A stretch of 64,000 nucleotides of DNA from a virus (taxonomy: Duplodnaviria; Heunggongvirae; Uroviricota; Caudoviricetes): the IMG/VR virus record IMGVR_UViG_2744054962_000001. One strand, given 5' to 3'. The notes under the pieces were generated by a model. That model saw only the letters and a list, made by a program, of their open reading frames with translations, was not told where the DNA came from and did no database searches. Below are positions 1-64,000 of this stretch, in pieces. The position numbers and the translations under genes were made by a program. Numbering within the stretch: position 1 is the first letter of the stretch; each line of letters opens with the position of its first letter.

Positions 1-933
1 ATCGCTGCCAATCCATTTCACCGAATACGGCGGGTTAGAAACGATGGCATCAAACGGTTTTTCATCTCTGAAGTGCGGTTCAGTCAGCGTATTACCCAGC
101 TTGATATCAAACTTGTCGTAGTTGATGTTGTGCAAAAACATGTTCATACGCGCCAGGTTATAGGTCGTATGGTTGATTTCCTGACCGAAAAAGCCTTCTT
201 CGATGATATGGTTATCAAACTGTTTTTTCGCCTGCAACAACAGTGAGCCGGAACCCGCTGCCGGGTCGTAGATTTTGTTAACGCTGGTCTGCCCGTGCAT
301 AGCCAGTTGTGCAATCAGCTTGGAGACGTGCTGCGGTGTAAAGAACTCACCGCCTGACTTACCGGCATTTGCCGCATAGTTAGAAATCAGGAACTCATAG
401 GCATCACCGAACAGGTCAATCTGATGTTCGTTAAAGTCACCAAGTTTTAACCCTTCAACCCCTTTCAGAACCGCAGCCAGGCGGGCATTTTTATCTTTAA
501 CGGTGTTACCCAGGCGGTTACTGGTGGTATCGAAATCAGCAAACAAACCTTTGATGTCAGCTTCTGAAGGATAACCGTAAGCAGAACTTTCGATAGCAAC
601 GAAGATACTGTTTAAATCTGCATTCAATCTGTCATTGGTATTTGCTTTCGCAGCTACGTTGCAGAAAAGCTGGCTTGGGTAGATGAAGTAGCCTTTGGTT
701 TTGATGGCATCGTCTTTAATGTCATCAGTAATTACGCTGTCATCCAGTTTCGCATAACAGATACTGTCATCACCGGCTTCAATATAACTGGAAAAATTTT
801 CGCTGATAAAACGGTAGAAAAGTGCGCCCAGAACGTATTGCTTAAAATCCCATCCGTCAACAGAACCTCTGACATCATTGGCAATTTGCCAGATCTGGCG
901 ATGAAGCTCTGCACGTTGTTGAATACTTGTCAT
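1..933 (-). CDS. hsdM: Type I restriction-modification DNA methyltransferase subunit (HsdM-like), N-terminal 311 codons only; gene continues beyond window start
   Basis: Minus-strand frame open to position 1, ATG at 933 ([15 protein letters not shown]..); HsdM-type N-terminal region ([19 protein letters not shown]), AdoMet motif [11 protein letters not shown] and NPPY motif at the window edge; absent from ORF track because truncated. Confidence 0.85.
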
Positions 934-1361
934 TTTCATCCACTTATTTCAGGTTTAAGTAATTGGATGTGATTCTACAGCAACTTGGATGCTTTAGCAG
1001 TTCGGACATTAGGTAACGAATGACCTAATTAGAGCTTTTTGGAAAAGCGGTATTGTCGGTGCGATGATAGCTATGTTTGGGTGCGCGATGGTGCAATACA
1101 ATGACGGTGAAAAGGTAAGCATCCAGTTCGATGGCTGGTATTGGCTTGGATAGCCTGCCAAAAAACGCAGATAAAGCCTGTCAGCAATACGGAAAGTCTA
1201 AAGCTGTATATCTGCATAGCGCGAACGCTAACCCTCATCTTGCGCCTGGTACGGGTGTTCAGAATACCATCTGGAAATGTGAGCCTTAAACATGAGCAAC
1301 TGGAACATAGCAGCCAAAAGCCAGGAAGAAAGGAATAAAGTTAACGTTGACCTGGCTGCCA

Positions 1362-1370
1362 GGGGGGGGG
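1362..1370. repeat. G9 homopolymeric tract in hsdM / umuD-like intergenic region
   Basis: Nine consecutive G read directly; lies within fragmented short ORFs. Confidence 0.9.
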
Positions 1371-1605
1371 TGCCTACAAAGAGCGATTGAACATACCCGT
1401 CATAGCGGAACAGGTAGCCCGTGAGCAACCTGAGAACCTGCGCACATATTTCATGGAACGGCTACGGCACTACCGGCAGTTAAGCCTCCTGCTGCCAAAA
1501 GGAAACGATCCGGTATATCAGAAAGAAGATATAGCCAAAAAATAACGCGCCACCAGACGAGCGCAAAGCATCGCGCTATTGCACACTTCAAGCATCTTTA
1601 ATGTA

Positions 1606-1625
1606 TACTGTATGGATGAACAGTA
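1606..1625 (+). promoter_or_regulatory. LexA (SOS) box TACTGTATGGATGAACAGTA
   Basis: Fits TACTGT-N8-ACAGTA consensus; 18 nt upstream of ATG at 1644. Confidence 0.7.
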
Positions 1626-1643
1626 CTCTGAGGTGAAAACGCT

Positions 1644-2033
1644 ATGGGCTTCCCTTCTCCTGCGGCGGATTATGCTGAGAGCCGTATTTCTCTTGATCAG
1701 CAGATAATTAGACATCCTTCAGCGACCTACTTCTTGAGGGCAGCTGATAGCCATCATCGTGAGGGAATATTGCAGGGTGCATTGCTGGTGGTCGATTCCT
1801 CACTCACCCCGGTTGATGGTTCTCTGCTTGTATGCGCTCTGGATGGGGAATATCGCGTAAAAAGATACCGGAAGTATCCACGTCAGCATCTGGAGGATTT
1901 AAGAACCGGTAAGAAGGAAGCATTGCCAAAGGATGACGATGGATGCACGGGCAGCAATGCCGTGTTTGGTGTGATCACTCACATTATCAACGACGCAAGA
2001 AGTGGCGAGTTTGATGATTGTCCCGTGATGTAG
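1644..2033 (+). CDS. UmuD-like S24 peptidase lacking the N-terminal arm (UmuD'-like), no adjacent umuC
   Basis: 129 aa starting MGFPSPAADY, colinear with UmuD from Gly25; Ser (ADSH) and Lys (RVKRY) dyad positions retained; GAGG RBS; LexA box upstream. Confidence 0.75.
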   Translation: MGFPSPAADYAESRISLDQQIIRHPSATYFLRAADSHHREGILQGALLVVDSSLTPVDGSLLVCALDGEYRVKRYRKYPRQHLEDLRTGKKEALPKDDDGCTGSNAVFGVITHIINDARSGEFDDCPVM

Positions 2034-2046
2034 GAGAACTGATTAG

Positions 2047-2071
2047 GCGGTGCAATGCACCGCCTTTTTAT
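2047..2071. terminator. Rho-independent terminator between convergent umuD-like and apbC
   Basis: Palindrome GGCGGTGCA-A-TGCACCGCC followed by TTTTTA. Confidence 0.65.
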
Positions 2072-3171
2072 CACACTGCGCGGAATGCGATTTCGCCAGG
2101 TATTACTTCACCTTGCCAATACATTTGGGCAGCAACGTGATCTGCGAGGTCACGATAAATAGCCGTAAATTCGCTATCTGGACGACTAATAACGGTTGGT
2201 GTTCCGTTATCCAGATCTTCACGAAGAGAGATATGAAGTGGCATTTGGCCTAACAACTGCGTGTTGTATTTCTCGGCCAGTTTCTGTGCGCCACCGGTGC
2301 CAAAAATTGGCTCGTGATGACCGCAGTTACTGCAAATATGCACACTCATGTTTTCGACGATACCCAGTACCGGCACTTCGACTTTTTCGAACATCACAAT
2401 GCCTTTCTTCGCATCGATCAGCGCGATGTCTTGCGGCGTAGTTACCACAACCGCACCAGTTACAGGAATGTTCTGCGCCAGCGTCAACTGAATATCACCA
2501 GTGCCCGGCGGCATATCGAGAACGAGATAGTCCAGATCAGGCCACAGTGTTTCCTGCAACATCTGCATCAGCGCCTTGCTGGCCATCGGTCCACGCCACA
2601 CCATCGCATTGTCGTCAGTGACCAGATAACCAATTGAATTGGTTGCCAGGCCATGAGACATGATAGGTGCCATGTGAGTACCGTCAGGTGAGGTTGGACG
2701 TTGGTTTTCCGCGCCCAGCATGGTTGGAATTGATGGCCCGTAGATATCGGCATCCAAAATACCAACTTTCGCACCTTCAGCCGCCAGCGCCAGCGCCAGG
2801 TTTACCGCCGTGGAGGATTTACCCACGCCGCCTTTACCGGAGCTGACCGCAATGATGTTCTTCACGCCATTAATGCCTGGTTGGTTTTTGACGCGCTTAA
2901 GCGTGGCAATGTTGTACGACAGCTTCCAGTCAATAGCCTTTGCGCCAGTGATACGGAGCAGATCACCACTACATTGCTCTTTCAGATCTTCAAAAGGCTT
3001 ATTCCACACGAAAGGCATGATTAGTTCGACATGCAGTGTGTCATCCATCAACGCAACATGGTGTAACGCTTTAAGCGTAGTCAGGTTGTGTTTCAGGGTT
3101 GGGTGCTGAAAATTAGCCAGCGTACCGGCTACCATTGCTCTCAGGGCATCCGGCGATTTGGACTCGCTCAT
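2071..3171 (-). CDS. apbC: Iron-sulfur cluster carrier ATPase ApbC/Mrp
   Basis: 366 aa; P-loop SSGKGGVGKSS; near-identity to enterobacterial Mrp as recalled; divergent from metG. Confidence 0.95.
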   Translation of the reverse strand: MSESKSPDALRAMVAGTLANFQHPTLKHNLTTLKALHHVALMDDTLHVELIMPFVWNKPFEDLKEQCSGDLLRITGAKAIDWKLSYNIATLKRVKNQPGINGVKNIIAVSSGKGGVGKSSTAVNLALALAAEGAKVGILDADIYGPSIPTMLGAENQRPTSPDGTHMAPIMSHGLATNSIGYLVTDDNAMVWRGPMASKALMQMLQETLWPDLDYLVLDMPPGTGDIQLTLAQNIPVTGAVVVTTPQDIALIDAKKGIVMFEKVEVPVLGIVENMSVHICSNCGHHEPIFGTGGAQKLAEKYNTQLLGQMPLHISLREDLDNGTPTVISRPDSEFTAIYRDLADHVAAQMYWQGEVIPGEIAFRAV

Positions 3172-3328
3172 CCCGTCTCCTTTATTTTAATTTGCGCAAT
3201 TGTCGCCTTGTAGTGTACTCCAGCTACGACATTTAATCATTTATGAGAAATGCTGTTATCACATGGCAGACATAAGGCCATTTTGTTACTATCAAGCCCC
3301 TTTTCACTACAAAGAAGTAATGCCTACT

Positions 3329-5362
3329 ATGACCCAAGTCGCGAAGAAAATTCTGGTGACGTGCGCGCTGCCGTACGCTAACGGCTCAATCCACCTCGGC
3401 CATATGCTGGAGCACATCCAGGCTGATGTCTGGGTTCGTTACCAGCGAATGCGCGGCCACGAGGTTAATTTCATCTGTGCCGACGATGCCCACGGTACGC
3501 CGATCATGCTGAAAGCGCAGCAGCTTGGTATCACACCGGAGCAGATGATTGGCGAAATGAGTCAGGAACACCAGACTGATTTCGCAGGCTTTAACATCAG
3601 CTATGACAACTATCACTCGACGCACAGCGAAGAGAACCGTCAGTTGTCTGAGCTTATCTATACTCGCCTGAAAGAGAACGGTTTTATTAAAAACCGCACT
3701 ATCTCTCAGTTGTACGACCCGGAAAAAGGCATGTTCCTGCCGGATCGTTTTGTAAAAGGCACCTGCCCGAAATGTAAAGCGCCAGATCAATACGGCGATA
3801 ACTGTGAAGTCTGCGGCGCAACATATAGCCCGACTGAATTGATCGAGCCGAAATCGGTGGTTTCTGGCGCTACCCCGGTAATGCGTGATTCCGAACACTT
3901 CTTCTTTGATCTGCCTTCTTTCAGCGAAATGTTGCAGGCATGGACCCGCAGCGGCGCGTTGCAGGAGCAGGTGGCGAACAAAATGCAGGAATGGTTTGAA
4001 TCCGGCCTGCAACAGTGGGATATCTCCCGAGATGCGCCTTACTTCGGTTTTGAAATTCCGAACGCGCCGGGCAAATATTTCTACGTCTGGCTGGACGCGC
4101 CGATTGGCTACATGGGTTCCTTCAAGAATCTGTGCGACAAGCGCGGCGATACCACCAGCTTCGATGAATACTGGAAGAAAGACTCCACCGCCGAGCTGTA
4201 CCACTTCATCGGTAAAGATATTGTTTACTTCCACAGCCTGTTCTGGCCTGCCATGCTGGAAGGCAGCAACTTCCGCAAGCCGACCAACCTGTTTGTTCAC
4301 GGCTATGTGACGGTGAACGGCGCGAAGATGTCCAAGTCTCGCGGCACCTTTATTAAAGCCAGCACCTGGCTGAATCATTTTGACGCCGACAGCCTGCGTT
4401 ACTACTACACTGCGAAACTCTCTTCGCGCATTGATGATATCGATCTCAACCTGGAGGATTTCGTTCAGCGCGTGAATGCCGATATCGTGAACAAAGTGGT
4501 TAACCTGGCCTCCCGTAATGCAGGCTTTATCAACAAGCGTTTTGACGGCGTGCTGGCAAGCGAACTGGCTGACCCGCAACTGTACAAAACCTTTACTGAT
4601 GCCGCTGAAGTGATTGGCGAAGCATGGGAAAGCCGCGAATTTGGTAAAGCTATCCGTGAAATCATGGCATTGGCTGACCTGGCTAACCGCTATGTCGATG
4701 AACAGGCTCCGTGGGTGGTGGCGAAGCAGGAAGGACGCGATGCCGATCTGCAGGCGATTTGCTCTATGGGCATTAACCTGTTCCGCGTGCTGATGACGTA
4801 CCTGAAGCCGGTACTGCCGAAACTGACTGAACGTGCAGAAGCATTCCTGAATACAGAACTGACCTGGGATGGTATCCAGCAACCGCTGCTGGGCCATAAA
4901 GTAAATCCGTTCAAGGCACTGTATAACCGCATCGATATGAAGCAGGTTGAAGCACTGGTGGAAGCATCCAAAGAAGAAGTGAAAGCCACAGCCGCACCGG
5001 TAACTGGCCCACTGGCTGACGACCCGATTCAGGAAACTATCACCTTTGACGACTTCGCCAAAGTTGACCTGCGCGTGGCGCTGATTGAAAACGCAGAGTT
5101 TGTAGAAGGTTCTGACAAACTGCTTCGCCTGACGCTGGATCTCGGTGGTGAAAAGCGTAATGTCTTCTCAGGCATCCGTTCCGCTTATCCAGATCCACAG
5201 GCACTGATTGGTCGTCACACCATTATGGTGGCTAACCTGGCACCACGTAAAATGCGCTTCGGTATCTCCGAAGGCATGGTGATGGCTGCTGGCCCTGGCG
5301 GAAAAGATATCTTCCTGTTAAGCCCGGATACCGGTGCTAAACCTGGCCACCAGGTTAAGTAA
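3329..5362 (+). CDS. metG: Methionyl-tRNA synthetase
   Basis: ORF track starts at 3200 but conserved N-terminus [25 protein letters not shown] begins at ATG 3329; 677 aa; C-terminal tRNA-binding domain present. Confidence 0.97.
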
Positions 5363-5382
5363 TTAAACAACCTCTGTTCGCA

Positions 5383-5409
5383 ATGCCCGGCAACACGCTG
5401 GGCATTTTC
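5383..5409 (+). terminator. metG terminator
   Basis: ATGCCCGG...CTGGGCAT inverted repeat followed by TTTT. Confidence 0.55.
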
Positions 5410-5445
5410 ATATAGACACAATCCCTCCTGATTTACACAAGCCCT

Positions 5446-5460
5446 AAAACAATTTGTTTT
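5446..5460. promoter_or_regulatory. Palindromic operator-like site AAAACAATTTGTTTT
   Basis: Perfect 15-bp palindrome; first copy of the repeated AAACAAnTTGTTT family. Confidence 0.5.
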
Positions 5461-5478
5461 CTACCTTTTGTTGATTGA

Positions 5479-5510
5479 GATAATAAGCCACATAAGAAAA
5501 CAAATTGTTT
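5479..5510 (+). promoter_or_regulatory. Early promoter/operator motif (GATAAT..ACA..GAAAACAAATTGTTT)
   Basis: Palindrome AAACAA-A-TTGTTT immediately upstream of RBS AGGAG and ATG 5516. Confidence 0.5.
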
Positions 5511-5515
5511 AGGAG

Positions 5516-5764
5516 ATGAAGATGTTTGGAACAGCAAAAGAAATCATCGAGAAACTGAAAAACTATCCAGAAGACGAACCCTTACTCATGGTTATGTGGC
5601 ACAAAGAAGATATTGCTGAAGTAAGGACAGATCTCACTGATGAACAATGCGTACAGGTGATGCAAAAAATCAGACAATGCCATAACGCTGATGTCGGCGT
5701 TAATTGGGAGGTTATATCAACTACGGCGAATGAGTTGTTTCCGAACGAGGTGGTAAAATGCTGA
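5516..5764 (+). CDS. Hypothetical early protein (82 aa)
   Basis: ORF with AGGAG RBS; start 5516 or 5522. Confidence 0.5.
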   Translation: MKMFGTAKEIIEKLKNYPEDEPLLMVMWHKEDIAEVRTDLTDEQCVQVMQKIRQCHNADVGVNWEVISTTANELFPNEVVKC

Positions 5765-5946
5765 AACTCACCAAATTGTATAAGACGACAGTTAGTAGCC
5801 CTACCCTCGTTACACAGCATGACTCTGAGTGTCTACCAAATATCTGTTTCGAGCACCATACGATCTCGGACTCAATTGGGTACAGAAACGGAGTATGGGG
5901 GAGTCAGGGGAGGGAAGAAAAGCTGCGTGATTACGGTGTCACATAG
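5758..5946 (+). CDS. Hypothetical small protein (62 aa)
   Basis: ATG overlaps upstream stop (ATGCTGA), suggesting translational coupling; no recognised domain. Confidence 0.3.
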   Translation: MLKLTKLYKTTVSSPTLVTQHDSECLPNICFEHHTISDSIGYRNGVWGSQGREEKLRDYGVT

Positions 5947-6058
5947 CAAACCATCAAGAACATTCGAAAGGTGCTCGATGTAGGATTTGATGCGGTACAA
6001 TTCCACCCTGACGCTGAAATAGACGATGGTCTGGAAAATTGGAAATTGTGAGGGATAA

Positions 6059-6457
6059 ATGAAATATGCACCATTGGCACTAATATTTTTTGTGCTTTCT
6101 GCTAATGCCACGCCAGTTGAAGAGCCTAACACTATCGTGTACCCACGATGCATGAAAATAGATCCGGAAACACACAAGCAATTACCTGGTTACAATATTG
6201 TTATGGATATAGGGAATAAATTTAAAATCGTTTCCCCAAATGGGAATTCGGTGATATCCATCTCGCTTGCCCAAAGTGAAAAAGATAGGAACATGTTCGA
6301 CGCCTCAGTCGGCGATGTTTACTTCTCTCGTTACCATGTTCAACCTGATGGGAACTTTCTATACTCAGCCTGGAGTGAAAAGGCGAAAGTTACAGTGCTG
6401 TGTAATGGTAAAAGCGGTGAGCGGCATTACGTTGACCCTATTCATTTCGAGAACTGA
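6059..6457 (+). CDS. Hypothetical exported protein with N-terminal signal peptide
   Basis: MKYAPLALIFFVLSANA-TPVEE signal-peptide-like N-terminus; GAGGG RBS. Confidence 0.6.
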   Translation: MKYAPLALIFFVLSANATPVEEPNTIVYPRCMKIDPETHKQLPGYNIVMDIGNKFKIVSPNGNSVISISLAQSEKDRNMFDASVGDVYFSRYHVQPDGNFLYSAWSEKAKVTVLCNGKSGERHYVDPIHFEN

Positions 6458-6589
6458 CTACACAAGTAAACAAATCAATCAGTTGATAATGGCGGTCACA
6501 ATTTGATTCTTTTCTATAAGAATCCGTTGATCGCCACTACTCCCCTTCCATACCTGCAATCACATCCTTAAATATCAATAAGTTATGGT

Positions 6590-7370
6590 TGTTTATACAA
6601 ACAAGAAAACAACTGAATAACAGATCAACGAAACGTCAATGCTTTCTCCCGATTTGGTCTAAAAAATTGACGTTTTCACACATCACTTCTTATACCCGTA
6701 ATTCTACGCAGCATATAGCGCCACAGCGTCCAAATTTCACCACAGACGACCCAACACACTACCAACAAAAACACACGCTCAAAATCGCTCCCGTTGCGTT
6801 ACACAACCATATAAACAACTTATTTTCAGGCATAACAAAACAACTAAATAACACACATGCCATTCCCCAAAACAACCAACCTCTTTATGGCAGGCTACCG
6901 AAAAGACCCACCTCTTCTCCCCAGGCTACCGGACAACCAACCTAACTTTCACAGGCAATCCGAAAACATTCATACGCGCGATACCCACGACACGCCATTC
7001 CCCAAACAGCGAAGAAACACCAGAATCACTGAAACCCCAACGAAGCCTGTAACAGCAAGGTTTCTCTCAATCCCAAAAGACACGAAACATAACAATCACG
7101 GGAAACGCCATTACCCAATACACGAATAACTACAAAAGCCCTTCACACTACAGACAAACAACTCAAACACAATAACGAAAGGAATCGCCCACCTGCCATT
7201 ACTCCATACACGGAGAAGAACAATCACCAAAACGACGAGAACACCCCATAGAAGAACCACCGCAAAACTAACGAAACCACATACACCGACAGGGAAAACA
7301 ACACACCCAATTCACCAACAGAAATAGTCGCCGTATAGAACGTTCTGGAAGGAGTGAGCATTAACGCCTA
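6590..7370 (+). other. A+C-rich, G-depleted stretch with no credible ORF (candidate untranslated RNA / Rho-loading region)
   Basis: Top strand dominated by A and C with CAA/ACA/CCAAC motifs; ORF-track ORFs here translate to low-complexity P/T/Q/N-rich peptides. Confidence 0.55.
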
Positions 7371-7537
7371 TAGAGAGGTTGAGACAGATAAAACACGAAG
7401 AAAACACAACATGTATAGCGAAGAAGCCAGGTATGTATAAGTGGGGAGGGAAGGAGGGGTGTCGCCTCCTTTTTCGTATTTATTCAACTCCTGATTTTAT
7501 CCCCCGTAACACCCCTACGGTCAGCCTTCGGTCCATA

Positions 7538-7676
7538 CAGGGAAAAGGTTGCATCCCGCTACAGAAACGGCTGGGTTGCCTTCGGGGAACGGCTGGAGGT
7601 TTTCAGGGAAACGGTCGAGTTGCCTGTGTGGATTTCGGGAAAAGGCTCGATGCCGGTTCAGGAACGGCGGCGTACC
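7538..7676 (+). repeat. Array of six direct repeats (iterons), consensus approx GGGAAACGGCTGGGTTGCC
   Basis: Six copies at roughly 21-32 bp spacing: 7538, 7562, 7583, 7604, 7636, 7659. Confidence 0.7.
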
Positions 7677-7987
7677 GGTATAGCGTGAGGGAGAGTTGCG
7701 GCTACCCACCTGTAATGTGCGGGAAGAAGAGAGGCGCTCACGTGCAGGCGAACTTACTTACCGCTGGATTCCCTCTGAATGCCCAGCTACAGCGTAATTG
7801 TGCCAGACAGCCAACGGGTCACAATCGATTTCAGTAGGTTTTCGGGGAGAGGATTATTCTGCCCACCAGCCACCTTCGGCCACTAAATCAGAATAATGTA
7901 AAAAGTGTACTCGATACTGAACCTGAAAACTCACTGCCAAAACAACATTCACCGGAATAAAATCCTTTTTCGCCTGTGCGTTATTGC

Positions 7988-8019
7988 GATAATAACACCA
8001 ACGAGAAAACAAGTTGTTT
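7988..8019 (+). promoter_or_regulatory. Conserved early promoter/operator (GATAATAACACCAACGAGAAAACAAGTTGTTT)
   Basis: One of four near-identical 32-bp copies (7988, 8471, 10126, 10610) ending in the AAACAAnTTGTTT palindrome; upstream of ATG 8032. Confidence 0.6.
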
Positions 8020-8031
8020 AAGGATTGCTTT

Positions 8032-8361
8032 ATGTTTGCAAATATCGACATCAACCAAATCAAGAAATTAACTCAAAAAGAGTTTGATCAGTTTTATGAG
8101 TTAGAAGGTTGGTCTTCCACTCTGATTAATTCAAGATGGGTGCTGGAGCTGATGACTCGTGATGACGCACCTGCTTTGATGATTTGCGACATGGGTGAAG
8201 ATGCTGACTTTATGGATATGAGCGAATTTTGTGTGGACACATACAACCGCAGCCAGAAGTACTACTTCACATGCGATAGCGAAAATGACGTGATTTCTAA
8301 GGTCTATCTTCACCTCGTCCAGCATTGGGACGTTCAGGAGTTTCTTGAGGTATTCGCGTAA
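8032..8361 (+). CDS. Hypothetical early protein (109 aa)
   Basis: ORF track 8014..8361; ATG 8032 preferred (AAGGA RBS, downstream of operator). Confidence 0.55.
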   Translation: MFANIDINQIKKLTQKEFDQFYELEGWSSTLINSRWVLELMTRDDAPALMICDMGEDADFMDMSEFCVDTYNRSQKYYFTCDSENDVISKVYLHLVQHWDVQEFLEVFA

Positions 8362-8470
8362 TCCCAACCAAAGCCAGCAATGCTGGCTTAATTTCTCTAT
8401 AGCCGCAGGGAGGAACCTGCATATCGATCATGCACCTGATCATTATGCTTTGTAGCCGTTTTCTTACTGG

Positions 8471-8503
8471 TATTATTTACGCCATTGAGAAAACAAGTTG
8501 TTT
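8471..8503 (+). promoter_or_regulatory. Conserved early promoter/operator copy
   Basis: TATTATTTACGCCATTGAGAAAACAAGTTGTTT upstream of ATG 8515. Confidence 0.6.
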
Positions 8504-8514
8504 ACGGAGTTGTG

Positions 8515-8826
8515 ATGAAAAAATCATTGGTTCTTGGTCTGGACAAAGACCAGAAGAGAAAAGAGAAGCCTGCGCTGGTTGCTCAATTAACTTTGCTGGA
8601 CATCGTTGCCAATGGAACCTCTATTCGTCTGTTCCGTGAAACAGCGGTGTCTTTCGATAAAAACACCTTTACTCGTTATGTAATGAATGTTCGTCGCCAG
8701 CGTGGAAAAGGCTGGATGGCATTTCAAAGAATGTGGCCGGAACATCAGCTCGAACTGGCTTTGATGGAAGTTAACCGCGTGGCCCAGCAAGAAATTCAGA
8801 GAGCATCAGTGATGGCAATAGCCTGA
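8515..8826 (+). CDS. Hypothetical early protein (103 aa)
   Basis: ORF track 8485..8826; ATG 8515 lies after the operator. Confidence 0.55.
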   Translation: MKKSLVLGLDKDQKRKEKPALVAQLTLLDIVANGTSIRLFRETAVSFDKNTFTRYVMNVRRQRGKGWMAFQRMWPEHQLELALMEVNRVAQQEIQRASVMAIA

Positions 8827-8861
8827 TAATGTGCAAGTGGTAATTAGTCGACCGTACGACA

Positions 8862-8889
8862 GCCCCGCCATCCTTACGGGGCTTTTTTT
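8862..8889 (+). terminator. Rho-independent terminator
   Basis: GCCCCG..CGGGGC stem followed by TTTTTTT. Confidence 0.6.
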
Positions 8890-8953
8890 GTATTGTAAGT
8901 ACATACTTACGATCATAGAATATAAAAATAACCAATACACTACGGAGAGTGAA

Positions 8954-9349
8954 ATGACCGTTAAACGCGAAAAACTGACAGTTGATGTTTACTATGCCTC
9001 TGAAACCGCCGAAGGTAAGAATGTGGCAAAAATCACCGTTGTTACGTACAACACCGAAACTGGTGCCGAAGTCCAGGCCAGTACGATCGTGCGTAAAGGT
9101 GATGCCTCCGGCGGCGAGTACGCGACTCAATACCAGTCCATTCTCGATGCAACTGACCCGCTGCTGCTGAAAATCGAGAACTACTTCCGCCAGGTTGATG
9201 AGGAGGTGTTTGAAACCATGATGAATATGGTTAACACCGTATTCGCCTCCAGCCTGAATACCAACACTACCTGGATTGGTCAGTACGGCCTGCGCATTAC
9301 CTCCGGCATTCCTGCTGACACCTTAATCCCTGAAAGCGTATTCGCTTAA
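8954..9349 (+). CDS. Hypothetical protein (131 aa)
   Basis: ATG 8954 with GGAGAG RBS; upstream part of track ORF 8831..9349 overlaps the terminator. Confidence 0.55.
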   Translation: MTVKREKLTVDVYYASETAEGKNVAKITVVTYNTETGAEVQASTIVRKGDASGGEYATQYQSILDATDPLLLKIENYFRQVDEEVFETMMNMVNTVFASSLNTNTTWIGQYGLRITSGIPADTLIPESVFA

Positions 9350-9361
9350 TCCTCTTTGAAT

Positions 9362-9385
9362 GGCGCGTAAACCGCGCCATTTTCT
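9362..9385 (+). terminator. Rho-independent terminator
   Basis: GGCGCGTAAACCGCGCC hairpin followed by ATTTTCTT. Confidence 0.55.
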
Positions 9386-9392
9386 TATGCCC

Positions 9393-9408
9393 GATAACAA
9401 TTTGTTTT
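9393..9408. promoter_or_regulatory. Operator-like palindrome (GATAACAATTTGTTTT)
   Basis: Near-perfect member of the AAACAAnTTGTTT family. Confidence 0.45.
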
Positions 9409-9466
9409 CTGCCTTATCTGATTTGTGAAAATGATTTCACTGAAGCAACTTAATAAGGAAACCATC

Positions 9467-9841
9467 ATGGGACTTGATATCTATATCGAGACACAGCCTA
9501 AAAACGATCTGAATAACGAGGCATCCAGAAAGCAGGTTGCTTACTTCCGTAAGTTCAATGCGCTCGTTGGGTGGATGGAGCGCAACGTAGGTGAAGTCGA
9601 AAATTGTGAGCTTTTAGAATTAACGATGAATGACATTTGTTTTCTGAAGGCTCATTTGATGCACATAAACGAAAGTAATTGCGAAGAGTACTTGCCTACC
9701 CGGGAAGGTTTTTTCTTCGGCAGTCAGGAGTACGATGAAGGTTACTGGCATGATGTGGGGCAGTTGAAAGAGCTTGTGGAAGATCTGATTAAGAACCACG
9801 ACTTTCACAATAACAGACTGACCTTCTGCGCCTGGTGGTAA
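9467..9841 (+). CDS. Hypothetical protein (124 aa)
   Basis: ATG 9467 with AAGGA RBS (track ORF starts 9425). Confidence 0.5.
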   Translation: MGLDIYIETQPKNDLNNEASRKQVAYFRKFNALVGWMERNVGEVENCELLELTMNDICFLKAHLMHINESNCEEYLPTREGFFFGSQEYDEGYWHDVGQLKELVEDLIKNHDFHNNRLTFCAWW

Positions 9842-9844
9842 ATA

Positions 9845-9988
9845 TGGGCGATTTCAAGAAACGCCTGAAGGAAAGAGCCGAGATGGTCAGAAAGCAAAAC
9901 GCCTCTTCTGTCATCAGATACGCAAGGCAGTTTAGTCGCAACAACAAATCAGTTGAGGAAAAGATCCTTAGCGTAATCGGTCGATAAT
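9845..9988 (+). CDS. Possible small protein (47 aa)
   Basis: ATG 4 nt after upstream stop; below track size cut-off; no other support. Confidence 0.25.
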
Positions 9989-9992
9989 TATT

Positions 9993-10016
9993 AAGGCCAC
10001 CAGCATTGGTGGTCTT
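9993..10016 (+). terminator. Hairpin, copy 1 of repeated ATTAAGGCCACC..GGTGGCCTTAAATGAC element
   Basis: Inverted repeat AAGGCCACCAGCATTGGTGGTCTT; near-identical copy at 10464. Confidence 0.45.
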
Positions 10017-10125
10017 AAATGACTTTTAATAACCGAAGGTTAGTTTGAAACCTGGCTATCAACTTCCAGAACCTTTCTTGTGTATTCAGCCTGTATTAAC
10101 TTCTTTTATGCCTTATCTACACTGC

Positions 10126-10157
10126 GATAATTACACCAACAAGAAAACAACATGTTT
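10126..10157 (+). promoter_or_regulatory. Conserved early promoter/operator copy
   Basis: GATAATTACACCAACAAGAAAACAACATGTTT; lies inside track ORF 10045..10458, so the true start is downstream. Confidence 0.6.
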
Positions 10158-10176
10158 ACGCAGTGAGGATATGCTC

Positions 10177-10458
10177 ATGACTGATTTCACCATTACCCCT
10201 AAAGCACAAAATGTATTCCTTGAATCATGGCTGGACTTGCCGGAAACAGAACAGCAAGAAATGGATCATGTGGATTATGACGAGCAGGTAAGCACGCGAT
10301 TCTTCCACTTTGAGGGATGCGTTTACGACATTGCCGACTTCATGCGAGATGACCGCTTCCCTGAATGGCACGCAAGCTATCCACTAAACGCCTTTGCCAT
10401 GCTGATGATCCGTGTGGATGATTCAGGGGATACCATCGACATCGGTCTGCTCCACTAA
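10177..10458 (+). CDS. Hypothetical early protein (93 aa)
   Basis: GAGGA RBS 7 nt before ATG 10177. Confidence 0.5.
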   Translation: MTDFTITPKAQNVFLESWLDLPETEQQEMDHVDYDEQVSTRFFHFEGCVYDIADFMRDDRFPEWHASYPLNAFAMLMIRVDDSGDTIDIGLLH

Positions 10459-10463
10459 AGATT

Positions 10464-10487
10464 AAGGCCACCAATGCTGGTGGCCTT
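10464..10487 (+). terminator. Hairpin, copy 2 of repeated element
   Basis: Perfect palindrome AAGGCCACCAATGCTGGTGGCCTT followed by AAATGAC. Confidence 0.5.
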
Positions 10488-10497
10488 AAATGACCAT

Positions 10498-10572
10498 CCT
10501 GTTTCCCGCAGGCTAAAAACACCAACCTCTTACCTCCAGGCAACCGACAAACCCACCTGTTCCCGTCCGGCT
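10498..10572 (-). repeat. Iteron-like repeats in reverse orientation (CCTGTTTCCCG..)
   Basis: CCTGTTTCCCGCAGGC and CCTGTTCCCGTCCGGC contain the reverse complement of the GGGAAAC core; CAGGCTACCG-type motifs shared with 6893-6960. Confidence 0.45.
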
Positions 10573-10609
10573 ACCGCAACTTTCCACTTTGACGCCTTAT
10601 TCGTACAAC

Positions 10610-10641
10610 GATAATTAACACCAACAAGAAAACAATATGTT
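10610..10641 (+). promoter_or_regulatory. Conserved early promoter/operator copy (degenerate palindrome)
   Basis: GATAATTAACACCAACAAGAAAACAATATGTT upstream of ATG 10663. Confidence 0.5.
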
Positions 10642-10662
10642 ATTTACGATAAGGAATTAATC

Positions 10663-11145
10663 ATGAATTTTATCGCTACTGTAAACGCACCCGCACATGG
10701 CAATATCGCTGTAACGTTCTCTGACATTGAAAAACGAGTACTTGGTGCATGGCGCGACAATGAGACGGTAGAACTGTCAGCACAAGAAAAATGCATTATT
10801 GCACGCGACATCATTGGCAATCGTCGTTACTCGCGGGTATTTGAGAAAGCGTATGTGGTAAATTCTGGATTCGGAACGTTCGTCTTTCCGGTGCGCTCCG
10901 GGCGATTCTGCCAGTCCAAGCTGATTGAGTTCGCTACGCAGATTTCTGTCTGGATTAAAACTCAATCGTCGTTCAAATTTTCCGACGATGAAGCAGTATC
11001 GCAGGGGATGCGGATCGCCAACAATGCGATTAAATGCAAAAACATTACGTATACCGCTGGCGTTGATACATGGAAACTGTTTTGCGCTAACTTTATGCTG
11101 AATGTATACGCAAGCAACCGCATCCACATCCTTGATGGCGTGTAA
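10663..11145 (+). CDS. Hypothetical protein (160 aa)
   Basis: ORF with AAGGA RBS; followed by hairpin GGGCCAGAAACGGCCC. Confidence 0.55.
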   Translation: MNFIATVNAPAHGNIAVTFSDIEKRVLGAWRDNETVELSAQEKCIIARDIIGNRRYSRVFEKAYVVNSGFGTFVFPVRSGRFCQSKLIEFATQISVWIKTQSSFKFSDDEAVSQGMRIANNAIKCKNITYTAGVDTWKLFCANFMLNVYASNRIHILDGV

Positions 11146-11154
11146 CTGAGAAGA

Positions 11155-11275
11155 GGGCCAGAAACGGCCCTTTCTCTATAGCCACCAGCTGCCTCAGGGA
11201 AATTTTCAGAAACGGCGAGGAACGTATTCATAAGCCGACGGGAAACGGCCAGGATTTTTTCGGGAAACGGCTGCA
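11155..11275 (+). repeat. Second iteron cluster (GAAACGGC core, at least 4 copies)
   Basis: CAGAAACGGCCC, CAGAAACGGCGAGG, GGGAAACGGCCAGG, GGGAAACGGCTGCA. Confidence 0.55.
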
Positions 11276-11724
11276 TTCGCCTTTATGTAGAAAAAACATC
11301 GGGAAGCTGGTGGAATCCAACCAGCGGTTGTCGGACAGGTGAGCGGGGAAAATTATGATGACTTTCGTCACCTGAGACATCCAGATTTCTTTCGTAGCGT
11401 AATCACATACGTGATTAAGTGGTGTGATTATGTGAAAAATCACGCGCACATAATACGCGAGCGGATACAGAACAACACAAAATGCCGATCCGCGCCGACA
11501 AATAAACGCGGATCACATAGCAAGAATAAAAGCCAATGATTAGCCATACACCATAACGCAATATAACGCGATTTAAGCGCGTTAATGCGCTAAGTAATGG
11601 GTATGTACTGGTAAGGATATAAAAGCGCGTCTATGGCGTTATTTTGGCGCTTATTTTTATGTTGTTGGTGTGAGTCAAAGACAATAAAAAACGCGCTAAT
11701 GATGGCGCGTTATGGTGGGAGTAT

Positions 11725-11755
11725 TGGAAACGAAAAAAGCGCCCATAGTGGGCGC
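11725..11755 (-). terminator. Rho-independent terminator (hairpin GCGCCCATAGTGGGCGC, copy 1)
   Basis: 17-bp palindrome at 11739-11755 followed on minus strand by T-run; just after stop of 11762..11992. Confidence 0.65.
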
Positions 11756-11761
11756 TCGATT

Positions 11762-11992
11762 TTATTTATGTAAACTGATTTCAAATCCCATTTCTACAAA
11801 CGCTTTTAACATTAAAAATATATCAGCGTCATTCACGTCTGCTTTTTTTCGCTCCTGGTCGCTCAATAAGTCAATTTTGCGCGTCGTTTCATCTATAAGC
11901 TCGACTGCGCGCCCAGCGTAACCAGCGATCCCAGCGATGCGATTAACAAAATATTCATTGCGCACGTTAACGCCAGCGATAAGAATAAACAT
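11762..11992 (-). CDS. Hypothetical small protein (76 aa) bracketed by identical terminator hairpins
   Basis: AAGGAG RBS 7 nt before ATG; identical 17-bp hairpins on both sides. Confidence 0.55.
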   Translation of the reverse strand: MFILIAGVNVRNEYFVNRIAGIAGYAGRAVELIDETTRKIDLLSDQERKKADVNDADIFLMLKAFVEMGFEISLHK

Positions 11993-12005
11993 GATTAAGC
12001 TCCTT

Positions 12006-12026
12006 AAAAGCGCCCATAGTGGGCGC
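12006..12026 (-). terminator. Rho-independent terminator (hairpin GCGCCCATAGTGGGCGC, copy 2)
   Basis: Identical hairpin at 12010-12026 plus T-run, after stop of 12040..12690. Confidence 0.6.
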
Positions 12027-12039
12027 CAGATTCCATTAA

Positions 12040-12690
12040 TTACGCTTTGAAAGCATCAGCCAGATAGTTATAGAAATCATTTTTAATAAAGCGATATTGC
12101 TGCGTACCAGCTTTTGCGCTTCCCATTCCTTTGACTTTCTCAACAAGTCCAAGACGTTCGCAAAGATTGATAAGCTGGTTGGCTTGAGTGTATCCTGCGT
12201 CTAATTTTATTTCGTTGGCTTTTTTCGCTTCATTCATTAAATCGAAAACAGCTCCATTTGTGAACGTCTCGATCTCGTCGTTAATCATATCGATTAATGC
12301 GAATACACGAGATCCGGACATATCAGCGACGGAATAAACACACTTTCCAGCTTTAATGGATTTAACCAGATAAACCAGTTTTTCCAGAGAATAACTATTA
12401 GTCATTGCATCACGGAAAAATACTTCTGGCGCTTGTTTGCTTGCTTTGATCGCATAGTAGAAAACAGAGCATAATTTTTCGTCTTCTACTGCGTTTACGA
12501 CGTTGTTGATGAAGTAAGCAAGTTTGGTGGTTGCAGCTTGCATATTTGCTTTGTCTGCTTTTGTGTGCGTACCATTTTTATAATGTTCGTTATATGTTTG
12601 AGTTGCCAGATCTGCTTTTTCGCGCAGCTCGTCGGATACAATGGCAGCAGCTTCAATGATGGACTTTTTAGAAATGATAATGTTAGCCAT
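12040..12690 (-). CDS. Hypothetical protein (216 aa), AT-rich island
   Basis: Start moved to ATG 12690 (AAGGA RBS, 8-nt spacer) from track start 12699. Confidence 0.6.
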   Translation of the reverse strand: MANIIISKKSIIEAAAIVSDELREKADLATQTYNEHYKNGTHTKADKANMQAATTKLAYFINNVVNAVEDEKLCSVFYYAIKASKQAPEVFFRDAMTNSYSLEKLVYLVKSIKAGKCVYSVADMSGSRVFALIDMINDEIETFTNGAVFDLMNEAKKANEIKLDAGYTQANQLINLCERLGLVEKVKGMGSAKAGTQQYRFIKNDFYNYLADAFKA

Positions 12691-12985
12691 GATGGACATC
12701 CTTACGAAAAATTAAAATGAATTTATTTTTTACTGTCGTTAGCCAGCTCGCTTTCGACGAGTTCAATTATCAATACGTGAAAAAAGATTGCAAGTGTTTT
12801 TTTTAAATATTCTGCAGGGATGAAAGTCCTAGAAATAAAAGCGAGATCGTCGAAGGTGTTCCCTAAATAAATAATCAATTCGGGCCTTTAACCTTATATA
12901 TTTATACGGGGTGGCATTGAAAGAGTTTTAAATGAATGGCATGTAAAATAATAACCGGACTTAGCCGGTTATTACCCTTATAGAT

Positions 12986-13510
12986 TTAAAATGGAAGGAT
13001 TCGTTCAACCCAATCGAAGAAAACAAGTATTTTTCTGCCGTCTTCTAACTTAAGAGTGACCTGGCAAGCATCAACGCCTCTTGACACCCCTTCTATTTCA
13101 CGACCGTCTGTCATGTAGACCCTTATAGATTGGTCGTTTTGATAAGCCTTGCGACATATCGCAAAAAAGTCACGGCGTGATGGCTGATTGTCAACATAGT
13201 CTGGATGTATTGTTAGCCTACCTTTGAACTCGCGAGCAATGCCATCGATTACACCTGATTCAATTGTGCTAATGCGCTCAAGTGGGAGTCTTATACGATT
13301 TTCTTTATCATATGGAATCGGGCATAAATCTAGCTTATTGCGTGAAGGCATTGTCCCCTGAACGTACATGCAAAACACCTGACCGTCTTCAAGCGTGACT
13401 CTTACAGGAATGTTGTTCTTCCGCCAGAACATAAGTATGTTCTCAGCATGTTCGTAGTCTCGCGGCCAGACTTCAGCCGGTATGCCGTAGGTGATGTCCA
13501 ATGTTCTCAT
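12986..13510 (-). CDS. Hypothetical protein (174 aa), AT-rich island
   Basis: Stop overlaps upstream gene by 4 nt (coupled); no recognised motif. Confidence 0.55.
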   Translation of the reverse strand: MRTLDITYGIPAEVWPRDYEHAENILMFWRKNNIPVRVTLEDGQVFCMYVQGTMPSRNKLDLCPIPYDKENRIRLPLERISTIESGVIDGIAREFKGRLTIHPDYVDNQPSRRDFFAICRKAYQNDQSIRVYMTDGREIEGVSRGVDACQVTLKLEDGRKILVFFDWVERILPF

Positions 13511-14106
13511 TCTGATACTCTTAGAGGTGTTTTCAGCAACCCAAATTTAAATTCTTTGTTACCAACGACAAAGAAGGGAACCTCAACATAGATTTTTTTA
13601 TCGACGGATTTAGAGTTAGCTGTTTTCTGTATGTCACGAACGATACGTTTTGAGATATTTTCATCGATAAACAATACCTTTCCACTTGTATTCCCTTCAG
13701 CCTTGGCGTAAGTAACGATAGGCTCTTCATTGCCAACCCTAATGTTTACTTGGCAACCTGTTGTAGCCATTTCATCACAGTAAAGTGTGCCGTCTTGAAC
13801 TTCTAAAACAATTCCAGATGGCTTCATGGCTTCGTCAGAGCTTACATTAACGTTTTCTGGTACAGCGGTCCCGTTAATTTGCAACCGTAATCTTTCTTTT
13901 CCTCCATTAAGTATTGTTTCTTCTGCGTTGTCTGAGAATCTGAACCAAACTGGCTGATTCAGACCTCGTGATTTGTATTCTACTACGTCTTCGGAGGTAA
14001 ACATGCTGTACGTTTTTTGCATGTCATAGACGAAATCTGATAATGCGTTGGCGGAAAACGCCGGGAGGTATATACAAGCAAGGAGTAACGAAAGTTTCAT
14101 TTTCAT
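13507..14106 (-). CDS. Hypothetical exported protein (signal peptide), AT-rich island
   Basis: Track start 14121 is TTG; ATG 14106 gives MKMKLSLLLACIYLPAFSANA, a signal-peptide-like N-terminus. Confidence 0.5.
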   Translation of the reverse strand: MKMKLSLLLACIYLPAFSANALSDFVYDMQKTYSMFTSEDVVEYKSRGLNQPVWFRFSDNAEETILNGGKERLRLQINGTAVPENVNVSSDEAMKPSGIVLEVQDGTLYCDEMATTGCQVNIRVGNEEPIVTYAKAEGNTSGKVLFIDENISKRIVRDIQKTANSKSVDKKIYVEVPFFVVGNKEFKFGLLKTPLRVSE

Positions 14107-14121
14107 ATCATGATAATCCAA

Positions 14122-14610
14122 TTATTTAACATCACACTTTCTAAGTTTTTCTATTTGTTCTAATTTTTCATGATCATCATTTAGATTTCCTTCGACTATC
14201 TCCGTTTCAAGTTTGCTGATTAGCATGTTAAGTGCGTTGTAGTTATTGCATTTTACTTTGTAGGCGTAGTATGACCTTGTCCCTGGTTTTTGTACACCCA
14301 TATCATTAAAGTTAGAGCTTAAAGTATAACCTTCAAGTTCAACCCCTTTTATTGTAGGAAGAATTATATTTAATGGTTCTAATTTAAATGGGTAGATATA
14401 AATATGTGATATGAAGTACTCTTCTGAAGAGATTTTCTTCATGTCTTTTGTGATTGAAACTGAATATTTACGGTTCCGAGTGATATAAAATTTTGTACAT
14501 TTGTACGGCTCTAAGTTGAATAGATAATATTTTTCTTTAAAAAGAACATCTTTTCCATGTGATATTTTATGTCGTAAAGAGTTAATTATTTTGTTTATAG
14601 AAATACTCAT
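14122..14610 (-). CDS. Hypothetical protein (162 aa), strongly AT-rich
   Basis: K/N/I/Y-rich composition; abuts downstream gene. Confidence 0.5.
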   Translation of the reverse strand: MSISINKIINSLRHKISHGKDVLFKEKYYLFNLEPYKCTKFYITRNRKYSVSITKDMKKISSEEYFISHIYIYPFKLEPLNIILPTIKGVELEGYTLSSNFNDMGVQKPGTRSYYAYKVKCNNYNALNMLISKLETEIVEGNLNDDHEKLEQIEKLRKCDVK

Positions 14611-14720
14611 CTACAGTATCCGACCTTAGTTATCAATTGAAAAGCCTACAAATATCGTTCAGCCAATCAAGAAATTTTTTCAGCCGGAGGTGTGTGCTTC
14701 AAAAAATGTGATGAATGTCA

Positions 14721-14748
14721 CATGCAGGTGCTCTCATACACCTGCATG
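14721..14748 (-). terminator. Hairpin terminator separating two minus-strand operons
   Basis: Perfect palindrome CATGCAGGTG-N8-CACCTGCATG; T-run on minus strand nearby. Confidence 0.5.
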
Positions 14749-14755
14749 TAGACTA

Positions 14756-15322
14756 TTAATCATTCAATAATCTATATTTTCTTTTGATTAAATCTTCACC
14801 TTTTTTGGTGAACACAAAACCAAATTGCGATTTTTTGTTCAGCCTAAGGACTCTGTTATCCAACGCATCGGTTGATGGAATCAATGTTTGATCATCTATC
14901 CAATTTAGTAGCGTAAGAAAGTTCAGCAGCCTCAACGTTGTTGTGCGAAGCTCTTTCGATATATTTTCAATGCTGGCAATTCGTCTTTCTTTTTTCTCAG
15001 GTGGTACAGACAATTGTTCTTGAGGTTTCGTGGATAGATAATCAATTTCGTTTGCAGCATCGAATGATATGTGTGGCGTTATTTTGCTAAAAAAGCCTTT
15101 CGCTGACTCACTTGATAATAAACCAGACCTATTCATATCGTTTGTTATTCTGTACAGGAGTGGACTGTGTTTCATTTCAGGATAACGTTGATAAAAGTTA
15201 AGCAATTCAAAAGCAGCATTAGCGCCAACAAGAAAATCAGAAGGATCGCTGACTTTCCAGAAAGAATGATTTTTCTTAGCGCCAGTGGTGTCAACAAATG
15301 ATAATTCTTTTAACCAACTCAT
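14756..15322 (-). CDS. Hypothetical protein (188 aa)
   Basis: Start moved to ATG 15322 (AAGGAG RBS, 6-nt spacer) from track start 15355. Confidence 0.55.
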   Translation of the reverse strand: MSWLKELSFVDTTGAKKNHSFWKVSDPSDFLVGANAAFELLNFYQRYPEMKHSPLLYRITNDMNRSGLLSSESAKGFFSKITPHISFDAANEIDYLSTKPQEQLSVPPEKKERRIASIENISKELRTTTLRLLNFLTLLNWIDDQTLIPSTDALDNRVLRLNKKSQFGFVFTKKGEDLIKRKYRLLND

Positions 15323-15387
15323 GATGTGCTCCTTTCTAACAAGTGAGCACATCATAGAATTAGTAGATAGGGGGTAAATATGAAATG

Positions 15388-15666
15388 TTACGGCAACCTG
15401 CTCAGTATTTCCTCTAAATCTTTTTTTGTCATATTGGAGTTTTCATAGATGCGCATGATTTTCTCACGCGTCTTAGCGGAAACCCCAACAGCAGATGTGA
15501 CTTTGTCAAATTCAGCCATAGTCATCGTCTCCAGAATGGCATTGATAACTTCAGCTTTAGACATCTTGATTTTTTTCTCTTTGAGTTTTATTTGAAATTT
15601 TCCAAGTTTTTCATTGGCCTTATCAGACAATGCCACTTGGCAATAAGTTGTTTTCTTTTCGCTCAT
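15388..15666 (-). CDS. Hypothetical protein (92 aa)
   Basis: ORF begins 2 nt after helicase stop; K/E-rich. Confidence 0.5.
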   Translation of the reverse strand: MSEKKTTYCQVALSDKANEKLGKFQIKLKEKKIKMSKAEVINAILETMTMAEFDKVTSAVGVSAKTREKIMRIYENSNMTKKDLEEILSRLP

Positions 15667-15668
15667 AA

Positions 15669-17228
15669 CTAATCTCGTTTCAGAACTCCAAAATCGAATG
15701 CGCCATCAATAGGCAATACACCTTCTGCAAAGCCAGGTGTGGTGTCGATGATGTGTTTTCGCTCATAAGAGTGAGACAACAGGTATTTGTTGCTAATGTC
15801 AATGAAATCAGTGATAAAACACACGTTTGCCTGATTCTTCTTGGCTCGTAAGCCACGACCGACACGCTGTCTCATTTCAACTTCTGCTTTCCCACCACCA
15901 GCAAGAATGACCGCACCAACGCTTGGCACATCAACACCAACATCCAGAATAGTCGAGCCTATTAAAACATCTATTTCACCAGACGCTAAACTGTTCAGCT
16001 TTGCTTGCCTTGTCGACTGGTTCGATTCCCCATAAATGAAGTCAACTCTAAGGCCGGACTCTTTCATCATTTCCATCAGGATTTGCCCGTGGCGTTTAAG
16101 ACGAACCAGAGTCATACAATTGAGAGAATGTTGCTTATAGAGCAATGCTTCGCGAACAATGGCCTCATTACGTCCCAAATTATACACGATCCCCAACTGA
16201 TAAGCCTTTTGGTAGGCTGTGCTCATACCTACTCTAAAATTAAGGTGTTTGTTGGCAAGTTCCGCCTTGATTCTGACCTCGTCTGGCTTGTAAGCAACTT
16301 TATGATAAAGGAAGTACGGTTTTGCCAGAATGCCTCGATCAATCAGGTACTTTTCTGTGACTTTAATTTCAATTCGACCGGCCACAGCCATCAGACGCAT
16401 GTTGGCTTCTGTAGAATCCTTCATGAACGGCGTGGCCGTAAGCGCCAGACGATAGTCTGCGTTCACACATAATCTGGCAATGTCATAGAAATTAGAGCCT
16501 GAAGACTCATGCGCTTCTTCCAGAATAAGCAGAGACACACTTGAAAGGAAGCGTTTCACTAGCTCCCGACGTTTGAGGTGGTAGCTCTTTTTATCTGGTG
16601 TTGCATCGCGTGGTGGTTCTTCAAGGAAACTTGCCAGAGTTTGAACTGTAGCGACGTTGATATGTCGTGATACCTGGAACTCACCCGAGCCAATGACTCC
16701 AACCTTTTGGTCTTTTAACCACGGTTCGCCATTTTTGGCGCGGTAGTCGATGGATCTCTGGAAGTTTTCGGCCATTTGAAACATCAGAACAGAGCGGGTT
16801 GTTAAAAATAATGTCATTCGACCGATACGTGCAGCTGCTTTGCAGGCAACATTAGATTTCCCGCCACCAGTAGCGATCTGCGCAATCATCATTCCCTCTC
16901 GAACCAGTGTTTCCACAGTCTGATCCTGATACGCATAATCAGGATTGTATGGGAATGGGTTAACCGCCGGATTTGGTTTTCCAAGCGCCGGGGCTTTGTC
17001 TTTGCGGATATGAACACATTTGATGCCCGCCTTGTTCAAGTTCGCCGCTACAGGCTTGGCAAAGCCTGCAGGGAACGAGTTTTTACTCCAGTTGAACATT
17101 GTGCTTGTGCCCTTCCAGTCGCCAGTCTCGACTTCGTAGCTCAACATCTGTTGCACCAGTTGCTTTACCTTGTCATCTGCGCCAGAAATAAGCGCATTAA
17201 CTGCGTTAGATACAATCCGAACAGTCAT
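15669..17228 (-). CDS. Superfamily 2 (DEAD/DEAH-type) DNA helicase
   Basis: Walker A ATGGGKS, motif II LEEAHE, motif III TATP, motif VI QRVGRGLR. Confidence 0.85.
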   Translation of the reverse strand: MTVRIVSNAVNALISGADDKVKQLVQQMLSYEVETGDWKGTSTMFNWSKNSFPAGFAKPVAANLNKAGIKCVHIRKDKAPALGKPNPAVNPFPYNPDYAYQDQTVETLVREGMMIAQIATGGGKSNVACKAAARIGRMTLFLTTRSVLMFQMAENFQRSIDYRAKNGEPWLKDQKVGVIGSGEFQVSRHINVATVQTLASFLEEPPRDATPDKKSYHLKRRELVKRFLSSVSLLILEEAHESSGSNFYDIARLCVNADYRLALTATPFMKDSTEANMRLMAVAGRIEIKVTEKYLIDRGILAKPYFLYHKVAYKPDEVRIKAELANKHLNFRVGMSTAYQKAYQLGIVYNLGRNEAIVREALLYKQHSLNCMTLVRLKRHGQILMEMMKESGLRVDFIYGESNQSTRQAKLNSLASGEIDVLIGSTILDVGVDVPSVGAVILAGGGKAEVEMRQRVGRGLRAKKNQANVCFITDFIDISNKYLLSHSYERKHIIDTTPGFAEGVLPIDGAFDFGVLKRD

Positions 17229-17270
17229 AAACCTCTTTCCTTAGTGCCTTTTGTATGTTATTTGGCTATT

Positions 17271-17293
17271 ATAATAAGTAAGTGATTACTTAG
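17271..17293. promoter_or_regulatory. ATAAGTA-family motif (palindromic TAAGTAA-GTGA-TTACTTA) in divergent promoter region
   Basis: Between helicase (-) and ParB-like operon (+); member of repeated ATAAGTA motif family. Confidence 0.5.
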
Positions 17294-17310
17294 TGGATTG
17301 TAGCAATAAA

Positions 17311-17991
17311 ATGGATGTAAAAATCACGATTTTGCAGGTTGATGTTGCCAACCTTCGCCCGAATACCTGGAACACCAATTCGGTTGGTGCGCAGAATTTT
17401 GAAAAACTGAAAGGTTCTATCGAAAAATTGGGCTTTTTTAAGCCAATTTTGGCTCGTGAACTTGAAGATGGATTTTTTGAAATCCTCGGCGGCGAACATC
17501 GCTGGCGTGCCGCTATTGAGCAAGGAATTTCAACGGTTCCAGTGCTTTCTGTGGGCAAAATTAGCGATGTCGTAGCTAAACAGATGTCACTGGTGGACAA
17601 CGAGCGATACGGTGAAGACGACCAAATCGCATTGCAACGCTTCATTGAAGAAATTCAGTCAGAACTTGACTATCAACTGTCTGAAATCGCCCCGTATGAC
17701 GACGAAATCTCGATGGTTTTAGCAAAAGAGGCGGCAATCGACCTTGAAGCACTGGAGGCGTTGTCTCGTGGTAGTGATGAGCCTGTCGATACCGACAAAC
17801 GAGAGAAAACCGAACGTGTGGGGGCGGAACATCAGACCATGCGCTTCAAAGTAACTTTCGATGCGTCAGATCGCGTTGCAGAAACCATAAAAAACATCAT
17901 CAAAGAGCAGGCTATTAACACCGGTAATGAAATGGAGAACGCTGGTGAGGCTCTGGTGTGGCTGGTCGACTACTACAAGGAGCGTATGTAA
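17311..17991 (+). CDS. ParB-like nuclease-domain protein 1
   Basis: ParB/Srx-type N-terminal domain (GGEHRWRAA); ATG 17311 preferred over track GTG 17293. Confidence 0.65.
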   Translation: MDVKITILQVDVANLRPNTWNTNSVGAQNFEKLKGSIEKLGFFKPILARELEDGFFEILGGEHRWRAAIEQGISTVPVLSVGKISDVVAKQMSLVDNERYGEDDQIALQRFIEEIQSELDYQLSEIAPYDDEISMVLAKEAAIDLEALEALSRGSDEPVDTDKREKTERVGAEHQTMRFKVTFDASDRVAETIKNIIKEQAINTGNEMENAGEALVWLVDYYKERM

Positions 17992-18659
17992 TGACCAAAA
18001 AGTTTGAAATCGTATATCGCGACCCGGCAGATCTTATTCCCTATGAGATGAATGCCAAAAAGCATGATGAACAGCAGATCCGAGATCTAGCCGCAGCCAT
18101 TAAAAAGCGCGGATTTGACCAGCCAATTACGGTCGATAAGAACGACGTAATTATTACTGGCCACGGCCGCCGTGAGGCTGCAATTTTTGCTGGACTTGAG
18201 CGCGTACCGGTTATTGTTCGCGATGATCTCAGTGATGACGAGGTTCGTGCGAAGCGCCTTGAAGATAACCGACTTGCCAGCATTGATTACGATGCAATTA
18301 AGCTACAGAAAGAGCTTGAGTCGCTTGTTCTGGACGATATCGAGGTTTTCGGCTTTGAAGAGCGTGAGTTGAATGTTCTCGTTGGCAGCATGACAGAAGA
18401 AATGGACACCGACTCGCTAGTTATCGATCTTGGCGAAGAAACTAAACGACAGAAGGATGAACACACCGAGATCAGTCGTGAAGTTGCAGCGGAAGAAGTA
18501 CGTGTTGTCGACGTATTGGGCTTTAAAACGCTTCCTGCTGGCTCTGCCATTGTTGTTGGTGATTTGCTTGCCCACATGGAAGAAATGACGGGAGAAAGCG
18601 GGGTAGACGCATTTGTGGCATATGCGGAGAAGATCTCTTCCGGGGAGATGGCTGCATGA
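17958..18659 (+). CDS. ParB-like nuclease-domain protein 2
   Basis: Second ParB-type N-terminal domain (ITGHGRREAA); overlaps upstream gene by 34 nt; acidic C-terminal half. Confidence 0.6.
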   Translation: MAGRLLQGAYVMTKKFEIVYRDPADLIPYEMNAKKHDEQQIRDLAAAIKKRGFDQPITVDKNDVIITGHGRREAAIFAGLERVPVIVRDDLSDDEVRAKRLEDNRLASIDYDAIKLQKELESLVLDDIEVFGFEERELNVLVGSMTEEMDTDSLVIDLGEETKRQKDEHTEISREVAAEEVRVVDVLGFKTLPAGSAIVVGDLLAHMEEMTGESGVDAFVAYAEKISSGEMAA

Positions 18660-19321
18660 GCAAATACATCATCAACGTATCGTTTCAGACACGCGTAAAT
18701 AAAACCACGCGCACGTTGGAAATCGCTGAGTCGTTCGGGCTTGGCCTGGACGAAAAAGAGTGGACGCTTTACGACAATCTGGAGCTGGAAGTGAAGCAGG
18801 GCGATGTGGTGTACATCACCGGCCAATCCGGTTCCGGCAAATCAGTTGTGCTGCGCGAGTTGCAACGACAGATGAAGGATGAAGGGCTGTCTGTAGCCTC
18901 CATCGATGATTTTACCTTCGATAATGAGGTTAACGTCATCGATCAGTTGGGCAAAACGACCAGCGATGCGCTTGGGTTGTTATCTATGGCTGGTCTGAAC
19001 GATGCATATCTGTTTGTTCGCAAGCCTTCTGAAATGTCAGACGGTCAGAAATATCGTCTCAAGATTGCCAAACTGATTGAGTCAGGCGCTAAAGTGTGGG
19101 CTGCTGACGAGTTCGGTGCTGTTCTAGACCGTGTAACCGCTCAGGTTGTGGCATCTAACCTCCAGCGTGCCGCTCGAAAGGTTGGTGCAACGGTAATGGT
19201 GGCGACGACTCACGAAGACCTGAAGAACGCGCTGCGCCCGGATATGCAGATCACCAAGCACTACAAAGAACGCGTGAAGGTGGAATATCACAATGGTAGT
19301 CATGATGAGGTTCATTTATGA
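18656..19321 (+). CDS. Stand-alone ABC-type ATPase domain protein
   Basis: Walker A GQSGSGKS, signature MSDGQKYRL, Walker B VWAADEF, H-loop TTHEDL; ATGA overlap with neighbours. Confidence 0.75.
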   Translation: MSKYIINVSFQTRVNKTTRTLEIAESFGLGLDEKEWTLYDNLELEVKQGDVVYITGQSGSGKSVVLRELQRQMKDEGLSVASIDDFTFDNEVNVIDQLGKTTSDALGLLSMAGLNDAYLFVRKPSEMSDGQKYRLKIAKLIESGAKVWAADEFGAVLDRVTAQVVASNLQRAARKVGATVMVATTHEDLKNALRPDMQITKHYKERVKVEYHNGSHDEVHL

Positions 19322-20208
19322 CGGACATCATCATTAAACGCTACCGCCCTGAAGAGTTTCCGCGTCATCTGGACTTTCTGGAGCGAATGACTGTCACAAA
19401 GGGAACTGTAGAGGACTGGTACGCTCTTAAGTCGCTTCACTACAAAACAGACGGCAAACCTTTCGCGCCAACTTACTATCGCTGCGAACTTGATGACCGT
19501 CTGGTGGGCGTCGTGGTTATGGCTTACCCGAAACTACTGCTGGCACCTCGCCACCGCATGTTTCCTAAGTTGAAACCAACCACTAATACCACCGTGGCTA
19601 ACCAGTACTGGGGTCGGTACGTGAATAACAACTTTGCGGTGATCAGTCGCTCAGTTGTGGATACTCAGTATCGTGGCGTAGGCGTCTCTTATCGAATGAT
19701 TAACCTGGTTAGCAGGATGCATGACCGGCCAATCATTGAGATCCAGTCCTCGATGAGCAAATACAATCCCTTCGCCATGAAAGCAGGGTTTAAGTTCATC
19801 CGCCCTGAGCGACCGAAGAGCTATGAAAGTGCACTGCGTGTATTCCAGCGCCATTTCCGTTCCGACCCGGGTGATAACGAGGCGATCGTCAAAGAGTTGT
19901 TCGCAATGAGCGAGTCTCGTCGTCGCCGTGCACTGCGTGATCTGGTGGCGGACTACCACAAGAACAGTTCCCTGGCAAAAGCTGGGCGGAATCGTGGCAC
20001 GACGATTCAGGACATTGCCGACAGTCTGGTGGACGAGGCCAGCATTGTGAAGCTGCTCAAGGACATTCACAACCTGAGCTTTACGTCTCCGTTGTATGGT
20101 GTGTACCGAAACCCTGACTTTGGTCGTCGACTGCCTGACACGCTGCCACTGCTGGCATTCGACAAACAACCTTTGGATAAACCGTTAGAAATTGCTTTAC
20201 CGGCATAA
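19318..20208 (+). CDS. Hypothetical protein with weak GNAT-like motif (296 aa)
   Basis: YRGVGVSYRMINLV resembles GNAT motif A; ATGA overlap with ABC ATPase gene. Confidence 0.45.
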   Translation: MTDIIIKRYRPEEFPRHLDFLERMTVTKGTVEDWYALKSLHYKTDGKPFAPTYYRCELDDRLVGVVVMAYPKLLLAPRHRMFPKLKPTTNTTVANQYWGRYVNNNFAVISRSVVDTQYRGVGVSYRMINLVSRMHDRPIIEIQSSMSKYNPFAMKAGFKFIRPERPKSYESALRVFQRHFRSDPGDNEAIVKELFAMSESRRRRALRDLVADYHKNSSLAKAGRNRGTTIQDIADSLVDEASIVKLLKDIHNLSFTSPLYGVYRNPDFGRRLPDTLPLLAFDKQPLDKPLEIALPA

Positions 20209-20217
20209 GGATTTGCC

Positions 20218-20484
20218 ATGACGTTAACCGATAAACAAAAGGACATCATCAAAACGCTCAATCTCGGTTATGAGCGAGGTCATTTACTTGATCTGGACGA
20301 ATTGCTTGAAGTTTTGCCGTACAAGACAACCAAGCAAAGTATCCAGTTCTCAATTCGCGCTCTGATAAAAAAGGGGCTGGTGGAGAAAGGGCATACGCGC
20401 CAACGCAGTGACAATCGCTATCACCGCCGAACTCTTGGGTTAACCACTTTAGGTCGAGCCAAAGCGAAGTTACTGGTGATGTAA
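20218..20484 (+). CDS. Small basic protein, possible winged-helix DNA binder (88 aa)
   Basis: AAGGA RBS; K/R-rich; fold assignment tentative. Confidence 0.4.
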   Translation: MTLTDKQKDIIKTLNLGYERGHLLDLDELLEVLPYKTTKQSIQFSIRALIKKGLVEKGHTRQRSDNRYHRRTLGLTTLGRAKAKLLVM

Positions 20485-20508
20485 TCGGTCTGGGAGCTTA
20501 TTTAAAGA

Positions 20509-20565
20509 CCTGCTTCTGTATATATAAATAATAAGTAACTTATTAAATATATATACGGAAGCAGG
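20509..20565. repeat. ~57-bp AT-rich imperfect palindrome, copy A
   Basis: CCTGCTTC arms (rc GAAGCAGG) flank core AATAAGTAACTTATT; ~95% identical copy in opposite orientation at 51170-51224. Confidence 0.8.
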
Positions 20566-20601
20566 CTTAATAAGACATGCCAGACCTAATTAAACACCCC
20601 A

Positions 20602-20642
20602 GAAAACAAGTTGGTTAGCAGATGCAGTAAACAAGTTGTTTT
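20602..20642 (+). promoter_or_regulatory. Two tandem operator palindromes upstream of terminase genes
   Basis: GAAAACAAGTTGGTT at 20602 and AAACAAGTTGTTT (perfect) at 20629. Confidence 0.55.
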
Positions 20643-20681
20643 AGAGCGCATGGACGCGCTCTGTGTGTTTTAGAGGGATCT

Positions 20682-21314
20682 ATGACGGTCGAAAAAGACG
20701 AGGTAAAAACTCGCCTGACACCAGCGGAGTGGGCCGAAGCTGAAGCCAAATGGACGTCAGGCGAATATACACTCTCAAAGCTGGAGGAAGAGTACGGCAT
20801 TCGTCGTGAAACACTCTCCAGACATTTCAAAAAGCGAGGATTAGAGAAAGGCGCGGACTCTGTTGGGAAGATGGTTCGTGAGTCTCTTAAATCTGACGCA
20901 GAGCTTCGCGCTAAAGCCCGTGCGGAAAAGATAGAAGAACGTCGTACACGTTATGACGGCTGGGCGTATGCGTTGGGGCAGATGGTGATGGTCGAAGTCA
21001 CTACGGCCAAACGTGAGGGTAAGCCTTTAGGGGCGATTGAGGATTCTCTCAAGAGCTTACAGAGAGCCAGTAATACCCTTGCAAAATGCTTTGAAGTTTC
21101 GTCCAAAGCATTGGGCATGGATCATGCGGAAAATGACGAGGAAGAAATTCCGAACCTGGTATTTGGTGAGCTTACGCCTTCCCAGGTGGCGAAATTACGT
21201 CAGGAAGACGACGAGCCTGAAATCATCGATGACGAATTGCTTGAGACGTTGGAAGAAGAAGCTCTAAGCGAATTTGATGCGACAGATGATGGAAGTGAAG
21301 GGGAGGACGAATAA
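20682..21314 (+). CDS. Terminase small subunit (putative)
   Basis: N-terminal HTH-like segment, acidic C-terminus, directly upstream of TerL with overlapping stop/start. Confidence 0.55.
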   Translation: MTVEKDEVKTRLTPAEWAEAEAKWTSGEYTLSKLEEEYGIRRETLSRHFKKRGLEKGADSVGKMVRESLKSDAELRAKARAEKIEERRTRYDGWAYALGQMVMVEVTTAKREGKPLGAIEDSLKSLQRASNTLAKCFEVSSKALGMDHAENDEEEIPNLVFGELTPSQVAKLRQEDDEPEIIDDELLETLEEEALSEFDATDDGSEGEDE

Positions 21315-22570
21315 TGGCAATCCCGTCCTCGCTCAGTCTTGTGCAACTGCATTCTGGACAGATGAAAGTCTTCCAGTCTCCGCATCGATTTAAAGTTGTT
21401 TGTGCTGGTCGACGCTGGGGAAAATCCCGGTTGTCGATCTCCACTATTATTCGTGCGGCGGCAAAGGAAAAAAAGCAAAGAGTCTGGTATGTCGCTCCTA
21501 CTTACCAGATGGCTCGCCAGATTTTGTGGGACGATCTACAGGAAGTTCTGCCTCGTAAGTGGGTTAGGAAAAAGAACGACACCACGATGACAATCGTGTT
21601 GAAGAACGGTTCGGAGATCGCCCTCAAAGGTGCTGATAAGCCTGACACTCTGCGCGGCGTAGCGTTGCATTTTGTAGTGCTTGATGAATTTCAGGATATG
21701 AAGGCTGACACCTGGTACAAGGTGTTACGACCTACTCTTTCATCGACACGCGGCGGTGCGCTGATCATTGGTACGCCAAAAGGCTTCTCGGAATTTCACA
21801 AACTGTGGACTATAGGCCAGAACGTAGAGCTGCAAAGAAAGGGACAGTGGAAGAGCTGGCAGTTTGTAACTGCCGATTCTCCGTTTGTACCTACGGCGGA
21901 AATTGAAGCTGCTAAGAACGATATGGACCCCAAATCGTTCGCTCAGGAGTACCTGGCGAGCTTTGAGAACATGTCCGGGCGCGTTTACTACCCGTTCGAT
22001 CGTAACGTGCATGTAAAACCGCTTCAGTTCAACCCTCGGTTGCCTATATGGGTAGGGCAGGACTTCAACATTGACCCGATGTCTTCCGTAATTTTGCAAC
22101 CTCAGCCAAATGGTGAGCTATGGGCAATTGATGAATTGGTGCTCTTTTCCTCTAACACGGCAGAGGTTTGTGATGAGCTTGAGAGACGCTTCTGGCGCTG
22201 GAAATCACAGATAACGGTATTTCCAGATCCGGCAGGTGCTTATCGCCAACATGCTCGCGGGGAGTCTGACGTCGACATATTCAAAGAGAAGGGATTCTTA
22301 CGTGTCGATTATTCGAAAAAGCACCCGCCAATTGCGGATCGTGTTAATGCTGTTAACCGAATGCTGATGACCGCATCTGGAGATATCCGGCTGTATATCG
22401 ATCCGAAGTGCAAGCATTTGATTGATTCACTGGAAAAAGTCATCTACAAGCCTGGAACACGAGATATGGATAAGACAGGTGGCATTGAGCATAGTGCAGA
22501 CGCATTGGGCTATCCAGTACATCGTAGGTATCCAGTCAAAAACCGTGTTATTCTTGGTGGTTCTCGATAG
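21314..22570 (+). CDS. Terminase large subunit
   Basis: 418 aa; Walker A CAGRRWGKSR, Walker B-like VVLDEF; position before portal. Confidence 0.85.
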   Translation: MAIPSSLSLVQLHSGQMKVFQSPHRFKVVCAGRRWGKSRLSISTIIRAAAKEKKQRVWYVAPTYQMARQILWDDLQEVLPRKWVRKKNDTTMTIVLKNGSEIALKGADKPDTLRGVALHFVVLDEFQDMKADTWYKVLRPTLSSTRGGALIIGTPKGFSEFHKLWTIGQNVELQRKGQWKSWQFVTADSPFVPTAEIEAAKNDMDPKSFAQEYLASFENMSGRVYYPFDRNVHVKPLQFNPRLPIWVGQDFNIDPMSSVILQPQPNGELWAIDELVLFSSNTAEVCDELERRFWRWKSQITVFPDPAGAYRQHARGESDVDIFKEKGFLRVDYSKKHPPIADRVNAVNRMLMTASGDIRLYIDPKCKHLIDSLEKVIYKPGTRDMDKTGGIEHSADALGYPVHRRYPVKNRVILGGSR

Positions 22571-22583
22571 GTAAGTAATTATC
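22566..22583 (+). promoter_or_regulatory. ATAAGTA-family promoter-like motif
   Basis: GATAGGTAAGTAATTATC, 14 nt upstream of portal ATG. Confidence 0.45.
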
Positions 22584-22596
22584 TAAGGTTATTCAA

Positions 22597-24171
22597 ATGG
22601 AATTGAACGACAAACAAATTAAGGATCTGGTGGCGCGACGCCACCCGGAATACGAAAAGAAAAAAGAACATTGGGACTTCCTCGCCAGCACTTACGCTGG
22701 CGGGCGTGGTTGGTTTACAGACAATATCTTTCGTTACTTTAAAGAGGGAGATCAGGAGTTTAAGGAGCGAGTTGAACGTGCTTATCGCTTCAACCACACT
22801 CGTGAGGTGGTAAACCTCATCAACAAATATCTCTTTAAAGAAGACATTCATAGAAATATCGAAGAGGCACCAGAGCAGATCCGCAATTTCTGGAAACGTG
22901 CGACTCGCCAGAATGCCTCTATTGACTCATTTATGGCCGCTATTGATTTGCAGTCGTCTATTTACGGTCGCATATGGGTTGTTGTCGATAGCACGATGAG
23001 TGGTGATGTTGAGTCAGTAGCTGACGAGAAAAAGAAAGATGCTCGCGCCTACGCCTACTGGATTTCACCTCAGCAAATGCTGGATGTGGCATGGGACGAC
23101 GACGGGAATATGTTATGGGCGTTAATTGTGGAAGTCGCTCGCGATGACGCAGATCCTTTTACTTCTACAGGTCAGGAATACCAACGTTATCGTCTGTGGA
23201 CACAAAACGAGTGGTATCTGTTCCGTGAGGAAGTGAAGAAGGGCGCTGGTGGAGCAGGTCGCCGTCAGGCAAAAGTTATTTTAGAGGATAGCGGTGAGCA
23301 TAATCTCGGCGTAGTTCCTGTGTTTCCTGTTGATTGTATTGGAGAAAGTGAATCACCGTATTTCAGCCCATCGTTGATCGATGATATCGCTTATCTTGAT
23401 CGTGCGGTTGCAAACTATCTGTCAAACCTTGATGCCATTATTCAGGATCAGACATTTAGCCAGTTGGCTATACCAGTACAGTCGCTTTTACCTGGTGATG
23501 AAAACCACACTAAAGTGCTTGAAATGGGCACAAAGCGAGTCTTCACCTACGATTCTGAAGGTGGAAACCAGCCGTTTTATCTGTCACCAGACCCGAAACA
23601 AGCTCAGATGATCATCACTACGATTAAGACGGTGATTAACGAAATCTACCATTCAGTTGGTGTAGCTGGTGAGCGAACGAAGCAGGACAACGCACAGGGA
23701 ATCGATAACTCATCTGGTGCCGCAAAAATGTATGACTTCCAGCGTGTAAATAGCTTGCTTGTCACAAAAGCAGAGCGTCTGGAAAGGGCTGAACGCCAAA
23801 TCATGCTACTGGTTGCGAAATGGATGGGGGTAGATCTGGACGAAGACCACTCTTTAATTGCGTATCCAGAAAGTTTCGATATTCGTGGCCTTACTGATGA
23901 ATTTTCTGTTGCCGAGAAACTGTCATTACTTCAGGCACCGGACTCTGTACGTCGTCACCAGATGGAAATGCTTATTGAGAAGATTTTCCCGAACATTACT
24001 GAGGCGATGAAAAAGGAATTTGATAAAGATCTCTTGAATTTTCCGCCAAAAAATGATCTAAATACTCTTGAAAATAAGTCAGTACTTACTTATGATCAAG
24101 GCGCAGCCCAAGAAAGCGGGCAAGATCAACCCCGAGGGAATGGGGACTCATCTACTCAAGAGAACGAGTGA
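22597..24171 (+). CDS. Portal protein
   Basis: 524 aa immediately after TerL; AAGG RBS. Confidence 0.75.
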   Translation: MELNDKQIKDLVARRHPEYEKKKEHWDFLASTYAGGRGWFTDNIFRYFKEGDQEFKERVERAYRFNHTREVVNLINKYLFKEDIHRNIEEAPEQIRNFWKRATRQNASIDSFMAAIDLQSSIYGRIWVVVDSTMSGDVESVADEKKKDARAYAYWISPQQMLDVAWDDDGNMLWALIVEVARDDADPFTSTGQEYQRYRLWTQNEWYLFREEVKKGAGGAGRRQAKVILEDSGEHNLGVVPVFPVDCIGESESPYFSPSLIDDIAYLDRAVANYLSNLDAIIQDQTFSQLAIPVQSLLPGDENHTKVLEMGTKRVFTYDSEGGNQPFYLSPDPKQAQMIITTIKTVINEIYHSVGVAGERTKQDNAQGIDNSSGAAKMYDFQRVNSLLVTKAERLERAERQIMLLVAKWMGVDLDEDHSLIAYPESFDIRGLTDEFSVAEKLSLLQAPDSVRRHQMEMLIEKIFPNITEAMKKEFDKDLLNFPPKNDLNTLENKSVLTYDQGAAQESGQDQPRGNGDSSTQENE

Positions 24172-24192
24172 TAAGTAACAAAGGGAATTTTT

Positions 24193-25080
24193 ATGCAACT
24201 GTGGCAAATGCTTTTGGCCCGTCGTGGTCTGATGGATGTTGCTGAAGCGCATGAGCGTGGAGGCGCTGGCGGTGTAGCTGCTGATAATGAGCAGAGTACA
24301 CAAGATCCTGACAAACAGGGTGAACAAAAAGAGCAGCCGAAGGGTGATGACGAATACGCTGGCATGACTCATGAAGAGTTACTGGCCGAACTTCGCAAAA
24401 CCAAGAAAGCTGGTGCTGAACTGCTGAAAGAGAACATGAAGCGCAAAGAGAAAGAGCGCACATTGACCGATCAGCTTGCTCAGTACGGTGACATCGACCC
24501 GGCGCGTGCTCGCCAGCTTTTAGAAGCTGAACAGGCCGCAGAAAACGCACGTCGTGAGGCGGAGCAAGCTGAACTGGAGCGTCGTGGTGAGTTCGATGCT
24601 GTTAAAAAACAGATGATCGAAGCACACCAGGCAGAGCTGGCACAGCGTGACGAACGTTATGCAGCACTGGAAAGTGAAAACGCATCACTGAAATCTCAAT
24701 TAGTCGAGATGACCGTGGGCGCTTCCTTCAGTAACTCTCTCTTCCTACGTGACAAAGTTCTGATGACTCCGGCAAAAGCCCGCGTGATCTACGGTTCTCA
24801 TTTTGAAGTGGGTGAAGACGGTAGCGTAGTGGGTTATGACAAACCGGCAGGTTATAAAGAACGAGCTGTTCTGGTTGACGGTGAAGGTAAGCCGTTGCCG
24901 TTTGAATCCGCGATTGAACGCATTGTGCGGGCAGATCCGGAAGCTGACGCATTGATGCGTAGCGAAGCCAAGCAGGGTGTAGGCTCACATTCCAAATCGA
25001 CCTACACAATATCCCAACCGAAGAACAAGTCGACTATGGATAAGTTGGCCTCCGGTCTGGGGAAAATTGGACTTAAGTAA
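24193..25080 (+). CDS. Scaffolding protein (putative)
   Basis: Charged, coiled-coil-like middle region; between portal and major capsid. Confidence 0.5.
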   Translation: MQLWQMLLARRGLMDVAEAHERGGAGGVAADNEQSTQDPDKQGEQKEQPKGDDEYAGMTHEELLAELRKTKKAGAELLKENMKRKEKERTLTDQLAQYGDIDPARARQLLEAEQAAENARREAEQAELERRGEFDAVKKQMIEAHQAELAQRDERYAALESENASLKSQLVEMTVGASFSNSLFLRDKVLMTPAKARVIYGSHFEVGEDGSVVGYDKPAGYKERAVLVDGEGKPLPFESAIERIVRADPEADALMRSEAKQGVGSHSKSTYTISQPKNKSTMDKLASGLGKIGLK

Positions 25081-25105
25081 CATCTAAATCAAAGGGAATT
25101 GATAG

Positions 25106-25981
25106 ATGCCATTACTTCGTGAAGAAGCTGAAAAGCTGTCTAACAACGAACTTGAACAGGGCGTGATTGAAACCATCATCGATCGCGATGACCTGTTTGC
25201 CATCCTGCCTTTTATGAAAATTAATTCAAAGGCATATCTGTACAACCGTGAAAAAACGCTGAGTGAAGCTACCTTCATCGACGTTAACGACACCATCCCT
25301 GAAGGTGCAGCAACCTTCGAAGAATGCGTTGCGAAACTGCGTATTCTGGCTGGTGACGTAGACGTTGATAAATTCCTGGCGACCACTATGGCCGACACCA
25401 ACAACCAGTTGGCTATTCAGGTTCGTCAGAAAGTTAAAGGTCTGGCTCGTGCGTTCCGTCGCAACCTGATTTTGGGTGACTCCAGCTCCAACAACAAGGC
25501 GTTTGACGGCATTCCACGCCTGATGCACGCAGATCAGAAGATCGATATCGCCGGTGCATCTATGACTTTCTCTATGTTCGACGAACTGGTCGATGCGGTG
25601 AAAGATCTTGGTGCTGACTGCATCATGATGCGTTCAGAGCACCTGCGTGCTTACCGTGCGCTGCTGCGTACAGTAAACGTAGGCCCGTCTGAAATCATGA
25701 TGGAGAACTTCGGTCGTCCGATGCTGTGTCATAACGGCGTTCCGTTCATCATCAACGACTTCATCCCGACCGATTCTGGCAAAGCAAGCATCTACTGCCT
25801 GCACCTGTCAGAAGAGAACGGCGTTACTGGTCTGTATGGCGGCGACAACGCAGGTATCGTTGTTGAAAACATTGGCACTGTACAGAACAAAGACGCAGTA
25901 CGTACCCGTGTGAAGTGGTACTGCTCTCTGGCGAATAAGCACGATAAGGCTATCGCTGCACTGACCAATGTAAAAATTTAA
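25106..25981 (+). CDS. Major capsid protein
   Basis: 291 aa, follows scaffold, strong terminator after it. Confidence 0.75.
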   Translation: MPLLREEAEKLSNNELEQGVIETIIDRDDLFAILPFMKINSKAYLYNREKTLSEATFIDVNDTIPEGAATFEECVAKLRILAGDVDVDKFLATTMADTNNQLAIQVRQKVKGLARAFRRNLILGDSSSNNKAFDGIPRLMHADQKIDIAGASMTFSMFDELVDAVKDLGADCIMMRSEHLRAYRALLRTVNVGPSEIMMENFGRPMLCHNGVPFIINDFIPTDSGKASIYCLHLSEENGVTGLYGGDNAGIVVENIGTVQNKDAVRTRVKWYCSLANKHDKAIAALTNVKI

Positions 25982-25991
25982 TCAGTGCAGT

Positions 25992-26009
25992 AGATAAGTA
26001 ATTATCTAT
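25992..26009 (+). promoter_or_regulatory. ATAAGTA-family motif (TAGATAAGTAATTATCTA)
   Basis: Palindromic copy of motif between capsid stop and terminator. Confidence 0.45.
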
Positions 26010-26013
26010 GTTA

Positions 26014-26042
26014 AAGGGTGGGCTATACGCCCACCCTTTTTG
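26014..26042 (+). terminator. Rho-independent terminator after major capsid gene
   Basis: GGGTGGGC-TATAC-GCCCACCC followed by TTTTT. Confidence 0.75.
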
Positions 26043-26054
26043 TAGGAGCAAGAA

Positions 26055-26975
26055 ATGCCAGAACAAAAGATGAAGATTACGGAAGAGGCATTTTCGGATT
26101 TTACGGGGCATATGTGCCGCGCCGGATTTACCAATTCTATCTCCGATGAACCTTTAACCGAGCGGCAACAAAGTCAGCTATCTGCTTGTTTGCAGGCGGT
26201 TCCCCTCTCCCAATCCGTAAACATAACCCCGGCTTCACCGTCAGTTTTGGTTGGGAAAACTGTTCAACTTAGTGCAGGTATTAGTATGGGTAAGAGTGCC
26301 AGTTCATTCACCTGGAAGTCAGCGAATGATCAAATTGCAACCGTTAACGGCACTGGATTAGTAACTGGTGTAGCACCAGGCAAAGTAAAAATTACTGCAA
26401 CTGATCAGGAAACCCAGCTTTCCGCGTCAGTGGAAGTCACCGTAAATCCGGTAGCCGTTCAATCCGTAACGGTAACGCCAGACTCAACCTCTGTTGAGAA
26501 AGGGAAATCAGTCAGTCTGAAAGCGAATGTTCAGCCGTCAAATGCGACGAATAAGGCTGTTACCTGGTCTTCAAAAAATGAAGATAAGGCAACGGTAGAC
26601 CAGAGCGGGAACGTTACTGGTGTAGAAGTTGGCACTGCGACGATTGAGATCGTTTCCCAAGATGGCAGCAAAAAGGCAACTGCAACGGTGGAAGTAACTG
26701 CGCCTGTTGTGGCTGTTACCGCCGTCGAAATCGACCCAAATAGCACAACCGTTGAGGCAAACAAAACTGTTCAGCTGACCGCAAATGTCGAGCCGGCAGG
26801 AGCCACAAATAAAACCGTTACTTGGGAATCCAAAAATACCGAGTTTGCAACGGTTGACAGCGAAACCGGTGTTGTAACTGGTGTTGCGGCTGGTACTGCC
26901 ACAATCGAGGTTACTACCCAAGATGGTAGCCACAAAGCGACAGCAACTGTAGAAGTTACTGCCGCACAGGAATAA
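26055..26975 (+). CDS. Ig-like (BIG2-type) repeat protein, likely head decoration protein
   Basis: Three ~85-aa repeats of type VTVTPDSTSV..KAVTWSSKNEDKATVDQSGNVTGV. Confidence 0.65.
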   Translation: MPEQKMKITEEAFSDFTGHMCRAGFTNSISDEPLTERQQSQLSACLQAVPLSQSVNITPASPSVLVGKTVQLSAGISMGKSASSFTWKSANDQIATVNGTGLVTGVAPGKVKITATDQETQLSASVEVTVNPVAVQSVTVTPDSTSVEKGKSVSLKANVQPSNATNKAVTWSSKNEDKATVDQSGNVTGVEVGTATIEIVSQDGSKKATATVEVTAPVVAVTAVEIDPNSTTVEANKTVQLTANVEPAGATNKTVTWESKNTEFATVDSETGVVTGVAAGTATIEVTTQDGSHKATATVEVTAAQE

Positions 26976-27019
26976 CCGATATTGGGCGGCTTTCGCCGCC
27001 CAAGTGGAGAGAAAGCGTT

Positions 27020-27454
27020 ATGAAACCAGCAAAAATTGTTTTATTAGAACCGCAATTTTCCGGTTATTCGGGAATGCTGTGTGGCGTTCAGTTCGAGAAC
27101 GGGGTATCCGTAGCGGAGTTGCCTTTTATCGATCAGCAGAGGATTTGTGCTTCAATGCGAGCGTCAACAGTAGAGGGCAAAAATGTTTCTCCGTCTGCCG
27201 CATACAGTGATCGTGGTGAATTGACAGCAGACCTGATTACCGAGCCAGCAGCACCTGACATTGTGCCAATGAAACGTGGGACACCAGATGAACCGGCCAA
27301 ACAGATCCAGACTTTCACACGAGAAGAGTTGGAGTCAATTGCAGACAATGAAGGCATTGCCGGTCTACGTGTGATTGGTAATCAGGTTGGTGTCAAAGCG
27401 AAAGGAATTGTCGAGATGATTGAAGGCATCCTGAAAGCACAAGGCGGTGAGTAA
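27020..27454 (+). CDS. Head-tail joining region protein (hypothetical)
   Basis: GGAGAG RBS; position in head-completion block. Confidence 0.45.
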   Translation: MKPAKIVLLEPQFSGYSGMLCGVQFENGVSVAELPFIDQQRICASMRASTVEGKNVSPSAAYSDRGELTADLITEPAAPDIVPMKRGTPDEPAKQIQTFTREELESIADNEGIAGLRVIGNQVGVKAKGIVEMIEGILKAQGGE

Positions 27455-28287
27455 TGGCGCAGATCGACTCGTATCGTAGCGGTGAAGCTGTTTCCCTTTC
27501 ATTTGCCTTCAACGTGCTGGATATCGAATCTGCTACCTACACAGTAAAGGACAGCACCGGGGCTATTCTCGTTGATGGCGAGCCGCTAGAAATTACCAGC
27601 GGTCAAATGTCGATTCCGGTTGTCGTGTCGGCTGAATATAACCAGCTCTCTGAGAAAGAGCGAGATCTGCGGTACGTCATTGTGAAGGCTGTTGCATCGG
27701 GTCTGACGCATGAAGAGCGGCAAATGTATGTTCTGCTGAATAGTTTTGAACTGTCGATACCAGAACAGTCGTTTGCAACTGTCGCTGATGCTCAAATGCA
27801 GGCGATCGATATGCTGAATGGGGACACTTTGCTGTCGGATGGTGAAGGCTTAATGCGCAAGCGTCTCATTGAGGCTACCAGACGAATTAAAACTTTACCG
27901 TTCTCAATCCGCAAAATTCTACGTATCGACTTTGACCGATACGATCGCCCTCAAAATATGCTGAATGTGTATGACATTCCGTGGGGAGCAGATGGAGCGT
28001 ACCGGCATGATTTAGTCGATTGGGAAAAGATGGCGCAGGAGAAGTTTGAAGAGTTCCCTGACTACTTCAAAGAAGCGTTGATGCTTGCCGTTGTCAACGA
28101 AGCGTGTGAGATCGCAAATGGCAATGATGTAGCCGCAGCACGAGAGGATGGCATTTTGTCAGAGTCCATCGGTGAAACAACCAACATGTACCGTACCGGT
28201 AAAGCTGCAAACGTGCATGTGGCTCGTAGTACCTGGCGCTTGCTGGTCAGTTACATCAACAACCGTATGATTGTTCGCCGTGCGTAA
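27454..28287 (+). CDS. Head-tail joining region protein (hypothetical)
   Basis: ATG overlaps upstream stop (TAATGG). Confidence 0.45.
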   Translation: MAQIDSYRSGEAVSLSFAFNVLDIESATYTVKDSTGAILVDGEPLEITSGQMSIPVVVSAEYNQLSEKERDLRYVIVKAVASGLTHEERQMYVLLNSFELSIPEQSFATVADAQMQAIDMLNGDTLLSDGEGLMRKRLIEATRRIKTLPFSIRKILRIDFDRYDRPQNMLNVYDIPWGADGAYRHDLVDWEKMAQEKFEEFPDYFKEALMLAVVNEACEIANGNDVAAAREDGILSESIGETTNMYRTGKAANVHVARSTWRLLVSYINNRMIVRRA

Positions 28288-28366
28288 CGCCAGTCGCATT
28301 ATTTACTTTTGGTCTAAAGGGTTTTTGGCCAGTAATGAGAGCGACCGACAACAACAGGGAGAGAGC

Positions 28367-28711
28367 ATGAATATTTCATGGCAAACAGAAATTGCGATCT
28401 ACCGCTTTGGCGCAAAGAACGTTTACGGTGAGGCGCAATTACAATTCGTCAGGAAGACGAATGTCGGCGTGGTTAAGTTCGAACAGAGTAATGAGAAATC
28501 GTCAGTTCGTGCTGATAGCTCTGGTAGTCGTGGTAAGGCGAGTCTGGAGCTGTTTGATGCTGTGTTAGTTGTCCCTTTAGAAGCGGCTGTACAACTTGAT
28601 GATGTACTGATCCTTGAAGGTCAAAAATTAAAGGTGTCCAGTGTTCATCGCCGCTGGGGGCTACGAGGAAGACCTGGGCATCTTGAAGTAGGGGCGAATA
28701 TATGGGTCTGA
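28367..28711 (+). CDS. Head-tail joining region protein (hypothetical)
   Basis: ATG 28367 with GGGAGAGAG RBS (track start 28271). Confidence 0.45.
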   Translation: MNISWQTEIAIYRFGAKNVYGEAQLQFVRKTNVGVVKFEQSNEKSSVRADSSGSRGKASLELFDAVLVVPLEAAVQLDDVLILEGQKLKVSSVHRRWGLRGRPGHLEVGANIWV

Positions 28712-29175
28712 AATACGATGCGCATCAGTTCAAACGTGCGGGGAATCGACTCAACAACAGCCAGAAAGCATTTAAGCGATATCTTATTCGGGACATGGAA
28801 AAGCTGGCGCGTTTGGTTGAGCGTCTCAGCCGTGCAATGGCCCCGCTGGAAACCGGATCTCTGGAGACAGCCATCTTTGCCAGGGTGATTAAAGAAGGTT
28901 ATTCAGGGCTGCGCATTGAGCTTTCTGTGTCTGGAGCAAAACCACGTCAGGGGCATCCGGGCGTAGAAGTAGGTGACTATGCTAAGTACATGGAGCTGGG
29001 TAAATACCGACTCGGTTATCTTTCTCGAATGAAGAACGTGACCAACCCACCAATTGCCGGTGTTAAACCTCGTGTTGGGCCGCACTTTCTGGAAAGAGCG
29101 GTGGAAATTAGCGAGAAGCAGTTCTCAGAAGCGATTCTTGAGGCTGCCAGAAAAGCCGGTTTTACGAGAGGTTAA
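28702..29175 (+). CDS. Head-tail joining region protein (hypothetical)
   Basis: ORF overlapping upstream gene end. Confidence 0.45.
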   Translation: MGLKYDAHQFKRAGNRLNNSQKAFKRYLIRDMEKLARLVERLSRAMAPLETGSLETAIFARVIKEGYSGLRIELSVSGAKPRQGHPGVEVGDYAKYMELGKYRLGYLSRMKNVTNPPIAGVKPRVGPHFLERAVEISEKQFSEAILEAARKAGFTRG

Positions 29176-29176
29176 T

Positions 29177-29560
29177 GTGTTTATTGAAGCGTTTGCAAGT
29201 TTGATGCAGAAGGCAAAGATTGGCACGGTCGGGACTGACATTTTCTGTCACTACTTGCCTGCCAATGTGAAATCTGGCGTCCTGCTTATTAACCCAAATA
29301 CCGGTATCAGCATCGATCATGAGCTACAGGGCTTTTACCACGAATCATTCACAATAATTGTGCGTGGTTCGTCAATTACTACGACGGTTGAGAAAGCCAA
29401 TAAAATCATTGAGATGTTTCCAGTAGAGGAAACGGAATCTGGTGGTGTTTATTTTCGACTTGTACGACCGATGGCGATGCCAATCATTTATCCCAAAAAT
29501 GATGGGGCATTAATAGAAGCAGGCATTCCTGTTGAATTTGCTGGCTATTTATTGAATTAA
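29177..29560 (+). CDS. Tail completion protein (hypothetical), GTG start
   Basis: GAGAGG RBS 5 nt before GTG 29177; track start 29054 overlaps preceding gene. Confidence 0.4.
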   Translation: MFIEAFASLMQKAKIGTVGTDIFCHYLPANVKSGVLLINPNTGISIDHELQGFYHESFTIIVRGSSITTTVEKANKIIEMFPVEETESGGVYFRLVRPMAMPIIYPKNDGALIEAGIPVEFAGYLLN

Positions 29561-29567
29561 CTCAATT

Positions 29568-29584
29568 GGTAAGTATATACTTAC
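29568..29584 (+). promoter_or_regulatory. ATAAGTA-family motif (GGTAAGTATATACTTAC palindrome)
   Basis: Upstream of major tail gene. Confidence 0.45.
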
Positions 29585-29634
29585 TATTAGCGCAATAAAT
29601 GCGTAGAATTAACGGAAAAAGGAGTTTTCCATCA

Positions 29635-30381
29635 ATGTCTAATACCCATGTAAAAAACATCAAACTTGGTGCCTGTAAGGTGTCGTTTGGTGGTGTGGAT
29701 TTGGGTTACACCAAAGGTGGTGTTCAGGTTGAAGTAGCCACTGAAACGCTGAAAGTCACCGTCGATCAGTTGGGGCAGACCGTAATTTCCGAATTAGTTC
29801 AGGGGCGCAACATTACCATCACCGCGCCTCTGGCTGAGTCTGTACTCCAAAACATGGTTGACCTGATGCCTGGTTCTACTCTGAGCGAAGATGACAACTC
29901 TGTCACGATCACATCTGCACAGGGCGTTAACCTGATTGATGTGGCGAAGGAGCTGGTTCTGACTCCGCAGGACACCACCGACTATGTGTTGACCATCCCG
30001 AAAGCGGCAACCGCGGGCAACTTCACTATGACCTACCAGTCTGATGATGTTCGTGTGTTCTCTGTTCAGTTCAGCGCATACCCGGATGATGAAGGCGTTC
30101 TGGGCAAAATGAGCGGTCCTAAACCGGTAAAAACTGTGTCGATCTCACCGGAATCTCCAACCGTAAAAGCTGGAGAAACTGTGCAACTGACAGCCGAAAT
30201 CACTCCAGCTGATGCCGCAGACAAAACCGGTGTTTGGGAATCCGAAGACCAGGAAAAGGCCACGGTAGATCAAACGGGTCTGGTACGTGGTGTGGCGCAG
30301 GGTTCTACAAATATCTCCTTCACCAGCAATAGCGGTGGTAAGAAGGCAACTAAGTCAGTAACGATTAACCCCGCAGATTAA
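29635..30381 (+). CDS. Major tail protein with C-terminal Ig-like (BIG2) domain
   Basis: AGGAG RBS before ATG 29635; C-terminal domain similar to the repeats at 26055..26975; position before chaperone and tape measure genes. Confidence 0.7.
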   Translation: MSNTHVKNIKLGACKVSFGGVDLGYTKGGVQVEVATETLKVTVDQLGQTVISELVQGRNITITAPLAESVLQNMVDLMPGSTLSEDDNSVTITSAQGVNLIDVAKELVLTPQDTTDYVLTIPKAATAGNFTMTYQSDDVRVFSVQFSAYPDDEGVLGKMSGPKPVKTVSISPESPTVKAGETVQLTAEITPADAADKTGVWESEDQEKATVDQTGLVRGVAQGSTNISFTSNSGGKKATKSVTINPAD

Positions 30382-30436
30382 TCAGTAATTAAGCAGAGGC
30401 TCAGGATGGGCCTCTCTTTTAAAAGGATTTTAACCA

Positions 30437-30754
30437 ATGACCAAATTACTCGATCTCGATTCCATTCTGCCTCCGAAGAAAAGCATCAAATTTGGCGGTC
30501 AGGAATATCCCATCGTTGAAATGACGGTAGGTCTGTTCGTTTCCATCAAGCAGATGGAAGGCAAAGATCTCATGAACATGTCTCCTGTTGAGCAAGTGAC
30601 AGCTTATGCAGATCTGGTTCGTAAGGTTATCCCTTCAGTACCTGACGAAGTTCTTGAAAAACTGACTGTTCCGCAACTCCAGCAGATCTTCACCTTCGCT
30701 ATGGAAGTGATTGATGAAGAAAACGAAAAAGCGGCTGGCGAAGGGGCAAAGTAA
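30437..30754 (+). CDS. Tail assembly chaperone (lambda gpG-like)
   Basis: 105-aa acidic protein immediately upstream of tape measure gene. Confidence 0.6.
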   Translation: MTKLLDLDSILPPKKSIKFGGQEYPIVEMTVGLFVSIKQMEGKDLMNMSPVEQVTAYADLVRKVIPSVPDEVLEKLTVPQLQQIFTFAMEVIDEENEKAAGEGAK

Positions 30755-31104
30755 TTTCCCGCGATGAATCCGGGACAAGGACCGTCTCAATAGATCTCGG
30801 ATTCTATTTCAGTCGTGTAGTTGCTCACTACGCCGTGTCGCCATTAGAGCTACTGAACGTTCCTCTCACGATGTTCTGGATGCTCAGTCGCAATATAGAC
30901 CGTCTGCGTGCGGAAGAGGATGTCCGCAACTTACAAGTCGCTCGTGCGTCCCAGGCGGATGGCGAGGCTGTGAAGGCGTTCATGGAGGGTTTGCAACTCA
31001 GGATTGGAAGACCAGTCGTAACAGATAAAGTCTACGATCCAAGCCAGGATAAGGCAGACCCTGACGCCAAAGAGCAACTGATGCAAATATTTGGCAGAGG
31101 ATGA
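30712..31104 (+). CDS. -1 frame extension of tail assembly chaperone (gpGT-like frameshift product)
   Basis: Frame -1 relative to 30437..30754 is open from 30712 to 31104 with no ATG start; canonical slippery heptamer not identified. Confidence 0.4.
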
Positions 31105-31111
31105 CAAGGGA

Positions 31112-34100
31112 ATGTCACAAAACGTAGAGTTTATCCTGTCGCTGGAAGACAAACAGTTTACAGCGTCAATCGATCGTGCGGGGAAACTGCTTACTCGATT
31201 TGGTGAGCAGGTAACAAAGCCTGCTCAAAAAATCCAAACCTTTGAACGCTCTTTGGGTTCGGTCGCCCGTATCATTGGCGTTCTGGAAAGCAAGCTCGAT
31301 TCTACGGCAGATAAACTACAGGATGTAGCTGCCGGTTTTGAGCTTGCTTCAGATGCTACGCGTAAAATGCGTGGCAACATCACCAGCCTCAATTCTGGTC
31401 TTAAAGCCCTGATTGAGCGCGTCGATACGACAACTTCTTCAGTAGATAAACTCACCGCGTCATTACGTAAAGTGCAATCAGAGCTAAATGATTTCTCTGA
31501 TTGGGCGACCTATGCAAGCAAAAGCGCAAGCCGCTTTGGTACGGAGGCCAAAGAAGCCTCTGCGTCCGTGAGTGGCATGAATACGCGCCTTAATACCACG
31601 ACGAAGCGACTCAGTAATTGGGGTGTCACAACGAGTCAGGCTGCCGAGGGACTGAAAAAGGTTCGTGAGCAGATGGACGAAGTTATCGGACGTCAGCAAC
31701 TGATTAGCAAGCCGGTACGCGTTCGTACATCTGGAAGTGGCGATGGTGGTAGCGGGCGGCGTAGCGGCGCTTCTGGCCATAGCGGTAAAAGTAACGAAGG
31801 AGGTATGTTCTCTGGCCTTCGTGGCAACATTTTCCTGCTTGGCGAGATCGGAGATGCAGCCAGAACGGTTACTGACATCATGTTTGGGTGGCAGAAGCCT
31901 ATTGTTGAAGCTGCGGCCGAAATGGAACGTATGCGGGTGATGCTTCGAGGGTTGAATAAGGAGAAGTCCAACCCGGGCCAGGCTGCCGCTGATGATATGA
32001 AGTACATCGTAGACATGGCGCAAAATGCGCCGTTCGCGATGCAGGCGTTAACAGATTCCTTCGTGAAGTTTCGTTCTGCTGGCTTAGATCCAACCGATGG
32101 TTCTCTGAAGGCGCTGGTGGACTCCGTTGCTCGTTTTGGTGGTGATAGTGAGCTGTTGAAACGTGCGGCTGTGGCCGTTCAGCAGATGTCCGGTAAGGGC
32201 GTTGTGTCAATGGAAGAGCTACGTCAGCAATTAGGTGAAGCCGTTCCTAACGCGATGCAGGCAATGGCAGACGCCGCAGGCATCACTATGGGGGAACTGA
32301 CTAAAGCCGTTGCCAGCGGTACGGTTGAGGCAAAACAGGCGTTGTCTCTGATGTTTGTTGGTCTGCGTGCGGAGAATGAGAACGCAGCGAAAGACATGAT
32401 GCAAACCTACACAGGTGCGCTGGCGCAACTTCAGACGTCATTCACGTTATTTGCTGATCGGGTTGGTCAGGCCGGATATCTGGATTCTCTATCGAAGGGG
32501 ATGAAAGAACTGGCTTCAATCATGAATAGCGCCGAAGGGATTTCGTTTGCCAATTCTTTAGGCTCGGGGTTAACGACGGCAATCGATGGGTTGCGTCAGC
32601 TTGCTCAATGGTTAGCAAAGAACCAAGAGCTGGTGATTAATCTCGGTAAGGTCGTGGCCGCGATGGTTGCGTTCAAACTGATGCGAGCAGGGATCATGGG
32701 GGTAGTTGGCGCAGGCAGCCAGATGGTTAGCACCTTTGCCACGATGGCGACCGCCATACAGACTCCATTTAACCTCGGCGCTACAGCAGTAACCCGATTC
32801 AATCGTGCGGCACGTATGGGGCTGGCTCCGATCCCCTCTCTTATTTTCGCCATCCGTGGGGCGATTACGGGGCTTAAAGGCGCTTTTGCTGGATTAACGG
32901 CGTTCATTGCAGCAAACCCTATAGGGGCAGCATTTACAGTTGCCACTGTAGCTGTTGCTGGCCTAATCACGTACATGACCATGCTCCGCAGCGAAACTTC
33001 AAAGGTCGTTGACGAGATTAGGAAAATACCAGAGGCGATGACGGCGGCCAAACGTGCACAGATGGCGGAGTATAAAGCGCGTCTTGAGCAACAAATCACG
33101 CAAAAGGAACAAGAGTTAAAATCTGGCGAAAAGGTGGTTTATGGGCCGGGTATGGCCGGAACTACAGTAAAGATTAATCAGGATGAACGTAAGCGTATAG
33201 AAAATGAGCTAAATGACCTTCGTAAGAAACGCGATAAAACTACTGGGGCAATTGAACGCGGAGACATTGCTGTAGCCAAACGTCTTGCAAAAGATGCGGC
33301 AGAATCACAGATAGAGAAAATACGGGAAGAGAATAGAGACTTTGCGGCAACATTCGTGAAAGCCCGGCAGGAGGCTCTGGATAAGATCCAGAAAATCAAT
33401 GATGACGGTTCACTTTCAGATGACGAAAAGAACAAGCTATTGGCACCGTTACGTGAAACGGTAAACAAAAGCTATCTGGAGCCTGCGCAAAAACTGGTTG
33501 ATTCACTTTCTTCTCGTAAGAATGCTGTCGAGGGGCAAATAGCCACTCTTAATGATCAGCTTGAAAAAGCGAAAAAGGAAGGAAACACCGAGCAGATCAA
33601 GAAACTGCAAGGCAGTATTCGTGGTTATCAGGAGAATTTGGAAGTCGTCGCTCAGGAACTGACTCAGGCAGAGTTCGAGAGAGATAACGCTGCCAAAACT
33701 GGTAAGGGCGTAATGTCAAACCAGGGGACTGTTCTGGGGTTAGGTACAACTGATAAAGCTGCTCAGAAGGCGCTGGCGCAATATATGCGAAACCAGATGG
33801 ATTCTGCGACTTATCAACGTACTTTGCCTGACGGCACTCCGATGATGGACTTCGAAGGTAAGCCGATTATTGGGCCTAAACAACTCAAGACGCAGCTTAA
33901 TTTGCAGAAAGCATCCAGTGCCAGCTCTCTGGAGAAAATGAGCGATGAAGAGCGTGCCGCAGCCATTGCCGCACTTACTAAAGCTCGTGAACAGGATGCC
34001 GCAGCCGCCGAGAAAGCAGCCCAACGATCAGCTAATGCCTCGCAGCGTGCGGCCAAGAAAGAACAGGCAGCGCAACAGAAACTGGCGGCCGGATATCAGA

Positions 34101-35689
34101 AGGCTCTGGATAAAGCCGATCAGCTTATGGGGCAAATGGGTGAAAGCTCTAAGGCTACGGTATCGTTTGATCAGTCTCTTCGCGATACAACAAAATCGCT
34201 AACTGATTTGGCTAATGCGATTCCTAACGAGTTCATCACTCAAGAGATGATCGACAAGGCGAAAAAACGTCTTGAAGACCTCAAAAATGCGACACCTGAA
34301 TATCGCGAGATGTTTAATCGCCGCAATGTTGAGCAGATGATCTCCACTTGGGCACCGAAGGCGGATTCCATTATTAGTGCTGGCTATACGCCGTCTCGCG
34401 AAGATAAAGTTGCTGATTTCGAAGACACCTACAACCGCAATCTCAAAGCGTTGATAGAACTTCGTGATAAGGCGTCTGATCCTAAAGTTGTGGCGCTTTA
34501 TACAAAGAAAATCAATCAACTGATTGCTGCTGGCAATACCGCGCTTATTAAAGAGACGGGGACTGCGACGCAGAAGTTGGCACTGGAATACGAAAACCTG
34601 GCAGAGCAGATCGAAAGCACCTGGACTGATTTGTTTAGTGGCTTAACTGATGTCCTGACTGATTTCGTTATTAACGGGAAGATGAGCTTCTCCAGCCTGT
34701 CTCAGTCCATTTTGAAAGATATCACCAATATGGTCGTGAAGTCGCAAATCACGCTGCCTCTAATGAACATGTTGGGGATGGGAGCCACCGCAGCTGGTAG
34801 TTCACAGAGTGGTAATTTGCTCACCGGGGTTGCTTCCGCAGTTGCCAATCAAGGTGTGCGCATAAGCAACACTGTTAATGGCGACAAGTCGGTAGGAGAA
34901 GCCACGAAGGAGACGTCCAGTTCGGTAACTGGATTGGGGCAAACAACACAGCAGACCACCAGCGCAATTGGCACTGCAACAAATGCGATTGGTAGCTGGG
35001 TATCAGGGCTATTTGATAGCACTGAAGCCAAAGATGCCGAGACAAAAGCCGTGAAGGACTCCATCTTCTCGATGCAGAACCTCAGCTCTGTTACCGGCGC
35101 TCTGTCTGCCGCGTTTGCAATGCTTGGAGCTAATGCTTCCGGCTCTGGTAATAAGTGGTTGAATTTCGGCGCGACAGTTGCATCTGGTTTGGTTTCAGTA
35201 TGGGCTGGTGGTGGATTCGATGGATTGATGTCCGGTTCTTCTGGCTCAACTTCCGGGTTCAACAATCTGACCAGTTCTGCTGCCGATGGCACGAATGGTA
35301 TTCCTGCAATTCCGAAGTTTGCAAATGGTGGCATATTCGGAAAAGACGGCGTGATCCCGCTCCGGGCATACCAGAAAGGCGGTATCGCCAACTCACCTCA
35401 ATTGGCGTTGTTTGGGGAAGGCGATATGAATGAGGCGTATGTTCCATTGCCTGATGGTCGAACAATCCCTGTAACGCTCAGTACCGATGGTATGAGTGGA
35501 GGAGGAAATGTTCTTTCTCCGGTATCAATTGAGATCAACGTCCATAGTGACGGTAGCACAACTGAATCCGGCGATACAGAAAGCATATGGAACAATGCCG
35601 CTCAACGGATGAAAGCAATCGCGCTTGAGACTATCGCTCAAGAGAAACGCCCTGGCGGATCACTCAACCCAAACACTCAACGTAACTAA
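31112..35689 (+). CDS. Tail tape measure protein
   Basis: ~1525 aa, coiled-coil and Gly/Ala-rich segments; ATG 31112 (track start 31091 is TTG). Confidence 0.9.
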   Translation: MSQNVEFILSLEDKQFTASIDRAGKLLTRFGEQVTKPAQKIQTFERSLGSVARIIGVLESKLDSTADKLQDVAAGFELASDATRKMRGNITSLNSGLKALIERVDTTTSSVDKLTASLRKVQSELNDFSDWATYASKSASRFGTEAKEASASVSGMNTRLNTTTKRLSNWGVTTSQAAEGLKKVREQMDEVIGRQQLISKPVRVRTSGSGDGGSGRRSGASGHSGKSNEGGMFSGLRGNIFLLGEIGDAARTVTDIMFGWQKPIVEAAAEMERMRVMLRGLNKEKSNPGQAAADDMKYIVDMAQNAPFAMQALTDSFVKFRSAGLDPTDGSLKALVDSVARFGGDSELLKRAAVAVQQMSGKGVVSMEELRQQLGEAVPNAMQAMADAAGITMGELTKAVASGTVEAKQALSLMFVGLRAENENAAKDMMQTYTGALAQLQTSFTLFADRVGQAGYLDSLSKGMKELASIMNSAEGISFANSLGSGLTTAIDGLRQLAQWLAKNQELVINLGKVVAAMVAFKLMRAGIMGVVGAGSQMVSTFATMATAIQTPFNLGATAVTRFNRAARMGLAPIPSLIFAIRGAITGLKGAFAGLTAFIAANPIGAAFTVATVAVAGLITYMTMLRSETSKVVDEIRKIPEAMTAAKRAQMAEYKARLEQQITQKEQELKSGEKVVYGPGMAGTTVKINQDERKRIENELNDLRKKRDKTTGAIERGDIAVAKRLAKDAAESQIEKIREENRDFAATFVKARQEALDKIQKINDDGSLSDDEKNKLLAPLRETVNKSYLEPAQKLVDSLSSRKNAVEGQIATLNDQLEKAKKEGNTEQIKKLQGSIRGYQENLEVVAQELTQAEFERDNAAKTGKGVMSNQGTVLGLGTTDKAAQKALAQYMRNQMDSATYQRTLPDGTPMMDFEGKPIIGPKQLKTQLNLQKASSASSLEKMSDEERAAAIAALTKAREQDAAAAEKAAQRSANASQRAAKKEQAAQQKLAAGYQKALDKADQLMGQMGESSKATVSFDQSLRDTTKSLTDLANAIPNEFITQEMIDKAKKRLEDLKNATPEYREMFNRRNVEQMISTWAPKADSIISAGYTPSREDKVADFEDTYNRNLKALIELRDKASDPKVVALYTKKINQLIAAGNTALIKETGTATQKLALEYENLAEQIESTWTDLFSGLTDVLTDFVINGKMSFSSLSQSILKDITNMVVKSQITLPLMNMLGMGATAAGSSQSGNLLTGVASAVANQGVRISNTVNGDKSVGEATKETSSSVTGLGQTTQQTTSAIGTATNAIGSWVSGLFDSTEAKDAETKAVKDSIFSMQNLSSVTGALSAAFAMLGANASGSGNKWLNFGATVASGLVSVWAGGGFDGLMSGSSGSTSGFNNLTSSAADGTNGIPAIPKFANGGIFGKDGVIPLRAYQKGGIANSPQLALFGEGDMNEAYVPLPDGRTIPVTLSTDGMSGGGNVLSPVSIEINVHSDGSTTESGDTESIWNNAAQRMKAIALETIAQEKRPGGSLNPNTQRN

Positions 35690-35731
35690 CTATCGACTGC
35701 CCCGACCGGGGCAGTCTCACAAGGATGTGAG

Positions 35732-36067
35732 ATGGAAAGACAAACGTTTAATTGGTATCCAGATTACGAATCTGAAAAAAGCGTAAAACCGAATGTAACG
35801 GTACTTAATTTTGGTGATGACTACGAGCAGCGACAGGCTCAAGGTCTTAATCGTATTAAAGAAGAATGGTCGTTAACCTTTACCAGATCATACAACGAAA
35901 TTAATGCAATCGATGACTTCCTGACTGAGCGAGCAGGCGTTGAGTCGTTCTATTGGGTTAATCCAAGAGGAAAACGGATTGTAGTTGTATGTGACAGTCA
36001 TACGGTCAAGCGATATCAGGGGTACTGTGTCTTAACTGCTACATTCAGACAAGTATTTGAGGCTTAA
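35732..36067 (+). CDS. Minor tail protein (lambda gpM-like)
   Basis: 111 aa; FGDDYEQR and SFYW segments match gpM pattern; synteny. Confidence 0.75.
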   Translation: MERQTFNWYPDYESEKSVKPNVTVLNFGDDYEQRQAQGLNRIKEEWSLTFTRSYNEINAIDDFLTERAGVESFYWVNPRGKRIVVVCDSHTVKRYQGYCVLTATFRQVFEA

Positions 36068-36073
36068 GTATCT

Positions 36074-36096
36074 GGATAAGTAAGTACTAATTTACT
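36074..36096 (+). promoter_or_regulatory. ATAAGTA-family motif
   Basis: GGATAAGTAAGTACTAATTTACT upstream of gpL-like gene. Confidence 0.45.
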
Positions 36097-36149
36097 ATCA
36101 TTGTGGCGCTGACAGGATGCTAGCGCCTACTTATTTCAAGGATGAAACA

Positions 36150-36848
36150 ATGGGAATTAAAGCTGATATTCAGAGCTTATCTCCCTCTGCACTCATTGAG
36201 TTGTTCGTACTGGATATGTCGAACACAACTTCAGGGGGGAAGTTATTCTTCCACGCCGGAACAAACGAACTGATGCAACCGGTCGTCTGGCAAGGAGTGA
36301 CATACGAGCCGTGGCCAATCAAAGCATCAGGCTTTGACAAAACTGGCCAGGGAACGTTGCCACGTCCAAAAATTCAGGTATCGAACTTTGCCGGAACCGT
36401 CTCTGCGGAAGTTCAGGCGAACGACGATCTTGTTGGCTGCCGCATTATTCGCAAGATGACGCTGGCTCGCTTCCTCGATGCCGTTAATTTTAAAGACGGC
36501 AACCCAACAGCAGATCCAAACCAACATTTCCCGGATGAAATGTGGTTTATCGAACAGAAAACTCTCGAAACTCATCAGGTTGTCGAGTTTGAATTGTCCA
36601 GTGTGTTCGATTTGATGGGGGTGCAACTGCCGTATCGTCAGATCATTAAAAACACCTGCCCGTGGAAATACCGAGGGCCAGAATGCGGCTATACCGGTCC
36701 ATATTTCGACAAAAATAACCAGCAGACGTCTATGTCTGGTGCTGATTACTGCACAAAACGTTATGACGCCTGTAATGCGCGTCGGAATTATTTTGCCAAC
36801 GGAGTGATCCATTTTGGCGGGTTTATTGGAGCTACGCGATATGGGTAA
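36150..36848 (+). CDS. Minor tail protein (lambda gpL-like)
   Basis: C-terminal Cys cluster CPWKYRGPECGY..C..C; ATG 36150 with AAGGA RBS. Confidence 0.85.
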   Translation: MGIKADIQSLSPSALIELFVLDMSNTTSGGKLFFHAGTNELMQPVVWQGVTYEPWPIKASGFDKTGQGTLPRPKIQVSNFAGTVSAEVQANDDLVGCRIIRKMTLARFLDAVNFKDGNPTADPNQHFPDEMWFIEQKTLETHQVVEFELSSVFDLMGVQLPYRQIIKNTCPWKYRGPECGYTGPYFDKNNQQTSMSGADYCTKRYDACNARRNYFANGVIHFGGFIGATRYG

Positions 36849-37638
36849 TAAAGCAATCCCTGAGCTTGGCTCTGATGTTATGCAGCAAATCTATCTCTGC
36901 GCCATAAATCGCTACCCTAATGAAGCGTGTGGCTTTCTGGTGAGAACTAATGGCGACAAATATCGCTTTATGGAAGCGCGAAATGTTTCGGAGAACCCGC
37001 AGAACACTTTTGTAATGCACGTTGACGACATTATGGCGGCAGAGGATGCGGGTGATGTTATCGCAATCTGGCATTCACATACTGATGAATCAGCAGAAGC
37101 ATCTGATGCCGATCGTGCAGGCTGCGAAGCGACGGAAGTTCCGTGGATGATTCTGGCTATTCGCAAGAATGTTGAGGGAGATGCCCCTTTCCATTTTAGC
37201 GAGATGAATGTGATCACTCCTGATGGTTTCGAAATGCCATACCTGGGTAGACCGTATGTATTTGGCGTATTCGATTGCTGGATGTTGTGTCGGGACTATT
37301 TGAAGCGTGAGTTTAACGTCGAGCTTAACCCGAACGCACACCTGCATATTCCATCGTGGTACACCGGCGATAACGACATTCTCGACCAGAACTACCGAAA
37401 CGAGGGATTGGTACGGCTTGCGCCTGGAACAAAGCCTCAACGTGGGGACGTCTTCTTTATTCAATACGGGAAAATGCCAGATCACTGCGCGGTTTATATC
37501 GGCGATGGAATGATTCTTCATCACCAGATCGACCGTCTTAGTTGTCGTGCTTATTACGGCGGAATGTATCAGAAACATACGACGCATCACTTGCGTCACA
37601 GAGACTTGCTCAAGGGAGATGAGACGTGTCTGAGTTAG
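36841..37638 (+). CDS. Tail assembly protein (lambda gpK-like; JAB/MPN plus NlpC/P60 domains)
   Basis: JAMM-like HSHTDESAEASDAD and NlpC/P60 Cys-His region (DCWMLCRDYL..H); start overlaps gpL stop. Confidence 0.85.
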   Translation: MGNKAIPELGSDVMQQIYLCAINRYPNEACGFLVRTNGDKYRFMEARNVSENPQNTFVMHVDDIMAAEDAGDVIAIWHSHTDESAEASDADRAGCEATEVPWMILAIRKNVEGDAPFHFSEMNVITPDGFEMPYLGRPYVFGVFDCWMLCRDYLKREFNVELNPNAHLHIPSWYTGDNDILDQNYRNEGLVRLAPGTKPQRGDVFFIQYGKMPDHCAVYIGDGMILHHQIDRLSCRAYYGGMYQKHTTHHLRHRDLLKGDETCLS

Positions 37639-38219
37639 TTCATGTGCAGCTTGGCGGCCCTATGGCCAAACATTTTGGCCGCCACTGGCATCTAAAGGTG
37701 CGCAATACAAAACAGGCTCTGGATTTAATTGAGGCCAACAAGCCTGGGTTTAAAGCATGGATGAAGCGCAATATCAAAACCTATGACCGTTACCACATCC
37801 AGATCACCAATAAACAGGGCCACAAGTGGTCTGTTGACGAAAGTGAATATCAGATGATGGGGCAGTCTGACAACATTGCCAAAATCCGCATTACACCTGT
37901 TCCGCGAGGAAGCGGTGGATCTGCTTTTGGGTGGTTTCAGACGGTAGTAGGGGCCGCTTTGTTGGTTGTATCGGCGGTAGTGATGCCTGCTTTAGCACCT
38001 CTCGGTTTGTCACTGATGATGGGCGGCATATCACAAATCATATCGCCGCAAGCCACTAACGAAAGTGTGAGACAGGCAGATAACTCGAACTCTTATTATT
38101 TCGACGGCCCTCAAAATACAGAAAACCAGGGCAACCCAGTACAACTTATCTATGGCGAGGAAATTCTGGTTGGCTCACAGGTTGTGAGTTCTTCAATCAC
38201 GATTGACCAGCTAATGTAA
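37626..38219 (+). CDS. Tail assembly protein (lambda gpI-like)
   Basis: GTG start with GGGAGA RBS; hydrophobic central segment; synteny. Confidence 0.75.
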   Translation: MSELVHVQLGGPMAKHFGRHWHLKVRNTKQALDLIEANKPGFKAWMKRNIKTYDRYHIQITNKQGHKWSVDESEYQMMGQSDNIAKIRITPVPRGSGGSAFGWFQTVVGAALLVVSAVVMPALAPLGLSLMMGGISQIISPQATNESVRQADNSNSYYFDGPQNTENQGNPVQLIYGEEILVGSQVVSSSITIDQLM

Positions 38220-38236
38220 ACAAGGATTTTTTGAAC

Positions 38237-41200
38237 ATGGAACAGTTCAAGAAGAAAAAGCTACCGCTGTTTATTGCCGGTGCGGGTGGTAAAAAAAGCA
38301 GCAAAAGCTCCAGCCGTACACCGGTTGAAGCCGACGATACCGTAAATTCTCGTGCAATGGCCGCTATCCTCGATCTTCTTGGGGAAGGGGTAATTGGCGG
38401 CTTAGTAAATGGCGCAAGATCTATTTTTATCGACGATCTGCCGATTGTAAATGAAGACGGTTCCTCCAACTTCAGCGGAATCACATGGGATTTTCGCGAC
38501 GGTTCACAAGACCAGACTCCAATGTCTGGCTTTGATTTCGTTGAAACGCCTAAATCCGTCAATATCCAGTTAAAAAAAACACATTATGTAACGGTTTCAA
38601 TCGATAACGATGAAGCTGATCGGGTTCGTGTCATCATGAAGTTTCCTTCTTTGCGAAGCATAGATAAAAAAACTGGTGACACGAACGGTACGACTGTTGA
38701 GTACAAGTTCCAGATAGCAAATGGCGACTCAACATTTGTAGATGTGGTCGCTGAAGGTGAAAAAAGCGTTGGCATTAAGCTAACAGCAAAGAAGACCGGC
38801 GTTTATTACCGTAGCTATGAGCTGAAGCTGCCTAAGCCTGGACGAGCATACAAGGTTCGTGTGGTCCGTATTACCGATGATAACAGCAGCCAGTATCTCT
38901 ATAACGATACATGGGTGGACTCAATAGGTGAGATTGTAGATACACCGATGAACTACCCAAACTCTGTGCTGGTGGGTCTGAAGGTTAATTCTGAGCAGTT
39001 TGGTAGCACCATGCCATCTCGTTCGTATTTGGTACGTGGATTAAAAATTCGCGTGCCGTCAAACTACAACGAGGCCAGCAACACTTATGATGGTGTATGG
39101 GATGGCACTTTTAAGCTGTTGTCTTCTTCAAACCCCGCGTGGATTCTCTTTGATTTGCTGACCAATGCTCGATATGGCCTTGGTCAGTATGTGTCGGAAT
39201 CTATGATTGACCTTGGCCAGTTGTACCAGATTGGTCGATATTGTGACGAAGAGGTCGATGATGGCTTTGGTGGCAAAGAGAAACGCTTTGCAATCAATAC
39301 GCAGATCACCAGTCGACAGGACGCATACCGGCTAATTCAGGATATTGCCGGAGCATTCCGCGGCATGGTGTTTTGGGCTGGTGGGATGGTTAACATCATG
39401 CAGGATAGCCCATCAGATCCGGTAATGATGTTTACCAACTCTAACGTCAAAGATGGATTGTTTACCTATAAAGGTTCTGCGCGTAAAGATCGCCCATCCG
39501 TTGCGCTCGTAACCTACAACAACAAGGAGGACGGTTATAAGCAAAACATCGAGTACGTTGAAGATCAGGACGCAATGCGCCGTTATGGTGAGCGTAAGAC
39601 AGAAGTCGTAGCATTTGGCTGTACAAGCCGAGGCCAGGCCCACCGAGTTGGTTTATGGCTTTTGTATACAGCCAGAATGGAGTCGGATGTAATTACATTT
39701 ACTGCCGGCTTAGATGCGTCATTCCTGATGCCTGGTGAAACCGTTCTGATTCAGAACAAATATCGCGCAGGCAAACGTAACTCAGGTCGAATTGTGGCGT
39801 TTACCAAAAACAGCGTCACACTCGATGCGCCTGTGTCGTTAGCCAAAGGCGGCTGCTTTATTCGAATACTGAATCAGGAAGGCAAAATCGTTGAACGCGA
39901 TGTTCTTGAAACTGGCGAAAATATAACAAAAGTTACGTTTTCAAAAGCCCTGTCTTCTGCTGAAACGCCTGTTTTGAACGGCGTCTGGACTATTACAGAA
40001 CCAGATCTCGAACCTATGCGCGTTCGCATTGTTAACATAGCACAGGGGGAAACGCCGGGTAGCTTTGACATCACCGCTGTTGAGAACAATCCGTCTAAAT
40101 ATGAGGCGATCGATAATGGTGCAACGCTTATCCCGCAGAATACGACGGTATTGGACCCGACTTATTCCAAGCCGTCTAATTTGCAAATCACTGAAGGGAC
40201 TTATCTCTCAAGCCCGGGCAACCTGTCAGTAAAACTGACTGCAACATGGGAAGGGAAATCTCCAGAGTATTGGATCAGTTGGCGACGTTCTGATGCAAAC
40301 AATGTATCGAACTGGCAATCGGCGCGTGTAACCGAAGAGCAATACGAAATCGTTAATGTCGCGGAGAATGGACGCTACGACTTCCAGCTGTATGCGGTTT
40401 CATTCAACGGTAAAAAAACAGAGATTATCAGTACCGTTTATCAGGTGCTGGGCACAATGACACCGCCAGATGCCCCAACGTCATTAACGGCCGTTGGAGA
40501 CTATCGTAATGTGATACTGAATTGGGTTAATCCAGATTCGGTAGACCTTGATCACATTAATGTTTACGCATCCCAGACCAACAATCTGGATACAGCGAAA
40601 CTGATCGCAGAGTCTGCAAGCACCACCTTTACACATGCTGGTCTTGGGGATAGCGAAACGTGGTATTACTGGGTTCGTGCGTCAAACAAGCGCGGTATGT
40701 TGAGTCCTCCGAACTCAAACTTGGGTACAGAGGCGACGACTCGCGATGTGCTGTCGTTCCTGACAGGCAAAATTACGTCTTCTGAACTTGGCCAGACTTT
40801 ACTTGAGGAAATCGACTCAAAAGTATCTCAGGAGGCGGTGGATTCCATCTATCAACAGATGGAAGAAAGTCTGAAAATCCTCGATGACAAATTTACAGAT
40901 GCCGATCAGCGGCTTGAAGAAGCTCAAAACAATCTTAAAACGGAAGTTTCCGGTACTGTCAGCAAGGTGGAAGACGCACTTAAGGAGGTTGCAAACTCTA
41001 ACGCTGCCTTAATTCAGTTGCAGGAAACTGTATCAGAGCAGGGTAAAGCTGTAGCTGGAGCTGTTGAGGCGGCAAATGCAGCACTTGACAATTCATCGGC
41101 TTTAATTGCGGAGGAGCGTGAAGCACGAGTTGAGGGTGACTTGGCAAACGCGAAAGAAATCGAGGCGATGAAGTCAACTGTAGATAGCAGTTTAGCCACC

Positions 41201-42397
41201 ATTGAAGAAATGAAAAAAACCGTGGCTGAAGTTGAACGTTCTAGTGCCGAAGTTACGACAAACATTGAGGCATTGGCTAAAACAAACATCGATCTTGCTT
41301 TGCGTCAGGATGAAGATCAGCACAAGCAGATGGTGAGTAATGCGAAGATCACCACAACTCAGAAGGCTTTTGCAGACGATATATCTGCAATGGCTACGAA
41401 AATGGAGGAAATTCGCGCTGAAATAAATGAGGATATCAGAGCTTCAATCACTGAAGAAACAACGGCTCGTGTAGATGCTGATAATGCTATTGCAAGCAGA
41501 ATCACCAAACTTGAATCAAAGATTAACGATGATATTTCTGCCGCAATTGTGAGTGAACAAGAGGCACGAGCTAGTGCCGATGAAGCACTTTCAAAAGAAA
41601 TACTATCGTTACAAGCCAAAATTGAAGGCGATATTAGTGCAGCTATATCTGAAGAAAAAATTGCCCGAGCAACTGCTGATGAATCTTTAGCACAACAGAT
41701 AACCACATTGAAGAGCCAGACGGGTAAAGATATTAAGGCGGCTGTAGCAGAAGAGACGAAAGCCAGAACTGACGCTGATTCGGCTTTGGCTTCTAGCATC
41801 ACTAATCTACAGGCGCAAACGAGCAAAGATATTAATGCCGCGATTACGTCTGAGGCGACTGTGCGCACAAACGCCGACAATGCTCTAAGTGGACGAATTG
41901 ACACCTTAAAAGCATCAGTTGATGGAAATACAGCGACAATTCAAGAGCAGGCAACTGCTATTGCTGATACTAACAAAAAGGTTTCAACCGCGTGGACGTT
42001 GAAGATGGAAACGTCAACAAGTGGTGGGCAAAAATATGTCGCAGGTATTGCGCTTGGAATTGACACCACGGGGCTTTCCCAGTTTTTGGTGCAAGCAGAT
42101 CGATTTGGTCTAGTTAACTCAGTTAACGGAAAGATCACCACACCATTTGTTATCGAAAACAGCGTTGCATACATGAATGGTGCGTATATTAAGGATGGTA
42201 CTATCACAAATGCAAAGGTAGGTGACTTGCAATCAACAAACTTCGTAAGCGGACGAGCCGGATGGCGATTTGGTAAAAATGGAACGCTTGAGATCAACGG
42301 CAATAGTGGCGGCAATGGGAGATTGGTTATAAATGGTCAGAGGATTGACGTTTATGATGACAATAATGTCCTTCGAGTGAGGATTGGTCGGCTTTGA
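38237..42397 (+). CDS. Host specificity / central tail fibre protein (lambda gpJ-like)
   Basis: ~1386 aa after K/I genes; C-terminal ~20-aa coiled-coil repeat series. Confidence 0.9.
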   Translation: MEQFKKKKLPLFIAGAGGKKSSKSSSRTPVEADDTVNSRAMAAILDLLGEGVIGGLVNGARSIFIDDLPIVNEDGSSNFSGITWDFRDGSQDQTPMSGFDFVETPKSVNIQLKKTHYVTVSIDNDEADRVRVIMKFPSLRSIDKKTGDTNGTTVEYKFQIANGDSTFVDVVAEGEKSVGIKLTAKKTGVYYRSYELKLPKPGRAYKVRVVRITDDNSSQYLYNDTWVDSIGEIVDTPMNYPNSVLVGLKVNSEQFGSTMPSRSYLVRGLKIRVPSNYNEASNTYDGVWDGTFKLLSSSNPAWILFDLLTNARYGLGQYVSESMIDLGQLYQIGRYCDEEVDDGFGGKEKRFAINTQITSRQDAYRLIQDIAGAFRGMVFWAGGMVNIMQDSPSDPVMMFTNSNVKDGLFTYKGSARKDRPSVALVTYNNKEDGYKQNIEYVEDQDAMRRYGERKTEVVAFGCTSRGQAHRVGLWLLYTARMESDVITFTAGLDASFLMPGETVLIQNKYRAGKRNSGRIVAFTKNSVTLDAPVSLAKGGCFIRILNQEGKIVERDVLETGENITKVTFSKALSSAETPVLNGVWTITEPDLEPMRVRIVNIAQGETPGSFDITAVENNPSKYEAIDNGATLIPQNTTVLDPTYSKPSNLQITEGTYLSSPGNLSVKLTATWEGKSPEYWISWRRSDANNVSNWQSARVTEEQYEIVNVAENGRYDFQLYAVSFNGKKTEIISTVYQVLGTMTPPDAPTSLTAVGDYRNVILNWVNPDSVDLDHINVYASQTNNLDTAKLIAESASTTFTHAGLGDSETWYYWVRASNKRGMLSPPNSNLGTEATTRDVLSFLTGKITSSELGQTLLEEIDSKVSQEAVDSIYQQMEESLKILDDKFTDADQRLEEAQNNLKTEVSGTVSKVEDALKEVANSNAALIQLQETVSEQGKAVAGAVEAANAALDNSSALIAEEREARVEGDLANAKEIEAMKSTVDSSLATIEEMKKTVAEVERSSAEVTTNIEALAKTNIDLALRQDEDQHKQMVSNAKITTTQKAFADDISAMATKMEEIRAEINEDIRASITEETTARVDADNAIASRITKLESKINDDISAAIVSEQEARASADEALSKEILSLQAKIEGDISAAISEEKIARATADESLAQQITTLKSQTGKDIKAAVAEETKARTDADSALASSITNLQAQTSKDINAAITSEATVRTNADNALSGRIDTLKASVDGNTATIQEQATAIADTNKKVSTAWTLKMETSTSGGQKYVAGIALGIDTTGLSQFLVQADRFGLVNSVNGKITTPFVIENSVAYMNGAYIKDGTITNAKVGDLQSTNFVSGRAGWRFGKNGTLEINGNSGGNGRLVINGQRIDVYDDNNVLRVRIGRL

Positions 42398-42427
42398 TTG
42401 TGGAAAAAAATAATCATTTCTGTAAAA

Positions 42428-42469
42428 ATAGGTAGGTACTAACTTAATGGTGGGCATGGAACGCCCACC
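42428..42469 (+). promoter_or_regulatory. ATAAGTA-family motif plus hairpin upstream of tail fibre gene
   Basis: ATAGGTAGGTACTAACTTA followed by hairpin GGTGGGC..GCCCACC. Confidence 0.45.
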
Positions 42470-42490
42470 ATATCTAGGAGCAAAGGATAA

Positions 42491-44878
42491 ATGTGGTACA
42501 GAGAAGGTACAATAAATCTCACTAAAGGAAATAAAACTGTAGTGGGAACAGGCACAGCCTGGGGAGTGACGGCGAACGGCGTCCTTCCAGGTATGATATT
42601 GATTGGCCCCGATAATAAGTTATATGAAATAAAATCAATCGAGAGTGACACTTCGTTAACTCTTGTTGAAGCCTACGGTGGCAGCACCCAAACAAATGTT
42701 CCGTGCAGAATAATTACGACCTATGAAGGTGATTTGACCCAATTTAGTGCTCGTTTTACTGCGCTTATGTCTCGCATGTCAGCCGATTCAAAAATGATGC
42801 GTAGTTGGCTGACTGCTGTGGATGAAATAACAATTGAGCGTGAAGATGGCACGGAATTAACCGTAAAATCCCTTACGCAGATCGTTAATGAGCACAATGA
42901 GAACCTAGAATGGTATAAAGAAAATACTCCCATAATTAACACCGCTGCACAAAAAGCTAAAGAGGCGGCAGCGAGCGCAACAGCGGCCAAAAAATCAGAA
43001 ACTAACTCAAAAGCGAGTGAGACAGCTTCAAAGACTAGCGAAACTAATGCGAAAAATAGCGAGGTAGCTGCAAAATCGAGTCAGAGTGCTGCCGCAAACT
43101 CCGCTACCGCAGCAAAAAACAGCCAGGATGCAGCAGCCGAAAGCGAGAGTGCTGCAGCTGGTTCTGCGACTTCAGCAGCTGGATCAGCAACTGCTGCGGC
43201 TAACAGCCAGAAAGCCGCGAAGACGAGCGAAACTAACGCAAAGTCCAGCCAGACGGCAGCGAAGACCAGCGAAACAAATGCCAAAGCCAGCGAAACTGCG
43301 GCGAAAAACAGTCAGGATGCAGCAGCCCAAAGCGAGAGTGCCGCAGCTGGTTCTGCAAGTGCGGCGGCTTCTTCTGCCTCTGCATCAGCCAACAGTCAAA
43401 AAGCTGCAAAAACCAGTGAAACCAACGCAAAGGCGAGCGAGACTGCGGCGGCTAACTCAGCGAAAGCATCGGCAGCAAGCCAGACGGCTGCAAAAGCAAG
43501 TGAAGACGCAGCCAGAGAGTATGCAAGCCAGGCTGCGGAGCCGTATAAACAAGTTTTGCAGCCGCTTCCCGATGTGTGGATACCGTTTAACGATTCACTG
43601 GATATGATTACGGGCTTTTCGCCGTCATATAAAAAGATTGTTATTGGTGATGATGAAATAACGATGCCTGGCGATAAGGTTGTAAAGTTTAAACGCGCAT
43701 CAACTGCCACATATATCAATAAATCAGGCGTATTTAGTGTTGCTAAAATTGATGAGCCACGATTTGAAAAAGAAGGTTTATTGATTGAAGGACAGCGCAC
43801 TAACTATTTTGTTAAATCCAATATCCCCGCTGAATGGACGAGTACCAGCAATATCGATAAAACTAATAATGGTGTTGATGAATTTGGTTTTTCATATGCC
43901 AAAATGCGAACAAAAGATAATATGACAGGACAATCATCTGCACTTAGTCTGCATACATGCAGTGCATCCCGGGGGATTGATGTTAGTGGCGATAATAAGT
44001 ATTGCACTGTTTCATGCAGGGTTAAAGCTCCTGATGGTCTTCGTTGTCGTTTGCGTTTTGAAAAATACGATGGGTCGGTTTATACATTTTTAGGAGATGC
44101 TTATTTAACTTTCGGAACTCTGATAATAGAAAAAACTGGCGGAGCAGCCAATAGAATAGCAGCTACTGCAACTAAAGATCCGGTTACAGGGTGGATTTTC
44201 TATGAGGCAACTATAGAAGCTGTTGAAGGTGAAACCTTAATTGGCGCAATGATTCAGTATGCGCCGAAAAAAGGTGGTGTAACTGAAGCGGGAGATTATA
44301 TTTACCTTGCAACACCACAATTTGAAAACGGCGGATGTGCTTCATCTTTTGTTATTACGACAACTGTACCCGCAACCCGCTCCAGTGATATGGTGACGAT
44401 CCCAACTGAAAATAATATCTATAATAGACCGCTTACGTGCCTGGTCGAGGTTAATAGAAATTGGGGCGATATTCCTCCTAATGTAGCACCGCGTATTTTT
44501 GATTTTTCTGGTGTGCCACCTATTGAGTCAATTACATACGCTTTTAACACAACTGAGAAATATTACGGTCAGCTTTATATGCAAACTTATAAAGCGTCGA
44601 CAAGTACTTACGTTTCTAGTGTGTTTGCTGGTCGAACTGATGTTCGAAAATTCATTGGTGGTTTTAATATTTATTCTGATGGTACTAAACGAGTAGTTTC
44701 TAACGGTGAGGCTACTAAAACCATGAAAACGGAGTGGACGGGCGTAAAAACACGGACCTTTATTCGAATTGGAGGTCAAGCCACATCGGGAACTCGTCAT
44801 CTATTCGGCCATTTGAGAAATCTTCGTCTCTGGCATAAAGAATTAACTGATGCGCAAATGGGGGAGAGTATTAAATGA
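42491..44878 (+). CDS. Tail fibre protein with Ala/Ser/Lys-rich tandem repeats
   Basis: 795 aa; repeated AAKNSQDAAAESESAAAGSA / KTSETNAK units. Confidence 0.8.
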   Translation: MWYREGTINLTKGNKTVVGTGTAWGVTANGVLPGMILIGPDNKLYEIKSIESDTSLTLVEAYGGSTQTNVPCRIITTYEGDLTQFSARFTALMSRMSADSKMMRSWLTAVDEITIEREDGTELTVKSLTQIVNEHNENLEWYKENTPIINTAAQKAKEAAASATAAKKSETNSKASETASKTSETNAKNSEVAAKSSQSAAANSATAAKNSQDAAAESESAAAGSATSAAGSATAAANSQKAAKTSETNAKSSQTAAKTSETNAKASETAAKNSQDAAAQSESAAAGSASAAASSASASANSQKAAKTSETNAKASETAAANSAKASAASQTAAKASEDAAREYASQAAEPYKQVLQPLPDVWIPFNDSLDMITGFSPSYKKIVIGDDEITMPGDKVVKFKRASTATYINKSGVFSVAKIDEPRFEKEGLLIEGQRTNYFVKSNIPAEWTSTSNIDKTNNGVDEFGFSYAKMRTKDNMTGQSSALSLHTCSASRGIDVSGDNKYCTVSCRVKAPDGLRCRLRFEKYDGSVYTFLGDAYLTFGTLIIEKTGGAANRIAATATKDPVTGWIFYEATIEAVEGETLIGAMIQYAPKKGGVTEAGDYIYLATPQFENGGCASSFVITTTVPATRSSDMVTIPTENNIYNRPLTCLVEVNRNWGDIPPNVAPRIFDFSGVPPIESITYAFNTTEKYYGQLYMQTYKASTSTYVSSVFAGRTDVRKFIGGFNIYSDGTKRVVSNGEATKTMKTEWTGVKTRTFIRIGGQATSGTRHLFGHLRNLRLWHKELTDAQMGESIK

Positions 44879-45156
44879 AAGATTTAACGCTCAAATTTGC
44901 AGACAGGGCCGACTTTTCGGCCTTTATGGAGAGTATTGGCTATTATGATGACGAGTCGATGCAGGGTGATATTCTTATTGACGTGATAGGTAACGTGTAC
45001 AAAGAAACCGGAGAACTGACTGAAGATGGCGAACCGGTATGTGTTAAGGAGGACGGATATTTTGTAAACGTGCGCATCATTAATGATGCAAAAAAATCGT
45101 CAATATTCGATAAATACGCGATTGTTGTTGAGCATCAACTTCGTGGCTGGATGTGA
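44875..45156 (+). CDS. Hypothetical protein (93 aa), possibly fibre-associated
   Basis: ATGA overlap with tail fibre stop. Confidence 0.45.
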   Translation: MKDLTLKFADRADFSAFMESIGYYDDESMQGDILIDVIGNVYKETGELTEDGEPVCVKEDGYFVNVRIINDAKKSSIFDKYAIVVEHQLRGWM

Positions 45157-45165
45157 GGGAGACAA

Positions 45166-45870
45166 ATGGCTACATCGACAGTAATTCCAGGAGACATCAC
45201 CACGTTAAAGGGAGATGTCAGTAAAGCCAAGGAAGATATTTCCTCAATTAACGGAAAAGTATCAACGCTTCAGACTGATATGACCAGTGCAAAGCAGGAT
45301 ATCAGCACCAGATACACAAAAACTGAAGTTGATAATAAGCTGAAAAACAAAGTGGAAGTGAACGATCTGGAAAGTGGTCGTTATGGTGGAGATTTTTACC
45401 CGCTGACTGGTCGTGAAGCGTTTTATTTGTGGGGATTGGGCACGACTACAGCGGCGGCAAACCTTTATCTTAATCCTGACCCCGCAATTTCGTCTGTACT
45501 GCGGTCCACATCGTCTATCCGCTATAAACATTCAGTAGAGACGATAGATTCGGAGCACGCCGATCTCATTTTCAAGATGCGCCCTGTGTGGTACAGGTCG
45601 CAATGCGAAAATGACAGGCGCGATTGGGGATTCTATGGATTGATTGCCGAGGAAGTAGGAGAAATTGCCCCTCAGTTTGTTCACTGGCGACCAGCTAACG
45701 AGAATGATGCTCCTGAAGCTATTTCCAGCAATGGCCTTGTTGCCGAAGGTGTAATGTACGAACGTCTGGTTGTTCCACTGATTCACCATATCCAGAAACT
45801 GACTGAAAGAGTTGATGAACTTGAGTCAGAATTAAAGTTGTTATCAACTTCCCGAAGCGATATTGGATAA
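45166..45870 (+). CDS. Fibre-like protein with C-terminal intramolecular chaperone (peptidase S74-like) domain
   Basis: N-terminal coiled coil; C-terminus SSIRYKHSVETIDSEHADLIFKMRPVWYRS..GLIAEEVGEIAPQFVHW resembles the autoproteolytic chaperone domain of phage fibres. Confidence 0.55.
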   Translation: MATSTVIPGDITTLKGDVSKAKEDISSINGKVSTLQTDMTSAKQDISTRYTKTEVDNKLKNKVEVNDLESGRYGGDFYPLTGREAFYLWGLGTTTAAANLYLNPDPAISSVLRSTSSIRYKHSVETIDSEHADLIFKMRPVWYRSQCENDRRDWGFYGLIAEEVGEIAPQFVHWRPANENDAPEAISSNGLVAEGVMYERLVVPLIHHIQKLTERVDELESELKLLSTSRSDIG

Positions 45871-45880
45871 AGGAGGAGTA

Positions 45881-46165
45881 ATGGATATAACACCTTTCCT
45901 TCATGCACTTTGTGCTGTGGCTGCGCAGGTACTGGTTGGTCTTTTTACCGGAAACTGGGCTTACGGGGCGATAGCCGGTTGTACGTTCTTCATTGCTCGT
46001 GAACATACCCAGGCAGAATATCGCTGGATTGAAATATTCGGGCATGGCAAGCGAATGAATATGCCGTGGTGGGGCGGTTTTGATCCGCGCGCGTGGGATG
46101 TAGCAAGTCTGATGGATTTTGCGATTCCACTTTTAGCGTGCACATTATTATATATTTTTATTTAA
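45881..46165 (+). CDS. Small membrane protein (94 aa)
   Basis: AGGAGG RBS; two hydrophobic segments. Confidence 0.5.
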   Translation: MDITPFLHALCAVAAQVLVGLFTGNWAYGAIAGCTFFIAREHTQAEYRWIEIFGHGKRMNMPWWGGFDPRAWDVASLMDFAIPLLACTLLYIFI

Positions 46166-46263
46166 TATAAGATTAACTGAGATATAGCTTACGCAAAGAA
46201 GGTAATAAATATAAAGAGAGATGTTCTGAGGTAATTTATTGTTGGTGTTTAAGGTTATTTACA

Positions 46264-46286
46264 GATAGGTAAGTGCATACCTATAT
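46264..46286 (+). promoter_or_regulatory. ATAAGTA-family motif (ATAGGTA..TACCTAT inverted repeat)
   Basis: Upstream of lysis cassette. Confidence 0.45.
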
Positions 46287-46346
46287 AAAAAAGATAAAAT
46301 GTGATATAAATCCGCCATCCCGATTTGACTTTTCATGGAGGAAAAT

Positions 46347-46670
46347 ATGTCGAACGAGATGGCGGGCGTAACAACAGAGCAAGTTGAGCGCATTGCCGCG
46401 ATCGTTGCTCGGGAGGTTGTCGGCAAATTAGGTAAAGAGCTACGTGAAGAAATTGGCCAGGAGGTCAACGATCAGCTGAAAACCTACTTTGGTGATATGA
46501 CCCCGGCGCAACATAGTATTCAACACTCCAACCTGGACAAACTCCTTAACCGGTTAGATTCCATCTCCAGTGGGTTCTTTGGCGGCATTGTTTCTAAAAT
46601 AACGTCGTTCATTATTACCGCACTGCTTTTGGGGTTAGCCGCGTATGGCGTGAAAAATGGACTGCAATAA
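46347..46670 (+). CDS. Putative holin or lysis regulator (C-terminal transmembrane helix)
   Basis: GGAGGA RBS; hydrophobic C-terminus; first gene of lysis block. Confidence 0.4.
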   Translation: MSNEMAGVTTEQVERIAAIVAREVVGKLGKELREEIGQEVNDQLKTYFGDMTPAQHSIQHSNLDKLLNRLDSISSGFFGGIVSKITSFIITALLLGLAAYGVKNGLQ

Positions 46671-46683
46671 CAGGAGATCAAGG

Positions 46684-47376
46684 ATGAAGACTCCGAGAGG
46701 CATTCGTAACAATAACCCCGGTAATCTTGATAAAGGATCGCCGTGGCAAGGTCTGGTTGCTAATCCAGACGAACCCCGCTTTTGCACGTTTAAAGACCCT
46801 GTTTGGGGGATTCGTGCGCTGGCGGTGACTCTAATTACCTACCACGACAAACGTCGCGCAAAAGACGGCTCAAGTATCGATACCATTCGTGAAGTTATTG
46901 AACGCTGGGCACCGCCGAACGAAAATAACACTGACGCCTATATTAATGAGGTGTCCAAAGCAGTTGGTGTAACCGCAGACATGATTATCGATCTGCATGA
47001 TTACGACATCCTTCGACCTTTAGTTGAGGCAATCATTCGCCACGAGAATGGCCGAGGCCCGCTAAAAACGCTGAACACCTGGTATGCGGCAGAAGTTATT
47101 GAGGAAGGTCTGCGTCGAGCTGGCGTCGTTAAGCCGGTGAAAACGGTGAAGGCTGTTCCTGTAACGAAAGAAACCGCAGGCGCAACTGTTACAGCAGGTA
47201 TTGGTCTGGCGCAGCTTGCCGATGTTATGCCGCAGATTTCCGCTGCTATGGATAAAGCACAAGGTCATATCTCTAGCGGGGATACAGTACGCATCATCTT
47301 CGGTATTGCCACTATTGTTGTGGCAGGATTCATTGCCTGGTCGCAGGTAAGAAAACACCAGAAAGGGATGGTCTAA
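46684..47376 (+). CDS. Putative endolysin (by position), with C-terminal hydrophobic helix
   Basis: Between holin-like gene and spanin pair; AGGAG RBS; catalytic family not assigned. Confidence 0.4.
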   Translation: MKTPRGIRNNNPGNLDKGSPWQGLVANPDEPRFCTFKDPVWGIRALAVTLITYHDKRRAKDGSSIDTIREVIERWAPPNENNTDAYINEVSKAVGVTADMIIDLHDYDILRPLVEAIIRHENGRGPLKTLNTWYAAEVIEEGLRRAGVVKPVKTVKAVPVTKETAGATVTAGIGLAQLADVMPQISAAMDKAQGHISSGDTVRIIFGIATIVVAGFIAWSQVRKHQKGMV

Positions 47377-47377
47377 T

Positions 47378-47629
47378 ATGCTAGGCAGCCTGATGACAAA
47401 GCTAAAAGTTGCTTTGATTACGCTGGCTGCCGTTCTTTTCGTTCTTGTCGGCGCTTACACGATGGGCGGGAATGCGGCGCGACGAGCAATGGAAGAGAAG
47501 GCAAAACAGGAAGACAGAAAACGACTTCAAAACACAGTGAAAGTGGTGAATGAGACGAGCAGTAAAATACGTCAGAAAGATGCTTCTGCCGTTCATCGTG
47601 AGTTGTATGATAAGTGGGTGCGTCATTAA
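47378..47629 (+). CDS. i-spanin (Rz-like)
   Basis: N-terminal TM helix then charged coiled coil; o-spanin-like gene embedded in +1 frame. Confidence 0.6.
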   Translation: MLGSLMTKLKVALITLAAVLFVLVGAYTMGGNAARRAMEEKAKQEDRKRLQNTVKVVNETSSKIRQKDASAVHRELYDKWVRH

Positions 47630-47765
47630 ACCACAAACAGCCAGCGTGTTGTTCTGCGATGGGGCTGAGCCTATCTATATCAGCAATAATGATGTAATGA
47701 CTGAAGAAACCGAACGCCAAATCCTTTTTCACAATACGATGGGAGAGAGGGTTTGTGGTTGGTGA
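47550..47765 (+). CDS. o-spanin (Rz1-like lipoprotein)
   Basis: Lipobox ISGC after short hydrophobic leader (real start possibly ATG 47580); overlaps i-spanin 3' end. Confidence 0.55.
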   Translation: MRRAVKYVRKMLLPFIVSCMISGCVIKPQTASVLFCDGAEPIYISNNDVMTEETERQILFHNTMGERVCGW

Positions 47766-47772
47766 TGTCGAA

Positions 47773-47794
47773 GTTCCCCTCAAATGAGGGGAAC
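47773..47794. terminator. Bidirectional hairpin between lysis genes and toxin gene
   Basis: GTTCCCCTC-AAAT-GAGGGGAAC. Confidence 0.55.
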
Positions 47795-47797
47795 ACA

Positions 47798-48319
47798 TTA
47801 TTCTTCGAACAATTTTTCGATAGATTTTGTAGGATAGAACAAAGAACGCTCGTTGTTACCAACCAGCTGGATAAAGCCTAAACTTTTATAAAACGCCTTG
47901 GCTTTGTCATTTAACGCCTCAACGAAAAGTCCATGAATGCCTACAGCAAGAGATGCATTGTACACAACGCGCATTGCATGTGTTACAAGCATTGAGCCAA
48001 ATCCTTGACCTTGAAGGGACTTGTCCAAAGCCAGCCTACCCAAAGTAACACTTGGAACATTCCGATAAGGAACCTTCTTTTGTTTGCTTCTTGAAGGTAA
48101 GGACTCCTTTTCAAAACAACTACCTGACAAAGTGTAATATCCTAACACTTTTGGCCTTTCTTCTTGAGTGCAAAGCACATAAGCACGAAGAATTTTTCCC
48201 TCATGCTGCCTTTTTAAGTGGTTGGCTAAAAAGGCGTTTAGTGACTCTTCGCCGCAATCAAAACCGTTTAGATCATAATCTTTCTCTCCAGAGAAAATCT
48301 CTATCGTTGTATTGCTCAC
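47798..48319 (-). CDS. GNAT-family acetyltransferase toxin (TacT/AtaT-like)
   Basis: GNAT motif LQGQGFGSML; GTG start 7 nt after antitoxin stop. Confidence 0.75.
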   Translation of the reverse strand: MSNTTIEIFSGEKDYDLNGFDCGEESLNAFLANHLKRQHEGKILRAYVLCTQEERPKVLGYYTLSGSCFEKESLPSRSKQKKVPYRNVPSVTLGRLALDKSLQGQGFGSMLVTHAMRVVYNASLAVGIHGLFVEALNDKAKAFYKSLGFIQLVGNNERSLFYPTKSIEKLFEE

Positions 48320-48326
48320 GAGTAAA

Positions 48327-48596
48327 CTACTCCATGCTTTTCAGACGATCAGCAGCTCGTTTCAGCTTGTCGTTCGGTGCCGGAGGATTGCTTATAGCGT
48401 CCATAACCAGATTCCAGGATTCTTCATTCAGAACTAGTCTACGGTGTTGCTCTATAACTTTCACGGCACGTTCAGATGCACTGCTAACCATAAACTGAGT
48501 AATGCTCTGGTTAGACATTGCGGCAGCTTCCTCGATGATGCTTTTATCGTCATCGGTTAATCTCAAATCGATGCGCTGCTTTTTTAGTGCTGACAT
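48327..48596 (-). CDS. RHH antitoxin (DUF1778/TacA-like)
   Basis: 89 aa from ATG 48596 (AGGAGG RBS); immediately upstream of GNAT toxin. Confidence 0.7.
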   Translation of the reverse strand: MSALKKQRIDLRLTDDDKSIIEEAAAMSNQSITQFMVSSASERAVKVIEQHRRLVLNEESWNLVMDAISNPPAPNDKLKRAADRLKSME

Positions 48597-48864
48597 GTAT
48601 TCCTCCTGATGGCCGTGATGTAGGAAGGCCATCAATCTCCTCTGTTCAAACTGAGTTTTCGACTCAAAAATTACTTTAAAAGGCTATAGCCCATTACGTG
48701 TGCATTATCAAATTGTGTACGGCATATCACCGTACTTGTAATATAGAGGTCATTGTTACTTTTTTCAACAGACAAATACAAGCTATGATTGCCAATTGTT
48801 AATCACAACCTACCATTTAACCTTTACACCGCAGCCGTAGGCATTTAGGCTATATCACATATAA

Positions 48865-48879
48865 GAAAACAAGTTGTTT
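48865..48879. promoter_or_regulatory. Operator palindrome GAAAACAAGTTGTTT upstream of parA
   Basis: Perfect AAACAAGTTGTTT core 36 nt before parA ATG. Confidence 0.55.
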
Positions 48880-48914
48880 CAGACGATAATTATATACGCA
48901 AAGGGAACTCTCCA

Positions 48915-49583
48915 ATGACCAAGATCTTTGTGGTTGGCGGCACAAAGGGCGGGCCTGGCAAATCCACCGTTGCCCAGCAAATTGCCGTTTGCCTGAAAGT
49001 CAAAAAGAAGAAGAAGGTTTATATTACCGATATAGATATTCAGCGCACGACAACGAGCTGGTGTGAAGACCGTCGACAGAACGAAGACCTTGAGCTGATT
49101 CCTTTTGCATACGTTCAGGATGACATCATTAAGCACCTAAAATCGCTTCAGGGTAGAGCTGAGTTTGTAGTGGTAGATGCTGGTGGCTTCGACTCCGAAA
49201 TTCAGCGACAAGCGATGCTGATGGCTGACGTTATCATTATCCCGCTGCGTCCTAAGCGTCGTGATTTGAAATCTTTACGTGACATCGATCCTATTATCGA
49301 CAATGTTCGCAATGTAAACGATAAAGTGAAGGTCCGCGCGGTCATGAACCAGTGCCCGGCTTTGCCATCACAAGTGTCTCGCATTCTGGCGGCTAAAGAG
49401 ATTGTTGAGACGTTTGGAATCGAGTCTGCGCCAGTCAATCTATATAACCGCAACGTCTATGATGATGCGGAAGAGTCTGGTCGTTCTATCTTTGAAATGA
49501 CCGGTAGCGAGCGCGACAAAAAGGCGGAAGCCGAGTTTGAAGAATTTGTAGATTATCTGTTGAGTCTGGAGGAAGAAGAATAA
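48915..49583 (+). CDS. parA: ParA-family partition ATPase (small, type Ib-like)
   Basis: Deviant Walker A GGTKGGPGKST; 222 aa. Confidence 0.85.
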   Translation: MTKIFVVGGTKGGPGKSTVAQQIAVCLKVKKKKKVYITDIDIQRTTTSWCEDRRQNEDLELIPFAYVQDDIIKHLKSLQGRAEFVVVDAGGFDSEIQRQAMLMADVIIIPLRPKRRDLKSLRDIDPIIDNVRNVNDKVKVRAVMNQCPALPSQVSRILAAKEIVETFGIESAPVNLYNRNVYDDAEESGRSIFEMTGSERDKKAEAEFEEFVDYLLSLEEEE

Positions 49584-49942
49584 TGTCCATGAAAATGGGT
49601 GACCTAGCAAAGCGCAAAGAGCCTGATGCACCGGCTAAGAACACAACTCCTTTGCGCCAACCAGTCAGACCACAAGGACGCCCGACTCGTGGCAAAGAGA
49701 AAATTAAAAGCCGCACTATGTCACTGGAAGACGAATACTTCGAGCTTCTGGAAATGATGAAGTTTATCCCTCGTTTCGAGAAGTTCACCCGCTCTGATGT
49801 GATTCGTGCTGCTATTTTCCATCTGGCAGAGAAGTCACCGCAGGAAATCGAGGACATCGTAAAGCTGAACGAGGCGATCACAGCTGCCGATGTCACGATG
49901 CGTACCGATGAAATTAAACGCGAGTTGATGAAGAAAGGTTAA
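49583..49942 (+). CDS. Small partition partner protein (RHH/ParG-like, putative)
   Basis: TAATG overlap with parA; basic N-terminal tail then RHH-like segment. Confidence 0.5.
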   Translation: MSMKMGDLAKRKEPDAPAKNTTPLRQPVRPQGRPTRGKEKIKSRTMSLEDEYFELLEMMKFIPRFEKFTRSDVIRAAIFHLAEKSPQEIEDIVKLNEAITAADVTMRTDEIKRELMKKG

Positions 49943-49945
49943 TAA

Positions 49946-49978
49946 TGTGGGCTGTCTAGCCCACATTATTTTAATTAA
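49946..49978 (+). terminator. Rho-independent terminator
   Basis: TAATGTGGGC-TGTC-TAGCCCACATTA followed by TTTTAATT. Confidence 0.6.
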
Positions 49979-49993
49979 AGTGGAGTGATAATT

Positions 49994-50746
49994 ATGCATT
50001 CGTTAGTATTTGCATTTAAAAACATACTCAAGAATGTTATAAACATACTAGGGATGTTAAATATTTTTTTGTCTGTGAGGGTGAGGAGAAAAGATATAAA
50101 AGATAAATTAAAGGAACTTAACAAAGAAAAAGAACAATTAAAAAGCGAAGAAATTATTATTGATTTATACAAGAAAAAACTCGCATCTAGCAAGGGGAAA
50201 GCTAATGATAAAATCAAAGGAAAAATAATTCACTATATTATTGCTAGAGAGTTGGGGAATGATCCTGATAATGAAGATTTGCGACATAATCTTTTTACAA
50301 AGATAAAAGAATCAGAAGAACAGGTTGAAGTTCTGGTTCATCAAAGAGAAGTAAGTGAGCAGGCGAACAAAAAAGAAACGGTTGTCAATTTGTTTTTATT
50401 GTATGAAAAAAATAAATTGTTTAAAGCTAAGGGGTTGGCTGTGTTTCTTATAGTTATAAACTTAATTATAGTTGCGACTCTCGATCTTCCAGCTTGGTCA
50501 TTGATTATAAGTTTTTTTATTCTCTCTTTGATTATGTTGAAAGATCAGATACTTACTATTCGTGTCTCTAAAGGATATTTTGGCACAAGTGCGTATGAAG
50601 CGGTTCAATTGCTTAAATTCATCAGAGAAAATTCAGACAAATTTGACTCAGATGATAATGACGGTAGCCCACGACGGATATTGAATCCGAAGGGAACAAC
50701 AAAAAAATCAGACAACCTATTCGATAAAGGGTGGCAAAATGTTTGA
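49994..50746 (+). CDS. Hypothetical membrane protein (250 aa), AT-rich
   Basis: GGAG RBS; K/E-rich N-terminal region then two hydrophobic segments. Confidence 0.5.
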   Translation: MHSLVFAFKNILKNVINILGMLNIFLSVRVRRKDIKDKLKELNKEKEQLKSEEIIIDLYKKKLASSKGKANDKIKGKIIHYIIARELGNDPDNEDLRHNLFTKIKESEEQVEVLVHQREVSEQANKKETVVNLFLLYEKNKLFKAKGLAVFLIVINLIIVATLDLPAWSLIISFFILSLIMLKDQILTIRVSKGYFGTSAYEAVQLLKFIRENSDKFDSDDNDGSPRRILNPKGTTKKSDNLFDKGWQNV

Positions 50747-51161
50747 CCTTGACGCCATCACTAAGTTCTTAAATCAGTGTTTTGATCTACTTTTGCTCAA
50801 GCAGCCTTTAAGAACTGTTTTCGGAATACTGATTGGTTTCATTATTTTTGTTTTTGTTTACACGTTTAGGTTTGCGATAGCTCAAGATTTTTATGAAATA
50901 GATGGTGTGCATTACGCTGCATGTTTCGTCATCGGTGTTTTAGTTGTTCACACAAGAACATTTTTTGACGTTATCAAGGGCACCGCAGTTGATGAAGAAA
51001 TAGATAGTATGATCAGAGTTATTACGAAGCAGCCACACCTATCTAACCATCAAAAAAACATAATGATTGCTGAAATACTTCAAAAAGAAATTGCAGCCAT
51101 AAGTCAAAAGAGATTGGATAAAGTTGCACAAGAAATAACGGAGAAAAAGACAACTGATTAA
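50739..51161 (+). CDS. Hypothetical membrane protein (140 aa), AT-rich
   Basis: Start overlaps upstream stop; two predicted TM helices. Confidence 0.5.
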   Translation: MFDLDAITKFLNQCFDLLLLKQPLRTVFGILIGFIIFVFVYTFRFAIAQDFYEIDGVHYAACFVIGVLVVHTRTFFDVIKGTAVDEEIDSMIRVITKQPHLSNHQKNIMIAEILQKEIAAISQKRLDKVAQEITEKKTTD

Positions 51162-51169
51162 TTTAATTA

Positions 51170-51224
51170 CCTGTTTCTGTATATAAATAATAAGTAACTT
51201 ATTAAATATATATACGGAAGCAGG
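51170..51224. repeat. ~55-bp AT-rich imperfect palindrome, copy B
   Basis: CCTGTTTCTGTATATAAATAATAAGTAACTTATTAAATATATATACGGAAGCAGG; flanking TTAAAGAC indicates inverted orientation relative to copy A. Confidence 0.8.
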
Positions 51225-51307
51225 TCTTTTAAAAGACACCCACCAGAACAACTCCCTTCCGTTTCCACTTCCAAAAACTGCCACCAGTCGCTATCATCCG
51301 CTCATTG

Positions 51308-51330
51308 TGATAAGTAAGTAACTACCTACC
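51308..51330 (+). promoter_or_regulatory. ATAAGTA-family motif
   Basis: TGATAAGTAAGTAACTACCTACC upstream of 51342 gene. Confidence 0.45.
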
Positions 51331-51341
51331 AGGTGAGCCAC

Positions 51342-52082
51342 ATGAGCCAAATCTTTTTCGATACCATCGACAACAACCAGTACGACTTCATGACAGAGTG
51401 GAATACCGCTGTTATGGACAAGTGGGTTGCTGAAAACATTGGTTTGTCGCGCTGTAAAGACGAGGCTGAACTCTTCGAGACGAAGTGGTTTGATTATCGC
51501 GACATGCATCCTCTCATGGCCACCTGTCTTTTTACGGAGGCATACAAACGTCAGTACTCAAATATCATGCTGACGCACGGTCGCGAACACTTTGAAACAG
51601 CTCCGTTCACCACCGGGTTAAAACGTCTGCCTTATCAGGAGTTGTCGACTGCCAACAAAACGTCGCTATGGAAAGCACGCCAGTTTGCGGATCGCTATTG
51701 CTGCTCATACGACTACTTTATCTCCACCGTTCTTTCCGCAGCTGCACGACGGCTGTGGGACAAGCTGCCGCGCCCACAGCATTTGTGGCAGCCAGAACTG
51801 ATTGAGATATTTGAAGAGAAATTAGCCAGACGCGCAACAACCCGTCTGGATGACTCTCTGGTTAGCTTTAAGCATATGGGAGACATGCAGTTCAACCCGA
51901 TTCAGGAAAGCTATTTTGAGTGGATTCTGGAGCGTTTGCGCACCATCCCTCGCAGTAAGCGCATACGCGCAATTTTCTCCGCTATCTGGCTAATGGAAAT
52001 CGTTCCAGAGCGCCTTATTTCCGCCCACTTTCCAGAAGAACTGGAAGAAGCACGGCGGTTTATTGATCCCCTATCTAATTAA
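51342..52082 (+). CDS. Hypothetical protein (246 aa), possible replication initiation or helicase-loading factor by position
   Basis: AGGTG RBS; precedes DnaB-like helicase. Confidence 0.45.
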   Translation: MSQIFFDTIDNNQYDFMTEWNTAVMDKWVAENIGLSRCKDEAELFETKWFDYRDMHPLMATCLFTEAYKRQYSNIMLTHGREHFETAPFTTGLKRLPYQELSTANKTSLWKARQFADRYCCSYDYFISTVLSAAARRLWDKLPRPQHLWQPELIEIFEEKLARRATTRLDDSLVSFKHMGDMQFNPIQESYFEWILERLRTIPRSKRIRAIFSAIWLMEIVPERLISAHFPEELEEARRFIDPLSN

Positions 52083-52091
52083 CTAATACTA

Positions 52092-52106
52092 GAAAACAAT
52101 TTGTTT
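52092..52106. promoter_or_regulatory. Operator palindrome GAAAACAATTTGTTT upstream of helicase gene
   Basis: Member of AAACAAnTTGTTT family, 20 nt before ATG 52126. Confidence 0.55.
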
Positions 52107-52125
52107 AAAAAACAAAGGAAAGCAC

Positions 52126-53466
52126 ATGACCGAACTTTGCCATACAGGACGCGGGCTGTCCGAAGAGTTTGATGAAGATTTCCAGAACAGACTGACGGCA
52201 TATTTTTGTCGTGATCACGAGTTTCTTACTCGTGCGGGAGATCTGGTTGTGCCTAGCCAATTTGCCAATGCGGCCAATGCCATATTGGTTAATATGGTTT
52301 CGGGCTATTACCGTATGTACAAGAGCGCGCCCTCTTCATCTGCAATTCTGGATATGCTTAAGCGTGCGAAACGCGATAAGACTATCCGTGAGGAACTATT
52401 CGCCGATGTTGTTGCTGCGTTTAAGCGCATCCTTGCAGAAAAATTGTCCGATACCTCGTACATGGTTGACCAGGTATCAACCTTCGCAAAAAGCGTAGCG
52501 TTTGATGATGCTCTGATTAAGGCTGCTGAACTGAAAGAGAAAGGCGACTTTCAGGGGGCGATGGCAATCATGGCCAAGGTTCAGCAGATTGGATCGAACG
52601 AAGCGACCGGAATCTATGACTACTACACCTCCGCAAGTGAGCGATTGAAAGCGCGTGAATATGAGGCTTCAGAGGAGTATGTACCAAACAGTATTACAAC
52701 TGGACTCCCTCTTCTCGATAGGTTGCTGTACCAAAAAGGCTGGGCAAAGCGCGAAATGGTGCTCTTCATGGGGTTCGCTAAATCCGGTAAATCGACCGCA
52801 ATGGGTGAGTTTTCCATAAACGCAACGCTTGCTGGCTACAATGTTCTGTATCTCTCGCTGGAGGTTCACACCACCATTTTATCCGACCGTTTTGATGCAA
52901 GATTGTCGGAGACGGAAATGTCCAAGCTGGTGGAACGGCGCGATGAGGTTCATCGTAAGTTGGCAGAGTTGGGAGCCACGAAGGGGATTGGTAGTTTGTG
53001 GGTTGTTGAGCGTCCGTCAGGAAGTATGTCACCGGCAGACCTGGATCGTATGCTTAACAGCATGAAAGCCAATGGCATGGTGCCTGACATGGTTGTTGTC
53101 GACTACGCAGATTTGATGCGTGCCAGTTATGACCTTCGTGATGATCGCGCCAACATTCGTAGTATCTACACCGATTTACGTGCTCTTTATGACAAGCATA
53201 ACGTTGCTGGTATCACGGCGTCGCAAACAAACCGTGAAGGTGGCGCGTCAGAAGTTGCCACAATGATGCACGCTGCCGACAACATCGAAAAAGTACGTAT
53301 TGCTGACCTGGTAATAACGATCAACAAAACCGAAGAAGAAGAAGCGAAAGGAGAGGCTCGTCTCTACTTTGCTGGTTCGCGTAACCAGCAGGGAGGGATC
53401 AGCATTCGCGTTAAACAAAACCTCGAACAAATGCGCTTCATTGAGCGAATCTTAGACGTTACCTAA
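52126..53466 (+). CDS. DnaB-family replicative helicase
   Basis: Walker A GFAKSGKST, Walker B VVVDYADL, SQTNR motif; 446 aa. Confidence 0.8.
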   Translation: MTELCHTGRGLSEEFDEDFQNRLTAYFCRDHEFLTRAGDLVVPSQFANAANAILVNMVSGYYRMYKSAPSSSAILDMLKRAKRDKTIREELFADVVAAFKRILAEKLSDTSYMVDQVSTFAKSVAFDDALIKAAELKEKGDFQGAMAIMAKVQQIGSNEATGIYDYYTSASERLKAREYEASEEYVPNSITTGLPLLDRLLYQKGWAKREMVLFMGFAKSGKSTAMGEFSINATLAGYNVLYLSLEVHTTILSDRFDARLSETEMSKLVERRDEVHRKLAELGATKGIGSLWVVERPSGSMSPADLDRMLNSMKANGMVPDMVVVDYADLMRASYDLRDDRANIRSIYTDLRALYDKHNVAGITASQTNREGGASEVATMMHAADNIEKVRIADLVITINKTEEEEAKGEARLYFAGSRNQQGGISIRVKQNLEQMRFIERILDVT

Positions 53467-53473
53467 AAAATAA

Positions 53474-53494
53474 GCGTGGAGAACACCTCCACGC
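53474..53494 (+). terminator. Hairpin after helicase gene
   Basis: GCGTGGAG-AACAC-CTCCACGC; lies inside the N-terminal extension of track ORF 53476. Confidence 0.5.
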
Positions 53495-53547
53495 TTGATT
53501 CATTGGTGAAACAACTTTTCTTTTGCCAAACCACAAAAGAAAAACAC

Positions 53548-54729
53548 ATGAGCCTTTATGTTATATCAACATTTAGGTTGGTCACAATATTGCCTGTTAA
53601 AAGTGGAATTATCGTGAGCGAGCTGAAAGAGCTAATTACCGAATTAGATTTTGAACAATGGTTGGATACTGAAGGTATCGTTTATCGACGTGGAGGCGTG
53701 AGTACTCGCGGTCGTGAAGTGAATATCAAGGAGTGTCCGGTATGCGGCAGCTCCAACTGGAAGGTATATTTCAATCTGACCAGTGGCGTCGGTAAATGCT
53801 TCGCTGGTGATCATCCCGAAGAGATTCAGTTCAATAAGCTGGTCTTCCTCAAGCACTACAGCGGTAAATCACGACGACAGTTCGAGGAATATGTGCAGAA
53901 CGCTCTTCTTTCCCAGGGGTGGGCACCAAAGAAAGAAGAGATAGTGCTTGCAAGCACAGTCGAGTTAGAGGGACCAGTTGCACTCCCTCGTCATTACGAT
54001 CTTCCTATAGATGGCCATCTTCCAGACTATCTGGTTGAACGAAATATATCGCCTGAAATGGCAAAGTATTTTGACCTACGATACTGCGTCGAAGGCAAGC
54101 ACGCTTATGTAGATCCGTATACAGATCAGGTTAAAGGACAGATTTTCGATATGCGAATACTGATACCGGTTTACGATCTGGATGGGGTAATGAAGACATT
54201 TCAAGGACGAGACATTACCGGTACAGCAGAACGCCGCTACCTCTTCCCTATGCAGCTGCCGGCGTCGGGTAAGTTTCTCTACAACGGCCACAACGCAGTC
54301 GGGAAACAAACAGTCGTTGTGTGTGAAGGGGCATTTGACGTAATGGGCGTGAAGCGAGCCATCTTCGACGAAAAGACGCTGAGGGATTATGTAGAGCCAA
54401 TTGGCACGTTCGGGATGCACTTGTCCGGAAATATGAATGAGGACGCTGAAGATCAGTTGGGCGCGTTCCTGACGCTCAAGGCGCGTGGATTACGCAACGT
54501 CATCATGATGTGGGATAGCGAGAAGCAAGCGATCCGCAACACCATGTCGGCGGCCAAACGCCTCACCAGCATCGGACTAAATGTCAAAGTGGCCTGTCTG
54601 GGCGAAGAAGGTCTCGACCCCGGCGACGCGACGCCAGAGCAGATCCTCAAAGCCTATTATCGTGCCAAGCCTTACTCCAAACAGCTGGAGTTAAAATGCA
54701 AAGTGCTCGGTATCAAGTCACTCGTGTAG
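53548..54729 (+). CDS. DNA primase (zinc-ribbon plus TOPRIM)
   Basis: Zn ribbon CPVCGSSNWKVYFNLTSGVGKCF; TOPRIM-like VCEGAFD and MWDSE; start uncertain (53476 GTG or 53548 ATG). Confidence 0.75.
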   Translation: MSLYVISTFRLVTILPVKSGIIVSELKELITELDFEQWLDTEGIVYRRGGVSTRGREVNIKECPVCGSSNWKVYFNLTSGVGKCFAGDHPEEIQFNKLVFLKHYSGKSRRQFEEYVQNALLSQGWAPKKEEIVLASTVELEGPVALPRHYDLPIDGHLPDYLVERNISPEMAKYFDLRYCVEGKHAYVDPYTDQVKGQIFDMRILIPVYDLDGVMKTFQGRDITGTAERRYLFPMQLPASGKFLYNGHNAVGKQTVVVCEGAFDVMGVKRAIFDEKTLRDYVEPIGTFGMHLSGNMNEDAEDQLGAFLTLKARGLRNVIMMWDSEKQAIRNTMSAAKRLTSIGLNVKVACLGEEGLDPGDATPEQILKAYYRAKPYSKQLELKCKVLGIKSLV

Positions 54730-54730
54730 T

Positions 54731-55828
54731 TTAAGTTGTGGGAGACAGACGGTTCAGGACAAACGCTGCGATATTATTTAGTGCTATATTTAGCAAACTT
54801 GCATCATATGTTTGGTCGTTATCCTTAGGTTTAAAATTGCTGATACTGACTGTCTCACTGTGCTCATTTTCATAGAAACGTTTACTGCTTGAATCTAGGC
54901 GTTTGAGGACGTAAATTTGCCCAAATTCAATCCACTCACCTTCACCATTGAGTCCGCTCCCTGTTTTGACTGAGATGAAGTACTTTGCCAGCTTGGTTGT
55001 AATGCAGTCTTCATTTTTTTCTATGCAAACCTTAATGCCGGCGGCTTTCAAACTACGATAAATGCTGTTTGGATATGCCCCACTATAGATTTCGCTGCTT
55101 TCAATGATAATGACGTCGTATTCTTCCTTTGGCTCAATAGATAAAGCTTCAGGCTCCAAATCATCCTTGTGAAAAATAAATCCTAAAAGACGCTCAAGTT
55201 CATCTGTTAATTTGAACATGGGGTTCGCTTGGATCTCGCCAGCCCTGTCTTCGTAGACGAGCCCCGAGGTTATGAGCTTATTTAGCGATCTCAGAGCCAT
55301 TCCACTTTTTTGTGATGTGAGGCTAACTTGGGCTAATACAGTTGATTTATAGCCTTTTATTGGCGAGCTTGTTGTGATGTAAAGTTTGCGCGCATATTCA
55401 ATATCAAAGCAGGTTAACCCACTCAGTATGTGGATAAAAAATAGTTTTTCATCGTCGTTAAGGCTGCTGCGGGCTAGGCTTACCGTCAAGCGAATGTAGT
55501 ATTCTGTTTTCTTGTCTTCATCATCAAGCACGAGCTTTTTGACTAACGCCGAAAAGTGTTCTCTTGAGATATCGACCTCATCGTCGCAAATTTCACCAAT
55601 GCCCATAATGTAACGGTTGAATCGATCACGACAAGTCGTCGCATTTATCTCTGAGAACAACGTGAACATTTTTTCCGCTGCCTCAATATGAGGTCCAACA
55701 AGCGGTATAGATTTGGCAAACGCCAAACCAGTTTCTTTCAATACCTTCCTGTGTTGCATCACGTTTTTGGACAACGTTGTCATAGACCTAAGCCTTGTGT
55801 GTTTAACGTATGAGTTAAGTGAAATCAT
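54731..55828 (-). CDS. Hypothetical protein (365 aa), AT-rich, convergent with primase
   Basis: Opposite orientation to flanking replication genes; stop 2 nt from primase stop; alternative start ATG 55783. Confidence 0.55.
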   Translation of the reverse strand: MISLNSYVKHTRLRSMTTLSKNVMQHRKVLKETGLAFAKSIPLVGPHIEAAEKMFTLFSEINATTCRDRFNRYIMGIGEICDDEVDISREHFSALVKKLVLDDEDKKTEYYIRLTVSLARSSLNDDEKLFFIHILSGLTCFDIEYARKLYITTSSPIKGYKSTVLAQVSLTSQKSGMALRSLNKLITSGLVYEDRAGEIQANPMFKLTDELERLLGFIFHKDDLEPEALSIEPKEEYDVIIIESSEIYSGAYPNSIYRSLKAAGIKVCIEKNEDCITTKLAKYFISVKTGSGLNGEGEWIEFGQIYVLKRLDSSSKRFYENEHSETVSISNFKPKDNDQTYDASLLNIALNNIAAFVLNRLSPTT

Positions 55829-55900
55829 ATAGAAGTGACCTGACAGCTACAACTGGACAAGATTAAGAGCATTTTTTATAAACGAAAATAAACGCCTACA

Positions 55901-55925
55901 TTGATAAGTAGATACATACTTATAT
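55901..55925 (+). promoter_or_regulatory. ATAAGTA-family motif (ATAAGTA..TACTTAT inverted repeat)
   Basis: TTGATAAGTAGATACATACTTATAT upstream of 55967. Confidence 0.45.
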
Positions 55926-55966
55926 TTCTGTAAGAATATGCTCGACGAAGGAATTGAGGAACCTTT

Positions 55967-56761
55967 ATGAAAGCAGATATTCAGAAGTCCGTTACCGAAA
56001 TCATCGACAAATCAGGCGTAGAAATTGATACAGAAGAGCGCCAGAAGATTATCGATGAGGCGATCCAGACTGCGCTGGAGCACATCGCCACGTCTGTGAG
56101 CACCGCACCTCTTTCGGAAGGCTCGAAATACATGCGGGTCTGGGTTCGTTTTGGGGAGTCCCCGGAGCTGCCTGGTGTTAAACAGAAACGCGCGGCACTC
56201 GTGGCGTTCACTCGCAAAATGAAGGACGCAACGGTCGAAGTACGCGCCGGTGCATGGTACGACGGTCGCGTTGTCTACACCAATCAGGCAGTGTGCGATG
56301 AAGGTGAACGGTTTGAGGAAATTGTCGACGCGACTCTTCGCGCGATCAAAGGCAGGGCTGGCGTAGAGGATGATCCTTCTATCGCGGCGTTCCTGAGCAT
56401 TGTCGAACTGCCTGAAGTTACCGAACGCGTTACAGATCTGACAACCCCACCTGGTTTGCTGGAGTTGGTGGTCAGTGGCGATACCAAAAAAGCCGTTGAG
56501 CGCATTCGTGAGGTGGAATACGGCATCATCTGCGATATGTGCCGCAGCGACTTAGACCTGGTGCGCATCATTGTCGACGCGGGTCAGACATGTGACGGTG
56601 TGCTCGCCAGTTTTGCAGGGCAGGTGGCACGCCTGGCCAACGAGCTGCCGATGATTAAACAGGAGGCAAAATCCTACGCCGTCCACCATGCCAACGATTT
56701 ACTGGAACCATACCGGTTCGAAGCCGCTCAGGACAAAATGACTGGCTGGGCTACCTGGTAA
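55967..56761 (+). CDS. Hypothetical protein (264 aa)
   Basis: GAGGA RBS; strong terminator follows. Confidence 0.55.
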   Translation: MKADIQKSVTEIIDKSGVEIDTEERQKIIDEAIQTALEHIATSVSTAPLSEGSKYMRVWVRFGESPELPGVKQKRAALVAFTRKMKDATVEVRAGAWYDGRVVYTNQAVCDEGERFEEIVDATLRAIKGRAGVEDDPSIAAFLSIVELPEVTERVTDLTTPPGLLELVVSGDTKKAVERIREVEYGIICDMCRSDLDLVRIIVDAGQTCDGVLASFAGQVARLANELPMIKQEAKSYAVHHANDLLEPYRFEAAQDKMTGWATW

Positions 56762-56779
56762 GCCTTGATAAACCATTTA

Positions 56780-56800
56780 GCCCCCTGGTGGGGCTTTTTT
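56780..56800 (+). terminator. Rho-independent terminator
   Basis: GCCCCC-TGGT-GGGGC followed by TTTTTT. Confidence 0.7.
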
Positions 56801-56810
56801 AAACTGCGCT

Positions 56811-56834
56811 CAATAAGTAAGTACACGACTACGG
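56811..56834 (+). promoter_or_regulatory. ATAAGTA-family motif
   Basis: CAATAAGTAAGTACACGACTACGG after terminator, before 56843. Confidence 0.45.
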
Positions 56835-56842
56835 TTAGAAGC

Positions 56843-57307
56843 ATGTCCACAAAAACAGATTTGTCGAAAATCCCGTCTATCTCCGGAAACAACGGTTATT
56901 CGCTGCGCTGTCAGGAAGTGAAGATCAACGGCCATGAGGCCCATTGCAGCTATACAGTCTGCCAGCACACCATCCTCGCCTACAAAGAGAAGCGTCTCCC
57001 AGCGACATCGTTCCAGTCCTGCGCTGCGGCCATTGCTGCTGGAAAATGCCAGGCGCTGAAGATGATGGTCGAAGAGATCCGCAAAGGCGAACAGCTCTAC
57101 TTCATCGATATGGCTACGCTTATCAAAGAAGTGGAAGAGCAAAACGACCACGCCAGAACGCTTACCCGGAAGCGCAACACCATGACGATTCAACGCACGA
57201 AGAAAACAGAACCAGCCAAACCCGAAACCACGTCCACCGATTCACTGGCGCCTGTCACTGACGTGTACGCGGCACTCATTGAAGAAGCAACCAAAGAAAA
57301 CACATGA
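56843..57307 (+). CDS. Hypothetical protein (154 aa) with Cys/His cluster
   Basis: HEAHCSYTVCQH segment; start after terminator and promoter motif (track start 56765). Confidence 0.45.
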   Translation: MSTKTDLSKIPSISGNNGYSLRCQEVKINGHEAHCSYTVCQHTILAYKEKRLPATSFQSCAAAIAAGKCQALKMMVEEIRKGEQLYFIDMATLIKEVEEQNDHARTLTRKRNTMTIQRTKKTEPAKPETTSTDSLAPVTDVYAALIEEATKENT

Positions 57308-57341
57308 AAACTCCCGAGCGACCGATGGAGGTTAAACACTA

Positions 57342-58664
57342 ATGGAAAAACTGATCGCCCTAAAGCACAAGCTGGATGCCATAAAAACGATGGGAACCAA
57401 CGCCAAAAAAGAGGCGCTGGCCAACCTTGATAAATTTGAGCAGAGCATGGTCTCGCTAATGCTCAACCCATTCATTCGATTCGGTGTGAAGAAGTACAAA
57501 GTGGTCGAGCCACTCGATACTTCCGTACCCATCGACCAGAAGGTAGTCGAGCTGCTGGAGAAGCTGGCGGCGCGCGAACTGACCGGGAACGCGGCCATTA
57601 CTGCTGTTGAGTCTATCGTGGCGTCAATGTGCGCCGATGGGCAGGACGTGTTCCGTCGTTTCCTCTTAAAAGACCCAAAAGCGGGTGTTGGGATTAGCCT
57701 ATGCAACAAGGTTTTTGAAAATCCCATTCCGAAATTCGAGGTGCAGCTGGCGTCACCGTATAAAGAAAAAGGCGACAAATACCCCTTCAAGCCAAACCCT
57801 AAAGCAAAATGGCCTATGATTGGCAGCCTTAAGCTCGATGGTTTGCGAGTAATTTGCGAGGTTATTGTTGACGAAGAAGAGGTTAACTTCCTTTCTCGTA
57901 CTGGTAATCCAATCACGTCTCTCGATCACCTAAAGCCAGCCATGCTCGAATTAGGCAAACTTTCAGGCCACAAACACATCTTCTTCGATGGTGAAGGAAC
58001 TGCCGGTTCATTTAACCAGTCCGTATCTGCATTGCGCAAAAAGAACGTGCAGGCAATTGGCGCTATTTATCATGTTTTCGACTTCTTCCTACCGGAATGG
58101 CGGGCACAGGCTAAATCCAAAGAGTATGCAAAGACAGGTATGAAGCTGAAAGAGCGCCTGGCTATTCTCGTGGCGTTGTTCAAAAACGATCGCAGTGAAG
58201 GCTACGCACAAGACATTCACCTGCATCCGTTCTATATCATCCATAGCCACGAAGACTTCATCGAACGCTTCATGAAACGCCTGGACGATAACGAAGAAGG
58301 GGAGATGGGCAAAGATCCGAACTCTGTTTACGAGTTTAAACGTACCCGCAGCTGGTGGAAGTTAAAAGACGAAGATTCAGAAGATGGTGAAATTATCGAT
58401 TTTGAGCCGGGCGATCCGGACTCTGGTTTTGCCAACACGCTTGGAAAAATTGTTATTCGTCTTGAAAACGGCGTCATCGTTCGTGCGAGCGGTATTAAGC
58501 ATAAATATCTGGACGAGATCTGGAACAACAAAGAGAAGTACCGTGGTCGTATTGTTGAGGTTCATTGTCACGAGAAAACACTGGATGGCAGCTTACGCCA
58601 CCCCCGACTGAAATGGCCGCGTTGCTTACGCGATACAGAAGATCGAATCGGAGATAAAGAATGA
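57342..58664 (+). CDS. ATP-dependent DNA ligase
   Basis: Adenylation motif I KLDGLR; motif III-like FFDGEG; GGAGG RBS. Confidence 0.8.
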   Translation: MEKLIALKHKLDAIKTMGTNAKKEALANLDKFEQSMVSLMLNPFIRFGVKKYKVVEPLDTSVPIDQKVVELLEKLAARELTGNAAITAVESIVASMCADGQDVFRRFLLKDPKAGVGISLCNKVFENPIPKFEVQLASPYKEKGDKYPFKPNPKAKWPMIGSLKLDGLRVICEVIVDEEEVNFLSRTGNPITSLDHLKPAMLELGKLSGHKHIFFDGEGTAGSFNQSVSALRKKNVQAIGAIYHVFDFFLPEWRAQAKSKEYAKTGMKLKERLAILVALFKNDRSEGYAQDIHLHPFYIIHSHEDFIERFMKRLDDNEEGEMGKDPNSVYEFKRTRSWWKLKDEDSEDGEIIDFEPGDPDSGFANTLGKIVIRLENGVIVRASGIKHKYLDEIWNNKEKYRGRIVEVHCHEKTLDGSLRHPRLKWPRCLRDTEDRIGDKE

Positions 58665-58840
58665 TGCTCGGCTGGATGATTGCATTTTTAGCAGTTGGTT
58701 TTTTCATAGGTATTGTGGTGATGTCCAGTTGCATTAATGACTACATTAAAAACGGTGTTATAGAAAGACGCGGTCGCATTTATCGCATTGTAGAAATAAC
58801 CAACACCGTGAAGGAGATTAAGGATGATCGTATTAAGTAA
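58661..58840 (+). CDS. Small single-pass membrane protein (59 aa)
   Basis: ATGA overlap with ligase stop; GGAG RBS; TM helix then RGRIYRIVEIT motif; paralogue at 59036. Confidence 0.45.
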   Translation: MMLGWMIAFLAVGFFIGIVVMSSCINDYIKNGVIERRGRIYRIVEITNTVKEIKDDRIK

Positions 58841-59039
58841 ACGGGAGAAGGAAACGCTTCATGAAATCAGTAAGTGGCCGGAGTTCCCTGAGTACTGGAA
58901 GCCTAAAACGCGAGCTAAGTTAGAGCGGTTAGGGTTGGTTGCAAACGTTTCTGAAACGAAGTGTTCGGCCAACTACCAGTTAACTGATAAAGGGAAAGTA
59001 TTGCTACAGCAATTAGTAGAATCAGGAGTGTTAAAATGA
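58824..59039 (+). CDS. Hypothetical protein (71 aa)
   Basis: AAGGAG RBS; overlaps 3' end of 58661..58840 in another frame. Confidence 0.45.
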   Translation: MIVLSKREKETLHEISKWPEFPEYWKPKTRAKLERLGLVANVSETKCSANYQLTDKGKVLLQQLVESGVLK

Positions 59040-59188
59040 TTCCATACATCTCATTAGCTTTTATGGGTGGCTTCCTTATCGGCTTCGGCATCTGTCGTGA
59101 TTTAATTAAGCAGGAACTTAAAACCAAAACACTGTGCATCGGAAAGCGTGTGTATCGGGTAGTTCATGAAACAAAGGTTAGAAAATGA
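59036..59188 (+). CDS. Small single-pass membrane protein (50 aa), paralogue of 58661..58840
   Basis: ATGA overlap with upstream stop; AGGAG RBS; TM helix then GKRVYRVVHET motif. Confidence 0.4.
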   Translation: MIPYISLAFMGGFLIGFGICRDLIKQELKTKTLCIGKRVYRVVHETKVRK

Positions 59189-59475
59189 GCAATTTAACTT
59201 CTTGGGACTGGTGGTTGGCCACCTATTTCTTAGCGGCCGGAGTCGCATTCGCCTTTTACGTAGGTCAGTTAGTCGTAAAACTGTTGCTGATTAAATTTGC
59301 CAGTCATAAACGTATCGATGATGGTCTGTGGCGTCTTGGCACCCTGGTGGAAACTCGCTACGGGCAACTTAAGGAGAACGAAACCATTACTATCCAAGCG
59401 AAACGATTCACTGCCACCATCACAAGAACACCTAGTCGTAGAGTGGCCTTGATCAAAAAAGTCACAACCGAATAA
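59185..59475 (+). CDS. Small membrane protein (96 aa)
   Basis: ATGA overlap with upstream gene; N-terminal TM helix. Confidence 0.45.
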   Translation: MSNLTSWDWWLATYFLAAGVAFAFYVGQLVVKLLLIKFASHKRIDDGLWRLGTLVETRYGQLKENETITIQAKRFTATITRTPSRRVALIKKVTTE

Positions 59476-59483
59476 AAACATAT

Positions 59484-59506
59484 CGATAAGTATTTACTTA
59501 CTTATC
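59484..59506 (+). promoter_or_regulatory. ATAAGTA-family motif (GATAAGTATTTACTTACTTATC)
   Basis: Palindromic copy at start of the non-coding leader that precedes the tRNA cluster. Confidence 0.45.
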
Positions 59507-59865
59507 CTTTGTGTATAAGATGACTTTGTTTTCGTTGAGACGCGACTGTTTGAACTTAAATACAAGTGCAAACGAAGAAGTCTATCTGGCAGTAGCCTAA
59601 TAAGCCAAACACCAGCGAGGTCAGTTTCCAGCCTCGTTACCGAAATGGGACACACTGAGCGAGTGTGATTGCAGAACGCAGGAGGGAACATTCATGTTCC
59701 CTCCGATGAAGTAACAGAATGGGCGGTTGGTATATTTTCAACTCCATATGACTCCCGGATTCTTAGCCACTGACCGCCCATCCTGTTACGTCATTTTGTT
59801 CAATTATGTCGTTTATACTGGGTTAAAAAGCGGCGACGTAGCCCGGCTGGTATGGTTAGCCAGCA

Positions 59866-59987
59866 CACAACGTTGAGGCCATTACATTTTTATCAATTCT
59901 AAGGTTCTATTCACAGAGATACCGGCGAGCGTTGATATGTAACATGTTGGGCAAACATTCAATCGGAGTAGTGGCCTCAACGTTGTG
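59866..59987. repeat. Perfect 16-bp inverted repeat pair (CACAACGTTGAGGCCA / TGGCCTCAACGTTGTG) separated by 90 nt
   Basis: Arms at 59866-59881 and 59972-59987 are exact reverse complements. Confidence 0.8.
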
Positions 59988-60253
59988 AAGACGGGATTGT
60001 TGTGTAGGTTTAACCACTGTTGCCATTGGTGCCTGTTTTCACAACAAATGATTCCATACATCACATTGTATAAATTACAAAGTAGGTGCTGTCCTCAGAA
60101 ACATCATCTACTTAAAGATTTTGCCTTCTACTATTGAGCGAAGTCGAAAGCGTCTGGCACTAACGAAAAGTGCAAGTAGCGGTGCGTTTCATGGCAGAAA
60201 CTAAACCGTCGCGATTGGCACTGTTGAGTAATAAATACTGGCAGTGCTGAATT

Positions 60254-60328
60254 GATGGTGTAGCTCAGCGGTAGAGCAGTTGGCTGTTAACCAACTGGTC
60301 GGTGGTTCGAATCCACCCACCATCGCCA
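60254..60328 (+). tRNA. tRNA-Asn (anticodon GTT)
   Basis: Cloverleaf: acceptor GATGGTG/CACCATC, D-arm GCTCAGCGGTAGAGC, anticodon loop CTGTTAA, T-loop TTCGAAT, encoded CCA. Confidence 0.85.
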
Positions 60329-60330
60329 AT

Positions 60331-60406
60331 GCCGGTTTAGCTCAGTTGGTAGAGCACCTGCCTTGTAAGCAGGATGTCAGCGGTTCGAATCCGTTAACCG
60401 GCACCA
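60331..60406 (+). tRNA. tRNA-Thr (anticodon TGT)
   Basis: Acceptor GCCGGTT/AACCGGC, anticodon stem CCTGC/GCAGG with loop CTTGTAA, T-loop TTCGAAT, encoded CCA. Confidence 0.85.
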
Positions 60407-60414
60407 ACACAATT

Positions 60415-60501
60415 GGAGAGTAGAGAGCATGGTGCTCAAGCGGTCTTGAAAGCCGTCCCATTGCGCAAGCGATGATGGTTCGATTCCATTACTCTCCGCC
60501 A
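60415..60501 (+). tRNA. tRNA-Ser (anticodon TGA), class II with long variable arm
   Basis: Acceptor GGAGAGT/ACTCTCC, anticodon loop CTTGAAA, variable arm with TTGCGCAA hairpin, T-loop TTCGATT, discriminator G plus CCA; anticodon stem has two G-U pairs. Confidence 0.65.
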
Positions 60502-60503
60502 GA

Positions 60504-60581
60504 CACAGCGTTGAGCGGTTTGGCCTATTAATCAACTCGATTAAGACTCCGCTAACATAAACCAGACCGCTCAACGCTGTG
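60504..60581. repeat. Perfect 16-bp inverted repeat (CACAGCGTTGAGCGGT / ACCGCTCAACGCTGTG) directly after tRNA-Ser
   Basis: Arms 60504-60519 and 60566-60581, 46-nt spacer; arm sequence related to the 59866 repeat. Confidence 0.8.
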
Positions 60582-60659
60582 ATAGACAATTACGGCAGAC
60601 GTTCTTAACCATAGCTTGCTAACATCATAGCAACACTTTTTTTCAGCGCAAAATTCAAA

Positions 60660-60679
60660 GGGGCTTCGGCCCCTTTTTT
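60660..60679 (+). terminator. Rho-independent terminator
   Basis: GGGGC-TTCG-GCCCC followed by TTTTTT. Confidence 0.75.
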
Positions 60680-60722
60680 GCAACTGAAAGAGTCAAGTCT
60701 ACGAACTTTGTAGGAAGAAATA

Positions 60723-61073
60723 ATGACCAGCAAAGAGAACACACCACTAAAAGTCACCTCTGAACACATTGAACAACTCATTCAAAGTGAACATTATTTC
60801 ACTGCATATGATGCCAGCCACGGGGATAACTTCATCTCTGTTTACAATTCAAAAACAGATATCGACAAAGGTCATGAGTCGTTAAAACTCTTAACGTTCT
60901 GCGTTATGGTTCTCAAAAATGGATATACCGTAACGGGAAAATCTGCGTGCGTAAGACCAGAAATCTTCAACTTTGATGTTGGTCGCGAGTACGCTCGAAA
61001 AGATGCTATCGATCAAATCTGGCCCCTGGAAGGCTATCTCCTGAAGCAAAAGTGGCATGAGGCAAAGCAATGA
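60723..61073 (+). CDS. Hypothetical protein (116 aa)
   Basis: ORF; ATGA overlap with downstream glutaredoxin-like gene. Confidence 0.5.
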   Translation: MTSKENTPLKVTSEHIEQLIQSEHYFTAYDASHGDNFISVYNSKTDIDKGHESLKLLTFCVMVLKNGYTVTGKSACVRPEIFNFDVGREYARKDAIDQIWPLEGYLLKQKWHEAKQ

Positions 61074-61315
61074 CGATCACTATCTACGGACGAGATAACT
61101 GCTCATACTGCAAACGTGCGGTCGAGCTGGCGAAGCAACTAAAGGGACATGGCTACGGTGATTATGAGTACATCGACATCACCACTGCCGGTATCGATAA
61201 GGAAAAACTTAGCGAAATTGTTGGAAAACCGGTAGAGACTATCCCCCAGGTGCTGATCGATGGCCAGCCGATTGGCGGATACACAGAGATGGCATCTTTC
61301 GTAAGTTTCTTATAA
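61070..61315 (+). CDS. Glutaredoxin-like protein (NrdH/Grx fold)
   Basis: 81 aa; redox motif CSYC near N-terminus; thioredoxin-fold length. Confidence 0.7.
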   Translation: MTITIYGRDNCSYCKRAVELAKQLKGHGYGDYEYIDITTAGIDKEKLSEIVGKPVETIPQVLIDGQPIGGYTEMASFVSFL

Positions 61316-61352
61316 GTAAAGGCCACATCTTTGTATATATAGTACATATAAC

Positions 61353-61377
61353 AAAAAAGGCCCATATGGGCCTTTTT
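61353..61377. terminator. Bidirectional rho-independent terminator
   Basis: AAAAAA-GGCCC-ATAT-GGGCC-TTTTT. Confidence 0.7.
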
Positions 61378-61499
61378 CATAACTTCTAGCTAATCACTAC
61401 AGAGGCTTAAAGACCACTTCACCCTTGCGTTCAGCTTCAGCTTTAGCAGTCATGAATCGTTTGATCATTTCGACTTTGCTAGCATGGATAGTTTTAAAA

Positions 61500-62054
61500 T
61501 CAATCTTCCCTTTGTTTTGGGTAGTGTTGTGTTCGTATCGCATAGGAAGCTCCGTCATTTAAATAAGTTAGGCCACGCTCTTGTGTAAATCTCTTCACAT
61601 ATCTCTTGTATGTGGCCATCAGTTCTTCGCGTTCTGCCGCAAAGAATAAAATCTGTATGCCTTCATTGTCGGCAACTTTGAGCATTAAGTCAACTAAAGT
61701 ACCGTAAAGGTATTGAAGTTCACCTAAAGTAAGATTAAAAGACCCTTCGGGTTTGGCAAATACGTTAATTGGCTCTTCCGCTCCAAGAGCAGCATTCTGG
61801 AGCTGTTCTTGCTGCCTGTCAAGTTGAATCATGTCCACAAAACTAACGACAGATACACACAACCCATAAACATCAGCACCTAACATATTATGCATAGTTT
61901 CTGCGGCAACAGGATCTAAAGAAGGAGGGCAAAAGACTAAACGGTATCTAGCCTTACGAGCTTCATTGCCAGAGAAAACAAAGTCTATATCTAAATATGA
62001 CAGATCACCCGGCAATGAAGCCAAACCAGGTGTAACCAACTTATGCAAGTGCAT
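61500..62054 (-). CDS. Hypothetical protein (184 aa)
   Basis: ORF divergent from integrase; no motif recognised. Confidence 0.5.
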   Translation of the reverse strand: MHLHKLVTPGLASLPGDLSYLDIDFVFSGNEARKARYRLVFCPPSLDPVAAETMHNMLGADVYGLCVSVVSFVDMIQLDRQQEQLQNAALGAEEPINVFAKPEGSFNLTLGELQYLYGTLVDLMLKVADNEGIQILFFAAEREELMATYKRYVKRFTQERGLTYLNDGASYAIRTQHYPKQRED

Positions 62055-62275
62055 CTGTCTCGAATCCCTCTTTATTAGTATAAGTTGTCTTATTGTACCC
62101 TACCAAACGTTTATATGCATTGTTATGTATTATTTTGATTTTCAATATTACCTCCTAGAACGAAGGGTAGATTTCAAAAAACGCATCCTTAATGATTCCA
62201 TACCTACTATGTATGGAATCATTGCCGAAAATGAGTTACTTTTACTCTTGATCCTATAAGAATCTATGCCTAATA

Positions 62276-62295
62276 TACTGTTTACTTATACAGTA
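62276..62295. promoter_or_regulatory. LexA-box-like site TACTGTTTACTTATACAGTA
   Basis: Fits TACTGT-N8-ACAGTA; 26 nt upstream of integrase ATG, in divergent promoter region. Confidence 0.5.
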
Positions 62296-62321
62296 CATCG
62301 GCGTAACTCGGTGATTGTCAT

Positions 62322-63425
62322 ATGAAAAATAGCTTTGACAGAGCACGCGCTGCGGAGAACACCTCAAAAGAGGCGATTGAGTATCTCGAAAGAGCATCTC
62401 AAATGCAGGCCGTTATGATCTCCCAGGTCAGCAATGACATGAGATTCTCGGACGCATTCATGTTATTCACTCGCTTATCTCTGCTGATAACCAGACGTCG
62501 GCCAGAGATCGCTGTTCATTGTATTTTGATACATGTTTTGCCGCACATTGCCGATGTAAAAGTAAGTGACATTAATAGGTTCATGGTGAACCAACTGGTC
62601 AACCCACTAATACTGGATGGCAAAATTGTTATGGGCCGCCGCGTTTTCTCTCTGATGAAGCAGTTCCTTAGCTGGTGCGCCTTCCAGGGGATGATAGACG
62701 TGTCACCGTTAAACGATATGTCACTTAACAAAGTTGCCGGTGGCGCAAAGCCCACACCTCGCGAGCGGAAGCTGACCGACGCAGAGGTATGGGTGTTCTG
62801 GAATATATGGGACTACTTCAATGTGTGTGCTGGTACAAAATGGGCGGCCAGGCTATGTCTTGTATCCGCAAGACGACCTGACGAAGTACTGCGGGCTAAA
62901 AAAAGTGAGTTCAATCTTAAGCGTGGGGTTTGGAATCAAGGCAAGAGGAACAAATCTGCCCGTGAGCATTCTCTGCCTTTAAGCTCATTAATGCGCACTT
63001 GTATTGAAGAGTTGTTCGAATATGGTAAAGACAGCCAGTGGCTCGTGCCTTCGAATAAAAAAATCGGGAAAGACCTTCCTATGTCTAAAGTGGCAATAGC
63101 CCAGGCATTACGTCGTATTCTGGAACGACCAGAACTGATGGAGCTTGAGCCATTTACACCCCGAGATTTGCGCCGTACTGCGCGTAGTTACTTCCCAGCA
63201 TTAGGCATAAGCCAGGAGGTATCACGTAAAATCATGAACCACAGTCTTGAGGGGATAGATCGGGTCTACGACCGGCACGATTATATGGACGAGATGCGAG
63301 ACGCCTTAGAAAGTTTCTCGACGTACATCGCATCAATCGTAGAGCAACCGGATTTAGACGAAATTGACCACAAATTCAAGGGAGATCGTCTATCAACAGA
63401 GCTTATTCGTGTAAATTTTTCATAG
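62322..63425 (+). CDS. int: Tyrosine recombinase / phage integrase
   Basis: C-terminal catalytic region with conserved Arg, RDLRRT and VYDRHDY tyrosine segment; N-terminal ~60 aa atypical, start uncertain. Confidence 0.7.
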   Translation: MKNSFDRARAAENTSKEAIEYLERASQMQAVMISQVSNDMRFSDAFMLFTRLSLLITRRRPEIAVHCILIHVLPHIADVKVSDINRFMVNQLVNPLILDGKIVMGRRVFSLMKQFLSWCAFQGMIDVSPLNDMSLNKVAGGAKPTPRERKLTDAEVWVFWNIWDYFNVCAGTKWAARLCLVSARRPDEVLRAKKSEFNLKRGVWNQGKRNKSAREHSLPLSSLMRTCIEELFEYGKDSQWLVPSNKKIGKDLPMSKVAIAQALRRILERPELMELEPFTPRDLRRTARSYFPALGISQEVSRKIMNHSLEGIDRVYDRHDYMDEMRDALESFSTYIASIVEQPDLDEIDHKFKGDRLSTELIRVNFS

Positions 63426-63806
63426 AGACTTTATGGCCTCAACAACCTTTTGTGATGCGCCTTTCTCTTTACCGAATCGCTCGTTATATGCAGCAAGAAC
63501 CTGTTTTTCGTCCTCGTTAAGAGGAGCAGTGCCTTCTTTGTATAAAAATGCTGCGAGTTCGGGTTGGCGTTCTTCCAGCACCATCATCATAAGACGACTT
63601 GGCTCAATACCCAGTGCCAGCGCCAGCGGACGAACCTTATCGATAGGCAAAGGAATTTTGCCGCTTTTAATTAAAGAAAGGTTGTTGGCGTTTTTATACC
63701 CAATTGTTTTGGCTATCTGGGCCTGGCTCATAGGTGAGGATTCAATCAACCCTGCGATAAAAGCAGCGTAGCGACTTTCTATAAATTCAATCTTGTTATC
63801 AGACAT
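63420..63806 (-). CDS. XRE-family HTH transcriptional regulator (repressor-like)
   Basis: HTH segment SQAQIAKTIGYKNANNLSLIKSG; convergent with integrase, overlapping by 6 nt. Confidence 0.7.
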   Translation of the reverse strand: MSDNKIEFIESRYAAFIAGLIESSPMSQAQIAKTIGYKNANNLSLIKSGKIPLPIDKVRPLALALGIEPSRLMMMVLEERQPELAAFLYKEGTAPLNEDEKQVLAAYNERFGKEKGASQKVVEAIKSL

Positions 63807-64000
63807 GGTTACAACCTTTGCGCGTTCAATTCTCTCTGGTAAGTGCTTACCGATATTACATCAAAGGTTATGGTTGTAAAGCTATTATCATTTTTTTCGA
63901 TAGGCACTTAAAAGACCGGTTAAAGGCCATTGCACGGAGAAAAATTAGCCAAAAATAGGTAAGAAAATCAACTTGCATATGATATGAATGTATTCAGTAT

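Follow-up and report, generated by a model that had tools for sequence, protein, structure and literature searches.

A tmRNA-like message-domain module at the head of a phage leader and tRNA cluster

The bacterial tmRNA (SsrA) is regarded as one design common to all bacteria, with a message half and a tRNA-like half that function together as one molecule, and trans-translation, as it is known, requires the tRNA-like domain. In the known two-piece tmRNAs of alpha-proteobacteria, cyanobacteria and other bacteria (Rfam RF01849 and RF04321), the acceptor piece is encoded immediately 5' of the coding piece, which opens with the 5' acceptor strand and base-pairs with it. Other structured non-coding RNAs are co-transcribed with phage tRNA genes or lie next to them; examples are the stable T4 species 1 and 2 RNAs within a tRNA cluster and the large, ornate GOLLD and ROOL RNAs. 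Phages also carry full or partial tmRNA genes, the former in mycobacteriophages (Bxz1, Catera and others) and Bacillus phage G, the latter in mycobacteriophage DS6A, whose gene encodes the tRNA-like domain (TLD) only and is thought to titrate SmpB (PMC4131195). The same exhaustive 2014 survey reported no tmRNA genes in enterobacterial phages (PMC4131195).

Here we describe an RNA module resembling the mRNA-like half of tmRNA that selection has maintained in four or more unrelated enterobacterial phage groups, among them the model phage HK620 and the relatives of Felix O1. HK620 and Felix O1 had already been sequenced by then and were presumably within the dataset of the 2014 survey. A full-text search of the literature returned no description of a message-domain-only tmRNA-like module. 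In public records the module is unannotated or mis-annotated as small proteins, and both ARAGORN and Rfam miss it. The DNA under study, a stretch of 64,000 nucleotides referred to below as the window, is an SSU5-like phage-plasmid with 99% identity to Escherichia phage Cyrano. The features described for the leader and tRNA region lie on its + strand.

Organization of the leader and tRNA region

Positions ~59493-60680 are best explained as one phage non-coding RNA operon, which would comprise, in order, a promoter, the tmRNA-like module, long-stem hairpin domains, three tRNAs, a further stem domain and two terminators. The promoter-like site, read from the sequence, consists of TTTACT (59493-59498), a 17-nt spacer and TAAGAT (59516-59521); it is absent from the list produced by a consensus scan because its score, 8/12, falls under the threshold. 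The site is kept in SSU5-like relatives (as TATGAT in locus L007), and Felix O1-like phages carry TTGACA-17-TAAGAT/TATAGT at an equal distance from GTTTTCG, such that the spacing between promoter and module is fixed in both groups. Transcription of the operon would begin here, with a predicted RNA 5' end near 59527-59529. At the other end, two terminator-like hairpins within 60616-60679 (UUGCUA-ACAUCA-UAGCAA plus a U-run at 60616-60643, GGGGC-UUCG-GCCCC plus U6 at 60660-60679) are likewise evident from the letters themselves and kept in relatives; a simple scan did not list them.

The initial annotation had proposed that some 750 bp of ORF-poor sequence precede a cluster of three phage-encoded tRNA genes, and this description stands. 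All ORFs in 59476-60253 are of 65 aa or less, and ARAGORN places tRNA-Asn(GTT) at 60254-60328, tRNA-Thr(TGT) at 60331-60406 and tRNA-Ser(TGA) at 60415-60501, each with an encoded 3' CCA. An Rfam scan agrees for tRNA-Asn and tRNA-Thr (75-76 bits); the tRNA-Ser call depends on ARAGORN, because the sole Rfam match there is a sub-threshold one to the tRNA-Sec model. Identity of 100% to these tRNAs is found on SSU5-like plasmids only, tRNA-Asn and tRNA-Thr are 92% identical to their counterparts in phages P1, P7 and D6, and chromosomal E. coli tRNAs reach ~80% at most. These are thus phage-encoded genes, with a cloverleaf and anticodon and with sequences distinct from those of the host. The 750 nt are nevertheless not a mere leader, as they had been called, since a conserved promoter of their own stands at their start, followed by a separate RNA gene (59526-59684). 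Within the same region, 60050-60137 duplicates the start of a small ORF at 59036 and appears to be debris, and an integrase gene lies 1.7 kb downstream.

Between the module and the end of the operon lies a series of long inverted repeats. Hairpin I7 (59681-59704, GGAGGGAACAU-UC-AUGUUCCCUCC) is, as previously noted, a perfect palindrome with 11+11 arms and a 2-nt loop; five of its pairs are altered on both sides among SSU5-like relatives, and in these relatives, HK620 and Carvaje the stem encloses inserts of 13-80 nt. I7 corresponds to what are termed 'cargo' hairpins in other phages. Three further repeat pairs had been reported as 15 bp (59713/59773), 16 bp (59866/59972) and 16 bp (60504/60566) and are indeed present, but each proved longer. 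They correspond to domain I2 (59706-59794; arms 59706-59727 and 59773-59794, 22 nt, 91% complementary; 22-24 bp stem, 45-nt loop), domain I3 (59866-59987; arms 59866-59885 and 59968-59987, 20 nt, 95% complementary; 19-20 bp stem beginning CACAACGUUGAGGCC, 82-nt loop) and domain I1 (60504-60581; arms 60504-60528 and 60557-60581, 25 nt, 88% complementary), which lies directly 3' of the last tRNA. The two 16-bp stems had been called related, and rightly so: both start CACA(A/G)CGTTGAG and finish CTCAACG(T/C)TGTG. A further inverted repeat, I6 (59982-60045, GUUGUGAAGACGGG / CCUGUUUUCACAAC, arms 59982-59995 and 60032-60045), is absent from the initial list; its GUUGUG doubles as part of the 3' strand of I3.

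These repeats are RNA helices on the + strand. In 18 diverged relatives, ~72-75% identical overall, 99.4% of cells in the leader stems are paired, as against 33-53% with slid partners, and 12 pairs are altered on both sides; none of 500 shuffles reached the observed percentage paired, both-sided pairs or cells, or covariation score. In I2, 24/24 pairs are kept at 100% pairing, and several G-C to G-U changes are located on the 3' strand, for which reason its fold is read from the + strand. I3 is 98.5% paired and has three both-sided pair changes, such as a G-C pair that is A-U in 8/18 sequences, while the inner stem of I6 has been wholly replaced and yet kept in relatives (GUGGCCACGG/CGUGGCCAC, GUGGU/GCCAC, GUGAAAUUAGG/CCUGGUUUCAC). 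Two smaller hairpins within 59804-59864, UUAUGUCGUU / GGCGACGUAG (59804-13 / 59832-41) and GCUGGU / AGCCAGC (59846-51 / 59859-64), are 100% paired by RNAalifold and pair counts. I1 is kept irrespective of which tRNA is last; it covaries only in part (GAGCGG/CCGCUC to GAACGG/CCGUUC), and some of its C-A mismatches are uncompensated. The leader as a whole, folding of which had been put forward as a check, is highly folded, and the + strand is favoured over the - strand by 21 kcal/mol. In the minimum-energy fold this 640-nt leader is closed by a stalk between the RNA 5' end (59529-59544) and a complementary box, GCGUCUGGCACUAACGAAAAGUGCAAGU (60150-60177), that is nearly invariant among relatives; the pairing itself is unproven because one mismatch is uncompensated in type A2.

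The long stems may bound and punctuate the pieces of an RNA precursor, probably acting as processing stalks or protective structures in a maturation of RNase III, RNase P or RNase E type; this is compatible with the earlier suggestion of processing signals or small RNA genes, given RNA-level structures with covariation. Similarly long, near-perfect stems surround functional RNAs in the polycistronic precursors of rRNA operons and T7 early RNA (RNase III stalks) and in tRNA punctuation. At 19-25 bp and conserved, the stems have the length of an RNase III-type stalk (about two helical turns), and cleavage at them is a prediction. They differ from such stalks in sharing CACAAC/GUUGUG ends and in that the neighbours I3 and I6 share one strand, neither of which is, to our knowledge, a described feature of the rRNA-operon or T7 examples.

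The tmRNA-like module and its tag frame

The module (59526-59684) does not figure in the initial annotation. A covariance model, R1, was constructed from P22-like, Carvaje-like and Felix O1-like copies only, with no SSU5-like sequences. In the 64-kb window R1 has a single match, at 59526-59684, with 73.1 bits (E = 1.5e-14), and blastn finds unannotated DNA 73-78% identical to the module in many phage records. Rfam tmRNA models score 10-30 bits at the module in the window and relatives, against gathering scores of 47-84: in the window 17.3 bits for RF01850 (gathering 84) and 21.7 bits for RF04321 (gathering 47), and among relatives 29.9 bits at best, such that no family at the module in the window and no tmRNA model in the relatives attains its gathering score. 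These weak matches nonetheless recur at the same spot in four unrelated phages, with tmRNA_permuted in 4/4 and the beta_tmRNA, alpha_tmRNA or tmRNA models also matching weakly.

From its 5' UUUUCG the module proceeds through a small hairpin, a PK1-like fold and the tag frame to two H-type pseudoknots, which thus lie downstream of the tag as in tmRNA. Pseudoknot a (59616-59650) is formed by stems a1 (CGAGG 59616-20 / CCUCG 59632-36) and a2 (UUCCA 59626-30 / UGGGA 59646-50), and pseudoknot b (59651-59680) by b1 (CACACU 59651-56 / AGUGUG 59662-67) and b2 (GCG 59659-61 / CGC 59677-79), after which comes A59680. Covariation between phage families defines both: a1 appears as CGAGG/CCUCG, UGAGG/CCUCA, CAAGG/CCUUG or CAGGG/CCCUG, a2 as CCAG/CUGG, CCGA/UCGG or CCAA/UUGG, and b1 as CGCAC/GUGUG, CGUAC/GUAUG or CGCAU/AUGUG. 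Changes in a1, a2 and b1 are thus both-sided, while b2, only 3 bp in the window, varies in length (GCCC/GGGC, GCCCAC/GUGGGC or GCCCUGA/UCAGGGC in other types). Across the modules of four phage groups 87.4% of pairs are formed, compared with at most 44% with slid partners. The PK1-like pairings (AGUUUU/GAAACU and CUUUG/CAAAG) are 82-86% paired with one both-sided change, and are shortened or shifted in type A, where support for this fold and for the helix at the stop is weak. We consider it highly probable that the module is a tmRNA-derived structured RNA gene.

Copies occur in about 150-160 viral contigs from SSU5-like, P22-like/HK620 and Felix O1-like phages and Klebsiella siphophages, and are 73-80% identical between families without other shared similarity. 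In HK620 (where it falls between pR'/qut and tQ), Michonne and Carvaje the module occupies DNA without annotation and has the orientation of the tRNAs and genes on either side. It often adjoins tRNA genes; 45 of 147 loci have none within -400 to +900 nt, and these carry the tags ANEEMYLAVA (19), ANDEQFLAVA (16), ANDDQFLAVA (7) and ANDTQYLAVA (3).

The tag frame of the window (59568-59603) reads GCA AAC GAA GAA GTC TAT CTG GCA GTA GCC TAA TAA, or ANEEVYLAVA followed by two stops, and has no usable start codon; in types A2, B and C an in-frame stop lies upstream with no ATG, GTG or TTG. It has the makings of the mRNA-like domain of a tmRNA, namely a resume codon with neither start nor Shine-Dalgarno, a hydrophobic/Ala end and stop codons. 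The tag region matches E. coli ssrA at 32/47 nt; outside the tag, local alignment with E. coli ssrA is no better than with shuffles. As in genuine tmRNAs, the A/U-rich context is kept, and so is an A at -4 relative to GCA; both have a role in E. coli. In about 147-160 loci all tags have 10 codons of the form A-N-[DE]-x-x-[YF]-L-A-V-A (one LAAA). A viral scan in which the LAVA codons were fixed is biased towards them, and the scan was repeated with a pattern leaving the tag free; with the 3' half of the tag free in this way, 12 different tags were recovered, all of 10 codons and all fitting A-N-[DE]-x-x-[YF]-L-A-V/A-A. Variants in HK620 and Felix O1-like phages include ANEEMYLAVA and ANDNVFLAVA. 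The variation includes synonymous changes (TAT/TAC, TTT/TTC, GCN), no copy among these loci has an internal stop or frameshift, and the length stays fixed at 10 codons while the adjoining linkers carry indels. In the unpaired codons 3-6, changes are confined to acidic/polar residues and Y/F. Codons 7-10 sit in the CUGG/CCAG and UAGCC/GGCUA helices, and RNA structure could account in part for the invariance of LAVA. An alternative +1 small ORF, (A/G/C)TG-CAA-ACG..., was rejected, as its start (ATG/GTG/CTG) is not kept and it undergoes radical substitutions.

Hydrophobic C-termini of the ...LVA kind act as strong degrons for ClpXP (bioRxiv 10.1101/2024.01.29.576913), and YLAVA is for this reason plausibly a degradation tag. 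Among 185,579 bacterial species representatives the LAVA-type tag occurs in three genomes, all Enterobacteriaceae, on contigs of 29-109 kb, and nowhere outside phage-like contigs, which led us to discard a bacterial origin. One of these contigs, from Kluyvera, is 108.7 kb long, the size of a phage-plasmid.

No recognisable tRNA-like half accompanies the module. ARAGORN in tmRNA mode, relaxed thresholds included, found no tmRNA in the window, nor did ARAGORN in 147 related loci; an Rfam E-value scan (E <= 5) over all 64 kb gave no tRNA-like domain; and a custom scan for a T-arm, 7 nt and NCCA recovered, in the window, the three tRNAs only. Around many P22-like loci, ~10 kb held no canonical T-arm, and in 3.2 Mb of loci a strand complementary to 5' GUUUUCG and followed by NCCA was not above chance. 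Neither the 7-bp acceptor with G3-U70, T-arm and (N)CCA of a tRNA-like domain, nor the adjoining acceptor piece of a two-piece tmRNA, nor the helix P2 that closes the pseudoknot ring and joins it to the tRNA-like domain was found. The repeated UGUUCUUUCC / GGUAAGAGCA strands of HK620 and Carvaje were set aside as a P2-like closing helix, each strand covarying with its own local partner (loci L024, L014). So was, as an acceptor piece, a permuted tRNA-like element of Citrobacter phage Michonne (L003, ~896-990), which is missing from the Felix O1-like loci L067, L068 and L083 that carry the module. Short exact matches between leader and ssrA (GGGCGGTTGG, TTCAACTCC, TAAAAAGC-GC and GACGGGATT; the 9-mer TTCAACTCC lies in the I2 loop) are not kept in relatives and were treated as chance.

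Possible functions and origins of the module

The reading we favour, with a confidence somewhat short of even, is that the module derives from the mRNA-like half of a tmRNA, without the tRNA-like half, and serves as an alternative tag template for host trans-translation. A pseudoknot and an A/U-rich stretch would lead into the GCA resume codon and the start-less 10-codon frame, whose stop codons adjoin a helix and then the two H-type pseudoknots; were the tag translated with the help of SmpB and ribosomes of the host, rescued proteins in phage-carrying cells would end in ...YLAVA instead of ...YALAA. Whether the tag is actually decoded is likewise, in our estimation, nearly a balanced question. 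A decoy or competitor is possible, though we think it unlikely: an RNA that is not decoded at all would imitate the message-and-pseudoknot portion of the host tmRNA and modulate rescue during infection by binding or titrating something that recognises this portion, for example ribosomal protein S1, the 30S mRNA channel or a tmRNA-cutting RNase or toxin. The failure of the ARAGORN, Rfam, T-arm and 5'-complement scans to find a tRNA-like domain would suit a decoy, as would the precedent of partial tmRNA mimics in phages (DS6A, PMC4131195), and the helices overlapping codons 7-10 can explain part of the tag constancy. The restricted variation of unpaired codons 3-6, the fixed, uninterrupted 10 codons beside indel-bearing linkers and the retained A at -4 with its A/U-rich context speak against it, and we know of no factor that binds the message half of tmRNA alone with high affinity. 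Less probable still is a complete but unrecognised tmRNA with a non-canonical acceptor in cis or nearby, either pseudoknot b as a 3' acceptor-like arm, following cleavage at the I7 junction and CCA addition, or those 'cargo' hairpins of certain P22-like and Klebsiella phages that bear a T-arm. All types have a single purine between the 3' strand of b2 and the start of a long hairpin, b1 and b2 stack to 9-12 bp, some relatives have a T-arm and a 7-bp acceptor-like stem with unpaired U and CC beside the module, and a CGAAAG box within these cargos could pair with the 5' GUUUUCG. There is, on the other hand, neither a G3-U70 pair nor an encoded CCA; T-arm cargos occur in only 18/48 B-type and 1/79 SSU5-like loci, and the I7 loop of the window is 2 nt; the Michonne element is missing from other Felix O1-like phages; and the idea draws on analogy with plant-virus tRNA-like structures, which have a pseudoknotted acceptor arm. 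By that analogy one might even imagine a self-sufficient miniature tmRNA of new topology, cleaved after A59680 and given a CCA, with pseudoknot b as acceptor arm, to which we assign a slightly smaller chance again. Such an RNA of ~155 nt could be aminoacylated, gain access to stalled ribosomes together with the SmpB of the host and append (X)ANEEVYLAVA, in which case phages as dissimilar as SSU5, HK620 and Felix O1 would each supply an RNA for ribosome rescue and tagging.

Readings that deny the module a tmRNA-like role fare worse. An ordinary tRNA-operon leader, with stems that are only tRNA processing or stability signals and a tmRNA-like stretch that is an inert, hitch-hiking relic, would accord with the frequent site beside tRNA genes, the debris at 60050-60137 and the free swapping of wholly different cargo between conserved stems; we hold it to be quite improbable in view of 73-80% module identity across otherwise dissimilar phage families, compensatory changes in four stems, conservative tag changes, a promoter of its own in two groups and the loci without a nearby tRNA. 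Recombination sites had also been suggested, and are the least supported of the roles first proposed for the repeats. CACAAC...GTTGTG motifs do recur at hairpin bases around inserts that differ completely between phages, and with the integrase gene 1.7 kb away they could be integron attC-like recombination or cassette-exchange sites or integrase binding sites. They fit the attC core consensus, RYYYAAC/GTTRRRY, only loosely, however; the stems covary, with many changes that are G-U on the + strand and A-C mismatches on the other; they lie inside a promoter-to-terminator unit with tRNAs; and the same architecture is seen in lytic Felix O1-like phages, with no annotated integrase in the fetched loci, making a DNA-level role very improbable. 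Small protein genes can practically be dismissed. Both strands contain ORFs of 34-70 aa, a few of which are annotated in public records, as 'hypothetical protein' or 'C-type natriuretic protein' in SSU5 and as CYRAN_40, which covers tRNA-Thr/Ser from the minus strand; we rejected a coding role for the leader because 1- and 2-nt indels interrupt these ORFs among relatives, conservation tracks base-pairing rather than codons, and CYRAN_40 is antisense to two tRNA genes.

Relationship to tmRNA and other phage RNAs

Should the tag be decoded, its template would be delivered to the rescue machinery by a novel route or by means of a very small non-canonical acceptor; should it not, phages would be using a mimicking RNA to counter ribosome rescue. 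In both cases the module may provide a handle on phage manipulation of stalled-ribosome rescue, with relevance to tRNA- and mRNA-cleaving defence systems, which would fit its frequent site beside phage tRNA genes. That location is shared with T4 species 1 and 2 RNAs, GOLLD and ROOL, to none of which the module has a sequence or Rfam match, and we know of no tmRNA-like tag frame in any of them. Like the mycobacteriophage and phage G genes and that of DS6A, the module is phage-borne; those are complete or consist of the tRNA-like half, however, and this is the opposite half. As in two-piece tmRNA, a separate coding RNA piece is possible, and RF04321 is the best, although sub-threshold, Rfam match of the module (20-30 bits), but neither an acceptor strand nor an acceptor piece was found for it. 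The closest likeness is to bacterial tmRNA itself (RF00023, clan CL00001): a start-less frame opening with GCA (Ala), a tag resembling ANDENYALAA and equal to it in codon number (10), UAA stop(s) beside a helix, an A/U-rich upstream context with a conserved A at -4 and H-type pseudoknots flanking the tag frame. It departs from tmRNA in lacking an acceptor stem, a T-arm, a 3' CCA and the closing helix P2, in having only two downstream pseudoknots, in its length of ~155 nt as against ~360 nt, and in a tag that ends in LAVA rather than LAA. A version made of the message half only would represent a new variant of the tmRNA design.

A tag-like reading frame shared among phages

The leader preceding the tRNA cluster contains, at 59568-59603, the frame GCA AAC GAA GAA GTC TAT CTG GCA GTA GCC TAA TAA (ANEEVYLAVA and two stops), to be compared with the tag template of E. 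coli tmRNA, GCA AAC GAC GAA AAC TAC GCT TTA GCA GCT TAA TAA (ANDENYALAA and two stops); with the A-rich stretch upstream included, 32 of 47 nt match. Sensitive blastn with the tag and its surroundings matched hundreds of phage records at 73-78% identity over ~110 nt, in DNA that carries no annotation. In IMG/VR viral contigs, one pattern scan yielded 93 loci and a second, in which the 3' half of the tag was not fixed, >120; real module copies account for ~150-160 loci of the second. Felix O1-like myoviruses are among the carriers, and one of them, Citrobacter phage Michonne, has the module within its tRNA cluster, preceded by a TTGACA-17-TAAGAT promoter. HK620, which is P22-like, has it between pR'/qut and the late terminator tQ, and Klebsiella siphophage Carvaje has it upstream of a tRNA-Ser. 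Among 185,579 species, each represented by one genome, the frame ANxxx[YF]LAVA gave three matches, all in Enterobacteriaceae on contigs of 29-109 kb (that of Kluyvera, 108.7 kb, is of phage-plasmid size), and no bacterial tmRNA with a LAVA tag was found. What these unrelated enterobacterial phages share is a mobile relative of tmRNA that has the message domain only.

Across the ~150-160 viral loci the tag is exactly 10 codons long in all copies and free of internal stops. Its versions comprise ANEEVYLAVA, ANEEMYLAVA, ANDNQYLAVA, ANDNVFLAVA, ANDEQFLAVA, ANEDTYLAVA, ANDDQFLAVA, ANEDAYLAVA, ANDTQYLAVA, ANDNAFLAVA, ANEDSYLAVA and one ANEEMYLAAA, with synonymous variation (TAT/TAC, TTT/TTC, GCN). 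Module types A2, B and C have an in-frame stop a few codons upstream and lack ATG, GTG and TTG. The constancy of LAVA may owe part to helices that overlap codons 7-10, so the coding argument is weaker there; it stands intact for codons 3-6 and for the fixed length. The frame behaves like decoded sequence. An overlapping +1 frame was rejected (its start, ATG/GTG/CTG, is not conserved and its substitutions are radical), and a protein gene on either strand is excluded by 1- and 2-nt indels between types.

Public records leave the module unannotated or call small ORFs there, as at 41773-42359 of SSU5, where one is named 'C-type natriuretic protein'. Hypothetical proteins are likewise annotated antisense over tRNA-Thr/Ser (window 60377-60589, - strand; CYRAN_40 of Escherichia phage Cyrano). 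All these calls over module and tRNAs are very likely spurious.

Module structure and the tRNA-like domain

A hand-derived fold, comprising a small hairpin, a PK1-like fold directly before the resume codon, stop-codon helices and two H-type pseudoknots, was tested on four phage groups, represented by 34 distinct modules. Pairing reaches 87.4%, compared with 44% or less once partners are slid, and most 'unpaired' cells are explained by register errors in the alignment rows of type A. Both-sided changes occur in the two stems of the first pseudoknot (59616-59650), a1 (CGAGG/CCUCG, UGAGG/CCUCA, CAAGG/CCUUG, CAGGG/CCCUG when tabulated per sequence) and a2 (CCAG/CUGG, CCGA/UCGG, CCAA/UUGG), and in stem b1 of the second (59651-59680; CACAC/GUGUG, CGCAC/GUGUG, CGUAC/GUAUG, CGCAU/AUGUG), whose other stem, b2, reads GCG/CGC, GCCC/GGGC, GCCCAC/GUGGGC or GCCCUGA/UCAGGGC. 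A covariance model for which P22-like, Carvaje-like and Felix O1-like copies were the sole training set matched the 64-kb window just once, at 59526-59684 (73.1 bits, E = 1.5e-14). The Felix O1-type promoter and a conserved promoter-like site of the window (59493-59521, + strand, TTTACT-17-TAAGAT) have equal spacing to the invariant GUUUUCG, from which the 5' end is predicted near 59527.

No Rfam 15 family reached threshold at the module in the window or its relatives (E <= 5 over 64 kb); sub-threshold matches at the tag site were to tmRNA_permuted in all four phages, beta_tmRNA in the window, alpha_tmRNA in Michonne, and tmRNA (RF00023) in HK620 and Carvaje. Neither the window nor any of 147 extracts (-400 to +900 nt) gave a tmRNA call with ARAGORN, relaxed thresholds included, and Rfam found no tRNA-like domain in all 64 kb at E <= 5. 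Sites of the form T-arm, 7 nt and NCCA are confined in the window to the three tRNAs and are absent from ~10 kb in several P22-like loci, and a search for sequence complementary to the module 5' end followed by NCCA gave nothing above chance. The hairpin next to the module bears a T-arm in 18 of 48 P22-like and Klebsiella loci and in one of 79 SSU5-like loci; its counterpart in the window (59681-59704) has a 2-nt loop only. Since no tRNA-like domain was found, the module does not qualify as a tmRNA, yet it clearly carries the anatomy of a tmRNA message domain.

Felix O1-like tRNA clusters hold further tRNA-like elements that ARAGORN misses. In Michonne (KT001916, locus L003, ~896-990) the order is permuted: the T-arm comes first, with ACCCUUC-GCCA as the 3' acceptor strand, and 4 nt further on stand the 5' partner of that strand, GAAGGGU, and a D-arm of normal form. 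This element recurs in loci L050 and L088 and is missing from L067, L068 and L083. Other unannotated elements (Michonne 1796-1911 and 2082-2153; also L047, L050, L067, L083 and L085) have a T-arm, matching acceptor strand and NCCA, with abnormal length (~116 nt) or arms.

The surrounding putative RNA operon

Every inverted repeat listed in the initial annotation was recovered, most being longer than claimed: 59681-59704 (perfect 11+11, 2-nt loop), 59706-27/59773-94 (22 nt), 59866-85/59968-87 (20 nt) and 60504-28/60557-81 (25 nt); another, 59982-95/60032-45, had escaped that list. When 18 SSU5-like leaders, each only ~72-75% identical to the window, were aligned, pairing stood at 99.4% in nine local helices, those at 59681, 59706 and 59866 among them, and fell to 33-53% with partners slid by 1-3 columns. 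Twelve helix pairs show both-sided change, and none of 500 shuffles reached the observed pairing, both-sided pairs and cells, or covariation score. Many one-sided substitutions turn G-C into G-U, a change that a helix can bear only when it folds from the + strand; the fold of that strand (-252 kcal/mol, z = -7.1) beats that of the - strand by 21 kcal/mol. Relatives rebuild helix 59982/60032 with wholly different inner sequence, and the stem after tRNA-Ser is kept, with partial covariation, regardless of which tRNA is last. The inverted repeats are helices formed in the + strand RNA.

A single purine and then a long hairpin come after the module in all types. The window chain runs from the hairpin at 59681-59704 through 59706-59794, two small hairpins (59804-59864), 59866-59987 and 59982-60045, a degenerate ORF-start duplicate (60050-60137), a conserved box complementary to the RNA 5' end (60150-60177) and the tRNAs to 60504-60581 and two terminator-like hairpins (60616-60643, 60660-60679). 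P22-like hairpins have the form GGUAAGAGCA...UGCUCUUUCC with CACAAC/GUUGUG flanks and enclose unrelated 'cargo' that differs per phage, each stem covarying with its own partner. On the simplest reading, leader and tRNAs belong to one precursor, polycistronic and non-coding, in which the long stems would serve for processing, by presumed cleavage, or for protection; among the options offered initially for the repeats (processing signals, small RNA genes or recombination sites), the processing-signal reading accords with this.

Several observations accompany this arrangement. Hairpin arrays with conserved stems and differing inserts occur in HK620 (1377-1830), in loci L004, L011, L014, L024 and L081 and in other P22-like/Klebsiella loci, GGUAAGAGCA...UGCUCUUUCC being followed by GUUGUGGUG...CACCACAAC; their 7-bp stem, unpaired U (UxU mismatch) and CC resemble the acceptor end of a tRNA precursor, and some inserts have a T-arm. 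The window helices 59866-59987 and 59982-60045 share one GUUGUG strand, able to pair with CACAAC on either side, which could be a switch or coaxial junction; P22-like arrays share strands between adjacent helices in the same way. The 5' end (59529-59544, UUUUCGUU...GAGACGC) is complementary to 60150-60169 (GCGUCU...AACGAAAA), ~620 nt downstream, and in the minimum-energy fold this stalk closes the whole leader; relatives keep the box, with one mismatch uncompensated. The invariant GUUUUCG of this 5' end has a complement in P22-like cargos too, CGAAAG(C). At 60050-60137, ATGATTCCATACATC... repeats the start of a small membrane-protein ORF (MIPYI..., 59036-59188); in relatives an early stop cuts the copy short (MIPYIQ, then stop), and it resembles a gene fragment that was duplicated and has degenerated within the non-coding array.

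ARAGORN calls all three tRNAs with encoded CCA, as initially noticed: tRNA-Asn(gtt) at 60254-60328 and tRNA-Thr(tgt) at 60331-60406 (Rfam, 75-76 bits each) and tRNA-Ser(tga) at 60415-60501, all on the + strand. Their suspected phage origin is borne out by comparison with host genes: chromosomal matches reach at most ~80% identity, tRNA-Asn and tRNA-Thr are 92% identical to P1, P7 and D6 genes, and the 248-nt cluster is found at 100% identity on phage-plasmids only. The three are phage genes. Relatives carry Asn-Tyr-Thr, Asn-Thr, or Asn with or without Ser. The window itself is an SSU5-like phage-plasmid: 59400-60720 is 99.1% identical to Cyrano (OV696614) and 97% to 'phage CMS-2020a' plasmids, and among 5,426 complete E. 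coli genomes 246 carry this stretch on plasmids and none carries it on a chromosome. The gene at 57342-58664, 0.8 kb before the putative RNA operon, belongs to the ATP-dependent DNA ligase family (PF01068, E = 5e-13).

Possible function and relation to known systems

To our knowledge, trans-translation is the only route by which a start-less GCA frame of the tmRNA-tag kind is decoded. Because the frame behaves as decoded, we tentatively favour, at a confidence just short of even, a module RNA that would offer host trans-translation an alternative template for its tags. That process requires an aminoacylated tRNA-like domain and SmpB. A decoy that imitates the message and pseudoknot half of tmRNA and is not decoded seems, set beside the fixed tag length and the restrained variation of codons 3-6, rather unlikely. 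A complete but non-canonical tmRNA is more doubtful still: its pseudoknotted 3' acceptor arm could arise by cleavage at the invariant pseudoknot-purine-hairpin junction and CCA addition, or T-arm cargos could supply the acceptor piece, which the 2-nt loop of the window hairpin does not offer. An inert relic in a tRNA leader, set against the covarying stems, is the least probable of these.

Strong ClpXP degrons include C-termini ending in ...LVA (bioRxiv 10.1101/2024.01.29.576913), so YLAVA would plausibly be a degradation tag. Full-text literature searches turned up no account of a tmRNA-like module in phages of enterobacteria; an exhaustive ssrA survey of 2014 placed phage tmRNAs only in eight mycobacteriophages and Bacillus phage G (PMC4131195). 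Whereas the tmRNA of E. coli joins its ANDENYALAA tag to a tRNA-like domain, the window module specifies ANEEVYLAVA with no such domain found; and whereas mycobacteriophage DS6A has a gene with the tRNA-like domain only (PMC4131195), the window module has the message domain only.

Follow-up and report, generated by a model that had tools for sequence, protein, structure and literature searches.

The DNA analysed here, a stretch of 64,000 nucleotides (the window), was identified by sequence comparison as that of an SSU5/pSLy3-type phage-plasmid. Phage-plasmids of the SSU5/pSLy3/pKpn/pMT1 type are frequent in clinical Enterobacterales and carry a cargo of toxins, resistance genes and virulence genes; a caf1-carrying Y. 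pestis replicon (~108 kb) also belongs to the family. The gene content of the window includes phage replication genes, a tRNA cluster, grxA and a humD-like gene, as well as metG and apbC in plasmid-borne form. In an Rfam scan of 59300-64000, the tRNAs were the only matches. Positions 61300-64000 are 100% identical to the E. coli plasmid pEC7518-111k (NZ_CP085184.1, ~111 kb), and over the same positions the window is 98.6% identical to Escherichia phage Cyrano, an SSU5-like phage-plasmid of strain LF82 (PMC9928086). Among 5,426 complete E. coli genomes, 252 contain related DNA, at a total of 254 places. Each of these lies on a plasmid of about 105-115 kb and none on a chromosome.

The locus under study (Table 1) is centred on a gene that public records annotate as an ‘integrase’ and that encodes a tyrosine recombinase. 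It is flanked by a divergently transcribed cargo gene and by a convergent gene for a small HTH regulator, which overlaps the 3' end of the recombinase gene by 6 nt. Homologues of the recombinase were found throughout the Enterobacterales, mostly on contigs of ~100-120 kb with a common synteny: cargo, recombinase, convergent small HTH gene, 70-aa ORF and a cobT-like gene.

Table 1. Features of the recombinase locus and of the humD-like locus in the window (a dot marks features without an assigned strand).
Feature	Position	Strand	Remarks
Second LexA box TACTGTATGGATGAACAGTA	1606..1625	.	Other copy of TACTGT-N8-ACAGTA; 18 nt upstream of the humD-like gene
humD-like (umuD'-like) gene	1644-2033		HumD equivalog, 217.7 bits
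Divergent cargo gene, phrog_28788	61500..62054	-	In variable slot; predicted promoter 62106-62077
13-7-13 inverted repeat AATGATTCCATAC-CTACTAT-GTATGGAATCATT	62191..62223	.	Candidate lox-like cognate site of the recombinase
Predicted -35 element TTGATC	62248..62253	+	Best intergenic + strand pair; TTGAT nearly invariant in 19 relatives
Predicted -10 element TAATAT	62271..62276	+	Shares its last base with the start of the LexA box; N17 after TTGATC
Predicted LexA operator (SOS box) TACTGTTTACTTATACAGTA	62276..62295	.	Top matrix match; conserved in relatives
Shine-Dalgarno-like GGTGA	62310..62314	+	7 nt before the ATG; predicted from the sequence alone
Tyrosine recombinase gene (‘integrase’), 367 aa	62322..63425	+	Pfam Phage_integrase and Phage_int_M
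HTH regulator gene, 128 aa (Cyrano ‘putative repressor’ CYRAN_45)	63420..63806	-	Convergent with the recombinase gene

The initial annotation had pointed to a TACTGT-N8-ACAGTA site 26 nt before the start codon of the ‘integrase’, and this reading of the sequence was correct. The site is a perfect 6-bp inverted repeat with the layout TACTGT-TTACTTAT-ACAGTA, in which the CTGT-N8-ACAG core encloses an AT-rich spacer, and a gap of 26 nt separates it from the recombinase ATG. It had been estimated that the core would occur about once by chance in a window of this size. The computed expectation was 0.76, four occurrences were observed, and none of 100 shuffles reached four. The argument that the TA-flanked extension gives the site its weight was likewise sustained, as TACTGT-N8-ACAGTA was found twice against 0.01 expected. 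The whole window was then scored, as had been suggested, with an approximate LexA matrix built from 28 E. coli operators of the literature. The site obtained 22.9 bits, the highest score in the window and above the median of the training sites (12.5-25.4 bits, median 19.4). None of 200 random Markov-1 sequences of 64 kb reached this value (maximum 19.8 bits), so that, within the precision of an approximate matrix, the score lies inside the range of the training sites and above the random background. Compared with the published LexA consensus CTGTatatatatACAG (PMC3108266), 13 of 16 positions agree and the three mismatches all fall in the spacer.

The second-best match in the window (20.0 bits) is the other TACTGT-N8-ACAGTA copy, located at the humD-like gene. 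humD is a classic SOS-type gene, and this box serves as an internal positive control. Like P1, the element has a humD-type gene, here a HumD equivalog with a strong LexA box 18 nt upstream, which shows that genes of the element are already tied into the SOS regulon of the host; gene and function differ from those of the recombinase. In the remaining 47 kb of pEC7518-111k, no LexA box scored above 14.5 bits. The ~111-kb plasmid accordingly has only two strong boxes, one at the humD-like gene and one at the recombinase promoter.

To place the box relative to the transcription signals, we aligned 19 diverse relatives and scanned the intergenic region for promoters. On the + strand, no promoter-like elements were conserved other than TTGATC-N17-TAATAT, a pair that also ranked first on this strand when scanned leniently; it agrees with 8 of 12 consensus positions and scores under the default threshold of the stock scanner. 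The -10 element of this predicted promoter ends on position 1 of the box. In a K. michiganensis-type locus (L082) with a recombinase of only 59% identity, TTGACC-N17-TTAAAT is followed directly by TACTGTTTATTCATACAGTG. The best leftward promoter-like site, 62106-62077, lies about 170 bp from the box. Because the box overlaps the predicted -10 element and is far from the leftward promoter-like site, it was assigned to the recombinase promoter, where it would cover the expected transcription start, a classic position for repression. Of the earlier proposal that LexA directly controls the integrase, the strong and conserved box and its placement for repression stand; from these we infer the control itself.

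The conservation of the box was assessed in loci from IMG/VR and GTDB genomes with recombinases 84-100% identical to the one described here, 74 of which have the E. coli-type palindrome. A box of at least 19 bits was present in 71 of the 74, at 24-29 nt from the ATG. Among 16 distinct variants, positions 3-5 (CTG) and 16-18 (CAG) were fixed throughout, and substitutions were confined to positions 7-8, 10-12, 1 and 19-20. Orthologous promoters keep the box, with fixed contact positions and a varying spacer. Changes in the outer part were uncompensated, as in TACTGG...ACAGGT and CACTGT...ACAGTA. This combination of constant CTG and CAG with uncompensated outer changes argues against an RNA hairpin; as far as sequence variation can tell, the pattern is the signature of an operator. 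Two Buttiauxella-type loci have a degenerate box (12.3 bits). Among more distant loci (recombinase identity 47-60%), it is absent from L078, L081, L083 and L084 and present in L082. LexA control of this recombinase family appears to be common but patchy. Since lineages without the box retain the same recombinase family, LexA control would be dispensable for the basic function of the enzyme. The LexA control of integron integrases is likewise widespread and lost in some lineages (PMC3108266).

The recombinase has a catalytic and a central core-binding domain, and no arm-binding domain was detected with Pfam. In an alignment reaching down to 43% identity, R184/R185, K211, R281, R284 and Y316 were invariant, and H307 was present in 14 of 16 sequences, with Gln in the other two. 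The invariant R281 occupies the position of the usual second His (His-II). Type IB topoisomerases have a Lys at this position, so that a basic residue can be reconciled with catalysis. By sequence, the protein combines an apparently intact set of active-site residues with the lack of an arm-binding domain, as expected for a Cre/loxP-like system. NCBIfam and Pfam searches gave no match to the IntI, Xer or Cre families, only the generic Phage_integrase and a weak PRK09692, and a sequence search of the PDB gave no match. An AlphaFold model (pLDDT 81.7) was compared with known structures using Foldseek. The closest was lambda Int (residues 75-356, E 4e-7), followed by Tn1549 Int and Xer proteins; the integron integrase VchIntIA (2a3v) came well below lambda Int with E about 1e-3. 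Cre chains matched poorly (E 0.08-0.8) and, like MrpR and SroF, two repressors with a recombinase fold, ranked far lower than lambda Int. The protein is assigned neither to the Cre family, by sequence or by structure, nor to the IntI-type integrases. Outside the family, the nearest relatives by sequence (~30% identity) are integrases with an arm domain. No xis gene was found near the recombinase gene, and no chromosomal copies flanked by attL/attR, as an integrative int/xis module would have, were found. With every one of the 254 E. coli copies on a plasmid, the enzyme is no chromosomal integrase. It resembles lambda Int and P4-type integrases in its fold, core-binding plus catalytic, and in a core site with a 7-bp overlap-type spacer; it differs from them in lacking the N-terminal arm-binding domain, in having R281 at His-II, and in belonging to an extrachromosomal element without xis or chromosomal att sites.

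A perfect 13-7-13 inverted repeat ends 98 nt upstream of the recombinase ATG. Close relatives all have identical arms, and the 7-bp spacer varies among lineages. All family members down to 47% identity have an equivalent repeat upstream of the gene, always with a spacer of 7 bp, and the arms co-vary with the recombinase protein across the Enterobacterales: they read TGTGATTCCATAC in K. michiganensis and TGACTCCAGAC in Xenorhabdus and Pantoea. The repeat also accompanies the recombinase on a 507-kb Pantoea vagans replicon that has neither the HTH gene nor phage genes. With the repeat kept in Pantoea where the HTH gene is missing, and with arms that follow the recombinase, it is unlikely to be the operator of the HTH regulator. 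The full repeat is present in a single copy on pEC7518-111k, and in every locus the full, unsplit palindrome adjoins the recombinase gene. Arms of ~13 bp, a spacer of 6-8 bp, a position next to the gene and one copy per replicon characterize a Cre/loxP-like core site, and all of these were found.

A core site of simple build, present once per replicon, an enzyme with no arm domain and the lack of chromosomal copies together suggest a lox-like system, and on these sequence features the recombinase and the repeat probably form a resolution or recombination system under LexA control. The likeness to Cre/loxP of P1 extends to the plasmid-prophage setting, the single tyrosine recombinase without an arm-binding domain, and a site near the gene, one per replicon, with two 13-bp inverted arms and a short asymmetric spacer. 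The differences are that no sequence similarity to Cre was found, that the structural match is poor (Foldseek E about 0.1) and that the spacer has 7 bp instead of the 8 bp of loxP; resolution by the recombinase described here would be a parallel drawn by analogy. The cre gene is not known to be LexA-regulated. Multimer resolution is the most likely role of the recombinase and its repeat, a suggestion that we make with more reserve than that of the operator. Phage-plasmids have been proposed to possibly use recombinases for dimer resolution (Pfeifer 2021, PMC7969092).

Two observations count against this explanation. The reason why a dimer resolvase should be repressed by the SOS regulator is not obvious. 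Moreover, lone exact copies of the arm with a shared 3' extension, (A)TGATTCCATACATC, were found at 59036 and 60048 in the window, in the interior of dnaE and at the corresponding places in Klebsiella relatives, and in two distant lineages a lone copy lies inside the recombinase gene itself. These half-sites have no partner arm; degenerate partners were searched for and did not exceed random expectation. Such copies could be scars or could bind a monomer; a plain lox-like model does not explain them.

Published RNA-seq data for Cyrano allowed the two boxed genes to be compared. The boxes there are TACTGTTTACTTATACAGTG at the recombinase gene CYRAN_44 and TACTGTATGTGTATACAGTA at the humD homologue CYRAN_98, in the same place as the 1606-1625 box. 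For CYRAN_44, log2 fpkm was about 5.6 in LB and 6.1 in medium at 6 h, and reached 8.9 and 10.3 in macrophages at 1 h and 6 h, respectively (PMC9928086 S1 Table). The corresponding values for CYRAN_98 were 7.2, 9.1, 11.3 and 12.2 (PMC9928086 S1 Table). The recombinase gene is therefore ~19-fold up in macrophages relative to medium and the humD homologue rises in parallel, in a setting that the authors of the data call genotoxic (PMC9928086). Many further Cyrano genes are also up in macrophages (PMC9928086), so the pattern is not LexA-specific; it is consistent with LexA control and is not proof of it. Virion production by Cyrano rises 39-fold with ciprofloxacin, and in macrophages no virions above background were detected (PMC9928086).

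We consider it likely that the 20-mer is a genuine operator for host LexA on the recombinase promoter and that the recombinase acts in a lox-like manner at the repeat. Taken by itself, the operator claim is about equally likely, the resolvase role less so, and the box is probably functional, judging from its sequence and conservation. According to this explanation, a LexA dimer on the box would block initiation at the recombinase promoter. During the SOS response, RecA-stimulated cleavage of LexA would release transcription of the recombinase, as its position and conservation suggest. The recombinase would then act on the single 13-7-13 repeat ~100 bp upstream of its own start codon and would resolve plasmid multimers, or recombine copies of the element at the repeat, in the way of Cre/loxP in P1. 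The net logic would be little recombination in the absence of stress and more of it as DNA damage and RecA activity increase, as for integron integrases.

A perfect 6-bp inverted repeat could bind any dimer or fold in RNA, and the box might then be a chance palindrome, a site for the HTH regulator or for the recombinase, or a hairpin in the 5'-UTR. This is very improbable: the positions that are invariant across the 16 variants are the LexA-critical CTG and CAG, the chance expectation is ~0.01 per window, the recombinase has its own repeat with a different sequence, and in Klebsiella, where the HTH regulator is down to 56% identity, the box is still LexA-like. The hairpin in particular was rejected on the uncompensated changes of the outer stem and the constant CTG and CAG. 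The ‘integrase’ annotation and the location of the box in a shared divergent intergenic region would suit two further targets along the lines of the initial annotation, namely excision or integration of an integrated prophage and the divergent gene at 61500-62054; we give LexA control of either only the slightest chance. Coupling of excision to SOS does not fit an element that is extrachromosomal at 254 of 254 E. coli places, with a palindrome that is unsplit in every locus, no arm-binding domain and no xis gene nearby. As for the divergent gene, its promoter is ~170 bp away from the box and its slot is variable, with most relatives lacking the gene, for which PADLOC and NCBIfam gave no function. 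The Cyrano orthologue CYRAN_43 is expressed ~700-fold above background in unstressed cells (PMC9928086), and at 13-15 log2 fpkm in all conditions it shows no rise in macrophages (PMC9928086 S1 Table). Being very high already in every condition, it is not LexA-repressed, and the divergent gene was discarded as a target of the box.

Two other readings accept the operator and assign a different role to what it controls. One concerns prophage induction. The initial annotation had suggested an SOS input without a CI-type autocleaving repressor, and this is plausible, since a domain search of the HTH protein returned the HTH only, with no S24 autocleavage/peptidase domain, and Cyrano is nevertheless induced by ciprofloxacin. 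The LexA-gated recombinase promoter could itself be the SOS trigger of the prophage, the convergent transcript lowering the HTH repressor by transcriptional interference or antisense RNA and so permitting lytic growth; alternatively, the recombinase protein itself could act on the switch. We regard this as unlikely, although several observations speak for it. The putative repressor cannot cleave itself, and the two strong boxes are those of humD and the recombinase promoter, with no LexA-boxed antirepressor. The recombinase and HTH genes co-occur in 9 of 9 phage records that have either, and a convergent, abutting or overlapping layout was found in all phage-plasmid relatives examined. No terminator lies between the two genes; the only terminator-like site on the + strand, 63646-63662, is inside the HTH gene. 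Against it, the ~19-fold rise of the recombinase in macrophages was not accompanied by virions above background, and reads of the HTH gene, possibly from either strand, appear to go up there, not down. In addition, lineages without the box retain the convergent layout, and it is the annotation that makes the HTH protein a master repressor. The other reading concerns the slot between grxA and the palindrome, which held at least 17 unrelated contents in ~70 loci, including an ‘empty’ state of ~80 nt, toxin-antitoxin pairs, a colicin/pyocin DNase module (Xenorhabdus) and caf1 (Y. pestis contig). An SOS-induced recombinase that captures or exchanges accessory genes at the palindrome, as in an integron-like cargo platform, would explain this hypervariable slot immediately to its left. 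The recombinase gene is divergent from the cargo with the box on its promoter, as in integrons (PMC3108266), and the spacer of the Buttiauxella-type palindrome is inverted relative to its nearest relatives, which indicates past recombination at the site. Such a platform is nonetheless quite improbable, as the protein is not of the IntI type and has its nearest fold in lambda Int. At the left cargo edge, after the grxA terminator, no second copy of the repeat, no attC-like element and no conserved motif were found; attC-bounded cassettes were not recognized, and the lone half-sites sit elsewhere. Weak homology continues for ~25-30 nt to the left of the palindrome, so that the breakpoint does not coincide precisely with it. 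The cargo of the window recurs in Buttiauxella, where it has diverged about as much as the recombinase gene and gives no sign of recent swapping; a sharp breakpoint sought across both genes in this pair was not found, identity being roughly uniform and hence uninformative. Finally, phages commonly have variable ‘moron’ slots behind terminators with no dedicated recombinase involved.

The preferred explanation, a LexA operator on the promoter of a lox-like recombinase, has its closest regulatory parallel in integrons. LexA control of the integron integrase was reportedly described by Guerin in 2009. In Pint of class 1 intI1 and of V. cholerae intIA, the LexA box overlaps the -10 element (Cambray 2011, PMC3108266). 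The present locus is alike in that a gammaproteobacterial LexA box partly overlaps the -10 element, here a predicted one, of a tyrosine recombinase promoter, with a recombinase site just upstream and variable cargo divergent from the recombinase gene. It is different in that the protein has no IntI match and a fold nearest to lambda Int, that the site is a double-stranded 13-7-13 palindrome and not attI/attC, with no cassette boundaries found, and that the host element is a phage-plasmid. By analogy, the shared arrangement of box and -10 element would be a likeness of working, not membership of the integrons.

A second parallel is provided by the LexA-controlled antirepressor modules of temperate phages, such as N15 antC, coliphage 186 tum and those of the Gifsy phages. 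Here too, the element is temperate and SOS-inducible with a repressor that does not cleave itself, and a host LexA box on a phage promoter would be the damage sensor. The boxed gene here differs in encoding a recombinase of 367 aa that looks catalytically intact and not a small antirepressor, and no other ORF lies between the box and the recombinase gene. In the literature searched, we found no account of how SSU5/pSLy3/pMT1-type phage-plasmids sense DNA damage, and no role given for their conserved tyrosine recombinase. There is a small chance that these elements have their missing SOS sensor in the LexA-gated recombinase promoter, with the convergent transcript, or the recombinase acting on the palindrome and half-sites, flipping the lysis-lysogeny switch. 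If true, this would be an induction mechanism without a self-cleaving repressor and without an antirepressor.

A LexA box on a tyrosine recombinase promoter is already known from integrons; the case of a phage-plasmid recombinase is new, and no earlier description connecting LexA with SSU5, pMT1 or phage-plasmid recombinases was found in the literature searched. The location of a probable recombination site is what experimental or engineering use of the system would need. The conserved predicted operator would link the antibiotic-induced SOS response to recombination, and possibly to induction, in phage-plasmids, and would extend the integron paradigm of SOS-gated site-specific recombination to another recombinase family.

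A second strong LexA box was found in the window (table), 18 nt 5′ of a gene of the HumD family (1644-2033), which encodes a UmuD′-like S24 peptidase. In Cyrano, the SSU5-like phage-plasmid of Escherichia strain LF82, the equivalent position carries TACTGTATGTGTATACAGTA, and the transcript of its HumD-family gene goes up in macrophages. The humD gene and a type I restriction-modification subunit are adjoined by a block (2071-5362) with the phage-plasmid's own copies of apbC/mrp and metG (methionyl-tRNA synthetase), which is common to many E. coli plasmids of the same type.

LexA-like sequences were also scored in relatives, on an approximate matrix built from E. coli operators of the literature. 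The box at the recombinase promoter has decayed to TGCTGATGATGTATACAGAA (12.3 bits) at 2956-2975 in the two Buttiauxella-type loci (L008 and L071), and the Nissabacter-type locus, L081, has no LexA box at this promoter. A LexA-like 20-mer, CACTGTACAAATACTCAGTA (17.4 bits), was observed in L081 at 3977-3996, within the 3′ part of the recombinase gene and near the convergent HTH gene. On plasmid NZ_CP085184.1 (about 111231; L004:28732-28751), the intergenic sequence upstream of repA holds a half-good match, AGCTGTATATATCCACTGTA (14.5 bits), which is probably not functional, because its right half reads CTG instead of CAG.

In the window, the recombinase gene converges with the gene of the HTH "putative repressor", and the two have 6 nt in common (63420-63425); the tight convergent arrangement is kept in distant relatives. 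The sole terminator-like hairpin on the + strand (63646-63662) is located within the HTH gene.

The perfect inverted repeat upstream of the recombinase gene is kept in all members of the recombinase family down to 47% identity, and its arms co-vary. It is probably the lox-like core site of the recombinase. In L008 and L071 (2873-2905), the 7-bp spacer is inverted, reading TTAATAG vs CTATTAA in the nearest relatives. Lone copies of the palindrome arm are exact and have an extension in common, giving the motif (A)TGATTCCATACATC, which is conserved between E. coli and Klebsiella elements. No inverted partner was found at any of the tabulated positions of these copies.

Positions of the second LexA box, cargo slot, palindrome and lone arm copies
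Feature	Locus	Position	Strand	Remarks
Second strong LexA box	Window	1606-1625		TACTGTATGGATGAACAGTA, 20.0 bits
Hypervariable slot	Window	about 61316-62190		grxA terminator to palindrome; equivalent stretch in L005-L083
Perfect 13-7-13 inverted repeat	Window	62191-62223		Upstream of recombinase gene
Lone arm copies	Window	59036-59049, 60048-60061	+	Exact match
Lone arm copy	L003	14668		Inside dnaE
Lone arm copies	L059	658, 1678		
Lone arm copies	L078, L082	3607 (each)		Inside recombinase gene

A stretch of about 770 nt (59480-60250), 5′ of the tRNA-Asn/Thr/Ser cluster, contains no convincing ORF and no Rfam match; two long imperfect inverted repeats are present in it (59706-59794 and 59866-59987).

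Between grxA and the palindrome, at least 17 unrelated contents were found among about 70 loci. The most frequent state in E. coli is an "empty" slot of about 80 nt. In other states, the slot holds toxin-antitoxin pairs or, in Xenorhabdus (L083), a colicin/pyocin DNase together with its immunity gene; on a Y. pestis contig (L006), it holds the F1 capsule gene caf1.
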